DNA of 64,000 nt from Selaginella moellendorffii (lineage: Eukaryota > Plantae > Lycopodiophyta): contig NW_003314269.1 in the NCBI RefSeq assembly GCF_000143415.4, positions 2,845,060 to 2,909,059 on the forward strand, in the 5' to 3' direction. Within the stretch, counting starts at the first letter, position 1. Every line of letters begins with the position of its first letter. Positions 1-64,000 of this stretch are shown here, in pieces. The translations under genes were made by a program, and so were the position numbers. The notes below the pieces were generated by a model. That model worked only from the letters and a program-made list of their open reading frames with translations, was not told the origin of the DNA and did not search any database.

Positions 1-495
1 TTTTCACCTGTTTTTATATTTGGGAATTCTATCCACATTATTTGTTCTTGTTCAATCTGGGTTACATCTTGTAATACTCCATCTGCTCCATTTATTAATC
101 CATCTTCTGTTGCTATATTTTGTGTTATTTCAATTGCCATTTTCTTTTAAAATGTAATATTTTATGTACTCCTTGTGTTTTTCTTGTGTCATCTGGCAGT
201 GTGAAATATATAGGACAGGAATTTCCATATTTGTCTTGTGCTTCTATAATTATATCTTTACCTTGTATGTGTTGTATTATTTTTCATTATGTTCTTTTAC
301 TTGTTCATTAGTTGCAAATATAGAATAATATTTTGTGTTATATGTATCTGTGGTGACTTGTTATTATAGCTTCTTATCTGTTTGTTCTCCTATTTTTATT
401 TTATTTAAATCTTTTATAAAGATTATATAATCTTTTTGCCTCATTATTTCAGTAAGTTCATAGATTTTAAAATTATTTTTCCATGGGTGGTGTCT
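1..495 (-). mobile_element. Helitron/Helentron-type PIF1 helicase relic (frameshifted, runs off window start)
   Basis: Manual minus-strand translation gives WKNNFKIYELTEIMRQKD, SIFATNEQVKEHNEK, LPDDTRKTQGVHKIL, NIATEDGLINGADG and IMWIEFPNIKTG. These match PIF1 helicase motifs in order, with at least one frameshift near 145. Confidence 0.75.
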
Positions 496-2259
496 TTAGA
501 AGTGAGGCCACGGTGCATTTCTATAAACTTCATTGAGCCTCTGAATTTTGTTTGAATCAACTAGTAGCAAAAATAAAGTACTTCCAAGTGTTGCTAAATC
601 ACCTGATACACTCATGCTTTTCATAATATTAAAAAATAAAAACTTTGGCATGTATCCAGCATATAAATCTGGTACAATATGATGATACTGCTCTTCACGC
701 TCTAGATGCATATAGAGCTGTGAAAAATATCTTAGAAATAGAAAATTAAATAGGAAAAAACATTACCATAGTTACGTCCAAAGGATTATAAGAAAAAACA
801 ATCTTTATTTTAGGAAAAACACCAATGTTGATTATAACAGCATGTATAGCTTGTGGATAAACTCTAGTAGCCATTAAAGATGAAGTTGGCTTTAGTTGGC
901 AGTAATCTTAGTTTAACATCAAAATCATTTATAATTTGAATGATAGAAGAATCTGTAATATAATAAACTTTTTCTGAACTTCCATGGTGGTAAATTAGGT
1001 TTTTCTGTCATTCAATCCATTTGAAGTGAGAGAATTACAATCTTGTTAATTTTTTTTTAAATTACAAATCTTGTAAGTGAGAAACATTTGCCAACCATAA
1101 ATTTATTATATAATCACACACACATAGATGAATCGCTATATACAGTTAAAGTTTGCAAGCCATGCATATCTATACAATCCATTATATAAATTAAGTATTT
1201 TGCACTTCATAGAGTGTTCTGTGCAAGATGAACTATATAAGTTCCATACCTAGGCGAAAAGTAAATCAAAACTACAGAAAAAAAAGGATTTCAAAACCAT
1301 ACATAGATAAAATCTTCAACTCAAGAATCTTGGTTGAATTTACTTTTTCAAAGTTAAGTGATGCAATAGTGGCTTTTAGGATGGTCAACTTTGTCTTTGC
1401 TTGTGAAACTACAAAACCAAAAAGAAATAAATCAAGAAATACTAAAGAATAAAGAGAAAAACCAAACCTTCATAATAATTTGTTTCTGTTGACATATCCT
1501 CAAGGGGTGACGACTGAACAACATCCATAGCACAATCAAAATTTGACATATCTATATGATTGATTAAACAGAATTACCTTTAGTTAATTTTATTAGTAAA
1601 AAGAGCCAAAAATAAACTAGACTTCACTTAAACAAAAAAAACTTTGAGCTAAAAATAAAATCCATCAATTAGGGTTAGGGTAGATAATATACCAATTCCA
1701 CATGGGACAAACCTTTTCAACCTTTTCATGCACTAACTCTCCTTGTTGTAAACATCCTTGCTAGATACTTCTCATCATCGTCCAAGCTAAAGCTAGAAGC
1801 AACTTGACTCCACTCCTCGGCTGCTACAATCTCCCTCCATCTGTTGCTTTAAAAAAGAGGAAGGAATAGGAATAGAAAGATTGTCATTTGCGTGGACTCA
1901 TGCATCTAAGTCAAAGCCCAATGTTTATGTCATGGTTTCCTCCAAAACTCAAGGTTTGGTCACTGTCCATAAATCGAGCCTCAATTTGCTCTTCCCAATG
2001 ACTCCTCTTTGAAAAGACTCTCTTTCTTCCACTGATCTTTGTTTTCTAGCAGCCATATGGAGGAAGATCTAAGCTCCATCCATGGATGTGTTCCAGGTTG
2101 ATTGATTGATTCTGGATCAGTACTGCCTTGGTGGGTTTCTGATCCTGGATCATGGCTCTCAACTCAAACCTTCAGGGAGAGGCAATTCTCAATCAATTCA
2201 CTAGTTCAAATATGATTTTCTTGACGCTTCCCAGGGACAAGAGCAATCCATTGGAGCTA

Positions 2260-2520
2260 ATGGAGAATACAGTGGCCAGGAACAACAATAGCATCATGAT
2301 TGATCTCGAGGGGGCCTTGCTCAAATCTCCGAGCTGGTTTCAATACTTCATGCTTGTTGCAATTGAGGCTGGGAGCCCCCTATGAGCACTCCTCCTCTTT
2401 TTCATTCTTCCCTTCACATGGATCATTGGCTGCCTCATCCATCCAGCCCTGGAGCTCCAGATTCTCTGCTTCATGGTGGTGGCTGCATTGAGGGCCTTGG
2501 CAATGGAACTTTGAGAGCTC
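2260..2520 (+). pseudogene. Glycerol-3-phosphate acyltransferase (GPAT) N-terminal HAD-like fragment with in-frame stops
   Basis: SIMIDLEGALLKSPSWFQYFMLVAIEAGSPL*ALLLF resembles the plant GPAT motif DLDGTLL.S.S.FPYFMLVA.EAG..LR.L.LL. Stop codons are present and the rest of the gene is absent. Confidence 0.65.
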
Positions 2521-2619
2521 CCTTGCAATTGCCATTCTGGACATAGAACCCAACCAATGCACTATACATTATATGGTTTCTTTGGCTCATGCTCCAAAAA
2601 CCACATATGCTCATGATGA

Positions 2620-2770
2620 TACAAAGTGGTTAGAAAAGTTTATAAATTATAAACATGTTTATAAATTATAAATATGAAATTAATCTAAATGAATAACCAC
2701 CAGAATATCCTAAAATATTCAAGCATATTCTAGGTATATTCATTACCATCCCTGCTTAAACAAACAAAAA
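2620..2770. repeat. AT-rich dispersed repeat, inverted copy of ~37795-37930
   Basis: ttataaacatgtttataaattataaatatgaaattaatctaaatgaataacc...aatatcctaaaatattcaagcatattctaggtatat matches the reverse complement of 37800-37930. Confidence 0.6.
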
Positions 2771-3720
2771 GATAGAGTTATTTTATGAAAGATTTTTTTT
2801 ACATGACTCACCTCTAATTATAAAAATCAAACAACTCTTCTCACTTATGAAAAATTATAAATTTTTTAATAGTTGCAAAATATACCATTACTATATAAAT
2901 TAGCCTTCTAAAATCATAACTAGTTGTGAAATTTTTATTGTTAAATAATAATATATTAATCCAGTAAAAATAAAATTAGTTTAGATAAAAACTAAAATAT
3001 TTTGTTTTAATGAAGTTTTATAAATTACAAAAATATTTATAGTAGTGGGATCATCAAGAAAATTTAAGAATTATAAGGCAAAATATCATCTGGAATAAAA
3101 AAAATTTATTACAATATTAAAGGGAGATATTCATCCTTATTCATTACCCATATTAAATTTTAGTTTTAATTAAAATCCTTACTTTCATATTTAATAAGTG
3201 TAGCACTCAACTAAAGGAATGATAACTTAATGGAATAGATGTATTAAGGATAAAAATAATTACTTATAGTTTTTGCAAAATCAAACCCATTAGATTTAAG
3301 TTCTTTATTTATATTTTATACTTGACTGTTAAGATCTAAATACTAAATTATTGTGTAAGCTCAATTTTCTCAAAAAAAAAGAGAGCTTAAAATAACTAAA
3401 CATTATAATTTAAAAGCCCTGACAAATTTTAGAGAAAATGCTACAGTCATAAGCAAAATAAGATTTGAGAATAATTTTATATTAGAAAAAAAAACTCATA
3501 AAAAGTCACTAAACCATTCAGAAGCAAGAGAAACTCCATAGTACAAATTTAAAGGCTCAAAAAGTGGTAAAAAGTAGTAATATAATATGCCCTAACTTTT
3601 GAAAATTCAAACGTTTCACTTTCGTGATTGAGAAAAACGTTGTCTCGGGCTTGACCGCGACTTTGAAATTCGAGTATACAGCCGTCGCAGCGCTGTCGAG
3701 CAGCATCCAAGATTTCTGTC

Positions 3721-5991
3721 ATGAATGCTATCATTTGCTATGCTTCGGTCGCATTGCTCCTTCTGCCTTTCTCGCTATGCACACGTGAGGAGACGAAGAT
3801 CTTACTCGGGTTTAAATCCAGCCTTGATGGAAATGCCACGATCTTAAGCGACTGGAAGAACAGTGGCAGCAATTACTCAAGTCCCTGTGGCTGGGAAGGA
3901 GTCGCCTGTAGCAATTCTTCTGTCCGATCGATCCATCTCTCTGGTATGAACTTGCGTGGACGCCTCAGTGGAATCAACAATCTTTGCCAGCTTCCAGCCT
4001 TGGAGAGCATCGACCTGTCAAGCAACAATTTCAGTGGAGGATTTCCAGACCAGTTGATCGAGTGTGTCAAGCTTAGATACCTCAACTTGAGCTTCAATGG
4101 CATCTCTGGTGAGCTTCCTGCGTCGGGCTTCCGCAATCTTAGCCGGCTGCTGGTGCTTGATCTCTCGCGGAATGGAATACAGGGACAAATCCCTTGGGAC
4201 ATGATGCGCATAGAGACCTTGCGACTACTTGATCTCTCCAGGAACAACCTGAGTGGCACTATTCCCTGGAACATCAGCATGATCAATCTAAGAATGTTGT
4301 CCCTGGCAAAGAACAAGCTAACTGGAGAAATACCTGGTGAGTTTGGCAGACTGTCCAGGCTCCGCGAGCTCCAGCTGTGGAAGAACATCCTTTCGGGGAG
4401 GATTCCTCTCGCATTTTCTCAGCTCAGGCGGTTGGAAGTGTTGCGACTAGCAGGGAACAACCTGAGCGGTGGCATCCCCGTGGAACTGGCCAGGCTTCCC
4501 AGCTTGAGACGCATTTCGGTCTTTGAAAACAGACTTGGCGGTGAGATCCCACAAGAGTTTGGCCTCCACTCTGCGCTGGAAGACTTCGAGGCAGCACTGA
4601 ACGGTTTAACTGGTCCATTACCAGCAAATCTTTGTCGAGGTGATCGCCTCAGCTTCGTCGGTCTGGATGGAAACAATCTCTCCGGCAGCATTCCTCCTTC
4701 ATACTCCAACTGTACAAAACTGGAAGTCTTCTATGCACCCAGCAACCAGCTCGAAGGGACCATTCCCGCCAGCTTTTTCACTCCAAGTCTACTGGCCCTC
4801 AACCTCTGCAGTAACCAGCTCCATGGCAGCCTTCCGGCGAGCATCGGCAACGCTACATCACTTGCCTTCCTCGGAATTTGCAACAACGAGCTCAGTGGAG
4901 AGCTTCCTGCTGGACTTGCAAACCTGGTTGATCTGCTGGACTTCTCCGCAGGAAACAACAGGTTCTCGGGCTCCATCCCGCCAAGCTTGTTCTCTAGACC
5001 GGTCATGCTGGATGTCTCCGGCAACAACTTCAGTGGAGAACTTGGCATCGACAACAGCAGCAGCCATCTCGTCTTCATGGACTTGAGCAGGAACCAGCTC
5101 ACTGGAAGCTTGCGAAGTGAGCTCTGTGGTTTCATCAACATGCACGTACTCAGCCTGGCCTTCAACCATCTCGACGGCTTCATTCCAGACTGCCTTGGAA
5201 ACCTGTCCTCGTTGCAAATCCTCGACCTCTCGCACAACTCTTTGCGAGGAGAGTTCCCAAGTGAGCTCCAGGGACTCCGAGGATTGCAAGTCGTCCCTCA
5301 AGGCAACAGGCCGGCGTTCCCGTTCTTCCCAAGAACCACCGACTGGAAGCCTTTTCTAGCGCAGTGGACTCAGATGTTTGGAGACTCGGTATACTTCGAC
5401 TGGAGGACGGCATTCCTAGATAGCCGGAACTTGTTCCGGCAAATGCAAGGCTACTCCATCCTTGTCGACTGGAAAGGAACGTTTCGGCTGGTTGGAGATG
5501 TATTTACCACCACCACCACCATAGATGTGTCGTCCAACAGGCTCACGGGCTCCATTCCACCAGAGCTGGGAAGACTCATCGCCCTCCGGAGCTTAAATCT
5601 CTCGTTCAACAGCTTCTCTGGAGGAATTCCTGGCGAGATTGGTCAGCTCCAAAACCTGGAATCCCTGGATGTATCCAGCAACCACTTATCTGGCCAGATT
5701 CCATCCTCGCTCACTAACCTTGGATACCTGGCCAGCTTCAATGCCAGCAGCAACGATCTGCGAGGAAGAATCCCAAGCGAGAATACCTTCAACACCAGAT
5801 TTCCGGCGTCGTGCTTCCAATCGAACAGCGGTCTGTGCGGATTACCCCTGATCAAGAGCTGCGGCGACACCAATGCGGAAGAAATGGCGGCGCCACATGC
5901 CACAGATATTTCGGTCGAGGCATTTGCAATCGGCACCCTCGCCGGCTTCGTGTCCGCGCTGGCCGTGACTCTGTTCTTTTATCGCCCATAA
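3721..5991 (+). CDS. LRR receptor-like protein (RLP) with island domain, single TM, no kinase; intronless, 756 aa
   Basis: Signal peptide, LRRNT (W...PCGWEGVAC), plant LRRs LxxLDLSxNxLxGxIP, an island domain ending VDWKG, four final LRRs, NSGLCGLPL cap, TM with GxxxG and a 3-residue tail. Confidence 0.93.
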   Translation: MNAIICYASVALLLLPFSLCTREETKILLGFKSSLDGNATILSDWKNSGSNYSSPCGWEGVACSNSSVRSIHLSGMNLRGRLSGINNLCQLPALESIDLSSNNFSGGFPDQLIECVKLRYLNLSFNGISGELPASGFRNLSRLLVLDLSRNGIQGQIPWDMMRIETLRLLDLSRNNLSGTIPWNISMINLRMLSLAKNKLTGEIPGEFGRLSRLRELQLWKNILSGRIPLAFSQLRRLEVLRLAGNNLSGGIPVELARLPSLRRISVFENRLGGEIPQEFGLHSALEDFEAALNGLTGPLPANLCRGDRLSFVGLDGNNLSGSIPPSYSNCTKLEVFYAPSNQLEGTIPASFFTPSLLALNLCSNQLHGSLPASIGNATSLAFLGICNNELSGELPAGLANLVDLLDFSAGNNRFSGSIPPSLFSRPVMLDVSGNNFSGELGIDNSSSHLVFMDLSRNQLTGSLRSELCGFINMHVLSLAFNHLDGFIPDCLGNLSSLQILDLSHNSLRGEFPSELQGLRGLQVVPQGNRPAFPFFPRTTDWKPFLAQWTQMFGDSVYFDWRTAFLDSRNLFRQMQGYSILVDWKGTFRLVGDVFTTTTTIDVSSNRLTGSIPPELGRLIALRSLNLSFNSFSGGIPGEIGQLQNLESLDVSSNHLSGQIPSSLTNLGYLASFNASSNDLRGRIPSENTFNTRFPASCFQSNSGLCGLPLIKSCGDTNAEEMAAPHATDISVEAFAIGTLAGFVSALAVTLFFYRP

Positions 5992-6549
5992 GAAAAATAT
6001 GTTTTTGTCCGCCTGAAGTAAGCTATCTCTTAAAATCATAGAGATATTTGTTCATTCAGGACAATTATTTTTTATTTCTTTAAATTGTATTTATATATTA
6101 TATTAGAATTTAGATTTAAAATATAAATATTTGGAAGCACTCAGTATTTATTCAAGCCACAAATGTTTAACTGATTTTGAAGAAGAGGATGTAATTTGAA
6201 GTTGGCCATCACAACAATTAATGACTGACAATAACATTTAGCCAATCCATGAAGGACCATTTAGTGATGAACTGATAAGTTTTATAATTAGAATAAACTC
6301 AATAGTTAAACATACACTATGAAATTAAGTGTTATTTATATTGGAAAAGTAGATACAGAAAATTAATCTTTTTAGTAAAACCAAGCCTCAATCTGATTGT
6401 GGATATGATGGGTTGGAGGTAATGCAAATAAAATTGCGTTTATGATCCACATGTAACCTTTCGTTTCACAAAGAACTGCCATGGCGACTCGACCGGGCCA
6501 TAACCTCTGCCCGTCTTCAAATTGAATCGCAATTCCCAAAGATTCCACT

Positions 6550-8200
6550 ATGAATCTATGTTATGTTTCGTGCGCAGTGCTTCTCCATTCACTTCCGCTG
6601 TTCTCACTGTGCATGCAGGAGCAAGACGAGAAGTTAGTCTTGCTCAAGTTTAAATCCAGCCTTGTTGGAAGTACCATCTTAAGTGACCGGAAGAACAATG
6701 GCAACAATCCGTGCGGCTGGACGGGAGTGGTGTGTCGCAATAACTCTGTTGGATCGCTCCATCTCCGTGACACGAATTTGGATGGACGACTCAGTAGTGG
6801 CATGGACAGTCTTTGCAAACTTCCAAACTTGGAGAGCATTGACCTGTCCAACAACAACTTTAGTTCGAGTGCGTGAAGCTTGCATACCTCAACTTTGGAA
6901 ATCCTCCACTAAAGTTGTTGTTGGACAAGTCAATGCTCTCGAGTTTGGAAGCTCACCATTGTAGCTCACCCGACCTGGGCAAGTCGACCATTGTAGATCA
7001 CCACTACCAGCGAATGCTTGCCGAGGTGCTGTTGCTAAAAACCAGCTATCTGGCAGCATTCCTCCAACTGTACAAGACTGGAAGGCATTCTTGGCGCAGA
7101 GGAACGAACTCCAAGGAACGATTCGAAGCAGCTTGTTCTCTCCAAGGCTGTTGGTTCTCAACCTCTGCAATAACCTGGCAGCCTTCCAGCGAGCATCGCC
7201 AATGCTACATCCCTTGTGAACTTCGGCAATGCGCTCAGTGGAGAGCTTCCCGCTGGACTTGAAAACCTGCGAGACTTGCTGGACCGCTGGCAATAACATC
7301 TTCTCAGGCCCCATCCCATAGAACATCTTCACCAAACTAGTCAAGTTGGATCTCTCTGGTAGCAATTTAACCGGAGGCCTTGACATCGAAAACAGCACCT
7401 ATCGTCTCGCCTTCATGAACTTGAGCAGAAAAAAGCTGACTGGAAGCTTGCCAGATGAGCTGTGTGGCTTCGTCAACATGGACATACTCAGCTTGGCCTT
7501 CAACCATCTCAGTGGATCCATCCCAGACTGCAAATCCTGGCCTTACGAGGAGGAATTCGCTTGCAAGTTGTTCCACCAGGCAACAAACCGGCCTTTCCGT
7601 TCTTCCCCAGAACGACTGAGTGGAAATCATATGTTCACAGTGGACTCACGCAAATGGAGATGCAATATACCAAGAGTTTGCTCGCAACCGGGCTTCCTTC
7701 CTTGACACTGCCATTCTTGTCGACTGGAAAGGAGTGTTTCGTACAGTGGGAGGCTTCTTCACCATCACCACCACCATAGACGTGTCGTCAAATAACTTGA
7801 GTGGCACCATTCCTCCAGAGCTGGGAAAAATCATCGCACTCCGGAGCTTCAATCTCTCTTTAAACAGCTTCTCTGGAACCATCCCTAGCGAGCTTGGTCA
7901 GCTCGAAAGCCTGGGATCCCTAACCACTTGCAAGGTGAGAGCTCACTAACCTCGGATACCTGGCCAGCTTCAATGCCAGCAGCAATGATCTGCGAGGAAG
8001 AATAGCGAGAATACCTTCAACACCAGATTTCCAGCGTCCCGACGACGGATTTCCAGGTTTCCAGCGTCCTTTTACCCCTGATCAAGAGCTGCGGCGACAC
8101 CGATGCCAAAAAAGAAGCAGTGGCGCCTCACGCAGGATACATTTCACGCGAGGCATTCGCAGCCGGCGTCCTCGCCGGCTGCCAGCCCTCACGCTGTTTC
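6550..8200 (+). pseudogene. Decayed tandem paralog of the upstream LRR-RLP
   Basis: Fragments match 3721-5991 (PCGWTGVVC, PAFPFFPRTTEWK, ILVDWKGVFRTVG, SFNASSNDLRGR) but are broken by stops, frameshifts, deletions and a short inverted piece at ~6880-6950. Confidence 0.88.
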
Positions 8201-8382
8201 CATAACCCTAAAATAAATAGGATATACTTTTGCGCGCCAAAAAGATTTTTTTGTGGATGAGGCTGTGGCGTCGAGCCGTCGGATGCAAATCGAAGCAACG
8301 CCAGTCGTCCGATGGCGGATGAGGCGAGCGAGCACCACACAACTTTGAAATTTAGGGCTCTCTAGCGAGAGGGGTAGAGGCA

Positions 8383-9528
8383 ATGGCGTGCGCGATCCCA
8401 TCCATGACGATGGCCGGAGCTTCCCGATCCAGAAGGTGCGTCGCCAGCCCGAGCGGCAGCTGCGAATTCTCCAAGCTGCGCCGCTCGGATTTCGTCGGCG
8501 GCGGCGAGCTGTGCGGCGAGCTCGAGAGCAGGGCCAGCCGGGGACGCTCTGTGGCGGTGTGCAGCCTCAAGGATCTCCGCGATCGCATCGACACGGTGAA
8601 GAACACGCAGAAGATCACCGACGCCATGAAGCTGGTGGCGGCGGCCAAGGTGCGTAGAGCCCAGGAGGCCGTGGTGAACGGCCGCCCCTTTTCCGAGGCG
8701 CTCGTCCAGGTGCTCTACAACGTCAACGAGAGATTGCAGCTCGAGGACGTGGACACTCCTCTCACCAAAGTGAGGCCCGTGAAGAAGGTCGCGCTCGTCG
8801 TCGTCACTGGCGATCGAGGCCTCTGCGGAGGATTCAACAACACAGTGCTCAAGAAGGCCGAGGAGAGGATGCGGCAGCTCAAGGACACTGTGGAGCTCAC
8901 GGTGATCAGCATTGGAAAGAAAGGCAATGCTTACTTCACGAGGCGGCCATACATCCCACTGGACAAGACGTACCAGACCGGCTCGGCTCCCACAACCTCG
9001 GAGGCCCAGGCCATCGCCGACGAGCTCTTCGCGCTGTTCGTGAGCGAGGAGGTGGACAAGGTGGAGCTCCTCTACACCAAGTTCGTGTCGCTCATCAAGT
9101 CGGAGCCAGTGATCCACACGCTGCTGCCGCTCTCTCCACAGGGACAGGTCTGCGACATCAATGGAAACTGTGTCGACGCGGACGAGGATGAGATGTTCCG
9201 GCTTACCACCAAGGACGGCAAGCTCACGGTCGAGCGTGATACGTTCAAGACGGAGGTGACTCCGTTTAGCGGGGTCATGATCTTCGAGCAGGAGCCCGTC
9301 CAGATCCTCGACGCGCTGCTGCCACTCTACCTCAACAGCCAGCTCCTGCGAGCGCTGCAGGAGTCCGTGGCCAGCGAGCTCGCCTCGAGGATGAACGCCA
9401 TGAACAACGCCAGTGAGAATGCCTCGGATCTCAAGAAGGCCCTGTCCATCAGTTACAACCGGCAGCGACAAGCCAAGATCACTGGAGAGATCCTCGAGAT
9501 CGTTGCTGGATCTACAGCACAAGTATAA
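8383..9528 (+). CDS. ATPC: Chloroplast ATP synthase CF1 gamma subunit, intronless
   Basis: Transit peptide, SLKDLRDRIDTVKNTQKITDAMKLVAAAKVRRAQ, VTGDRGLCGGFN, redox loop VCDINGNCVD and C-terminal RQAKITGEILEIVAG. Confidence 0.97.
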   Translation: MACAIPSMTMAGASRSRRCVASPSGSCEFSKLRRSDFVGGGELCGELESRASRGRSVAVCSLKDLRDRIDTVKNTQKITDAMKLVAAAKVRRAQEAVVNGRPFSEALVQVLYNVNERLQLEDVDTPLTKVRPVKKVALVVVTGDRGLCGGFNNTVLKKAEERMRQLKDTVELTVISIGKKGNAYFTRRPYIPLDKTYQTGSAPTTSEAQAIADELFALFVSEEVDKVELLYTKFVSLIKSEPVIHTLLPLSPQGQVCDINGNCVDADEDEMFRLTTKDGKLTVERDTFKTEVTPFSGVMIFEQEPVQILDALLPLYLNSQLLRALQESVASELASRMNAMNNASENASDLKKALSISYNRQRQAKITGEILEIVAGSTAQV

Positions 9529-9842
9529 AAGAATTTTAGCAGCTTCAAGGAAGAACCAAGTAAGTACCTTGATCATCGCTTTGTCGTCCAGTGCTGGAAA
9601 TTTTTAGCCACCGGCCAGCAGCCATTTGCGAGGAGCTATGTAAATTCTCAAGGAAGAAACAAACACAACTCATCAGTCGACAAAAAATTTCCCGTTATTA
9701 AATTTCAAGGCATCGCTGTGATAACAGTAAATAACTTACGTGTCCAATATACAACCAGCCTTTGTCTTTTCGTTCTCACGATTCGGTGAGAAGCCTGTAC
9801 AACAACAACAAAACTATTTCTCGTATCTTCGCGTACCAGTTC

Positions 9843-11694
9843 TCAAAAGAGATGGTTGAGGAAGAGGACCAGCCATGCGGTCATCGTAAACACGGCGCAT
9901 ATGTGCTCCCAGAACAAAACTGCCGATATTTCTTTCTCTCCATGGCCCTGAATGCTTGCCACGGTTCCTGGTAAAAGCGAGTCGCATAAGAGACTGGATA
10001 GAATTTTAGCACTGACTTACCAGCTAGAATCGACGATGGCATCGAGTGTTGCAAGAGAAGAACGAAGCGGAAGAGTTTGTTCTGAGCGGGGATGAGGCTC
10101 AGTCGATCTGCCCCCTCCACGACAAGTAATCCGATCGCTGGCATGACTAGAAGCCTCACAACCGTGATCGTAACGGTTGTTTTCATGCCAAGGCTGGACG
10201 CTCCCGGGCCTGCCATCGCACACCAGCAGTTAGGAAAAGGACACAGGGTCTTAAAGATTAGAATGTGTGTACCTTTAGCAAGGCTTGCACCGAGGACGAG
10301 CATCATGCAAGGCACCATCGCCGACCTGTGTGGCATTTAGACGTGGCGTTTAGATTCAACTGAACGAGCGTTATTTAGAAGCGTACCCCGTTATGTTCAA
10401 GGCGTCAGACAGAAAAAACAGCGCTCCATCGTCATCCAAGAAGAGGTACTTCAAAAATGGTATTGCTCCTACGACAAGGGCCAGGATCTAAAGACACCTC
10501 GCGACTTTGAGAAAGCACGATGGAAGAAAAGCATACTTACTGAAGCGTTTATCGCTGGCTGCATGACACTCCTGAGAGTTGCTAGGAACTTCCTCAAAAG
10601 TGCATGCTGCAAAGAAACGTCACTCGTCAGTGCGTGTTTGACAGAGGATAAAAGACTCTTGAACCTTGTTATGTGCGGGATCCTTCCACTCATCTTCTGC
10701 ATACGCGGTAAGCTGCGGGTAGTCTTTCACCACAGGAACCTCGAGGGGATTCACAACTGCGGTCTGGCCGTTGATTTTTATCACCAGAGGCTCCGTCAAG
10801 TCACATTCTTGAATGGCGGTGGTGTCACCTTTCGGAGGTCTCAGCATGCGCATCACGAACGTATATGCTATCACCGCTCCAACCTGCACGCGTTTGCTCA
10901 GAAAGCGAAGCAAATAAAGATATGAAAACAACTTATTACCCATTGACCAAACGATATGTAGGCCACGGATTGCGCATTGCACGTCGCGGGGTCGCCAAAA
11001 GGATTCTCGTCGTCACGACACACGGCTCCAAGCAGCACAAGAGGGATGTTCCCGATATTCCCTGGCAAAAGTCACAAAGAGAAGTTAGAAAGAGTCACTT
11101 ACGAGAGGTTAGATTATGCATAAACTCGAGTGAAGCTAGCAAGTATAACGCACCAACACCGATCATAACAATCGTCAGATTGAAAAACTCTCGAGGAGGT
11201 TTGATGATGACAGCCACAAGCCATCCAAGCGCGCAGCCAAGAATTGTAGCGAGCAAAACATTCACTGGAATGAACCACCTACATCACAGGATCACCACAT
11301 CAGCATCGATCAAACATTAAGAAACTACAATCTTCAGACCGACCATTCGAGCATTTTCTGCAACGTCACTGCCGATCCAAGCTTCGTGAAGATTAAGCAA
11401 GGTAGAAACAGAGTAAAAACAAGCTACATTAAGAACAAAGCAAAGTGTTAAGCACGGCGAGAGCACGACAGAAAGGGACACACAAAATTTTTCGCGCACC
11501 TTGCTCAGTTGCTTCCTGGTGTTCGCCGTGAGGATATTGATCCGCGGTGACGCCATAATCGCTCCCAGCGCGCACATTACAAGGACCTTGGCGATCGGCA
11601 TGAGCGAGAAATCCAGGAGCCGCGTTATCGGCTCGTTCTGCTGCTCCATGCCCGCACGGAGCGCTCGAAGCACTGCGAATCCGGCTCCTACCAT
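9843..11694 (-). CDS. PILS: PIN-LIKES auxin efflux carrier family protein (multi-exon)
   Basis: MPIAKVLVMCALG, VFTLFLPCLIF.KLGS, GNIGNIPL, MVPCMMLVLGASL, FRFVLLLQHSMPSSILAG and EISAVLFWEH; short GT-AG introns; stop TGA at 9843-9845. Confidence 0.9.
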
Positions 11695-12369
11695 GGCCGA
11701 AGCAAGGGAAAGACGACGATGACGAAAATATTCCAAGAAAATCAGAACGCCATCGCGGAGAACAAGAAGAGAGTAGAATCGCAAGCGCGATTCCAGAGAA
11801 GAAGACGATCGATCGACTTTTGCGCGGGCAATGCGCAAAAATCGGGACAACGGAGAGCGCACGATTCTTCTCCCCCCCGATTAAGCAGGGGTCCCTCTAT
11901 AATAGACCTAAATCCGCGAGTTCTTAGAGCCGGAGAGTAAAATATTCGTTTGCCCTTGTGACGTGTCAGGTAATTCACCATATAACACCGCCAAACACTA
12001 CTTTATTTACGTGGTGGTCCAAAGCGGACAATAGGGATCAAACCAGGTGTCAACTCTTTGCTGGTCTCCTTTACACGTATACCGGTTGTTGGATCGATTC
12101 TCATCCCCCACATTTGACCGGTCCACAATAGGCAAGGGTATATCCCAGATGCCTTTAAGAAAGAAGTTTCTCCAGAAAACTTCAAATGCAAATCCATCCA
12201 TGTAACTCTTTAGGCAGAAAGTCCATTTTGTTCTATACAAACGCTGCGTTTCTCCTCAAATCTCTTCCTCTCGTCAGCGAAACCACCACTCTCTGATCGA
12301 ATTTACAGTGCCTGATATGATCTTGGCCGGGACGAACGAGCTCACAACTCCGATGATGTCCGTGTCGTT

Positions 12370-13477
12370 CTATTCCTTGAGCTTGAGCGGTCTGGCCTCG
12401 AATCCCCCCTCGGCTCTCTCCTCCAGATTAAACGGCATATGAGTCCCCAGGATCTTATCCCACATCACGAAGAAAGGCTGCGAGAAGTTATACTTGGTGC
12501 CGAAGAGCTGGTGGTGGATGTCGTGGTAAGCAGCGTTGTTCCGGAAGATGGTGTGGAAGGGATTCCCCGGGATCATGATCCCGCAGTGATCATCCACCGT
12601 CTTGATCGTCGCGAACGAGAAGAAGAAGACCGCTGTTCGTGGTGTCATACCCGAGGCGAGAAACGAGAGCGCGCCCCCGACCGTGTCGAGCAAGAGGCCC
12701 TCGAGAGGATGGTTGTAGAGGGCGCCGAAAGCGTAAGGCACGACGAGCCGGTGGTGGTGAGAGTGGACGTGACGGTAGAGGAACTTGTTGACGTGCATCA
12801 GGCGGTGGACAAAGTACTGCCAAGTATCCATCACCAGCATCGCAACCACGAACTGGAAGAGTTGCATCGCCAGCGGTGGCTGGACGGGATTTTTCTCGTC
12901 GCTCGGCTTCTGAGATGTGATCTGCAAAGAATAAGGTTGAGTGTTAGAACTATCGGAGGAATAAAAATCAAACTTTGCAGCACCAGATCAAGGACAAGAA
13001 GGTAACCGAGCTTTCAAGAGTTTGAAATAAAGCAAAAAACTCCATCCAACTCGCTAAATCTACCGAGAAACTCCACCACACTATCTAACTAGCGGAAGTT
13101 TTAACCAAAAATAAATAAATAATTTGGACAGGAAAAAAAAATCGTTCGGAAAAACAGTGCTTTCACGAAACGAAACACTAACGAGAATGGCCAGGAATTT
13201 GACAACGAACGCTACCTCACATTTTCCACAAAAGAGATAGAGATCTCACCGAGAAGAGCAAAATCGCCATAGACGCTTGAATTCCCTGCTGGAGCAGCAC
13301 GCCTTTGATGACTGTCGGCATAGTCACCAGATTTCTGCTACTTTCCTTGCGTGAGTGAAGCCTCAAGTGATCCAGCGGAGGCAGCAAGTGGTAAAAACCG
13401 GCATAAACCCAGTAGACCACCAACGGCAGCACCGTTCCCATCAATTCATCGCTTGCATAGCCTTCCCAGAACACCAT
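12370..13477 (-). CDS. SBH: Sphingoid base (sphinganine C4) hydroxylase, 2 exons (13477-13250, 12921-12370)
   Basis: SDELMGTVLPLVVYWVYAG; His boxes HRLMH, HSHHH and HDIHH; YNFSQPFFVMWDKILGT. Confidence 0.93.
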
Positions 13478-14281
13478 TCTTGCTGAAAATCCTTGAAATT
13501 CGTCACAAATCCTATGCCCTGCTCCCAAATTCTAAAAGCCCCGCTCTAGGCGCTGTTCATCGATTCGCGATATCCGTGCTCGCGGATCACCCAAGAACAC
13601 ACCTAGCATTGCCTGCCTGCGGGTCGCATCGATCTTATAGGGTAAAATCGCAGGCTCTCAGCTCCAATACCACGCGCATCCTTCTCCCCACAGCGAAGAA
13701 CCCTAGAGGCGGTCAAGAAAGAGAGGTTAAACCAGCTTATTTAGATTGTCTGTTTAACTACCGCAACACCCAACAAGTCCAAGGCTCGAAGCCGGCGAGC
13801 GTTACGCCCATCCGTCGATTCCCGTTCCTTTGGTGCTGTGTCCCTAGGGTTTCTTTCTCTCTTCTTCTTGCATCGCCCGCTCGCCCATAGCTAGGGCTCG
13901 CCGATCTCTCCTCTCCCCCACCGCATCCTGGCGCGACCGATCTCCTCGCCTTGTCGCGGCGCGAATTGGCGCGATGCAGCAGCATTTCGACCGCGGTATG
14001 CCGGCCGTATGATCGTCACTCTTCCTTGTTCGTTCCGGGCATTCTTGGGGGGCTACATTTGTCCCACAGCGTGTTGAATCCCCGCTCGGCAAATTTTGGA
14101 AGCATCACGAATCCAAATCCAGAGCAAGCAACAAAGCTGGTTTTTATATTCGAGAATTTCTTCTTTACTGGGAGCTGGATCCATCGTTGAGAGAAAAGAG
14201 AGATGCTGGAATCCACTCGGGCAGCGGCATTAGCGAGCAGAATGGACTCTCCTCCCCGAGCTTGTAAGTGTTAAATTCCCC

Positions 14282-15451
14282 ATGGCTCAAAAGGTAGATC
14301 CTCCCGGTGGCATCGCTCATCCCGGCAAGCACTACTACATGCTCTGGCGCAGCTTGTTCGAGATAGATCAGAGGTATGCGCCGATCAAGCCGATTGGCAA
14401 GGGAGCTTACGGCGTTGTGTGCTCGGCCACAAACTCCGAGTCTGGCGAGAAGGTGGCGATCAAAAAGATTACCAACGCGTTCGAGAACACCACGGACGCG
14501 CGGAGGACTCTGCGAGAGATCCGGCTTCTCCGCCATCTTTACCACGAGAACATAATTGGGATCAAGGACATCATGAAGCCGGTGGGAAGATCGTCATTCA
14601 ACGATGTCTATCTCGTCTACGAGCTCATGGACACGGATCTACACCAGATCATCAGATCCTCGCAGGCATTGACGGATGATCACTGCCAATACTTCATCTA
14701 TCAGGTACGTAGCTAGCAAAAAAGCTCCTTTTGTTTCAAAGTGCTAAGAGCTCGTTTCAAGCAGCTGCTACGAGGACTCAAGTATGTCCACTCGGCTAAT
14801 GTTCTTCACCGGGATCTCAAGCCCAGCAATCTCCTCCTGAACGCGAGCTGCGATCTCAAGATCTGTGACTTCGGCCTGGCGAGAACTGGCAGTGACAAGG
14901 GCCAGTTCATGACCGAGTACGTTGTCACGCGGTGGTACCGAGCTCCGGAGCTCCTGCTCTCGTGCGAAGAGTACACGAGCGCGATCGATATGTGGTCAGT
15001 GGGCTGCATCTTTGCGGAGCTGCTGGGCCGGAAGCCAATCTTCCCGGGCAAGGACTACATCCACCAGCTCAAGCTCATCATCAACACGATTGGATCGCCC
15101 GAGGAGGACGACCTGCAGTTCATCCTGAGCAACAAGGCCAGGAGCTACATCCGCTCGCTGCCGTTTGCTCCAAAGATCCCGCTGGAGCGCCTCTATCCGA
15201 GAGCCAATCCACTGGCGCTCAACCTCATCGACCAGATGCTCGTGTTTGATCCGAAGAAGCGGCTCACGGTCACAGACGCGCTGGAGCATCCGTATCTCTC
15301 GATGCTCCACGACGCGGCGCTGGAGCCATCGGCATCCGCGGCGTTCGAGTTTGATTTCGAGGATGAGGAGCTCCGAGAGGACGCGCTAAGAGAGAAAGTA
15401 TGGAACGAGATGTGTTACTACCACCCAGAGGCTACCAATGAGTATAGCTAA
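14282..15451 (+). CDS. MAP kinase, TEY type, group C (MPK1/2/7/14-like), 2 exons (14282-14704, 14765-15451)
   Basis: [16 protein letters not shown]-terminus typical of group C; GKGAYG, HRDLKP, DFG, TEY and TRWYRAPE; single 60-nt intron. Confidence 0.94.
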
Positions 15452-15598
15452 AAGAACAAAGAGAAATAGAAAACATCAAGAACTTCCAGGTCTCAAGAAC
15501 CCTAACCGTTGTCCGACGTGGTGTGACAGCGCGGAGTGACCATGCTGACGTGGATTGGATAGCATTAGGGTTTCTTGTTATTTATCTTCTCTTGATCG

Positions 15599-16876
15599 AT
15601 GGTGGAGGAGCTCGATTTCGATGTGGAGATCGGCAGCGCGGGCATTGGCGATGGCGGCGACGAGGATTTCGATGAGGAGTACGAGGATCTCTACGACGAT
15701 GTAAATGTAGGGTTCTTTCCCCAGGAAGCGGCTGCTCCTCCAGCTCGTCCAGCGCCATCGCCAGTAGCGGCAGCGCCAGGGAAGGGATCTGGTGAGCTCT
15801 ACCCCAGGGACGAGCAGGACAGCACGACAGCGCCGGCTAGGGTTAATGCGGCGCCAGAGAGTTTCAGCAAGGATGAAGATCCTCCCATTGCCACTGGCGA
15901 GAGCGCTGCTCCAGCAGCTCCTATCGATTCTTCGCCAGGGATTCTCGCTCGGCCGCCACCGCAGCAGCAGCAGTTCGTGGATGCGAATGCGAAGGCGGGG
16001 ATTTTCATCTCGGAGCTTCACTGGTGGACGACAGACGCCGATCTGGAGGCCGCGCTGGCGGATTTCGGGCGGCACAAGGGGCTGAAATTCTCCGAGGAGA
16101 GAGCCAGTGGCAAATCCAAGGGCTACTGCCAGGTTGAGTTCTACGATCCACTCGCGGCCCAGCAATGCAAGGAGCAGCTCAATGGCAGGATTTTCAATGG
16201 GCGCCCTTGCGTCGTCCAGTACGCCACGCCCCAAGTCCTCAAGCAAGTAAACGCGAAGAGCCAGAGCCAGAGCCAGCCATCGCAAGCAGCGCAAGCTCCA
16301 CAGCAAGGCCAGGCCGGGAAGAAAAATAGCGGCGGTGGCGGGGGTGGTGGCGGCGGTGGTAGAGGACGAGGACGCGGCCGTGGTGGTGGTGGTAACAATG
16401 GACAACTTCCGCTAGGAGGAATGGGGCTGTTTGGGGATCCGGGCTTTGTTCCTCCGATGAGACCGGGCATTTTCGGGATGGGATTCATGCCGCGGGGTCC
16501 TGCGTATCCGATGCACTACCCGGGCGTGCCGCCACCTCACGTAAATCCAGCGTTCTTCGGACGGGGCGGAGCAAACGGGCACGCGATCGCGAATGCTGGA
16601 GGGTGGAGTAGCGGCGGATGGGAGGAGAGCGAGCGGGGCGGCGGTGGCGGGTATGGTTTCGAGGACGAGGATGGCCGAGGTAGCGGCAAAGAAACCGGCA
16701 AAGCTTCGCGGGATCACAAGGATGGAAAGGATTTGGATCGCGAGAAAGAGAGGCAGCAACACAGGGACAGTAGAGATCGGGATCACAACGCTAACAAGCC
16801 CAGCAGCCATAGCTACAAATCGAGAGAGAAAGGAGAGGATTATAGCGACGAGTATAGCAAGAGGCGGCGCCACTGA
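15599..16876 (+). CDS. CPSF6: Cleavage factor Im large subunit (CFIm68/CPSF6-like) RRM protein
   Basis: DLYDDV N-terminal motif; RRM IFISELHWWTTDADLE...ERASGKSKGYCQVEF; PPHVNPAFFGRG; RD/RE-rich tail. Confidence 0.85.
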   Translation: MVEELDFDVEIGSAGIGDGGDEDFDEEYEDLYDDVNVGFFPQEAAAPPARPAPSPVAAAPGKGSGELYPRDEQDSTTAPARVNAAPESFSKDEDPPIATGESAAPAAPIDSSPGILARPPPQQQQFVDANAKAGIFISELHWWTTDADLEAALADFGRHKGLKFSEERASGKSKGYCQVEFYDPLAAQQCKEQLNGRIFNGRPCVVQYATPQVLKQVNAKSQSQSQPSQAAQAPQQGQAGKKNSGGGGGGGGGGRGRGRGRGGGGNNGQLPLGGMGLFGDPGFVPPMRPGIFGMGFMPRGPAYPMHYPGVPPPHVNPAFFGRGGANGHAIANAGGWSSGGWEESERGGGGGYGFEDEDGRGSGKETGKASRDHKDGKDLDREKERQQHRDSRDRDHNANKPSSHSYKSREKGEDYSDEYSKRRRH

Positions 16877-16993
16877 CAATGCTTTGCGAAGATCATCTAT
16901 GGTGATCGATACTACTACTAATTTTTTCGTTTGGCCTTTCGTATGACGTGAGTAGGTTATAAACCCTAAATCCTCGCATATTTTCAATGTGCC

Positions 16994-19134
16994 ATGGCGG
17001 TCCCTCGCCTCCTCGACACTTGTTGCGCGGCCATATCCAATGGCGTCTTCCAGCGCTCGTTCTTCCGTCGATCGAGAGGGATAGCGGCTTGTTCGTTTCG
17101 ATCCAGGTATTCCTTGGCAGCTGCTGCTGCTGCTGCCGCGGCGCCGAAATCCAAGAAGCAGCGCAATGTCCCGACGCTGCTGGAGATCGAGGCGCTGGCG
17201 GTGGAGGAATCGCAATCGCCGCGGCTGGAGAGGGGCCAGGTCGTGAATGCGCTGCTGTCGCTGCTGGAGCGCCATGGGATTCCTTCACGGTACGCTTTCG
17301 AAGTTCTCAGGGAGGCCGACGAGATTATCAGCGCCTTGCAAGAGGAGCAAGAAGATGCTACATTTTCCGATACGCACGATCCGCGCAGCAATCTTTCTTC
17401 CCAGGCACCGAGAGCTGCCGAGAGCGGCGTCTCGACAGTGCTGGCCCGTGCCGAAGAGAAGAATTTCTCCAAGCTGGTTTCCTACTTCCACAAGCTCGGG
17501 ATCAAAGCCTCGGATGTGTCAAAGGTGATGCCGTTCGTTCTAGAGTCGGGCGTAGAGCCAGTGGACACAATGGTGGAGTTTCTCCAAGGCGTTGGTGTCA
17601 AGTACAACTCCTTGGCTAGAGTGATCGTGGCGTGGCCCAAGATTTTCCACCATCACCCCAACGATCTAGCTCCCGCTGTCGTGGTACTCAACCGGCTCGG
17701 TTTCACGTCCATGAGCCTCTCGAGTTTGGTGGCGAGAGCTCCACTGCTGCTCTCGAGAAGCGCGGATGATCTCACTCAGTGTGTCACGTACATGGCGAGC
17801 ATTGGCTTGTCTCGCAGAGACACGGAAAGGCTTGTCAACCGGTATCCATCGGTTCTCATGGATGGGGAAAAGCTGAAAAGCCTGGTAACTTATCTGGAAA
17901 GCATTGGAGTTCGGCAAACCAGCATCGGACGGATCATCTCCAGAAAGCTTTCTCTTCTCGAGACGGACGCTCAGGGTCTGGCTCCCTTGGTAGATTTTCT
18001 AAAGAGCACCAACGCCACCGCCGACGACATCAATAAGATTCTCTATCTGTATCCAGGACTTCTGGGATACAGTCCTGAGGTGAGAAGCTCTGCCATTTTC
18101 TCTAGTAATCACCCTGAGCTTGATTTGCAGGCCCTTCGCCGAGTAGTGTCTTTTCTCGAGAATCTGGGCGTGCCACCATTGCTGATGGGAAAACTGCTTA
18201 GAAGACACCCGCGACTGCTGGCGATCAAGCATGACATGCAGGAGAGAGTTGAGTTTCTCTTCAGCTTGGGCCTAGTGCGCAAGGACCTTGGCAAAGTGAG
18301 TATAGTTTCTTTAAAGTATCTGTGCTGTTGAAAGTATTGCAGGTTTTGTTTAAAGCTCCGCAGCTGATGACTCTTCACATCAAGGACAACATGATACCGA
18401 CCGTGCGCTTCCTTGCGAGTCTCGGTGTTGATGTCGTCAGGGTCTGTGCAGTCATTCGTTCACGTTTCCATCTACCTAACGGATTTTCAACTTTCGCAAG
18501 GTTATGCGGTCCAAGCCAATGGTTCTGGGCTTGAACGTGGAAACCAAGATCCGTCCGAACCTCAAGTTCATACAAAATCTAGGCATTGACTCGGAAAGCA
18601 TCGGCAAGTAAGCAGCACTTTGCCGGGCCCTTGCTTGACTTCTGAATAACTTCCCTCTCGTGATGACAAGGGTGCTCAGCCTCATTTGCTGACTTTGAGC
18701 ATCGACAAGAAACTACAGCCAACTGTGTGCTTCTTCCTGGATTTCAAAGGCAAGTGTTACAACAAAATCTCTTCGTTCTTTATTTGTGTGGTCCTGCATG
18801 CAGGAAGGAAATTTCCGACATGGTGAAAAGATTGCCATCGCTCCTGGGCTTCAGCATCGCGACGCTTCTGGTTCCCAAGTACGAGTTTTTCATGAAAGCC
18901 ATGCATCGGCCTCAGCGCGAGCTCGTTCATTTCCCTCAGTTCTTCAGCTACAGCCTCAACAAGAGGCTCATACGCCGGTTCGAGCGCCTGGGGAAACACT
19001 TTCACGAACAAGGTCTGAGTAGCGTGTATAGCTGTAGTGACTTGGTTTTCGAGGAGAGGTTCGCAGAATTTTTGGAAAAGTCCAAGTCGCCCGAGAGCAA
19101 CACCAGGGATTGTAAGCAGCAAGGAGCCATGTGA
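16994..19134 (+). CDS. mTERF family protein, organelle-targeted, multi-exon
   Basis: Repeated mTERF motifs (VEFLQGVGV, YPGLLGYS, PQLM, PTVRFLASLG) and C-terminal PQFFSYSLNKRLIRR; basic N-terminal targeting peptide. Confidence 0.87.
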
Positions 19135-19858
19135 AGCTTTGCGAGCGGGCACACGCCATCAACGTCAAGGTCCAAGCACAGCATCTTCAATCCTCGTTTA
19201 TTACGCTCTCATTCAAACGCTGACATTTGTTTTCGCTTGCATTTGTCTAATGCTTTCTTCCAGGGCCCGTGGCAGGAAATTAAGACAGCTTTGCGTTGTT
19301 GCTGTCGTCGCCGGCCCTTGCTGCTGTCAGGGAACATGAAACGGATCTTCGAGCCACTGCTGTTAAAGTCGGCAGCTACAGCGTTGCTGTTGCTGCTCGG
19401 AGCCAGAGTAGCCAGGATCGATGATCTTATTTTAGCGGCGAGTGAATTATATAGAGTTTACAACAGCAACAGGTACACTATATTTCTTCGCTCTTCTCCT
19501 TAGCCGCTCACTGACTGACCCGTTTTCTTTTCCTGATTTCAACTCTCAACCAGGTGTCCGATCCATTGACTGCCGACATGTGTCACACAGCAACCTGTAG
19601 CAAAAAACCGGATCGAGCCATTTAACTTCGACGGATTACTTTTTCGGACAGACTCAAGCCTCCCTCAGAGCTAGCAGCCAGGCACAGCACCATATACAGG
19701 GAAAGCATCCACAGCCCAGTGCGCAGCAGCAGCAACTCCTGCTAGAGATAATATCGAGATACTATTAAGGCGCCGACAAAGCCTTGCCCGAGATGTTGGA
19801 GAGTCCGACAACGACACCACCGAAGAAGAACAGTGGCCCGAAATTCCGGGCGTCGGCT

Positions 19859-21814
19859 TTAGCAGCACTCCCAGGCCGACGCAGCGACCAGGGGCCGACT
19901 GTGCCACCCAAGCGTGAGGCAGCCATCTTTCTCCTCCACCCGGTATCCGTCCCCCGAGAAGAGCGTGAGCAGCATGTTGGCCTGCTTGAACGCGTTGGAG
20001 CCGAGATACAGCGGCTGGAAGCCCGACCTCGCCATCCGGATCCGCCACTGCGTCAGCGTCTCATGCCGCTCGGTCCGCGCGGCACCCTCGCAGGCAACGA
20101 TGTTACCAATCTCCTGTCCCAGGTACGTCTCGGCTACCATCTGTTCCACACTCCCGGGAGCTAAGTTGCAGGCCTCGAGCGAGTCGAACATGGTGGAGTA
20201 GTAGTGGAGTGCCGCCATGAAGCGCTCCATGAACACCGGACTGTTGTGATCGGCGTCCTGCTCCACCAGCGTCACGATCTTCGGCTTCAAGTTACGTACC
20301 AGCCGGAGAACCTCGTCGATAGGACTGGACCGACGGCCTCCGCCACCATTGCCGCCAGCCGCCGGATTCCCCCCATCCGACGGCTCCTCGACGAGCGCCT
20401 TGTGCATCTGGAACACCGAGTTGACGGCCACAGCCTCGCCGCGACGCACGGTAAGCATCCAGGGCTGGACGTCGTTGAGCCGCGCGGCAACCACGCCGTG
20501 GAACGCAAAGTCGACGTTGACAGAGTCGGCGAGCTGCGCGAGCTTGAGACCGATCTCATGGAGGAGGTCGTGGCGGTGGGGCTGCGGCGGGCCGATGCCG
20601 GTGAGGCGGAGCGTTGGCGGACCGCCGGGGCGGAGGGCCAGCGCCTGGATGAGAGCCGGCCACTGGAGGCCATACTGGAGGTCCAAGTCCACGACGTGGA
20701 CGCTCTTGTGGCCCTCGAGCGCTTCCAGGATGGCCTGGTTGGCGGTGAAGTGCGCGAACTTGAGGTACGGACACGTCTCGTAGAAGTGGAAATGTAGGAT
20801 CTCATCCATGGCGCCGTTGTTGGTGTTTCCAGGATCGCTGCTCTCTTCTTTGAATTGCTGCTGGCGCTGCTGCTGCTGCTGAGACTGGTGGTGATGATAC
20901 TGGCGATCTCCGCCACCACCAACACCGCCGCCACCATTGTAGCAGCTGTTTTGGATCCTCCTCGAGAGGGCCTCCACGAACTGGGTGGCGACGCGAGCCA
21001 TGGCGCTGCTGCTGCTGCTGGGGTGCGCGACGAGCATCCGGAGCTGCGCCACCATGTCGCCGGCGGCGGCGAGGTCCCCGCGCTGGACGGCGTTTGCGCA
21101 GGCGAGCAGGAGGTGGACGAGGCGGACACCGCTCAATTCGTCGCTCTCCTGGATGGTGGGCATGGCGGCGGCTGACGCCATACCGCCGGCGGCATGTGGC
21201 GGTATGCCGTGGGGTGACGTCGATGAGGAAGAGCCTGATGCCGGCCTCGGTGTGGTGGAAGCAGCAATTTGCGAGTGAGATGCTACTACTCCTACCTCGT
21301 TCTTGCTAAGATCCATCTGGTCGGCGTAGAGCACGTTTGGATTGAAGGCGGCGCCGTAGCCTTGCTGCTGGTGGGAGGAGAATGGCGGCGGGGGCGGCGG
21401 TATACCGCCGAAATCCAGCTGCTGCTGTTGCTGCTGATGAGTGATCGTGGTGACCACCGATTCCATATCGGAGGACGAGGTAGCGGTGGGCTGCTGCGGA
21501 ACGAGCTCGTCCAGCATGCCCTCGATCCAGCTGACCAGATCCGACGGGTTGTAGTGGACGGTGTCTTGTGCCAGGATGTCCGCGGGCGCCGCCGCCCCTA
21601 GCAGGCTGTCGAGCTCCTCGATCCGCTGCGCGACGTGGGTTAGATCGCTGGCCCGCACATTATAGCCGGCGTGCGCGAGCAGCTCGTCCATTCCCATCGC
21701 CGATTCCTCCTCCTTCCACTGCATCATCGGCTGGAAATCGCCGCCCTGCGCTCCTACCGGGATCATCCGGCTCTTCCTTTCGTAGACCGCCTCGAGCATA
21801 TCCATATCCTCCAT
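19859..21814 (-). CDS. DELLA: DELLA protein (GRAS family gibberellin signalling repressor), intronless, 651 aa
   Basis: MDELLA, AQRIEELD, TVHYNPSDL, VHVVD, QWPALIQALALRPGGPP, RHETL and HSRPLVAASAW. Confidence 0.97.
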   Translation of the reverse strand: MEDMDMLEAVYERKSRMIPVGAQGGDFQPMMQWKEEESAMGMDELLAHAGYNVRASDLTHVAQRIEELDSLLGAAAPADILAQDTVHYNPSDLVSWIEGMLDELVPQQPTATSSSDMESVVTTITHQQQQQQLDFGGIPPPPPPFSSHQQQGYGAAFNPNVLYADQMDLSKNEVGVVASHSQIAASTTPRPASGSSSSTSPHGIPPHAAGGMASAAAMPTIQESDELSGVRLVHLLLACANAVQRGDLAAAGDMVAQLRMLVAHPSSSSSAMARVATQFVEALSRRIQNSCYNGGGGVGGGGDRQYHHHQSQQQQQRQQQFKEESSDPGNTNNGAMDEILHFHFYETCPYLKFAHFTANQAILEALEGHKSVHVVDLDLQYGLQWPALIQALALRPGGPPTLRLTGIGPPQPHRHDLLHEIGLKLAQLADSVNVDFAFHGVVAARLNDVQPWMLTVRRGEAVAVNSVFQMHKALVEEPSDGGNPAAGGNGGGGRRSSPIDEVLRLVRNLKPKIVTLVEQDADHNSPVFMERFMAALHYYSTMFDSLEACNLAPGSVEQMVAETYLGQEIGNIVACEGAARTERHETLTQWRIRMARSGFQPLYLGSNAFKQANMLLTLFSGDGYRVEEKDGCLTLGWHSRPLVAASAWECC

Positions 21815-23599
21815 TCTCTCGCTCGCTCCTGCTATGATCGAGAGTTTTTCTCTATCTGGGTCGATTCAAACCCGGGGTGTGAGGCGCGGTGCTGGATCAG
21901 AGGCCAATTGGGTGCTGGAATTCGCGGAGGGATTTCGTCTCCTCTGCGCCGATGAAGACCGAGTGGCGCGCGATGGTAGCGGAAAGCAAGAGGACAGAGA
22001 AGAAGAAGAAGGGATGGGAGAGTGGGAATGAGCGGTGGTGGAGATGGTAGTGCCGTGGTGGCTCCGTCGCCCTCCTCCTCCTCGGCGCCTCTGAGCGATC
22101 GCCTTGGATCATCCCCTCAACCTAGGTGTCTGCGACACGCATTTTACCCGCGCAATGGGGTCGGGCTGGGAGAAAATTTGGAAAGTAAAACACGTCCTTC
22201 CACGGGGGAGTGTTTGGGCATCCAGTAAAAAATTTGGCCCAACTGGCATAGGCATCCGCAACAGTGGCCGTGAAGGCGATGGCCGCCACCAAAAAATAAG
22301 ATTAACAAGACATTTTAGTGTTAAATCGTTTGTTTGGTTTTGCGGCCTTGTGAATAGTCTTGATTCCGCGAACGAGGATTGCCAAAGATGCTTGTTAGCA
22401 TGCATCCAAACCCCATTCTTCTGGATCGAAAGCATATAAAATTTCACGATCAGGCAAGTTGATCGACTACAGTTTTACTGTTGTAAGGTTCTCCCGGCCG
22501 AAGATTTAGCAATCGCTTCGGCCACGATGTTTGAGCCGCAGCCGTACGACTCGGACATCGCCCGTCCCTTACCCGTCTACACGTCGTTATTGATACGTGG
22601 CGCCCTGCTGTGCATCAGAAGCCATTAAATGCGCGGTGAGGACCATAGTGTCCGTACTACTCCGGGAAAATCAATCGGTGATGTCACCCGTAAAAATGCC
22701 GCTGACATCGAATAACTGCTTAGGGTTAAGTAGTCATTTGCACTGAACTGATGATACGCATGCTATCGGGTTGCTGGAGCCTCGTTGTCAATGGGGGCAA
22801 TGGTCAAGATTTAGGCTCCAGTGTGGGGCATCCCTAAAATTCGATACGGCAGGATGGAAGAAGGTTGTCATGAAAACCATACAATATAATCAAGGCCGAT
22901 AATAAAAAAATTTAGCATACTCTTCTTGCACATGCTGGCCATGCAAAGCTCTGACGACGTTCATGGTAGTACCGTGGCCCATACCGTACTTCTCCTCTAG
23001 TCTCTGCGTCGGGAAAAGAAAAGAAGAATGTACGGCATCAAGTGGCACACGGGTGGACCACTGTGATTGGCCCAGGCTTTGAACCAGTCACGGCCACTGG
23101 GTCGATGGGCCTTGACTGGCTCATTGGGCGTGGGGCCCCTAGAGCGTTGTACGAACAGACCCAGTTTCCTCCACTCTCTTTTCCGTGGGGGTCCATGGCC
23201 ACGAGCAGGAGACCTTTAAGCTTTAAAGAAAAATTCGTAAGGTTTGATTTTGTCTCCCAAGCTTGTGTTGCATGTTAACGTAAAGGATAGAGAAGTCTAG
23301 AACACCTACTTTAGAATGTGGGATTCACAGACTAAAGAGATCACTGGGTATCAGTATTTTTCTTATGTCCCAGATCTTTGGGAAAATGTGTTGGAAGATC
23401 GGTGGCCAGTCTTCAGCAGCAGCCTTTTGGCCAGCCAGCACAAGTCATCCAACTCCAAATTCTTCCAATAATATGAAATAGTTTTTTTTACTTAGGTTTT
23501 AAAAATTAGCATTTATTTATAATCTAAATATATTATCAGTTAAGTATATACTTACCTATGAAATAAACACATTCTAAGTTAGCCTGGCAAAGGCAATAA

Positions 23600-24200
23600 G
23601 GGCCCTTTAGGTTACTTCATATCATTCTTCCCTCCTTATGGAGCTATAGCAAGTTCTTAACAATCTAGACTAAATCATGACATTATTCCTTTGAAGTGAA
23701 GAAGTAAAGCATGTTTACACTTTGGTGATGTTAAAGTAGACCATCATTCAGCTCCTAGAGATTGATGTTAAGAAAGTTAATTTAGCTAACATTCTTGCTC
23801 AAATGTTGGTGAAAACATGTTATAAAACAACTTAGGAGTTGTTAGTTTAGTGGAATAGCTATTCCATAGACAAGGCTATATGGAAAATTGAGGATGACAT
23901 GAAAAAAATGTTTCTAAATTCATTATAATTTAGATAACAGTCCCAAGGAAGGGGAGAATTGTAGTTATATTGCTATAGTTTGAGCCATTGCTTTATTCAT
24001 ATTCTCTTGTTCCATGACTGTATTGTCATATAAGAAAGTTTTATTGTTTTCTTTCTTTTATGGTTACTTATTATATTATTAATATTTTCATTTACACATC
24101 TTTTCTCCATGACCATATGTCTTGGAGAAAAATGAACCACAAAAATATTTTTAAAATATTCTATAACTTAGATGATTTATGGTTGGGAAGTTAGCCTAAG
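23600..24200 (+). mobile_element. Ty1/copia 3' end relic (RNase H tail, PPT, start of LTR)
   Basis: Degenerate IDVKKVN..NILAQMLVK RNase H tail; polypurine tract aaggaaggggagaat at 23945-23959 followed directly by TGTAG. Confidence 0.45.
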
Positions 24201-27110
24201 GTTCACTCCTTGTTCATTTCATTAATATCAAAATAACATGTTCTTTGGGAATGTTCTTTTGGGAATGGTGGAGGAGTAGGATATTAATATTGATGAGAAG
24301 TGTAGCATCAGTGATAATGGTCATGACAAGGAGAAGGAGACTTTTTGATAATATCATCTTGAGGCAAGGATGTTATATTATTGAGGTTCAAAGTGACATC
24401 AAGGATGTAAAGGATTCTATCAATCTCATTAAGGATTTTCTACTTCACATGGATGTTTAAAGTTTGAATCAATCCATTATCTATGATTACCATTAGTACA
24501 TCAAGCATGCTATAGAATGGAAGTTATCACTAGATGTTTGTAATGGCCAAGAGTTTGATTACTAATTATAGTTCCAGGAATGATGTTAGTTTCAGAACCC
24601 TTCTAATGACAAGGTGAAAATTGAATTTTTTTATAATGAAGCTTATAGGCTATCTTTCTTCGTGGTTCAAAGTTAATCCAAAATTGACTTCTTGGAGTGA
24701 GTTGATAAAAATTTCCATGCTCTGTTTATTAAGAAGTTTTAAAAAGTTGATCTCATGAACCATTTCCTAAAGATCAGATAAAGGACTTTGCCTTTAGATG
24801 CATATACTTACAAGTTTTATGATTTTTGCCTTTAAGTCTCACATGCATCTATAATGAGCTATTAAAGGCGCTAAAAGTGTGGATGTGCAATAAAATGTCA
24901 AGAAGGATTTTCTAGCAACATTGGTTGATGCTTTCATTAAGGCTTAGATCCTTTTTGCCAAAACCACTAATCAATTTAGTTCACTCTAATGGTCAACAAA
25001 AGGCTTCTTTATTACTAATTAAACAAATAATATCAAGTCAACCACCTTTTGGGCTAAGTCATGTTACCCTCCTCCAATATGAATCTCCCTTTCCCTTACT
25101 TGTCAAATTGAACTCCAAACATTTGGTCTATCAAAATTTAGTACCACTCTGTGGTCCTCCCCTTTTGGAGTTGATCTTGCTACTCTAAACTTAAAGTCGA
25201 ATCTTTTGGTTCTTTATTATTATAATTAGTTATTTTTAGTTGATTTTGGCAATCTAGCTATAGTGGAGTGTGCTGAGAAGTTATCAATTGCCATGGAGAC
25301 ACTAATCAAGTGTTAGCAAAAAATTCTTGCATAGCCAAATTATTCATTTCTATGCATTTGATCTTTCATATACTACTTCATAAACACTTGTAGCACATTT
25401 TTTATCTCTTCCAACCCCTCCAATGAAGCTACATATAAAGGATCAACACTTTAATACCACTATTAAGACTTTGATCATCTTGTAGAATTTACTTAGAGAA
25501 GAAAAGATATATTGCAAGGAAAGAAGAAAATGAGAAAGAAAAGAGGAAAACCTAAATCAATAATTTATCTTACTTTTATATGTTTTTGCCTATATTATCT
25601 CTTTTATAACATATTGAAATTACTCATATGACTCATAACACATGATCACAACAACCAACATTCCGAAACTCAACCAAAATACTGTGATAATAGTTTAATT
25701 AATATCACACCATTTCTAGGAAACACTAAAATTGATGAAAGTATTTTTGTATAGAGACAATATTGAAAGTGATACTATAACAAACTCTAAATACTTTCAC
25801 TTCTACCAGCTTAATCTAATGTTTGATAAGCTTGAAAAAGATTTATTGACTATCCATCACTACTTGAATGTTGTTCAAGTTGAAAAAAATGCCATAAAAA
25901 ATTGTAAACTTCCAATTGATGAAGTTTACATTGACATCACTATTGTCTAAAATTTAAGAAGAAAGGAATGGAGCCAACAACCTTTAATTGGATTGGATGT
26001 TCATATTTATTGGAAGTACATGTGCAACATCTATTGTACAAGTATGAGGAAAAATAAGAATACTATTTCTGAAGTTGATTTGCACCTCCACAATACATAT
26101 AGAGGTGGTTTTTAATCCATTGTCATTTAACATTGAAAAGACACTATTGAGAAGTGATTAATTTTCATTAAAACTATATGTTAATTGTTCTAAGATTGGG
26201 GCCATTGGATAAGGTGAAAATGTTTTGATAACAATGCTCAATTGACATTTTCACAAATAATTATCAATGAATAATAAGATCAATGGCCATTGTGAAAGAT
26301 GTTGGATTTGAGTGAGAAAGTATAAGATTATTAATATTATCATGAAGGCCAAGATGGAAATGTTTCTTGAGAGATATATTCCATAAAATATTAGTGGCAA
26401 GTATTTGGAACTCAAATGTGTAGACAAATGCAAACTTAAAGCTTTCACAGAGTGCTTGTTAAAATGATTTCATAGCTCTCACAAAAACCATATGGTTTGA
26501 ACAAAATGAAATTAAGTACATATTTTTTCAACCATGTATATGGTTTATATATGCATGTTTTTTCTAAAGCAATAGTTATAAAGCTATAGTTGTCAATATA
26601 TAGAATATATGGTTCTATGAAACCTATTATGCAACTAGAATTCAACCTATTTTCTATTATAGATAACATATGATTGAGAAACTATAAACTGATATGGTTT
26701 TAATTTAGTTATCTCAAGTATTATTATAATAGCAGAATATAGTCTAGTTTTTAATATAGTTAACATTCTAATGTATATATGTAATACAAAATTGGAACAC
26801 AATATAGATAACATCAATTATTATTTTAAAACTGAAACACAATTTAACTCTATAATATGAATCATATTTTGGTTTATGAGCCAACACGGTGTGGAAGTGT
26901 GTTGTTTTCCTTCCAAAACCTAATTTTAACTACATATAAAAGCATTTTTAATTGCAATAGTAATGGTACATATCAACCAATATAGAATCAACTTGGAAAT
27001 TCATGACAAATTAAATCCTAAGATTGGGGCTATTAAATAAAATATATTTTTTCAATGAAGGAATCAAACAACCATCATTCATGATTGGCTTTGGATTAAT
27101 CTATCTTATA

Positions 27111-27210
27111 NNNNNNNNNNNNNNNNNNNNNNNNNNNNNNNNNNNNNNNNNNNNNNNNNNNNNNNNNNNNNNNNNNNNNNNNNNNNNNNNNNNNNNNNNN
27201 NNNNNNNNNN
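27111..27210. other. Assembly gap (100 N)
   Basis: Run of n characters. Confidence 1.
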
Positions 27211-27484
27211 TGTGGTTTGTATAAATGGCATGAGTTTAATTCTCATTTATTAGCGGCTATTTAATATATAATATACTTTTGAGCAAAATATATTCCTACC
27301 CCTAAATTTAAAATCGTATGTTCTTCTTGTAGGGCATATATGGACAAAGGTATACATTGTGGGACTGTGGTACAGGTGAATGACTAGTTGCCACATGGAA
27401 TAGTTGGTATACATTATGAAATGATTGGTAATTTAGTGTGGAAATGGAGGTGTTAGTTCCTTTCGGCTTAATAAGGGTTATTAA

Positions 27485-27750
27485 TCAATAGTCAATGAAA
27501 ACATTAACATCTTTGAAGAGGGGTAATATGATTATGGGATAAAATTTGAATATACTATCACCATAGATCCTTAAAAATTTAGGGGATAAATAGAGATAAA
27601 AATAGTCAATAAAAAACATTAACATTGTTGAAAGGGGGACAGGGGGGGCGGGGGGGCTAAATGTAGTGTATATGATCATAGGATAAGATTTAGATATGTT
27701 ATCACTATAGATTTTTAAAAACTTAAGGGATAAATAAGGATAAAAAATCA
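27485..27750. repeat. Degenerate tandem repeat, two ~115-140 bp units
   Basis: aatagtcaat.aaaacattaacat...tatcaccatagat..ttaaaaa.ttaggggataaata occurs twice. Confidence 0.7.
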
Positions 27751-27859
27751 CTAAAGGCTCTCTTATCAAGCAATTGCCTCTTTTTTAATTGGCTTAAAAG
27801 GAGAGAGATAGTGTGTTATAGAAGTGCGTAGATTTGGGATTTTGGTTTAGATTTAACTT

Positions 27860-30800
27860 TTGCATTGTCTATATCTCACTTTCCCTATAGCATTTGGTTT
27901 GTATGAGTTATTGGTGATGTCATTTGGTTTGAATAATACTCTAACGACTTTTTAATTGATGATGGATGAAATTCTTTGCAATATACCGAATGTGACTACT
28001 GACTTCATTAATGATGTCTTAACCCATTCGAAGGGGATATGGGAGGAGTATATACATAATATTCATAAGGTGTTGGATCCGTTACAAGAAGTTAGTTTAA
28101 AGCTAAAGTGGTCAAAGCATGTGTTTGGATCTAAAGACGTGACTTTATCTTGGGTATTGCATTTCTTCAAATTGATCTAGAAGTGTTGTACATCATTCAC
28201 ACACTTTGGAATAAAGAACTTTAAATAACCATATCTTATGTAAAGTGCAATATCTTAGCTATTCTATTGATCATTTTTTTGATCATACTACACTATTGCG
28301 AGCATTGTTAAAGTTGTCAATATCATCTTTCATTTGGTTTGTGAACTATGAATAAGCATTTATAGATCTAAAGAGCTATTAAAGACTCTTCAAGTTTTTG
28401 TATATTTTAACTACACTTGATCTTTCATTTTACATGTGGATGCTTTTGATATCAATCTTAGAAGTGTATTAATGCAAAAAGTGTGTTTAGTCACTACCAT
28501 CCCATTGCATACATCAGCCATATATTACAATTAGTGAAGGTGAATTATTCCACAACAGAGAAAGAGTATTTAATAGCAGTTTGGGGTTTTGAGAAACTTC
28601 CTACATATTTACATGGTTCTCAGACATTACTAGAAGGACTTGGTTAGTCGTACTATTTGGTTGGCTTTGAAGTTTCAAATATATCATTTCAAGGTTGTTT
28701 ATCATTTGGGATGTTTTATGGTTGATGTTAATGTTTTTTTTTAAGCTCCTTTTCCTTCTTTGCTCTTTTCTCATGTTTTTGATAAATTTTTTATTCTAGC
28801 ATCTATGGATTTTCTAAATAAGGATTTCATGCCGTCAGTAATTGTTATACTTAATGTTTAGTGTCCACAAAGTGTAAAGCAAAATTACCTTCTCTTGACA
28901 AGGTTTGTAAGAGTCAAAAAATTAAATCATGGATTTGAAGGTTTTGTAATAGGTTTGAGATTCCTACAACACTTGCTGATAATTTACCATTTCGGCATTT
29001 ACATTCTCAATATCACTTTGAAGATGATTTTCTTTATTTTGTGGGGATAGATCATAATGATCATTTATAATTAATGGTGCCTTTGATATTTATTCCATGT
29101 TTTCTCCACACCTACCATGATTCTCTTATTCTATAAAGGTATATAAGATATTGTTATATGATTGAGAAGCTGTATAGGTATTTTTATTAGTCAGAAATGC
29201 AATATAATATTATTGCATAGCTACATTTGGTGCCAAACATATAATACTCCTCTTTATGCTATAGAAGAGTGGTTAGAGTCAATTATAATTTCCTATCCAT
29301 TTGAGTTAGTGGCATTTGATTTGATAGGGCTTTTTCCATAGTTGATTATAAGTAATGAGTATATCATTATTGCTTTTAACTATTTGACTCATTGGGTGGA
29401 AGTCAGTGCTCTTGTTAGTGCATCTGTAATTGGTACTAAATACCTCTTCCTTAATCAAATGGTGTTTATAGCGCACATGGTTTTCACCCTTTATCTTACA
29501 GTGATTTACCATAGGATAATCACAAAACGGAACCTAAACCCTCCATATGCCACATGTTATATGCCACATACCACATGCCATATGTCTAGGGACAGTGGAG
29601 TGGAACCTAAGTTTCAGAGCCTTAGGCCAATGAATGAAAGAATAAAACTAAATTCCTAAGCATTGAGCCAAGGGAAGGTATTGGAGCATAGAATGACTCT
29701 CAAATATACAACTTAAAGAATGAAGGGACAGAAGCACGAAATAACATAAAAATAGTCCTAGAGCATCCAACATCCCAATGCAAAACCAACATGCAAAATA
29801 AAGCCAAACATAGTTTGGCATTATTTCAATATATTAGTGGCTTAATACGAGGATAAAGGTACTCCACCAGCTAGCATGGTGTGGAACTTAGGCTTAAACC
29901 CAAGTTACACAAGCGAGAGCTAAACTATGCCTCAGGTTGGTTAACCATGTCTAACTTACCCACTATCCTTACTATACATTTGGAACCCAAGAACATATGT
30001 TTTGAGCTTTCACCCTTAGCCACCTTTAGTATTAGTCTAGGACAAGCTTGAAATTTATTAAATATGAAATAGTGTTAGATTATGAATTTGGACACGAGAC
30101 CATCACCATTGTGTTCAAGATAATCTCTACATTCTATACATATACCAAATTAACAAATTTAGATATTTTTCATAAATAGCAATTGAGACCAAACAAAACT
30201 AACATAAAGAGTATGATAGTGAAGGTGTTTGGTAGACATGGTAAAGTATCATCTAGCAATATTGAGGGACTAGTCTTAATACACGGGGCTTCTTGTCACT
30301 AGCCACTACAAGACATAACGAGACAGAAACTCTTTACCGGGTTAAGTATGTTTAGTTAATAAATTTTATCCGTATACTCATTTGGTTTAAGTACACTTGA
30401 AATGCCCAATTAACTCCATTAGCACAAAAGGGGCTAATAAAGTGTTTAATATTACTGACCTCCTACCATCGTGGCAGTAAGGAAAGAATATCCAAAAGGA
30501 TTAGTCAGGAAATAACTTTTGATACCCAAAGTCACATTTATAACAATGTTCCAGCATTCATGTCTATAATGGATTCTTTCAGATAATGGTCATGCATTTA
30601 TGGTTGAGGCATTTCATGTTTTAACATCTTGGCTGGAGATATGCCACACTTTCACATGTGTTTATCATCCACATATAAATGGTTTGGTAGAATGGCTTGT
30701 TTAGACTTTCAAATGGATAATTGTAACACATATAAACTTTTAGAATTTGCATTGAATAGTTATTTGTTGTCTCTTCAGTGTAGTTTTTTCCACTAAAAGT

Positions 30801-30890
30801 TTTGCCCATTTCAAAGATGTACCATAACTATCAATGCATTAAATAAAATTGTCTAACCTAGCTTTAAAGGTTACAACCTTTTGTTGTATT
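27860..30890 (+). mobile_element. Degenerate Ty3/gypsy pol (RT-RNase H-integrase), interrupted by a solo LTR
   Basis: YELLVMSFGLNN...MMDEIL...FINDVL (RT); FILHVDA and NYSTTEKEYLIAVWG (RNase H); PFELVAFDLIG, NYLTHWVE and ILSDNG (integrase). Gypsy domain order, many stops. Confidence 0.8.
29467..30545. mobile_element. Old solo LTR (same family as 30900-32045)
   Basis: Ends tatagcgcacatg...cacatttataaca; flanked by GTGTT/ATGTT; colinear with 30900-32045; sits inside the integrase region. Confidence 0.8.
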
Positions 30891-30899
30891 ATTTCTAAA

Positions 30900-32045
30900 T
30901 GTAGCGCACGTGGTTTTGACCCTTTATCCTATGGTGATTTACCATAGGATAACACCACGAAGCGGAACCTAAACCCTCTTTGTGCCACGTGACGGATGCC
31001 ACGTGTCATATGCCACGTGTCCATCCCACGTGTCCATAGGAACCCGAGGTTCAGGGCCTTGGGCCACTGAACGAAGGAACGGTGCCAAACTCCCAAGCAT
31101 GGAGCCAAGGAGTGACGGAACCGAACCACGGAGCAACTCTCGAGCATAAAGCCCAAGGAGCGAAGGGACAGGAGCCCGGAGCGACTTGGAACAGTCCTGG
31201 AGCAACCAGCATCCCAATGCCAAGACCAACACGCAAAACGGAGCCAAAGGAAGTCTGGCGCTATTTCGGCATACCGGTGGCCTAACGTGAGGATATGGGT
31301 ACTCCACCAACTAGCATGGAATGGAACTTGGGCTTAGACCCAAGCCGGACGCAGAACAAGGACAGGCACGCAAGCGGGAGCTAGACTATGCCTCAGGTTG
31401 GTCGGCCATGCCCGACCTACCCACTATCCCTACTATACATTTGGAACCCCCCATAGCCCCCCCCCCTTGAGGAACACACGCTTTGGGCTTTCACCCCAAG
31501 CCTCCCTTAGTATCAGGAGTTAGTCTCTGGGACAAGCTCGAAACTTACTAAATATGGAATGTCCCTAGATTGCGAATTTGGACACGGGACGAACACCATT
31601 GTGTTCAGGACAATCTCTACATTCCGTAGATATGCCAAATGAGCAAATCTGGACACTTTCCACAAATAGCATTTGGGACCGAAATGAGACTAACACAAAG
31701 GGCATGATAGCGAGGGTGTTTGGCAGACACGGTAAGCTATCATGTAGCGATATTGAGGGACCAATCTCAATACGCGAGGGTTCTTGTCAAGCCAGTGCAA
31801 GACAGAGCAAAAGAGAACTAACAAGCCGGGCCAAGTATGCTCAGCTAAATAGACACTTAGGAATTCCTTCCTTATGCTCATCCGGCCAAGTACAGATGCA
31901 AAGTCCAGTTTACTAACACTTGAACAAGAGGGACTGATAAAGGGTCCAGCAATACCGACCTCCTGCCATCGTGGCAGTAAGGTAAGAGTGTCCGTAAGGA
32001 CTGGTCGACAGGTAACTTTCGATACCCGAAGTCACATGCGCGACA
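30900..32045. mobile_element. Young solo LTR with perfect 5-bp TSD CTAAA
   Basis: Starts TGTAGCGCACGTG and ends CACATGCGCGACA (11/13 inverted match); CTAAA at 30895-30899 and at 32046-32050. Confidence 0.9.
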
Positions 32046-33342
32046 CTAAATCATTGTCAACCATAGATTTTAAAACTTCTTCATCAAAAAGATTTTATAA
32101 GACATCTATCATCTTTTGCTGCAATGTCACTTTTATAACTTTTAATGGAGTGATATCTTCTTTTTGCTCAAACTTTATATCAATATTTAAACTTTGTTTA
32201 ATGTAAATTACCTCAAACTTACATAGTGCTTGAGGTATTGGATAGCCCAGATTAATGATACCCCATCAATGGCTATGATTGTGTTGGTATATTCACAGGT
32301 TTTTATAGTAATACTAAACTTTGCTAGATTAAGTGCTGACTTTTTTTAAGGGCTGAGATTAAAACTTGCATGTTTAAATTAAAAATCACACTTTTTAAAC
32401 AAGGTAAGATATTAAAAATTATCAAATATTACTTTTGTAATGAGTTAGTAATTAATTGCTAGATAAATAAACATATCATGTATTATCATAATTGCAATCT
32501 GTAAGTTTACAAAGGAATATAAGAAATTCATTCATATTCTGTTTATATGGTATCAATGTTGCTACATCCTACTTGGGTTGCTGTGGGTTGCCATGTTAAA
32601 GACATGGCAGTGAAGCCATTTGTCTATGGCAGTTCAATCAAATTCAAAGAGCTTGTGACCTGTTCTTGCATCTCCAGTTTTGGTGGTTTTTAAGAGTCTT
32701 TTTTATCTGAAATTTTCTTTAACCACTAGCTCTACCCTAGGAGAAATAATATCATCCTCATCTTACAAATTGATGATCCTAGCTTTTGAAGACAAGATGT
32801 TCTAGGCTGATTTAGCAAGCATATATTAGAAGTAGTAGATTTCAAAATCCATGCTACACCCTCGAACTCTAAGTTTTTGGTAACATTTTGGCACCATGAC
32901 CACATAAAACACATCTAGGTTGAAGGCACACCTAAGCACAAAGACAAAGTGTCCTTTGTGCATGCTTACGATACTAAACCTCCACTATGCTTCCCAGTTA
33001 GAATGATGATGCTTGAGATGGACTCACACCATGTGGACTTGAAAATGGCTAAAGATGCATTTAGGAAATTAGGGAAGGTGATCAAAACCAATAGAAATAT
33101 TCCTCTTGACAAATTAGAGGTTTCAGACATGTGGGCTTTTTGGGATATTTATAATGCAGCCACATAGACCTCCACCCCAACCCACCTATGGCCACCCCTC
33201 CACCTCCAATGGCTTTGGCACCAATAATGCCACCCTTGACCAAAGAACCTATGGTGACAGTGGTTAGTGCACTTGAAGACCATAAGTTGGAAATTCAAGA
33301 AGATCTTGATGTCTGTTTTTCACTGTTGGGAAGTGGGAGGAT

Positions 33343-33400
33343 GAATCACCAAAAGCCATATGTAAACATCAATCACCAAAAGCCATATGTAAACATCAAT
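33343..33400. repeat. Perfect 27-bp tandem duplication
   Basis: aatcaccaaaagccatatgtaaacatc occurs twice in tandem. Confidence 0.85.
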
Positions 33401-34068
33401 TGGCATATAGTGTTACTTCATCACCCTTAGAGAAGCCAAAGAAATGCTTGCACACAACTCTTGCTCTAATAAATGACTTCCCCGACTCAAGAAATTTATG
33501 GACTATAGTTGAAGACACCATCTCAAGGGGCAACAAATCTAGGGTAGCCAACTACAACAGCCTTCTACAAGGCAGCAGCGAGTAAGATGCATCATGGTGC
33601 ACAGAGCTGTCATAGTGAGTCAGTGATCTTCATCTCTAAGTCATCAATTACTTTTGTGATTTTTTTGATTTTTTTTTGGTATTTTTTAGGTTCAGAATTT
33701 GGCCTCAACAATATCCATAGACAATTTTGGACTAGAAAGACACTTAAAAGTCAATAATGACAAAATTTTATCCATTGTTGGACTTTGGTTCCTATACCAA
33801 ATTCCAACAACAGTTAGTTTGCGTCTAGACAATGTCTATAAATAATTTCAAACTAGAAAGACAATTGAAAGCCTCCAAAAACAAATTAGTCTTTATGTAC
33901 ATAGACTGTTCTACATGTTCATGCTTTTCTTAACTTCTGGTAGTTTTTTAAAAGCATCAATATATTTTGAATACCCTTAAAGTCTTTTTCTCATAGTAAC
34001 AATTCAATAATAGCTTAATCACTTATTTCACAAGCTACTCGACAAGTGTTAGTTGAGACTTGCTATAG

Positions 34069-35970
34069 CTAAAATTTGAAGTGTCCATGCTGCGGTGAAG
34101 TAGTGTCACCGCATTCTGTTGTCAGCAGCTTAGCACTCTCAGCTTCGGAGAACATAAAGTCTAGTTTTCTGGAAATGTCCTCCTTGATTCTCACGAACAC
34201 CTGAAAGTTTAGGAAATGAGTGAAAGAAACAATATGGAAAAGCAGCACAGCTTACGGGATTGTCGTACAGATAAACGTAGTGTCCGTCGTCTTGATCAGT
34301 AACAGCTTTCCAAAGTACCCTGTTTCCCTGCAAGCGCACACTTTTCGGTAACAGAAATTCTGGATACATCTGATCTTACCAGTTTCATCACTTGTGCAAA
34401 ATCCTCGAGCTCTTCGTCGTCCAGCTTAAGAAGATTCTCAGTGGACCAGAGATCTATCAGAGTATCCAGCTGAACAATCCGACGTCGCCTACGTAGAAAA
34501 ACCAATTTGAAACTCAAGGAAAGACATACCAAGTTCGTACCTCCTCGGATCCGGAAGAGCAACTTGATTGAGGTTGATCATTATTTCATCACGGGTTTTG
34601 GCGAGTTTCCCTTGACCCGAGAACCAGCGAAGCAGAGGCAAAAAGACCGGCCTTCTCCTCTCCGTCCCTCCATCCGTGAGCACCCATGAGCTCCGCCGCT
34701 CAGTCCCTTCAAAGAGATAAACCTGATTCTCTGGAAAAAACTTGAGCTTGGCCTTGGCCCGTCCCATGTTCCTCCGCCTCCGAAACACCCACGGCCTCAG
34801 CTTCTGATAGATCATACTGTCGAGCTTCCGAAACACCCCTCGAGCATGGCAGTACTTGAAGTAGTGCCCCCACCTCACAACTTTCGGAGCCATCCGACTT
34901 ATAAGATTGTAGCACGACCCTCCCCGTGACTGGGAGATGACCGTCTTGAGCTCGGACAAAAACAACCTGTAAGAGTTCCTGGAAGGCCTCACCTTGAGCC
35001 TCATCTCCTCGTTTTTCATGGCGTGCTGGAACTTAAATCCCAGGAACTCGAAGCCCGACCTCGAGTCCGTGATCGTGTATCTATCCGGATCGAGCTTGAT
35101 GCCAACTCCACGCAACCAATCCCGGACAAACACAGTAGCATCGAGGATGAAGGCATGAGAGCGATTGACCACGACGAACTGCTCGCAGTAGCGGACGAAG
35201 AGCGGAGCTGGATGGCCGGGATAGAACTTCGCGAACCACTCGTAGAAGGCGGTCTCCAATCCATGCATGGCGATGTTAGCCAGCAGCGGAGTGATCACTC
35301 CAAAGTCCCCAGCTCTTGGATACCCCGGATTCAGCCACCGGAGTGCCATGATCCCTCCATTCAGCCACGCCTCCACCTGTGACGCGATGATCGGCAGCGA
35401 GTTCCTCAGCTTGCTCATCACCGCGCGGTGCTCAAACTCCTGGAAAATGTAGCACGAGTGAGCGACGAGAACGTACTTCTCCTTGCCTTTGAGCGAGAGA
35501 GTGATGGCGTCCATGGCGTCTCTGTAGCTCCTGTGAGGCCTATACCCGAAGGATCCATCCTCGAACCGGGCCTCCCACTCCGGCTCCAGCGCGAGCTTGA
35601 CGAGCATCTGCTTGGCGCGATCGCGGACAACGTCCTGCAAGCATCGCCCCAGCCGGCGCCGCCGCGTGACGCAAAAGGGCAGGCCCTTGTCAGTGATGCG
35701 CAGCGTCCTGGCGAGCGCGATTCGGGCCTCGCTGGTGATGAGCGCGTTCACGCCCAGCGACGCCTCGCCCTGATTCGACTCGGTGACCCGCCGCACGGCC
35801 AGGAGGCGCGCGTGAGCGTTTTCCAGCAGCCGCGACTGGAATGCGTGTACCTTGGCGGTGTCGTTGGCCACGGCGGCGCGGTAGATCATGGATTGGAGGC
35901 GCAGCACCACGGATTTGACGGTCGACCACGGCACTCTCTCCCATGGCTCGAGCTTCACGGCAGCCTGCAT
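34069..35970 (-). CDS. Nuclear-encoded group II intron RT/maturase-like protein (RVT_N + degenerate RT + domain X), catalytically inactive; predicted exons 35970-34541, 34488-34380, 34327-34256, 34200-34069 (~580 aa)
   Basis: RVT_N motifs W..V...V.RLQ.MIY.A and ARLLAVRRVTESNQG; RT2 KLALEPEWEARFEDGSFGYRPHRS; RT4 ITPLLANIAMHGLE; RT5 RYCEQF; RT7 GFEFLGFKF; domain X RWGHYF. Three GT-AG introns of 52, 52 and 55 nt keep the frame to TAG at 34069. Confidence 0.88.
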
Positions 35971-36059
35971 TCTCCATCAAAAATCCCTAGGGAAACTTGC
36001 ATAGAACCCTAAAATTCAAACTCTCTTTAGGGCTCGATAAAGAGTTTGCTGTGGCGGGA

Positions 36060-37050
36060 ATGAAGCGCACGAGCGGCAGAACATTCTTCCGGGATTTTCT
36101 TTCCATTCCAATGAACACATCCATCTCGGCGAATCTCCCACTCCATCTCCAGCTCAAGCGATTGGATTTTGGTGGCTGGAACCAGGAGAACGATACGGGA
36201 TCCAAGTGGGGGTGGATTTCCCTCAACATTTATGGTAACAAGATCTCTAGCTCCGTGGTGGATTACCTCCCGAGCAGCTCTTCCACGTGTGGGCGGCAAC
36301 TTCAACGGGCTTGCTCCTAGTGGAGACCAGGCGAGACAAGCTGATCGTCACCAATCCCCTCACTCACCGCTGGACTCGAGTTCCACCAGGACTGGGTTGT
36401 GAGATCGAGTGCTTTTATTGCCATGTTCTAGGCGTTCCTAGACTCAAACTTTTGGGTGGTCTATGGCTCGAGTCCGCGTTTACGATTGCTGTTCGCGTCG
36501 CTGTTGTGCGGCAGTAGCAGCTGCCTGGGAGAGCTGGAGAGCTGGCCAGAATCAGATACTGGCATCGTTTCCCAAGCTTGGGTTTTGCAGCGATGGAAGC
36601 CACATTGTTTTAATTGCCAGGAGCAGCTCGGCAGGGGAGGAGTACTCACTCAAGTTTGTTAACTTCCTCAATCGGGCTGCGCGATGGAAGAGCCTGCCGC
36701 TGGGATTCATGGTCAGTGACATACCAGTCTTTTGCCTACTTCACATATTTCCCCTGTCGGGGAATCCTCCTCCCATGCATGCAAACGTGAAAAGGTGGCA
36801 GTGGAGGAGTGATGACAACCCTAGCATTTCTGCTCTTGGACAAGACGTTGGGCAATGCCGCTGAATGATCCAGGGCTGTTTCCTCAGGAGATCGTCCCAG
36901 GAGTGGTTTATTTGTGCGGGCGCCTGTGGTAGTCCTTGGTCTCCTCGAGCTGTGTGTCTACAGGATCTCAAGCCAGACATGGTCGCCACTGCTGCTGCCG
37001 GACTCCAAGTTGAAGGGCCTTATACCCTTCAAGTTCTCCTGCTCGGCTAA
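36060..37050 (+). pseudogene. F-box-associated-domain gene relic
   Basis: AATSTGLLLVETRRDKLIVTNPLTHRWTRVPP matches the GLL...L.V.NPLT..W..LPP motif of plant F-box-associated domains; the frame is broken. Confidence 0.5.
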
Positions 37051-38279
37051 GTGTCAGGTTTTGTCCACTCCATGGTGAAATATTTTTTGTTTGTTTATTG
37101 CAGAAGGATTGATGTTCGCTAACAAATTACAATTGATGACAATTGAAAGTTTCCATGTTACTAAATATTTATATATATTGTATTTTACATGAAAAGCCAT
37201 GGAGGCATGTAATGTGACAATAGGCAATGGTATTGTAGGTGGTGTTCAATCGTTCAATGATAAGACGTTGCCCTTGGAAGGCATGCAAAGGCGATTCTAG
37301 GGACATAGTTTGTGGAGGATTTCAGCAGTAGAGATAAAGGTACAAAAGAACCTCTATTATTCTAGTTTTGGTTTTTTGAAGGGATGATTTTTGAAGGTGT
37401 TGGAAGAATGTGTTTTTTCACTTCAGAGTTCTGGAATACAAGGAAGCTCTTGAGTTTATATGGTGTTTCAAGAATTTACCCAATTATCAAGTTCTCAAAT
37501 GTAGTGAGAAGAGCAATCTAGTGTTCTCACAACCAATTCTAAGCTCCATTGTAACAGGTGTGAATTTTCAATGGGGAAAAATATGTTTAAATAGTCAAAA
37601 AATATATTTGTGACAACTGTTCACCATATAAACTTTTGCAGTTCTTTAAGTAACTAGATAGTTTTGTTATAATAATCATACTTAATGTTGGGCTAGATTA
37701 GTTTTTAACACAAATTATTTTTGTTTATAAATGATTTTTCTTATTTTATTTTGTATTTTATTAGTAGTTTTTGTCACTACCCCTTTTTGGTTTACTTAAG
37801 CAAACCTGGATATACCTAAAATATGATTGAATATTCTAGGATATTTTACCATCTAATGGTTGTTATTCATTTAGATTAATCTTGTATCTATAATTTATAA
37901 ATATGTTTAAAATTTATAAACTTTCTAAATACTTTCTTAGTTTATCATACCATATATTCAAAAAAATTAATCTTATATTTATAAATTATAAACATGTTTA
38001 TAATATAAACTTCCATTTGATCAAATAGATTAATAAATAGGAATAACAATACTATCAAGCAAACCAAATATTGTTGCATACAATGCATAGCAAATTATTG
38101 ATGATGAATTCCTAATAATTTGAAAATTTTGAGTTATAGCTTCACCTTCATTTGCAAAAATCATGCAAAATGTTGAAGCAATCCAATATAACTCTTTATT
38201 CACAATTGTACCATCATCAATAATTTATAATAACTATGCCAAGAATAATATATTGTTTTATATTTAAATGCAATTTTGA

Positions 38280-41200
38280 GTGCATGGAATATGGAAATGG
38301 AGTATAGAAATATGCATATCAATTAGCCTAAAACCTTAACTTATCTAGAAGAGTGAGTGGTTTCAATTGAAACCACTCCAATAGCTATTAAAATCCCACT
38401 AGACTAATTTTAGTGTATAGCTATTAATATTAGTATATAGTATCATGACTATACATTTGGACCTCAAATCATTAAGGATGGAAAGCAGTCAAGGATATAG
38501 AAGAACATCAGAAGGAACATCAAGAGGAGGCATTGATGGATTTGATAGTGGTATTACTTATTTATAATCATTTTGTACAAAGTGTTTCAGCCATTATAGT
38601 AAGGAGCTCTTTAGACAAACCATATACCATAAGATTGAGAAAATAAACTAACACCAAGTCATCCACTTTGTGCTTTATAAGTGGATGAAGATGAGAGTTG
38701 GTACCATCATTATTGTCCCACTTATACCCAAATGTTTGGCAAACTATGTTTGAACAAGTGGAAGAATGCTTGTCAAATGTTGATTTTAGGATCTAGCATC
38801 GATAGCTCATGGTGATTGTGAAACTAAACTCAACTTTGTTAATAGTATTGGATTATGACTATATAAAAATTTATATAGTAACACACGAATAAAATTCTAT
38901 ACTTCTATGACATACACATATCGAAGAGATAGCAAATAACCATCTTAATCTGAATATTGAAAGTTCATATACTTCACAATCATTCCTTTAAAGGTTTGAG
39001 CGAGCCATTCCACCAAACCATGTGAAAATGTGGCATATCCCTAGTCAAGATGTTAAAACATGAAATGCTTTGACTATAAATACAGAACCATTATCTAAAA
39101 GAATTTGTTATAGACATATTTACTAGAACACTATTTCATTGAGAATGTAAATGCTGAAATGATAAGTCATCAGTAAGTGATGCAAGATTTTTTGACCTAT
39201 CATAAAGCCTTCGAATCTATAGCTTAACCTTTTGAGCTTCACGAACTTCATCAACAAAAAGTAAATTTTATGTTGCACCTTATGGACATTAAACATTAAA
39301 TATAGCAACTGTTGATGGTATGGAATCCTCGTCTAAAAAATCCACAAATGAAAGAATAATAGACTTGTCAAAAATATGAGAAGAGAGTGAAAAAGGAAGA
39401 TGAGTTCAAAAAAAGACATCAACATCAATCATGGAACTTCCTATGTGATAAACAACCTTGAAATTATATATTTGAAGTTTCAAAGCCTATAATGTTCAAC
39501 TAATTTATGCAATAGGATAACGTTGACTAAGTACACTCGGGCTCTCTTGCATCAACACACTTCCAAAACGGATATCAGAAGCATTTATACTTAAAATGAA
39601 AGTCAAGTGTAGTTAGGAGTTATTAATAGCTCTTTAAGATACGTAAACACCCACTTATAATCTATAAACCAAATGAAAGACAATGTTGAAACCTTCAACA
39701 ATACTCACAACGGTGTAATATAATAAAAAAGATGATCAATAAAATGGCCAAGATATTGCACCTTATCTGATAAACATTGCATATCATTCACACATTTCAA
39801 AGTAAGGAAATTAAAAATAACCACTAGTTTGTCATGATCAACTTGCAAACCTCATGAGAAATATAGTACTCAAGATAAGTTATATCTTTAGACTTAAATA
39901 CACATTTCAACCACTTCAGCTTTAAACCAACTTCCCACAATCAATTTAACACTCAATGAAATCAATAGTCAAATTTGGCATATCGCAAAAAACTTCGTCT
40001 ATCATCTGTAGGAAAGTAGTTGAAGCATTTTTCAAATCAAACAACACCACTAAGAACTCATACAAATTAAATAGTGTATTAACTATTGGCACTTACCAAT
40101 ATCCAAAAGTAAGACCTAACTTAGAAAACTAATGACTTCTCCCCAGAAGATCTAGGAGATCAATAGTATAAGGAAGAGGGTACACATCCAGATGAATCAC
40201 TTCATTTAACAAACAATAATTGATGCAAAAATGAGTATTCTTATTAGGTTTTGTCATAGAATGAGGTAATAACTCCATGACTTTCGAATAACACTCTTTT
40301 CTAACATCTCTTTGATGTTTATATGTAAAATTTTGATCTCCTTTAATGACTGATGATGAATATAAACCTTCATTGAATAAGCATCCCTAGTTAGAACCAA
40401 ATGACGTGTTGCAATCTTGGTCTCAGAGGACAAGCTAAATTCAAAGAGATCAAAATACTACTTCATAAGCCAATCAATTACTAAAGGAACAAAATAGAAA
40501 CATAGGAGTAAATAATGAGGAGACAAAAGTGATGGAAGTAAATGTAAAACCAAATGGACAAAGAGAAACAAAAGTGATATGAATGTAATAAAAATAAAAA
40601 AGTATGAGAAAAAGGCTTAAGTCATATTTGGTATGATTACACTGTAACCAATCCATACTAAGAATGAGGTCAAAAGCTTAACTCAACACGACCCACAACA
40701 ACTGAAGTGATTGCCCCAAGTTTGCCTCATCCTATGCATATGCATGTGTATGGTTGTTGCCATAAAGAATAAAAGCTAGCTTTACCGTACGATATAAATA
40801 TAGACGGCAATATGTGGCAATAGGCCAAGCAATAAAAAATAAATTTAAGCCTGTATCAACTAATATAAAGAGAATAATAGGAAACCTTACATTATAAAAA
40901 TGACTTTGGAAAATAAAAATTAGATAAACTGATGTTGAGTGAACCCCTTGATAATACTTTTGAAAGAAAAATAGAGGGATCATCAACTTATTCACGTAAA
41001 GACTATTCACTACTCACATGACTCATTTCCCAAAAGCATCTTGGTGTTTAAACTTTCCACTACAACAACACTAATAAAACGTTGTTGATGCCAAGATCTC
41101 CATCTAATAAATGGAAAATGTCAATCTGAAAAACACCAATAACACCAATAAATATGGCCAACTTCATCACACAGTCAATAACAAACATCATAGCCATGAT

Positions 41201-42215
41201 CACTTCCTCACCCTTATCTTTGAACGAAAGATGTGCAACAAAATATATAAAAGGCAATATCTTATAATGTTGTACTAAGCAAAAAACATCATTAAGGGTG
41301 GTTAAAGCAAATGCATGTACAAGTCCTATAAAATTTTGATAAAGTGTTGGCCATAATATTCTAAACTTATTTAGCTCCGCACAAAGTAAGAAGTTTCACA
41401 AACAAACACCAAATTGCATCACTAACTTAGATGGCGTTTAATAAAGACAATACAATCAATTAAAAGCATCATCACAATCATTGATATGTCCAAATGCACA
41501 TTTGAAGACTTTTGGGAGAATACTCTAATCCATACGAGTGGTTGCGCTCAAACTATTATACCATTATAACATCAGCCCTTAAAAATATATAAGAAACTCA
41601 TTTAAATATTAAACATCATCCTAAGAATGATATATGTCAATTATTATAAAGTGATCAAACCAATATCATCCCAAGATTCCCACGAAATAACTCTGGCCGG
41701 ATGCAAGTATTAGCAGCAAGAGCAAAAAGAGTTGTATCACATGCTATGAATGTTACCATCAATTAAGTCTAATTATTTAATTATAACCACATAGCATAAT
41801 TGTGCCAATTGTTGCTCCAAAGTTAAAAGAGGAGGAAGTTACTACTTTACCATGAAGATGAATGAAAAGGAAAAAGTAAAAGAGAAGAAATTGAAAAAGC
41901 TATAAAGAAAGTGACATTTAAATAATGCAAAAACTATATTTAAACTAAAATCCCAAATCCAAACACTCCTCTCTCCACCAATGTAAGTGTATGGAATATA
42001 AAATACAAAAATATGCATATCAATTAACATAAAACCAGAAATTTTATATATATATAAAACATATATAGAACATATATATATAACATAAAACCATAACTTA
42101 AATATATATATAAGCGACTGGTCCAAATTAAAATCAATCTTAACAGTTATCAAAATCCTACTATATTAATATTGGTGTAATATTAGTATACAGCAACATT
42201 TGGACCTCACAATGT
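38280..42215 (-). mobile_element. Second degenerate Ty3/gypsy element, related to 27860-30890
   Basis: Reverse complement of 39000-40080 aligns by eye with 27870-29010 and 30570-30690. Direct repeats at ~38280-38470 and ~41985-42215 (aaatatgcatatcaatta...aaaacc; tattagtata...catttggacctca) are probable LTR remnants. Confidence 0.7.
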
Positions 42216-42562
42216 TACATTTTACAATGGGAATATTCAATTCTTATTTTTATTTTAATTAAAATTGAATCTTTCTATACTTTTCTCAATATAAATATTG
42301 TGTAGAAAAGATTATTGTGCTCAAAGAGAATATGGTGGCTCACTTCAGAACCCATAGTTTAGCATACTGTGCTACTAAACACGTTGTGCCAGAGATACAG
42401 ATTCAGATTTAACGCACTCTGAGCCAGATTTAATGCTTGGTCTTATGTCGTTAATTTTGTGCTTGCGCAAACAGAGAGCTGAGAGCATCGTTTTGAGCAG
42501 GGTTTCTAGCTACAAGCAGACAGACATTTGAAAATGGAATAAAAAAGATCGACCCCCTCTTC

Positions 42563-44167
42563 TCACTCCGAGGGTGGCATGGCGCACGTCTTGCCGTGAT
42601 GAACAGTGTAGAGGAACGGATCGTCACAGTCGTTGTTGATGCCAAAAGCGGCCGAGAGCTGGAGCAGCTCATCGACGATCTTCTGCGGAAGGCTGGGAGT
42701 CCGGGAAAGAATGAACATCCCCTGGTGGATCGCTCCCGTCACCTTGTTCTGCGAGCACGAGTAAACCAGCGAGGCCCGGTATCCCTGCATTGCCCGCCCT
42801 CGCAGCGATAGCACCCAGTATGGAGCCGCGGGTGGCGGCACAGGCGCGGCGATGGATGGCGCGAGCTGGAGCTTGAGCTTCCCGGGAGAGGTGACGTTCT
42901 GGATGGCAAAGCCGGCAGAGGTGTCGAAGCTCGGCGCGGTGGTGTTGGGCGATGCGGTGCTGATGGCGAGATCGATGAGGCCGCGAGCCGCCGCGATGCC
43001 TTTCAGCGTGAGACGCATCGCCAGGACCTGGGAGAGGATGGCGTCGCCGGTGGTGCTCAGGTCCGTGGAAGCCGACGTGAGCCGGACGCTCGACTCGAGG
43101 TCCCCGACGAAGAGGAGCTGCGCCGAGATGTTGACGATCTTGGGCGTGCACTGCGTCATCTTGTGGACCGACTGACGCAGCGAGTCCACCAGCGCGTTGG
43201 CTTGATCCAGGAGGCCGTCCAGAGCCTCGAGGCGGGCTCCCTGCGCCATCAGCGTCGCGTTGCGCTGCTCCGGGGTGGTGGCGTTGGCGAAGATCTCCGC
43301 CTGGCTCAGGTCGCCGTCGAGACGCTGGATGCTTTCCATGCACGGCGAGAAGAGGTCGAGCGTCGCCTCCATCTCTCCGATGGCCGAGAAGATCTGGTCT
43401 TGGAGCTCCAGCAGCTCGGCGGCGAAGTTCCCTTGCTCGACGGCCGCGGCCACGGACGCGAGCTCCACTGCTGCTCTGGTGGTGTGGCTGTCGTTGGCGA
43501 CTCGGTCGCAGATGGTTCGAGCGCCCGAGCAGGCGCTTCCAGCCGCGGCCGCAACCTGCTGGACGCCGAGCGATGTGAGCGGGCCGGCAACGTGAAGCCC
43601 GACGTTGGTGACGGACATGTTTGGCGCTTGGGCGAAGCTCGAGGTGTTGGGGACGGCGTACACGGCCTGGTTGCAGATGGTCCCGGCCTCGAGCAGCAGC
43701 TTGGAGGTGGCGGTGGCTCCAATCTCGTACCACTTGCCGGCGTAGTCCGGGAGCTGGATGTAGTCGAACGTCGGAGGATTCGGACATGTCTTGCGGAGGA
43801 CCGAGCGCGAGCAGAAGCTTGTTGGAACACGTAAAGGTGGCGGGGAGGCTGGAGATGGAGCTGGAGCTGGAACCAAAGCTTCAGTTGGAGACAAAGCTTC
43901 AGGTGGTGATGGTGATGGAGGCAGAAAGACGGGAGCTGAAAACGGCGGCGGGAGTTCTGATGGAGACGGAGACGGCGACGGCGACTGTGGGATGCCAAAG
44001 ATTTGTGGAGAAGGAACCGGGGGCTCCGCCGGAGCGCTCTCTGGAGAGACTGGCAAGACGGGCCCTTGTTCTGGACTTTCGGCCGGAGATTCTACCGGAG
44101 CTTGAGCCGTGCACGAGACGATGAGTAGCGTCGCTATCAGGAGCGCAAGAACTGCTATAGAAGCCAT
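42563..44167 (-). CDS. Secreted Pro-rich protein with a lipocalin (ApoD/TIL-like) fold split by a long helical insertion; intronless, 534 aa
   Basis: Signal peptide; SP/AP-rich stalk; YAGKWYEIG (SCR1) and CNQAVY; an Ala/Leu/Gln heptad-like middle; then GKLKL, APYWVL, SLVYSC and FILSRTPSLP (SCR3). Confidence 0.8.
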   Translation of the reverse strand: MASIAVLALLIATLLIVSCTAQAPVESPAESPEQGPVLPVSPESAPAEPPVPSPQIFGIPQSPSPSPSPSELPPPFSAPVFLPPSPSPPEALSPTEALVPAPAPSPASPPPLRVPTSFCSRSVLRKTCPNPPTFDYIQLPDYAGKWYEIGATATSKLLLEAGTICNQAVYAVPNTSSFAQAPNMSVTNVGLHVAGPLTSLGVQQVAAAAGSACSGARTICDRVANDSHTTRAAVELASVAAAVEQGNFAAELLELQDQIFSAIGEMEATLDLFSPCMESIQRLDGDLSQAEIFANATTPEQRNATLMAQGARLEALDGLLDQANALVDSLRQSVHKMTQCTPKIVNISAQLLFVGDLESSVRLTSASTDLSTTGDAILSQVLAMRLTLKGIAAARGLIDLAISTASPNTTAPSFDTSAGFAIQNVTSPGKLKLQLAPSIAAPVPPPAAPYWVLSLRGRAMQGYRASLVYSCSQNKVTGAIHQGMFILSRTPSLPQKIVDELLQLSAAFGINNDCDDPFLYTVHHGKTCAMPPSE

Positions 44168-44693
44168 CTTGGAAGCTACATGGAAAAAGAAAAAGATCCA
44201 TCCGAGTGAGCAAAGAAGTCGGGATGAAAGAAAGTTCTACCTTTTGCGTGCTACCGAGGCTGAAAAGAACAGGAACAAGCTGGTCGTTTTGAGAAGACAA
44301 TTTGAAAGCGACGATCCAAGAAGATAAGTTTATACTTGCCGGATTACTACAACGGGCTGATTTCCAGGAGAGATACAGCCATCATCAAACTGATCGATTC
44401 CGTTACGTCCAAATCTACAAGCCACCAATCGTCAGTCGACATTTTTCTCCGCACAAAATGGAATGATCTCACTTGACAATCTCCGGTCATTATGGAAAAA
44501 AAAGCCCGATTCGACGAAGCTAACGATCCTGGATCACAATAAAAACCGGTGCTCACAAGTCAGACAAACAGAACAGGAATTTCTCGCGACCCGACTGTTG
44601 CATTTTATTTTATTGTTTCTGAAGGAGAAGCCAAGCAAACTTCTATAAAGATTGAATCCTTTAAAAAATGGATACCAGGCACGAAGTTTCGTT

Positions 44694-45517
44694 TTAGACG
44701 CCTGCCTTGCAAGAGCTTAAGACCCCGCGGATCCTTTCCATCAGCTTTGCTGCCGGTAGAGCACCTTCCTGCAAAAGAACCCATGGATTTTAGCAATGAA
44801 GTTGAAAGAAGTTTTCTCTTTTTGCTTAGAACTTACGAAACGATCCACAGGCGAGCCGTTCTTGAAGAGAATGAATGTTGGAAGAGCCTCGATGCTGTAC
44901 TTGCTCGCCAAGTCCGAGTATTTCTCCGAATCGATTTTTACCTGGAAATGAGAAGCTTGGAAACCAATCGAACAAAAAGAGAGAAGAATGGGCTTACCAC
45001 AGTGATCTCATCCTTCATTGCCGTTTGGACTTCACCAAGGATGGGAACCATGAACTGGCACGGACCACACCTTTCACAGAAGACGACGGCAACTAAATCA
45101 ATCTTTAGGCACGAAGAAACTTGCGAGGGATTCATTACCACATACCATGTTGCGTAGAAGTCGACGAGCACGGGACGATCCGACTTTTGCAGGAGCTCAT
45201 CGAAGGATGAGAAGGTCTTCTTACTCGCGCACACCTGCGATTTAAAGGTCATTAGTGATATAGCTCGAAATTTTCGTGAATCACGAGAATCCACTCTAGA
45301 TGGACACAAATCCCCACATTCTCTAGCTAAATCTCACCTGTAGCGATCGCGCTTGACGCCCTGCTAACTGCAGTGGCAGTGATTGGAGCTTGCATCCAAA
45401 GAAGGCCGTCGTCGCGGGGCTTCTCACGCTCAATCCCTTGCTCAAGGCCGACGAAGTGGACGCAGCGCCAGAGATCCTGGCGAGCGGCACCGCCTGTGGC
45501 GCTGCCACAAGCTCCAT
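44694..45517 (-). CDS. TRX-y: Thioredoxin y, chloroplastic (multi-exon)
   Basis: Transit peptide; KKTFSSFDELLQKSDRPVLVDFYATW|CGPCQFM with an intron inside the WCGPC active site; KIDSEKY...IEALPTFILFKNG. Confidence 0.9.
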
Positions 45518-45769
45518 TTCTTCGATACAAACCCTACAAAATGCCCGATCTGTGGCCGTCCAATGCACGGAGCAAATCCAACGGGCATAGACAAATATCT
45601 CCGCCACTTCCCAGAATATGCCCGTATTAAACTGTTTAGCAGAATATACGTTTTCTAACTTCAAAACTAACAGAATGAGCGCCTTGAAAAGAATATTCCG
45701 TGTGTGTGGCCCCACTCTAGCGGCTGAGGGTTTAGGGTTTTGGAAGAGAGGAAGGCAAGGGAAGGGATT

Positions 45770-47147
45770 ATGGCGGCACCCAGGGTAGCAGGGCTGCTCA
45801 ACAATGTGGCGCGCGTCGCCGTGGCGCTGGGAATCGGCGGCAGCATCCTCAATGCGTCGCTCTACACGGTGGATGGGGGCGAGCAGGCGGTGATCTTCGA
45901 TCGGCTGCGCGGCGTGCTGGATGAGACCGTCGGCGAGGGCACGCACGTCCTCATTCCGCTGCTCCAGAAGCCTTACATCTTCGACATTCGCACGCGCCCT
46001 AGAGCGATCTCGTCGGTCACGGGCACCAAGGATCTCCAGATGGTCAATCTCACGCTCAGGGTGCTGTCGCGGCCGGATGTGGGCAGCCTCCCGTCGATCT
46101 TCAAGACGCTGGGCGTGGATTACGACGAGCGCGTGCTGCCCTCGATTGGGAACGAGGTGCTCAAGGCTGTGGTCGCGCAGTTCAATGCCGACCAGCTCCT
46201 CACGGATCGCCCATACGTCTCGGCCCTTGTCCGTGAAGGTAAGCTTTCTATCCTCCTTTGTTTCTCTTTTCTTCTTTTAGAATGCGATCGATATAAAGCA
46301 TTTAGCCTTGTTGTGCCTGTTGGCTTTTTTTTATTGCCTTCGCGATGGATGCTTGATTGTTTTACTCGTTGTTTAGTTTTGTTCTTCATCTTCTCTATGG
46401 CGATGATAATCTCTTTTTCCCTTATGGATGTTGGTTTTATTCGTATTACCTAGGCTCTTTCTTACGTATTTTTTCGTCATGCCTTTACACTTGGTCGATG
46501 CATGGCTCTATGGTTTCCAGATGAGAATGAATCTTAGTTCTTACCACCCTCTTTTATTTCTTTTTTCGTTATGGGTGTTGGTTTTGTTCGTATTGCTTGG
46601 GCTCTTTCTTACGTTTTTTTTTGTCATGGGCTTTACCCTTGGTCGATAAATGGCGCTGCTCTCCAGATGAGAATGAAATGATTGCCTTTGGTCGATGCAT
46701 GGCTCTATAGTTTCCAGATGAAAATGAGATCGTAGTTTTTACTACTGCTTTCTTCTTCTTGTGCTTGCAGGACTTGTGAAGCGAGCAAAGGATTTCAACA
46801 TCCAACTGGACGACGTGGCCATCACCCATCTCTCCTACGGCACGGAGTTCGCCAGAGCCGTCGAGGCCAAGCAAGTCGCGCAGCAGGAGGCCGAGCGTTC
46901 CAAGTTCGTGGTGGCAAAGGCCGAGCAGGAGCGCCGCGCCGCGATCATCCGCGCCGAGGGCGAGGGAGAGGCCGCGAAGCTCATCTCCCAGGCCACCGCC
47001 AACGCCGGCTTTGGCCTCATCGAGCTCCGGCGCATCGAGGCTGCTCGCGACATCGCCAACACCCTCTCCAAGAACAAGAACCTGGCCTATCTCCCCGGTG
47101 GAAACAACATGCTGCTCAACATCAATCCTGCCAGGCTCGTCAACTAG
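45770..47147 (+). CDS. PHB3: Prohibitin (PHB3/4-like), exons 45770-46238 and 46771-47147
   Basis: [32 protein letters not shown] and [19 protein letters not shown]. Confidence 0.93.
46420..46730. repeat. Imperfect tandem repeats inside the prohibitin intron
   Basis: tatgg.tgttggtttt.ttcgtatt...ggctctttcttacgt...ttggtcgat...tccagatgagaatgaa at ~46422 and ~46570; partial third copy at ~46688. Confidence 0.75.
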
Positions 47148-47392
47148 GCTCTCCCACAGGTACTCCATGGAATAGTTTGTCCAAGTGTTCGCTCTACTTG
47201 GAACTTCATATTGTTTTCCTTGTGTTTCTTTTCACTTCAGAAGGTAAGTCTCTCGTCCGGGAATTTTGTCTGAGATCTTCCAATAAATCGATGCGAACCA
47301 GCCGAGATTATTTTCCAAGTGTAAGATTTACATTCACAAGCGAAATCTAGCAGTCGCCCAGCGCGATTCGAGAAAAAGCCGCAAAGAACTAG

Positions 47393-48499
47393 TCAGGCTG
47401 CGCTACCGTAAACCATGGCGCTGAAAGACTTCACCTCTGGGAGCTCGGCCACCGCTCGAACGTACTTGCTGTCTTGGCGATTGTCCAGCAGCATTCCAAC
47501 GCTGGAAACGGCGGGGACGAGCTTCGCGAGCGGCAGTCCCACCGCCGGCTGGCCCTGGTAGTAGGGAAGCAAGTCTTGCACCATCGTGTCTAGGAGAGCG
47601 TCAAGCACAGCACCCAGCGTGTGCTGGAACTCCGCGCTCGAGATCACGTCCCGGGCTTTGGCCACGAGTAGCTGCTCGTCATCGTCTCGGCTGTGAGAAC
47701 TCTCGGCGACTGGATAGTCTTCTTGCGGGAGCTTGTCATTCTCTGGAAGCAAGTAGCGGCACCAATCGTTCTGCTGCTTCTCGAACGCGGCCTGGATCTG
47801 GATGAGCAAGTCCCGGAGCTCGTCGAACGAGTACGTTTTCTTGAGGGAGATGTCTCTCATCACCTCGGTCACCGCCTCTTCCACGTCCTGGACGAGAAGC
47901 GCGATCCCATGCAAGGGGAGGAAGTCGCCAAACGCTAGGAACTTGTGCTGGGTGCTGAACGGGAGATCGCCGAACGAGGCAGTGCTGATGAAGAGCTGCC
48001 TGCCCAAGAGATTGAGCTGGACCCGGACGAAGAGCTGGACGAGACCCATCCCCCAGGCGGCGCACAGCGTCCTTGTGAAGCTGGAGACCTTGAGCTTCTG
48101 CCAGAGATTGAGCTTCTCGTCGGGGGTGAGCGCTTGCGGCCCCTCCTTGCCCGCCATGAGCTGCCGCGTGAGCTCCGAGAGGTTGACGAGCTCGAAGAGC
48201 CGCTCGCTGAGGTGCGCGAGCAGCGACGGCAGCGTCGTGGCATCGGCCAGGAGCTGGATTTCGTCGCAATGCCGGCGGAGGTGGAGGATGCGCTCCTCCT
48301 CCTTCTCCGCCCTAAGCCTGGATTCCTCCTCCTCCACCGCCCTAGCCCTAGCAAGCGCCGCGGCGCTGTACCTGGTGAATCCGTAGTAGAGCACGCATCC
48401 CGCGCCCAGCGCGCCCGCGGCGATGAGAATTGCGCGGCGGCGCCGCCGGAACCAGGCCCGGAGATCGCCATAGCACGCCATATGGAGCGGCGTCGTCAT
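47393..48499 (-). CDS. PEX3: Peroxin 3, intronless
   Basis: Basic RRRRR followed by a TM segment at the N-terminus; QLLADATTLP; EKLNLWQKLKVSSFTR; RVQLNLLGRQLF; LPLAKLVP. Confidence 0.9.
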   Translation of the reverse strand: MTTPLHMACYGDLRAWFRRRRRAILIAAGALGAGCVLYYGFTRYSAAALARARAVEEEESRLRAEKEEERILHLRRHCDEIQLLADATTLPSLLAHLSERLFELVNLSELTRQLMAGKEGPQALTPDEKLNLWQKLKVSSFTRTLCAAWGMGLVQLFVRVQLNLLGRQLFISTASFGDLPFSTQHKFLAFGDFLPLHGIALLVQDVEEAVTEVMRDISLKKTYSFDELRDLLIQIQAAFEKQQNDWCRYLLPENDKLPQEDYPVAESSHSRDDDEQLLVAKARDVISSAEFQHTLGAVLDALLDTMVQDLLPYYQGQPAVGLPLAKLVPAVSSVGMLLDNRQDSKYVRAVAELPEVKSFSAMVYGSAA

Positions 48500-48659
48500 C
48501 GCCCCTCTTCTTCCTTGCCCCGCTAGGGTTCCATCAGCTCCCCGTCGCGAGCGCCAAAAGCATTATTGGAAAGAATGGAGCTAAAGATTAGGGCTCATGT
48601 GGCGTGGTAAAGATGGCAATGGTAAATTCTATAAAATATCACAAAATATCGCGATGTTT

Positions 48660-49261
48660 CTACACCAAGACGATTTCTTCGTCACACTGCTGGAACACGA
48701 AATTACAGTCGGCCGCGTCGGACAGTAACTCGTCAATATCCACGCAGGAGTTACCCTGCGTGGTGGAAGTTTTACCCTGTAAGACGAAAATGGAGAGGTA
48801 AGCGTTTTTTAACCCGCGTGAAGTTCATGCTGAACTACTCACCACTGGGACGCTGTTCATGGCCTCGTGAACCTCTTCCTTGGAGATTGTGCCTCTCATC
48901 TGCCAAGATCCACGAATCAATGGAGAAATTTTCGAAAAGAAATCGTTCGCTCTCTCACCTGTGTAGTCTCGTAATCCTTCTCTAGCTCCACGAGCGTTTG
49001 CTGCGCCACTAAAGCCTCGAATTCCTTGCCAACGTTCTCCAGCCCTGATTTCGACGAGCTCGCCCCGCCCGGGTTGTAGTCTAGATCCGGCATTGTGATC
49101 TTGTTGTGGCTACTGCAGCTGCCCGACGATGATCCCGATCCTCCGCAGCAGCCGCCACTCGAGGCTCTTACAGAGATTACTGCGGATTTGGCCCTCCTTT
49201 CCCTGAGATTGGAGGAGATTTTCACCCGCGGTGTCGCCAATGCCGCTGCTATGGATTCCAT
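48660..49261 (-). CDS. Small unknown protein with chloroplast-like transit peptide, probably 3 exons
   Basis: MESIAAALATPRVKISSNLRERRAKSAVISVRA transit-like start; GGCCGG...CSSH; short GT-AG introns near 48960-48905 and 48845-48780; ends ...FQQCDEEIVLV*. Confidence 0.6.
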
Positions 49262-49321
49262 TTGGATAGAGCTCTGTTTTTAGGGCTCTTGGTTGGGGGG
49301 AGTTATATCAGGGCTTCCAGG

Positions 49322-52300
49322 ATGATGACGAGGACGCCAGCGGCGAAGCGGCCGCGAGTTCTAGAGCTGCTGGAGCGCGAGATCGAAGTAGCGCACTCGC
49401 CGGCAGCAAGGAGTCCTGTGCTCGATGATGGAATGGCGGCTATGGTGCCGTATGATCAGCGAAATCTTGAGCTCGCCGGTTCCTATCCAGAAGACGATGA
49501 TGCCGGCGATCACGATCGCGACTGGGATTCGATGCGCTGCAGCTATAAATGCCGAAATATGGTGAGTCTGGGTTTAGGGTTCTTCGATTTTCTAGAGGTT
49601 TTTCTGCGGGAATGTAGGTGAAATCGGAGCTACTCGAGACGCTAGATCGCAGAGAAAAGCAAGTTGTAGAGTACGAAGCGGCATTTAAACAGCTAAAAGC
49701 TCGCGGTGAGTTCATCCCTTTCTCCTCTCGAGACTTTGATTCTAGTTTTGTCACAGAAAGCGAGAACCAAAGCCTGATTGCGCGCGTGAAGTCACTAGAA
49801 CAAAGTTTGGCGGCTGCTACGTGCAGGGAAGAAGCTCTACGTACGCAGCGAGCTGAGGAAGTGACTGTGGGAGAAGAACGATTTCGCAAGCAGCTACTTC
49901 GTTGCAACGAAATCCAGGCAAGCTTTCATACCCAGTGTGGATTTTTCTTTTTTACTTAACGCTAGAATCGTTGTCTATAGGAAAAGTTGATGGCAGAGAT
50001 TCGATCAAAGTCCGAGGCCGAGACAACAGCTAAGGAAGCGGAAAACGAAGTCTCGTCACTCAAAAACGAGCTTGCAAGCTTGCGTGACAGCTCTGCTAAA
50101 GAAATTCGTCGTCTGGAAAGGGATGTACAAGGGATGGAAGAGAACAACGAGTTTTGCATGTCTAAAATGAATGCTGAGGTTTAGCATTGGATCGTTGATT
50201 TGCTGTAATGGCTTGTGTGTGAATTTTTTCAGAATGATGCATGTAGACGGGAGACCGAGTGCGTATCAGAGGAGCTTTCGTATTTGCGCGTGCAACATGG
50301 AGAGCTTGAAGAGAAACTTAACAATGTAAGTAACAAATTTGTGTTCTTCACACATGTGTTTATTTGCTTCTGTATTGCAGATACTGCAGGAAAAAATGAA
50401 CCTTGAAAGAGAGCTCGCTACCGCGTCAAGTAAGCTTTCCAATACACGTATGACGGACAGTCAAGAGGCGGAGGCAGTAATCAACAGTCTGCGAGAGGAA
50501 TTAAAACATCAGGTCAAGTGGAGTTTCAAGTTTGCCATTGAAAATCTCTCTTACTGTTTTTTCTTTTAAAGTCTGCTGAAATTTCAGAGGCGAAGAAGCT
50601 GAAGGCAAATTACGTGAAGCAGCAGGCAGTGGAAGAACAACTTGATACTCTAAGAAAGCGCGCAGAACAAGCAGAAGCCAAGCTGGTAGACTATGCTGAT
50701 GTGAAGCTCCGTATATCCGCTTTGGAATGTGATCTGAATGCTTGGGAGGATGTCCTCAAAGCCATCCCAGGAAACGTCTCTCGAGATCAGATCCCCGAGA
50801 AGCTAGTTAGCTTGCAGAGGTACATTTGCCTAGTTCTTTTGAAGATTGCAGCTACTTATGATTGAATTCAGGGAGTTGCTGGTCAGACTATCTGAAAATG
50901 GAGGCCTTAAAGCTAAAGTTGAGGAGTTACAACTCGCACTGGCGCGGACTCTGATGGAAAAACAAGAATCCGAGTCTGCTGCTGCATCAGCACGTCAACA
51001 TGCAGAAGGAGCTCGAGGAAGAATCTCTCGCCTGGAACGCCAGGTATTCTGACACGTGATTTCTTCTTGTTGTGGTTTTCTTCAAGCTCTGCGTAATGGT
51101 AGGTTGTTTCTTTGACACGAGAAAGAGATGGAGTAAAAGCCATCCTTGCTTCATATGATGAGGAGGAATCGTTCCTTTTGCAACAACATAAGGCAGCTTC
51201 CTCTACTGTACTTGCGACTCCTGAGAAGTCTAAGCAGCGACGAATTGAGGTAGGAAAATATGTCAATGATAAGTTGATGTTTTTTGTGTTCATACAGGAG
51301 CTGGAGAGTCTCTTAGCTAGCTCGCAGGAGACGATCAAGGTCATAGAGAAGGAATTAGAAGAAAGCATTGGAACGTCAAAGGAGCGTCAAATCGCTGCCG
51401 ATAAACTCTCAGCCGATCTTGAAGCTGCACGCTCTAAAATTTCATCTTTGGAACGCGAATCGCTGCAATTACGGCAAGAAATTGGAATCCTTGAAGGAAA
51501 GGTAATAGTAGTACTTTCTTTCTGTATTATTTTCTGAGTTTTGCCTCACAGCTTGCTTGCGGTGAGTTTGATCCTTCCAAGACCAAAGTCTTGAAGCTGC
51601 GAACAAGCTTGGACACTAGAGAAACGTCTCACCCGGTTGTCACTTCTATACCTGTTGAGAGTGCCACGCACGGTATGTTCGGTTATATGTTTTAAATCGC
51701 GTCCTTATGGTGAAATCACATATGCAGAGCAAATTGCATCTATTCTTGAAAGCAAGGACAAGATTGCTATGCTGACGGGCAAAGTGGGCGCACTAGAGCA
51801 GGAGATTTCTACGTTAAAAAAACGTGAAAACAGGTTAGAATAACTTCGCTTGAGATTTTGTTAATCTGTCTTTGTTCCAGATACATGCAAGTGTTTGCCG
51901 AAAAGGCTTTTACTTTTAGGACGGCATGTGGTTTGATCTTTGGTTACGAGGTGATTTATGCGCCACACTTGTTTCTTTTATTTAACTTGGTGCTGCAGAT
52001 ATTGATGAACGAGAAGCCCGATTCCGCAGTTACGTTTTTCAAGCTCCGTTCGGTTTACTCAAGAGATAAGGAGTACGAAACACTTGAGTTTCAGTATACA
52101 GCAAATGGACATGCAGTTGGACGCATCGATATGCTGGTATGCTTTTTGCTTTTGCCTGTCGTTGACCTCTCAAAACGCTCATTTTGATGCAAGGCAAATG
52201 ATTATACAACTTCGCCTGAAATCGACCGTCAGGTAACTGAGAGAGTTGTTTTTAAAGTCACTCCATATTTACAATGAATCACAGGTGACGACATTTTTGC

Positions 52301-52374
52301 AAGGCTTCAAATCGATACCTGCTTTTATAGCCAACTTGACACTCGAGCTGTTCAACAAGGGGACCATTGGCTGA
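49322..52374 (+). CDS. MAD1: Mitotic spindle checkpoint protein MAD1 (many short introns)
   Basis: MMTRTPAAKRPR; CSYKCRNMVKSELLETL; long coiled coil; GEFDPSKTKVL; RYMQVFAEK..FRTACGLIFGY; C-terminal SIPAFIANLTLELFNK. Confidence 0.9.
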
Positions 52375-52559
52375 GGACAGCACAAGGCTACAAACTCCGC
52401 CGAGTCTCTCTCGTACGCATGGTGTAGATGTTAGCGAGTAACAAGTAAGCCGATCCATTGTTTGAGTCCATCTCAAGCGTGCGCTTTGCAGCATGGGCAC
52501 CGCGCCGGAGATCACTGTGGCTTCGGCAGGCACCGAGGAAGCACTTCCATTCGACAGAA

Positions 52560-53520
52560 CCCGTGCGGCATTGTTAGCATGAGCTCCGTGCCTCGTTGAG
52601 GTGCCCGGCTCTAGCCAGCAGATCGACCATGCAAGTGTAGTGCTGCTTCGATGGTTGCAGCTGGAAATCCATGCTCATCGACACAAAATGGGACCTGGCA
52701 GTGTAGAGCTCTCCGTCGTGGCTGGAGGCTATCAGGATAGAGAGAAAGCGGGCAGGGAGTCTGATCCGGTTGAAGGTGGCCTTGGCCTCGTCGACGTGCC
52801 CGTTCCGAGCGTACGTTGCGTAGCATCGAGTTCCAGGAGAGAAAGTCGTGCTGTGGCATCTCGCGAAACAGGAAGGCTCGGATGAAATGCCCGTTCTGGG
52901 TGTAAGCAGCGAGCATCGATTTTCACATAATGTCGTGTCTCTGAGGCACGTCGTCGAAGATTGTTCGCTCCAACCAAGTTTCCATTTGCAGAGATCATCG
53001 ACGTTGTGCTCCGGCATCTCGTCGAAGATTCGTTTGGATTCTTCGAGATGCCCGCCTTGGGCATATGGTCCAAGAGACTGTGTCGGTGTGGCATGGTATC
53101 GAAAAGATATTTTAGGTATTGCAGGTTACTTGCAAGGACTAGCATTGAATCCAATTCACGCTCAGCGCTATCAAAATGATCAGCATGAAGGTATATCCTG
53201 CGAGGTTCTTTACTGGCATAGAATCGAACACACGTTTAGCTGGTAATGGAATATGGTGAGAGCATCGTTGTCCATTAGACGAGACGTGGCGGAGATGCCC
53301 GTTTTGTGCGTAGGCCGCGAGCATCGAGTTCCAGGAGACGATGTTGCAGTGTGGCATGTGATCGAAGAGGGATTTGGCGTGGTTGAGATGGGAGAAGGCG
53401 TCTTCCCTGTCGTCGTGCATGGCGGCAAATATGGCAGAGGCATGCTTGGCGCTGCCACGTTTGCCGAAGAGCTCGACGAGCTTGTTGAGGAGGAAAGTTG
53501 GCGGCGGGAAAACGTGCATG
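52560..53520 (-). pseudogene. PLS-class PPR pseudogene
   Basis: FDHMPHCNIVSWNSMLAAYAQNGHL, SILIASSHDG and PSKQHYTCMVDLLARAGHL lie in shifting frames. Confidence 0.85.
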
Positions 53521-54216
53521 GATGATGGATTGGCGTCGGGTGGTGAAGGTGCTGATGGTATCATGCTTTTGTTTAAGTAGGGAGCTGACCAAATCATAGT
53601 TCTGAGCTAAAAAGGTATCTATGCTTTGATTCCATGCTGCGTGTGCAACCACGAAAAGAAAGAAAGCAGTCAGAGCCTAGAACACCAGACGGAGAGATAA
53701 GTAATTGCATTATCTGCTCCAGAGCCTCCAAGTACGGATCGGGAAAACGCTTAGCATGCATCTCCCAAAATCACCGTCTCGAAGAAGCTTTTGAAGGCCA
53801 ACCTGCGAAATCATAAATTCAACACTCACCATGGGAGCATTGCTCTCTGCAGCACGTCGCAGATTTTTGTCCTCGATCCACTTACATAACCTTGGAAGGC
53901 CAGGAAGGGGCGTTAAATTCTTCGCTGCGAGCCTACAAAGCTATAAGCATCACTGAAACAATCGGAAAATAGCAGAACAAGAAGCGCACTGGCGGAAGTA
54001 GGCCTCCTTGTCAACTAGAAACTTGGCACAAACCTTGTCGGGATTGTACTTGCCACTTATATGTGGTTGCAAAAAAACTCCTTGGTGATTGGAACACCTT
54101 CTTGATAGGCTATTTACAATAACAAAAATTACTCTTTAAGTCGAGACAGAAGAACAGTACCTCCTGAAGCAGAATCCCTGACAATGCAATGGATCTGTAT
54201 TGCATAGCCTTCGAAG

Positions 54217-55475
54217 ATGCAGGACGTGGAAATGAAGGAAGCGCCTGCTGTTTCGTCTCCACATCGCTCTAAGGATTCCACAGGGCCGTCAATCCTCTCA
54301 CTTAAGCTTCCTACCCTTGGTGGAGAAGGTGTGGCAACGAAGGAGATGGGGCTCATGGTTCGAGCTGTTTGCAACGTGATGGCTGTACGGCATAAGCTCA
54401 AGCCTGGATCACTTGGCTGCATTTATCAAGTTTGTGATTCCGTCGGATTCTGATTCACTGCTGCAATTCGTGAAGAAGGTACATTTGTTGTACATGATCC
54501 CTGTTTTCAATCTGAAGAGACTTCATACAGCCGGAAGATGACAAGACTATGGAAGTTGAGATTCTCCATCGAAGCAGAATGTGCTACTTGAGCTGGAAAT
54601 ACTGTGTTACCTCATACTTTTGATCTACAGAAGCAGTGTAAGCAGGTGAATCTGCTACTTGCTTCGCAGGTGCTTACTTTGTTTTTTAGGCCAAGGCTTG
54701 TTCAGATGCAGGTATCAAGACATTGCAACAGATGAATCGGAAGAAATTGGCATCAAGGCTGTAATCCTACTAGTCACTTAGCTGACTCTCTTGCGGGGGT
54801 AGGTGCACTTTTGGATGGTTTACGGAATGTACTGTATGTTTTTTCTGACCTTCTTGTTCTTCATCAGCAACTCTACGGCATGATGAATTGGAGCAGGTAT
54901 TGCCTTACTGATGTTGTTTCCAGGAAACCTTGTTGAATTTCCTGTTAAGGAACTACCTTCATTACAATCTCTACGATCAAGCAGAGAAGCTTCATTCAAA
55001 GTCTCAGCGATCTGACTCACATTCGAATCAGCAGGTGATCAATTATATGGTCCTTTCTATCGCTAGTGTTGACAAGAAATTCGGTGGCAGCTATGTCGCT
55101 ACTTATTCTATCTTAGAAAGATCAGAACTATCCAATTCAAATACACAGATGCAAAAGACTCCCTCATGCCGCAAGAAAGGCACCGACAATTCCCGCGCAA
55201 AGCCCTCCGTCCTTGCTTTGAGCTAACGAACGTATGCAAAATTATTCAGTCGTTGTCCGCTTTAACTCGTGGCTGCTGGTGGCAGGCTGTGCGAATTGGT
55301 GACTTGGAGCTGTTCAGATCCGTTGCTGACAAGTTCTCCGCCACATTCTACGCTGACAAGACGCACAATCTCATGTCCGCTAATGTCATCCAGACAGGTT
55401 TGCGCAAAATCAGTATCTCTACTCGATAATCTCCCTAGCAGATGTGGCTGCCAACCTCTCCTCGGATACTGCGGT
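54217..55475 (+). pseudogene. RPN3: 26S proteasome regulatory subunit RPN3 pseudogene (N-terminal and central part)
   Basis: [48 protein letters not shown] and NVIQTGLRKISIS; frameshifts and deletions. Confidence 0.85.
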
Positions 55476-55589
55476 CAGAAACTCACAAAAATAGGAGCCA
55501 CAAACCCTTGAATAGAATAGAACTAATTAGAAAGCTACATCCAAAATTCCTTAAATTAATGTCAATAGAACATCGTATAGAACTGCACG

Positions 55590-55880
55590 GCTGCAGCATT
55601 TCCTTTCATCCTCTTCCTTGCCAGTTCCTGTCTGCTGCCTCACTTTACACTTCTCAGCGCTCTGCAGCTCTTTGTTGTGTGCGTTCGGAGGAAATCTGAG
55701 AGCTATGACAACCTCGTTGTAAGTGTTGAGGCAGAAGGCAATTTAGTGGAAGGCCAGCTGAGGCTCCTGCATTGAGTAAATGTTGCTTTCTTTCGACTGC
55801 ATGAAGCCGTTCTTGTGGTCTATGACTGCATCGATGCCGTCGTCGCAGATTGCCTTCGCAACCATGCTCTCCGCGTCATT
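55590..55880 (-). pseudogene. RPN3: RPN3 C-terminal part, in inverted orientation
   Basis: Minus strand reads [63 protein letters not shown]. Confidence 0.8.
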
Positions 55881-56066
55881 GATCAGTCGATCGTGTCCCT
55901 GGCAAATATAGACGCAAATACCTCAGCTAATGGCTAATAGCCTCTCGATCCCATTCGCCTGGAATGCCACATCTAAATCCTCGAATAGAAACTACGTAGT
56001 AAAATGGATTCTATTGAAGAAATGAAACTTTTATTTCTCTTTATTTGTTTCGCTGCTCTCTGTAAT

Positions 56067-57200
56067 TTATCCATTAATAGGAGTTTCTGTCACTTTCATA
56101 GGCACCCATTCTTCCTCCTTCCGTGTCTCTCCAGTCTCTATGTTGATAGAGATAACGTCTCCAGCTTCTAAAGACAACGTATTTCCAACTTCTGAAGACA
56201 ATTTAGTTCCACGTCCTATCTTTGCTCCAATGTTGTATACCAGGACACCTTCGAAAATACCATCAATTTCTTCAGTTGCTGGCAGATCGACACCATCTAG
56301 TCGAGTGCTCCTGGTCTTGTATGTGAAAGGAATTCGGCACTTAGCTTTAGTGCATTCAAAGGTTACGTTCACCTTCCCATTTTGCTTGAAATCTTTGACA
56401 GTGACTGTGGACTGAAACTGGATTGCGTTCTGAGTGGCCTTACCAAATTCGTAGGTCCTGCCGCGCTATGTAGCAGTAAAGAGCTCTGGGGGATACTTGA
56501 CGCTCAACTGCAAGTCAAAGCGCCCCTACTTGACTTTCACGGAACAGAGCAAGTCTCGGTTGGGAACTCATCAAATCCTTTTCTATCGCTTCCGCTCATA
56601 GAAAAGGTGTCAGAGTTGCTCCACGTTTGGCTGGTGGTCAGTGTTTGAGACAAGGTAACCTGTGCCTGTAAATCTGCCGTCTTATCACCGTTGTTCTTCA
56701 AGTAGCTGCGGCCAACCACCAGGGCTTCAATCTCCCGCATTTCGGCCAACTCGAGAAGATACTTCACATCAAATATGCTTGTGTGCGACACTCACTTCCA
56801 GGTGGGTCTCTTTATCGTTGATGCTGTCGGCAATGGCACACAGGGAATCCAACCAGTATTCACTGTAGCGCTTGCACAACTTTTGGTTGACTGTCGAACG
56901 GAAGGTTACAACTTTGTCGCTGAGTTTAATAGGCTGGTAAGTGCCTTGGAACGTTCGATGTCGGCCCATATCCAATTGGGACTTAGCCTCCAGAAGCGAT
57001 CCCCTTTGATGCTGTACATAGCTACATTACCATCCACAGTGGGAACAACTTCCAAAGTCGCATAAAAGTCAGGATTGTTTTCGAGGTTGAATTACAGCCA
57101 TTTTTCCTGCCCACGTTCAGCATGCACGCACATGAACTTGTTGTTGCCGCCCTTCAACATAACATAGCGTGTTGAAGAACACGCCAGAATCTTCCGTTTC
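56067..57200 (-). pseudogene. Agglutinin (amaranthin-like) plus aerolysin-like pore-forming protein (Hfr-2 type), disrupted
   Basis: RYVMLKGGNNKFM, RFWRLSPNWIWAD, FRSTVNQKLCKRY, TWSNS and TKAKCRIPFTYK...DGIFEGV..YN; in-frame TAA at 57092-57094 plus frameshifts. Confidence 0.75.
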
Positions 57201-57594
57201 CTGCACGTAAGGAGAGTCACCGTTGGAGCATTCTTATCCTACGAACGTACAAACAAACAACAACTTATTAGAACGAGAAACAGGATCACTTGAATCACAT
57301 ACAAGTGTCTTAGCTTCTGCTTCCTTAGCATTGTCCAGCGAGGCTTTGATTCCGTCCTGTTCAGGAGCATATATATATCAGAAATTTCCATATGAAAATC
57401 ATGTCGTTTACATACCTTTCCTATGCTATCCTCCAACCTTTGGAAGCCCCGAGAAACGGAGTGAAGCCATGGAATACCTAAGATTTTGATGAGTTGCTCA
57501 AACTGAAGTAGTAATAAGCATTGAGGAGAGGGTAAGGTGCTTCTGATGTTATATATTCAATCAATATTTCGTGGCTAGTTGACATTAATAATCC

Positions 57595-58060
57595 TTCTCT
57601 TAAGAGTTTGGATCTTGACATTAAGCTGATTGCCTTTAATGGTGCACAAGTAGTTAAACTCTACAGAAATATTCACGTGATCCATTGAAATTTTGGAAAC
57701 AACCAAGAATATATCAATAACATTAGGGATAGGAGCAACTCGATTGGTATCCATGCTGCTTGCAGGAATCACATGGTTAAGATATTGTCAAAGCACATTT
57801 TTAATGGATGATCCACAATCGCTAAAAAGATGAGTAAGGCGTTTCTAATGTTTTGTATTCAATCATAGTTGTTTCTTAATCACACACCATGACAAGTTGA
57901 CATCTTAAGAGTCTGGATCTTGACATTAAGAAGATTATTAAGTGAAAATTGTCCACATGTAGTTTCACGTGATCTGTGCACATTGAAATTTTGAAAGAAA
58001 CCATGAATAGTATACAATAGCACTAAAGATAAGTTCTTAGAAGAATCACATGGTTAAAAA
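57595..58060. repeat. Degenerate direct duplication (~57595-57780 and ~57900-58060)
   Basis: cttaagagt.tggatcttgacattaag, ttcacgtgatc, cattgaaatttt and gaatcacatggttaa each occur twice in the same order. Confidence 0.65.
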
Positions 58061-58814
58061 GTACAATTTTTTGTTTGATTAAGAAAAAATAGTGAATATA
58101 CTAAAAGTATACTGGATATTTTGGGATATTCTACATGTTTTCAAGGTTAACACGACTGATGGTTTAACACTCTAAAGTATGAGTTAGACCATGAACACTC
58201 ACAACATACTTATTACAAGAAAGTTATCAAATTATTTGCAGCTGCTTTAGCTGTGAAGTATAATACAAAATTATTAATCAAATGCAAATTTATCAAATTC
58301 TAGTCGTCCATATGAGCATTGTCTTTATACTCACAAAATGTGTGATGAATACTCATTTGATACAGCCAAAATTCTTGGAATTCTTAAGGAAACTGAGTAT
58401 TATTGCATGTAACGTGCAACAAATTATGAATAAATTGCTGACATGATACACAATTGCTTTCTTGACTATGTAAATAAAACCAAAGTAGCAAGCATGCATG
58501 TAATAATATAGAGCCAACGAATCTTCCTCTGTATGAGAGTTAGTTTCGGAAAAATATTAAGAATTCAAGTATGGAATAAGTAAAGAATATTCACATACCT
58601 CAGTCAGGAGACAGCGATGCTTTTATATTAGGCCAGATTTATTTTGAGACTAATTACACTTCTTTCATTCCTAGCGGAGGATTAGTAATTCTGCTTCTAT
58701 CAGCTTGATCCCTGCTATTGTATCTAGTAAGGATCATTGACGATATGGATTGTTAACCTGGAAGAGTCAAAGACATTGAAGATAAGGGCCTAAGTTGATC
58801 AGCTCGCGCCTTCC

Positions 58815-61435
58815 AGGATGATGATGAGAACGCCAGCAGCAAAGCGGCTGCAAGTTCTAGTGCTGCTGGAGCGCGAGGTTGATGTTGTGCCCTCGCCTCC
58901 TTTTGTGCAGATTTTTTATTGTATGCTCCATTTGTCTAAATGAGCAGGCAAACAAAAAAATTTCCGTTTTTGGGTTGTACCCAAAAGGGTTACAGAAATG
59001 TATACGGCCCTCCTAGGAATCGTGTGCTCGACGATGGAATGGCGGCTATGGTGCCGTGTTCGACGATGATGTTAAAGGGGCCGGTGATCGCGATCGCGAC
59101 GGATTTTATGCGCTGCAGCTATAAATGCTGGGTTTAGGGAATGTAGGTGAAAGTGCTCGAGACGCTGGATCGCAGAGAAAAGCATGTAGAGTACGAAGCG
59201 GCATTTAAACAGCTAAAAGCTCGCGGTGAGTTCTTCCCTTTCTCCTCTCGTGAATTTGATTCTACTTTTTGGCCACAGAAAGCGAAAACCAAAGCCTGAT
59301 AGCGCGCGTGAAGTCACTAGAACAATGTTTGGCGGCTGCTACGTGCAGGGAAGAAGCTCTACGCACGCAGCGAGCGGAGGAAGTGACTGTGGGAGAAGAA
59401 CGATTTCGCAAGCAGCTGCTTCGCAGCAACGAAATCCAGGCAAGCTTTCATACCTTCTTTTGTTTTTCCTTAACGCGAGAATCGTTGTCTATAGGAAAAG
59501 TTGATGGCAGAGATTCGATTAAAATGTGAGGCCGAGGCGAGAGAGCTAAGCAAGCGGAAAACGAAGTCTCGTCACTCAAAAACGAGCTCGCAAGCTTGCG
59601 TGACACTCCGCTAAAGAAATCCGTCGTCTAGAAAGGGACATACAAGGGATGGAAGAGAACAACGAGTTTTGTCTAAAATGAATGCTGAGGTGAAGTATTA
59701 GATCGTTGGTTTGCTGTAATGGCTTGTGTGCGGTTTTTTTCAGAATGGTGCATGCAGACGGGAGACCGCGTATCAGAGGAGCTTTCGTATTTGCGCGTGC
59801 AACATGGCGAGCTTGAAGAGAAGCTTAACAATGTAAGTAAGAAATTGTGGTCTTTACACATATTGCAGATACTGCAGGAAAAAATGAACCTTAAGAGAGC
59901 TCGCTACCGCGTCAAGTAAGCTTTCCAATACACAAATGACGGATAGTCAAGAGGCGGAGGCAGTAATCAACATGCGAGAGGAATTAAAACATCAGGTCAA
60001 GTGGAGTTTGAAGTCTCTTACTGTTTTTTCTTTTAAAGTCTGCTGAAATTTCAGAGGCGAAGAAGCTGAAGGCAAATTACGTGAAGCAGCAGGCAGTTGA
60101 AGAACAACTTGATACTCTAAGAAAGTGCGCAGAACAAGCAGAAGCCAAGATTTCTTCTTGTTGTGGTTTTCTTCAAGCTCTGCATAATGGGAGGTTGTTT
60201 CTTTGACACGAGAAGGGATGGAGTCTTGCTTCATATGATGAGGAGGAATCGTTCCTTTTGCAACAACATAAGGCAGCTTCGTTTACATCTATACTTGCGA
60301 CTCCTGAGAAGTCTAAGCAGAGACGAATTGAGGTAGGAAAATATGTCAATGATATGTTGATGTTTTTTGTGTTCATACAGGAGCTGGAAAGTCTCTTAGC
60401 TAGCTTGCAGGAGACGATCAAGGTCATAGAGAAGGAGTTAGGAAAGCATTGGAACGTCAAAGGAGTGTCAAATTGCTGTTGATAGACTCTCAGCCGATCT
60501 TCCAAGCAGAGTTTGCCAAGCACTTAGGCCGTGTATAAGTGGGATAATAATAGCATTACAACTTTTATCATCATCAAGCTCTAAAATTTCATCTTTGGAA
60601 TGCAAATCATTACAATTACAGCAAGAAATTGGAATCCTTGAAGGAAAGGTAATAGTAATACTTCTTTCTGTATTATTTTCTGACTTTTGCCTCAAAGCTT
60701 GCTTGCAGTGAGTTTGATCCTTCCAAGACCAAAGTCTTGAAGCTGTGAACAAGCTTGGACACTCACCTGGTTGTCACTTCTGTACCTGTTGAGAGTGCCA
60801 TGCATTTTAAATCGCATCCTTATGGTGAAATCACCATGATATGCAGAGCAAATTGCATCTATTCTTGAAAGCAAGGACAAGATTGCTATGCTGACGGGCA
60901 AAGTGGGCGCACTAGAGCAGGAGATTTCTACGTTAAAAAAACGTGAAAACAGGTTAGAATAACTTCGCTTGAGATTTTGTTAATCTGTCTTTGTTCCAGA
61001 TACATGCAAGTGTTTGCCGAAAAGGCTTTTACTTTTAGGACGGCATGTGGTTTGATCTTTGGTTACGAGGTGAATTATGCACCACACTTGTTTCTCTTAT
61101 TTAACTTGGTACTGCAGATATTAATGAACGAGAAGCAAATTCCGCAGTTACGTTTTTCAAGCTCCGTTCGGTACGAAACATTGAGTTTCAGTATACAGCA
61201 AATGGACATGCAGTTGGACGCGTCGATATGCTGGTATGTGTCGTTGACCTCTCAAAACGCTCATTTTGATGCAAGGCAAATGATTATACAACTTCGCCTG
61301 AAATCGACTGTCAGGTAACTGAGAGAGTCGTTTATAAAGTCACTCAATATTTACAATGAATCACAGGTGACGAAATTTTTGCAAGGCTTCAAATCGATAC
61401 CTGCTTTTATAGCCAACTTGACACTCGAGCTGTTC
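58815..61435 (+). pseudogene. MAD1: MAD1 duplicate pseudogene
   Basis: High similarity to 49322-52374 including introns; frameshifts, a ~380-bp deletion near 60150 and insertions at ~58900-59015 and ~60500-60575. Confidence 0.9.
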
Positions 61436-61654
61436 AACAAGGGAACCATTGGCTGAGGGAAGCACAAGGCTACAAACTCCGCCGAGTCTCTCTCGTACGC
61501 ATGGAGTAGATGTGAGCGAGTAACGAGTATGCCAATCCATTGTTTGAGTCCACCTCAAGCGTGCGCTTTGCAGCATGGCCACCGCCCCCGGAGATCACTG
61601 TGACTTCGGCAGGCACCGAGGAAGCACTTCCAGTCGACAGGATCCGTGAGGTAC

Positions 61655-62620
61655 AGCATCGTTAGCATGAGCTCCCGTGCCTCGTTGAGGTGCCCGGCTC
61701 TAGCCAGCAGATCGATAGTGCTGCTTCGATGGTTGCAGCTGGAAATCCATCCTCATCGACCCAAAATGGGACCTGACAGTGTAGAGCTCTCCGTCGTGGC
61801 TGGAGGCTATCAGGATAGAGAGAAAGCGGGCAGGGAGTCTGATCCGGTTGAAGATGGCCTTGGCTTCGACGACGTGCCCGTTCTGAGCGTACGTTGCGTA
61901 GCATCGAGTTCCAGGAGAGAAAGTCGTGCTGTGGCATCTCGCGAAAGAGGTGGAAGGCTCGGATGAAATGCCAAGCAGCGAGCATCGAGTTTCACATGAT
62001 GTCGTGTCTCTGAGGTACGTCGTCGAAGATTTGTTCACTCCAACCAAGTTTCCACTTGCCGAGATCATCGACGTTGTGCTCCGGCATCTCGTCGAAGATT
62101 CGTTTGGATTCTTCGAGATGCCCACCTTGGGCATATGTTGTGAGGAAGTTGGTCCAAGAGATTATATGTCGCTGTGGCATGGTATCGAAACCATTGAAAG
62201 GCATGGAATAAAAAAACTTTGCATCACAAACCTTAACTTTCTAGCAGGAGCTATCAGCATGGAGGTTCTTTACCAGCATGATATCGAACACACGCCTAGC
62301 TAACTCCGGTAATGGAATATGCTGAGAGCATCGTTGTCCAAGAGACGAGATCCCTGCGTGGCGGAGATGCCCGTTTTGTGCGTAGGCCGCGAGCATTGAG
62401 TTCCAGGAGGCGATGTTGCGGTGTGGCAAGAGATCGAAAAGAGGGATTTGGCGTGGTTGAGGTGGGAGAAGGCGTCTTCGCTGTCCTCGTGCATGGCGGC
62501 GAAGATGGCAGAGGCGTGCTTGGCGCTGCCGCATTTGCCGAAGAGCTCGATGAGCTTGTTGAGGAGGAAAGTTGGCGGCGGGGAGGAACGTGCATAGATG
62601 ATGGATTGGACGCGCTGGGC
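61655..62620 (-). pseudogene. PLS-class PPR pseudogene, duplicate of 52560-53520
   Basis: YAQGGHLEESKRIFDEMPEHN and SWNSMLAAYAQNGHL; broken frames; colinear with the first copy. Confidence 0.85.
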
Positions 62621-63074
62621 GTCGGGTGGTGGAGGTGTTCCAAAATTCTCCTCGTGGTATCACCATCCAAATTCATCGTCATTGTAAGTTTTAGGTGCAT
62701 CCAGAGCCGACCAAATCATAGTTCTGAGCCAAAAAGGTAGCACGTCGCAGATTTCTGTCCTCGATTCACTTACATAACTTTGGAAGGCCAGGAAGGGGCG
62801 TCAAATTCTTCGCAGCGAGCCTACAAAGCTATAAGCATCAGTGAAACAATCGGAAAATAGCAGAACAAGAAGCTCACTGGTGGAAGCAGGTTTCCTTGTC
62901 AACTAGAAACTTGGCACGTTTGGGGAAGAGAAGTCGTCCAATGTCACTTACATGTGGCTGCAGAAAAACTCTCTGGTGACTGGAACACCTTCTTGATAGC
63001 CTATCTAAAAATTGCTCCTAAGTTGAACCAAATTGACTAATAAAACAACACCTCCCATAAAGCCTGATGATGCA

Positions 63075-64000
63075 ATGGATCTGTATCGCATAGCCGATGC
63101 AGGACGTGGAGATGAAGATCGCTCTAAGGATTCCACAGGGCCGTCAATCCTCTCTTGCTCCGCATTTTACCCTAGCTGCATCTATGATTTGAAGAGCATT
63201 GCCGCCTTGGTGGAGAAGGTGTGGCAACCAAGGAGATGAGGCTCATGATTCGAGATGTTCGCAACGTGATGGCTGCACGGCATAAGCTCAAGCCTGGATC
63301 ACTTGGCTGCATTTATCAAGTTCGTGATTCCGTTGGATTCTGCAATTCTTGAAGAAGGTACATTTGTTGTATATGATCCCTGTTTCCAATCTGAAGCCGG
63401 AGGATGACAAGACGATGGAAGTTGACATGTCATCGCAGTCTCCATCAAAGCAGAATGTGCTACCTGAGCTGGAAATACTGTGTTACCTCATAGTTCTGAT
63501 CTACTTGATCGACCAGAAGCAGTGTAAGCAGGTGAATCCTCGCACTTCCGTTTGGTGCTTACTTTGTTTTCGAAACCAAGGCTTGCAGGTATCAAGAGAT
63601 TGCAACAGATGAATCGGAGGACATTGATATTTTGGCATCAAGGCTGTATTCATGGTCTACGACACGTGGCGGTGGACGGTCGCCCGCGCTGCGCCAATTC
63701 ATCATGCCGTAAACCATCCAAAAGAAGACCTATCCTAAGTGACTAGTAGGGGGCAGGTGGATCAAGCAGAGAAGCTTCATTCAACGTCTCAGCGATCTGA
63801 CTCATATTCGAATCAGCAGCTGATCAATTATATGGTCCTTTCTATCACTAGTGTTGACAGGACATTCATTGGCAGCTCTATCTTGGAAAAATCAGAACTA
63901 TCCAATTGGAATACATCATGCCGCAAGAAAAGCACCGACAATTCCCCGTGGCTTCCGGATACAATGTAGCAAATGGGAGTGATTGTTGGACTCCAACTGG
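63075..64000 (+). pseudogene. RPN3: RPN3 pseudogene duplicate, truncated at window end
   Basis: NVLPELEILCYLIVLIYLIDQKQ and DQAEKLHS; colinear with 54180-55200. Confidence 0.8.

Follow-up and report, generated by a model that had tools for sequence, protein, structure and literature searches.

In group II intron proteins, the RT0 region and domain X have a role in intron-RNA binding and splicing, and decay of the RT domain with retention of domain X is the usual path from a retroelement protein to a splicing-only factor. The plant nuclear maturases (nMATs) have targeting extensions at the N terminus and a domain X of the Intron_maturas2 type and, together with MatK, are frequent models for the origin of spliceosomal proteins such as Prp8. 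Seven nuclear maturase loci, and eight maturases for the species overall, were reportedly found in Selaginella by Guo and Mower (2013). Published reviews derive the nuclear maturases that they cover (nMAT1-4 and their paralogues in mosses and lycophytes) from mitochondrial-type introns, and MatK groups with mitochondrial-type maturases in published analyses. The nuclear-encoded maturases known so far act in organelles (PMC3927076, PMC4424553), and according to reviews the group II intron sequences found in the nucleus outside nuclear maturases are presumably inert (PMC4424553). The C-terminal D/En (HNH) domain is missing from about a quarter of intron proteins (PMC4424553). Selaginella has the most mitochondrial group II introns among land plants, and some of its plastomes lack matK (PMC6590440). 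Here we describe a maturase gene within a 64,000-nucleotide stretch of the Selaginella moellendorffii genome (the window), where an earlier note made from the sequence alone had proposed a domesticated, RT-dead intron protein.

Gene structure and expression

The gene lies on the minus strand. Before splicing is taken into account it presents an uninterrupted ORF of 493 aa at 34489..35970; the RNA-supported CDS runs from 35970 to 34069 in four exons with three GT-AG introns (52, 52 and 55 nt) and encodes a product of 580 aa. The spliced CDS ends exactly at 34069, has the same coordinates as the gene that had been proposed, and confirms the observation. The ends of RNA contigs (33974/33997 and 35976/35987) delimit a transcribed region at 33975..35987. 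The coding part of exon 1 (34541..35970; codons 1-476 plus 2 nt, from the ORF and RNA) contains the entire intron-protein-derived region and has no intron within it. It is followed by spliceosomal intron 1 (34489..34540; 52 nt, its splice joint present in four RNA runs), exon 2 (34380..34488), spliceosomal intron 2 (34328..34379; 52 nt), exon 3 (34256..34327; 24 codons), spliceosomal intron 3 (34201..34255; 55 nt), the coding part of exon 4 (34069..34200; 43 codons and a stop at 34069-34071) and a 3' UTR (33975..34068), as defined by RNA contigs.

Spliced RNA contigs of exactly this four-exon structure were found in four runs from four studies, and 10 studies, with 17 RNA runs between them, contain sequence of the gene. 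The whole mRNA span is covered in runs X1, X4 and X9 by contigs of 1840-1854 nt; in X1 an Illumina adapter directly follows position 35987, and the mRNA 5' ends lie 6-17 nt ahead of the ATG (contigs begin at 35976-35987). The gene is therefore not silent, an outcome that the earlier note had allowed for, and S. moellendorffii expresses it as a genuine nuclear gene. Its nuclear location, which had also been claimed, is borne out by the spliceosomal introns and spliced transcripts and by the plant nuclear genes on the same contig; the neighbours encode a DELLA protein, an mTERF, an LRR protein and PEX3, and the DELLA gene is 97% identical to the annotated S. moellendorffii DELLA. The description of a GC-rich ORF amid AT-rich DNA likewise holds (GC of 0.52-0.65 in the ORF and 0.23-0.37 in the flanks). 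The ORF was absent on exact look-up, and the annotated S. moellendorffii proteome does not include the gene, leaving an annotation gap in a reference lycophyte.

Domains, lineage and C-terminal tail

The group II intron protein domains that had been read from the sequence were recovered by Pfam in residues 1 to ~453. They comprise RVT_N (RT0 region, PF13655; residues 10-89, 35704..35943; 66 bits), degenerate RT fingers and palm (RVT_1; residues 115-314, 35029..35628; 30.2 bits against a cut-off of 29.6) and domain X or thumb (GIIM, PF08388; residues 337-410, 34741..34962; 48.9 bits against a cut-off of 23), the last also being seen in the predicted fold. RT motifs 0-7 are present in order across RVT_N and RVT_1, and the TIGR04416 group_II_RT_mat model matches with E 2.8e-47. 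The start of the D (DNA-binding) region lies at 34612..34740; intron-protein homology stops near residue 453, and the median end of the alignments is residue 449.

Alignment to the T.el4h RT and to 120 homologues upheld the reported erosion of the catalytic sites. In the RT3 motif (35428..35475) the catalytic Asp is His171 and FD is FQ, in the RT4 motif (35263..35313) PQGG is GDFG, and in the RT5 motif (35179..35190) YADD, which is intact in 98 of the 120 homologues, is YCEQ; in addition, RT1 is shortened by an 8-residue deletion. With the three active-site carboxylates, PQG and a portion of RT1 all lost, the 580-aa product is, judging from its sequence, unable to polymerise DNA. The erosion is uneven: RVT_1 scores 30 bits versus 140-148 in intact relatives, whereas RVT_N scores 66 versus 90-100 and GIIM 49 versus 56-71. 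Family-invariant positions are retained at 88% (15/17) in RVT_N, 83% in the fingers, 62% in the palm, 80% in RT6-7 and 68% in domain X, the remaining 32% of invariant X-domain positions being changed. In an AF2 model of the protein (pLDDT 79.6, pTM 0.77), domain X forms a confident helical bundle, and structural comparison puts T.el4h RT chains 8FLI_B (E 4e-16) and 6ME0_C (E 9e-15) first, over ~468 columns. What is retained is the framework of RT0/fingers and thumb (domain X).

The endonuclease and the intron RNA, both reported as missing, were indeed not detected. Pfam found no HNH match in the protein, the tail of which is unlike the HNH regions of its relatives, and Rfam found neither Intron_gpII nor D1-D4 in the whole 64-kb window at the gathering score or in 30000-40000 at E<=10; in a control, the scan detected domain V directly 3' of the ORF in two plastid relatives. 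The protein has no ribozyme setting, as its mRNA starts just before the ATG and runs on into spliced exons.

The proposed plastid/cyanobacterial (CL-type) lineage is also supported. Among solved relatives, the T.el4h RT matches best in sequence (E 1.5e-35, residues 9-414), domain X is of the GIIM type, and the closest relatives, at 37-40% identity, are mostly ORFs in algal plastid introns, followed by cyanobacteria; the plastid introns adjoin petB, atpB and petA-chlI. Tree building places the gene outside a 40-row cyanobacterial clade (support 100/99) and with the plastid ORFs, on a branch of ~1.45 changes per site; its exact sister is weakly supported (47/85 in the careful analysis and 72 in the quick one). 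These comparisons make a CL-type origin of the intron-protein part probable. P0124 and P0136 were rejected as orthologues, the former, which is Logan contig SRR28411050_204799, because YADD is still present and the latter because it is encoded in a plastid, and their grouping with the Selaginella gene may reflect long-branch attraction. No match above 40% identity was obtained among 1.84e9 cluster representatives or 5.8e9 clusters, a collection that includes the annotated S. moellendorffii proteome. The orthologues on which the earlier note had counted were thus not found among those clusters.

The tail has a different source. Exon 2 matches Pfam Sdh5 with 16.6 bits (cut-off 27; E 0.0074) at profile positions 10-43 of 76; its sole PDB match is yeast SDHAF2 (2LM4, E 0.085), and the best 100 Atlas matches listed were all Sdh5 clusters. 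Its RRIVQ aligns to RGILE of yeast Sdh5, so that the RGxxE motif, which is required for flavinylation (PMC5773532), is destroyed. An 88-aa read-through ORF of this exon gave no relatives, and NCBIfam gave none. Because exon 2 is Sdh5/SDHAF2-like, the gene, as far as homology can tell, is a maturase-SDHAF2 chimera. All three introns are located 3' of the intron-protein homology; therefore, it is probable that host exons were captured rather than introns gained, the introns having been inherited from the captured host gene. Exon 3 has no Pfam match and only weak, lectin-like PDB matches (E 0.06-0.7), and domain and homology searches gave no convincing homology for exon 4. The C-terminal exons are not simply new sequence, a point that the earlier note had missed.

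Several candidates in the surroundings were rejected. A second or partial maturase copy upstream is suggested by a 25-nt repeat (36135-36159) that imitates LEPEWE, but a tblastn search with the protein, covering 35990-37200 and the remaining window, gave matches at chance level only (E>0.3). A GC-rich block at 36000-37050 was considered as 5' exons or as the 5' part of an SDHAF2 gene, but RNA contigs do not link it to the gene; it has no Pfam match, and its Atlas leads are weak and beta-propeller-like. No convincing TE or terminal repeats were found around the gene.

Selection, cellular address and alternative explanations

We favour, with moderate confidence, the explanation that the gene is an expressed, CL-type, RT-dead chimera selected as an RNA-binding, maturase-type cofactor, probably for organellar introns. 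An intron-less ORF of the plastid/cyanobacterial class has lost its ribozyme and HNH endonuclease and now precedes three short exons that are joined by splicing; the first of them apparently derives from a host gene of the SDHAF2/Sdh5 kind. Selection would have kept the product for RNA binding, and the captured exons would mainly give splicing and 3'-end signals and a helical tail. By analogy with nMAT1/2 and MatK, the likeliest substrates would be at least one organellar group II intron. We advance more tentatively the wider proposal that Selaginella independently domesticated a CL-type protein as a trans-acting cofactor, which would be the first nuclear maturase of non-mitochondrial descent, acquired by way of SDHAF2-paralogue exons and serving the unusual organelles of this plant.

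A functionless accident, in which a degenerate plastid or bacterial intron ORF came to lie beside host gene fragments and is transcribed without a selected role, is rather unlikely. The lack of an orthologue, of an annotation and of a presequence would suit it, as would a tail made of a dead SDHAF2 fragment and two mini-exons without assignable homology, since the broken tail of another gene is expected of an accidental chimera too; the upstream GC-rich block also contains no recognisable gene. In addition, because plastid relatives with decayed RT motifs exist (P0136 and P0124), the death of the RT could predate the transfer. However, the 580-codon ORF has stayed open over ~1.45 changes per site; the probability that 580 codons of this composition hold no stop is ~8e-11, and none of 20000 shuffles was stop-free. 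Codon usage is host-like, as GC3 (third-codon-position GC) is 0.72 in the CDS and up to 0.87 in its 5' part, compared with 0.63-0.83 in neighbouring nuclear genes, and total GC is 37-46% in the contigs of the plastid relatives. Transcript variants are mostly synonymous (5/7), and none of the three in the intron-protein core alters a residue; a binomial estimate gives P ~0.01, in what is a weak test on seven contig-level variants. The preferential retention of conserved non-catalytic positions and the steady expression in 10 studies also speak against an accident, and the gene is probably kept by selection.

An unlikely alternative, which draws on the cellular address of the protein, is a selected RNA binder with a nuclear or cytosolic role, perhaps chaperoning RNA or binding RNAs that resemble introns or come from retroelements. 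Organellar targeting, as the earlier note had envisaged it, is not supported, since the protein lacks an N-terminal stretch in which a transit peptide could lie: RVT_N begins at residue 10, an in-frame stop lies three codons upstream of the ATG, the protein starts where its intron-encoded relatives start, and two Glu stand among the first 12 residues. Arg/Lys clusters, with RRRR runs at residues 102-105, 396-399 and 474-478, could be nuclear localisation signals, but intron proteins normally have basic clusters in their X and D regions. Moreover, to our knowledge no nuclear-acting derivative of a group II maturase exists besides the very ancient Prp8, and the published nuclear-encoded maturases, as noted above, work in organelles.

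Membership of the ordinary nMAT family, of mitochondrial lineage, is very improbable. The gene resembles type I nMATs in being nuclear, with a degenerate RT and no endonuclease, and several nuclear maturase loci are known in Selaginella. However, RVT_N is present, domain X is GIIM with no Intron_maturas2 match in the protein at E<=1 in Pfam, the T.el4h RT aligns over the full length whereas the ML-type LtrA matches only part of the protein (E 1.2e-7), intron ORFs of plastids and cyanobacteria are its nearest relatives, and every published Selaginella nMAT has been grouped with mitochondrial paralogues. Contamination by bacterial or plastid DNA, or a non-gene organelle insertion of very recent date, would account for the plastid and cyanobacterial relatives but deserves almost no credence, as it is already contradicted by three GT-AG introns spliced out in RNA, and also by the plant nuclear genes on the contig, the loss of the ribozyme and an identity of only 37-40% to any known sequence.

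Comparison with known systems

SDHAF2/Sdh5/SdhE, the succinate dehydrogenase flavinylation factor, is related to the gene through exon 2, which aligns to the first helices of the Sdh5 domain; the exon differs in covering only ~34 of 76 profile positions, below the Pfam cut-off, with RGxxE lost and no mitochondrial presequence. For the intron-protein part, the T.el4h RT (Thermosynechococcus; PDB 6ME0/8FLI; IIB/CL-type) has the same order of RT0-RT7 followed by X and is the best fold match, but it is an active RT encoded within its ribozyme, with the RT3 Asp, PQG and YADD intact. The algal plastid intron ORFs (P0002, P0122, P0005 and P0121) share the domain order as well as 37-40% identity; in contrast, they are organelle-encoded and AT-rich, are followed directly by domain V and mostly have YADD and HNH. 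MatK and degenerate plastid intron proteins such as P0136 resemble the Selaginella protein in a decayed RT domain with domain X kept, although they are still plastid-encoded within an intron.

Like the Selaginella gene, nMAT1/nMAT2 and the Selaginella nMAT paralogues are nuclear, intron-protein-derived, free-standing and expressed, with degenerate RT motifs, no endonuclease and a retained domain X. Whereas the nMATs are of mitochondrial (ML-type) descent and are imported into organelles, the Selaginella gene is of the CL type, with RVT_N and GIIM, lacks an N-terminal extension and continues into SDHAF2-like exons. On these sequence characters, it is probably a 'tamed intron protein' that arose independently of the known plant nMAT genes. 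If this is true, the taming of intron proteins into RT-dead RNA-binding factors has happened on more than one occasion and from different sources, and the apparent joining with 3' exons that already belonged to a nuclear gene would offer a concrete route to domestication. The gene would provide a natural 'maturase-only' CL protein for comparison with MatK and the nMATs.

Structure and expression of the maturase gene

On the minus strand, an ORF of 493 amino acids (34489..35970) occupies a GC-rich island (0.52-0.65 GC) in flanking DNA of 0.23-0.37 GC, in agreement with the earlier note, which had described an intact GC-rich ORF amid AT-rich DNA; the end coordinate given there, 34069, is reproduced as the end of the 580-codon CDS formed by the spliced exons. 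Between 27 and 70% of the words sampled from 33900-36300 were contained in 17 RNA-type runs from 10 studies. When RNA contigs were aligned to the window, four runs from four studies each yielded one contig that skipped the same three minus-strand stretches with GT..AG ends, the introns at 34489-34540, 34328-34379 and 34201-34255. Three of the four contigs (1840-1854 nt) span 33974/33997 to 35976/35987, and that of run X14 is shorter (1306 nt) and ends near 35540. In run X1 an Illumina adapter directly follows 35987, indicating that a genuine fragment ends at this position.

Several features of the transcripts deserve mention. An out-of-frame ATG (35975-35977, minus strand), 7 nt upstream of the maturase ATG, opens an overlapping ORF of 96 codons (35690-35980, minus strand); two of the four contigs begin at 35976, downstream of it, and it may be bypassed through start-site choice or leaky scanning. 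The X14 contig also lacks 47 nt (35439-35485), a gap whose borders, CC..TG, are non-canonical and which lies 55 nt from where the contig stops; this loss, which would shift the maturase reading frame, is probably an assembly artefact and possibly a deletion allele. Across the CDS, the X9 contig departs from the window sequence at just two sites, both synonymous; in part of the 3' UTR (33974-34041) it shows 17 mismatched positions (21 according to the piece table) and three small deletions, which suggests a second copy or a haplotype with a diverged 3' end.

The remaining large ORFs in the window are plant nuclear genes, encoding an LRR protein, a DELLA/GRAS protein, an RRM protein, an mTERF and peroxin-3. 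The DELLA product shares 97% identity with its annotated S. moellendorffii counterpart and only 54% with that of S. kraussiana, which assigns the window to S. moellendorffii, probably as the other haplotype or a different assembly. The mTERF-family (16994-18331, plus strand) and RRM-protein (15599-16876, plus strand) genes are adjacent, ~16 kb from the maturase gene; mTERF proteins frequently act in organellar gene expression. Immediately upstream of the maturase gene, a GC-rich block (36000-37050, 0.52-0.54 GC) carries ORFs on both strands, in which a Pfam search found no domain; one of them (36463-36864, plus strand) gave weak beta-propeller-like leads in the Atlas. RNA contigs match this block only in pieces of 43-47 nt (36340-36386 and 36679-36721) whose flanks do not correspond, as would be seen if the pieces derived from genes expressed at other loci. 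A 534-aa ORF (42563-44167, minus strand) has a weak, below-cut-off match to Lipocalin_2 (E 6e-4). The AT-rich DNA downstream of the maturase gene contains a tandem 27-nt repeat (two copies, 96% identical, 33341-33394) and a 57-nt direct repeat (33708-33885; 74% identical, copies 121 nt apart).

A dead polymerase without endonuclease or intron RNA

Pfam identifies RVT_N (residues 10-89, 66 bits), RVT_1 (115-314, 30.2 bits, barely exceeding the cut-off of 29.6) and GIIM (337-410, 48.9 bits) in the maturase protein, and homology to intron proteins ends near residue 453. NCBIfam group_II_RT_mat also matches (E 2.8e-47), with a score far under its equivalog cut-off. In alignments with the T.el4h RT, the Thermosynechococcus CL-type intron protein, and with 120 homologues, the RT3 Asp is replaced by His171 and the next FD by FQ, RT4 PQGG reads GDFG, RT5 YADD (present in 98 of the 120 homologues) reads YCEQ, and eight residues of RT1 are deleted. 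Judged from domain scores, decay has been uneven: RVT_1 reaches 30 bits versus 140-148 in intact relatives, RVT_N 66 versus 90-100, and GIIM 49 versus 56-71. Of the positions that at least 90% of relatives share, 88% are retained in RVT_N, 83% in the fingers, 62% in the palm, 80% in RT6-7 and 68% in X.

AlphaFold models exon 1 with confidence (pLDDT 79.6, pTM 0.77); among the low-confidence regions are loops close to RT0, RT1 and RT4 and the whole stretch beyond residue 453. In structural comparison the model matches two T.el4h RT chains best, 8FLI_B (E 4e-16) and 6ME0_C (E 9e-15), over ~468 aligned columns, followed by other group II RTs.

No HNH domain was found in the protein by Pfam, and the Rfam group II intron models gave no match in the whole window at gathering score or within 30000-40000 at E<=10. 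Because the identical scan detects domain V immediately 3' of the ORF in two contigs carrying plastid relatives (L002 and L004), the negative at the maturase gene is meaningful. These searches bear out what the earlier note had read here: RVT_N, RT and domain X present, catalytic sites lost, and neither an endonuclease nor recognisable intron RNA nearby.

Ancestry

The cyanobacterial/chloroplast type previously proposed is favoured by several comparisons. T.el4h matches the maturase protein over its full length (E 1.5e-35), whereas the ML-type LtrA matches with partial coverage only (E 1.2e-7), and domain X is GIIM, with no Pfam match to Intron_maturas2. Among 5.8e9 clusters and 1.84e9 representatives, the best relatives share only 37-40% identity, and the protein itself was not found in a collection containing the annotated S. 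moellendorffii proteome. Relatives with readable genomic context lie in plastid genomes: P0121 between petA/chlI and psaI, P0002 and P0122 in petB, P0136 in a red-type plastid, and P0005 upstream of a partial atpB ORF and thus probably within an atpB intron. The few named matches are chlorophyte chloroplast ORFs, and relatives in species-representative prokaryote genomes are overwhelmingly cyanobacterial (31-36% identity). A careful ML reconstruction from 79 rows gives the protein a long branch (1.45) and places it outside a 40-row cyanobacterial clade (support 100/99); its own cluster, which is weakly supported (47/85), comprises plastid ORFs together with two further degenerate proteins, and this neighbourhood was unchanged after removal of the other long branches. 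Very probably the gene is real and of CL-type ancestry.

The nearest tree neighbour, P0124, is encoded by L003 (Logan SRR28411050 contig, ORF 69-1493) and is among the closest relatives (39% identity); both proteins contain HARLLAVRRVT without a mismatch, as well as FPENQ. It is a partly decayed intron protein without endonuclease, in which RT1 and PQG are deleted and YADD is retained; no domain V was detectable on its 1.7-kb contig. L005 and L006, contigs assigned to MAGs of Labilibaculum (Bacteroidota) and Spirochaetota, respectively, carry intron ORFs that cluster with plastid-type proteins and not with bacteria, and may be mis-binned plastid DNA.

A tail with an SDHAF2-like exon

None of the three introns interrupts the intron-protein homology; all are located downstream of it. 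Three methods link the 36 residues of exon 2 to the Sdh5/SDHAF2 family: a below-cut-off Pfam Sdh5 match (E 0.0074, profile positions 10-43 of 76), a sole PDB match to yeast SDHAF2 (2LM4, E 0.085), and Sdh5 clusters as all of the best 100 Atlas feature matches. In place of RGxxE, the alignment to yeast Sdh5 shows RRIVQ; since the Gly of this motif is required for flavinylation and mutated in human paraganglioma (PMC5773532), the module is predicted to be inactive as SDHAF2. Homology searches assigned exons 3 and 4 to no family. The simplest reading is that the tail represents captured host exons rather than invention: an intron-less ORF would have become joined to the 3' exons of a gene copy resembling SDHAF2, from which the introns and 3' end would have been inherited.

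Discussion

Our analysis demonstrates a real, nuclear, expressed, RT-dead and chimeric gene without endonuclease or ribozyme, very probably descended from a plastid/cyanobacterial-type intron protein. As an object the gene is solid. The probability that 580 codons of such composition would lack a stop by chance is ~8e-11, and none of 20000 shuffles was stop-free. Third-codon-position GC is 0.72, rising to 0.87 in the 5' part, within the 0.63-0.83 of neighbouring nuclear genes for the gene as a whole; the total GC of the plastid relatives' contigs is 37-46%. Five of seven contig-level variants in the CDS are synonymous (binomial P ~0.01 for the excess; 408 synonymous and 1332 non-synonymous sites, small sample of n=7, transition bias ignored), and the two replacements, at codons 459 and 578, fall beyond the intron-protein core. 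Selection on the gene is therefore likely, with appreciable room for doubt.

Three codons before the ATG (35970) the frame is closed by a stop, and RVT_N starts at residue 10, as in intron-encoded relatives; hence the protein has no N-terminal addition, which, as far as sequence can tell, argues against classical organelle import. Selaginella mitochondria have the highest intron number among land plants, and matK has been lost from some Selaginella plastomes (PMC6590440). That the protein is an organellar splicing factor is, by analogy, a serious possibility at somewhat less than even odds.

Group II intron maturases are already known to have been domesticated in the nucleus, and all described nuclear maturases, including seven nuclear loci reported for Selaginella, have been placed with mitochondrial paralogues (PMC3927076, PMC10012718). 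In the literature searched, we found no description of a CL-type source for a nuclear maturase or of an SDHAF2 exon fusion. In nMAT1/2 and MatK, domain X has been retained and RT function lost, and the same holds for this maturase protein; by analogy with them, it may have been retained as an RNA-binding, maturase-type cofactor, for which organellar group II introns would be the obvious candidate substrates.
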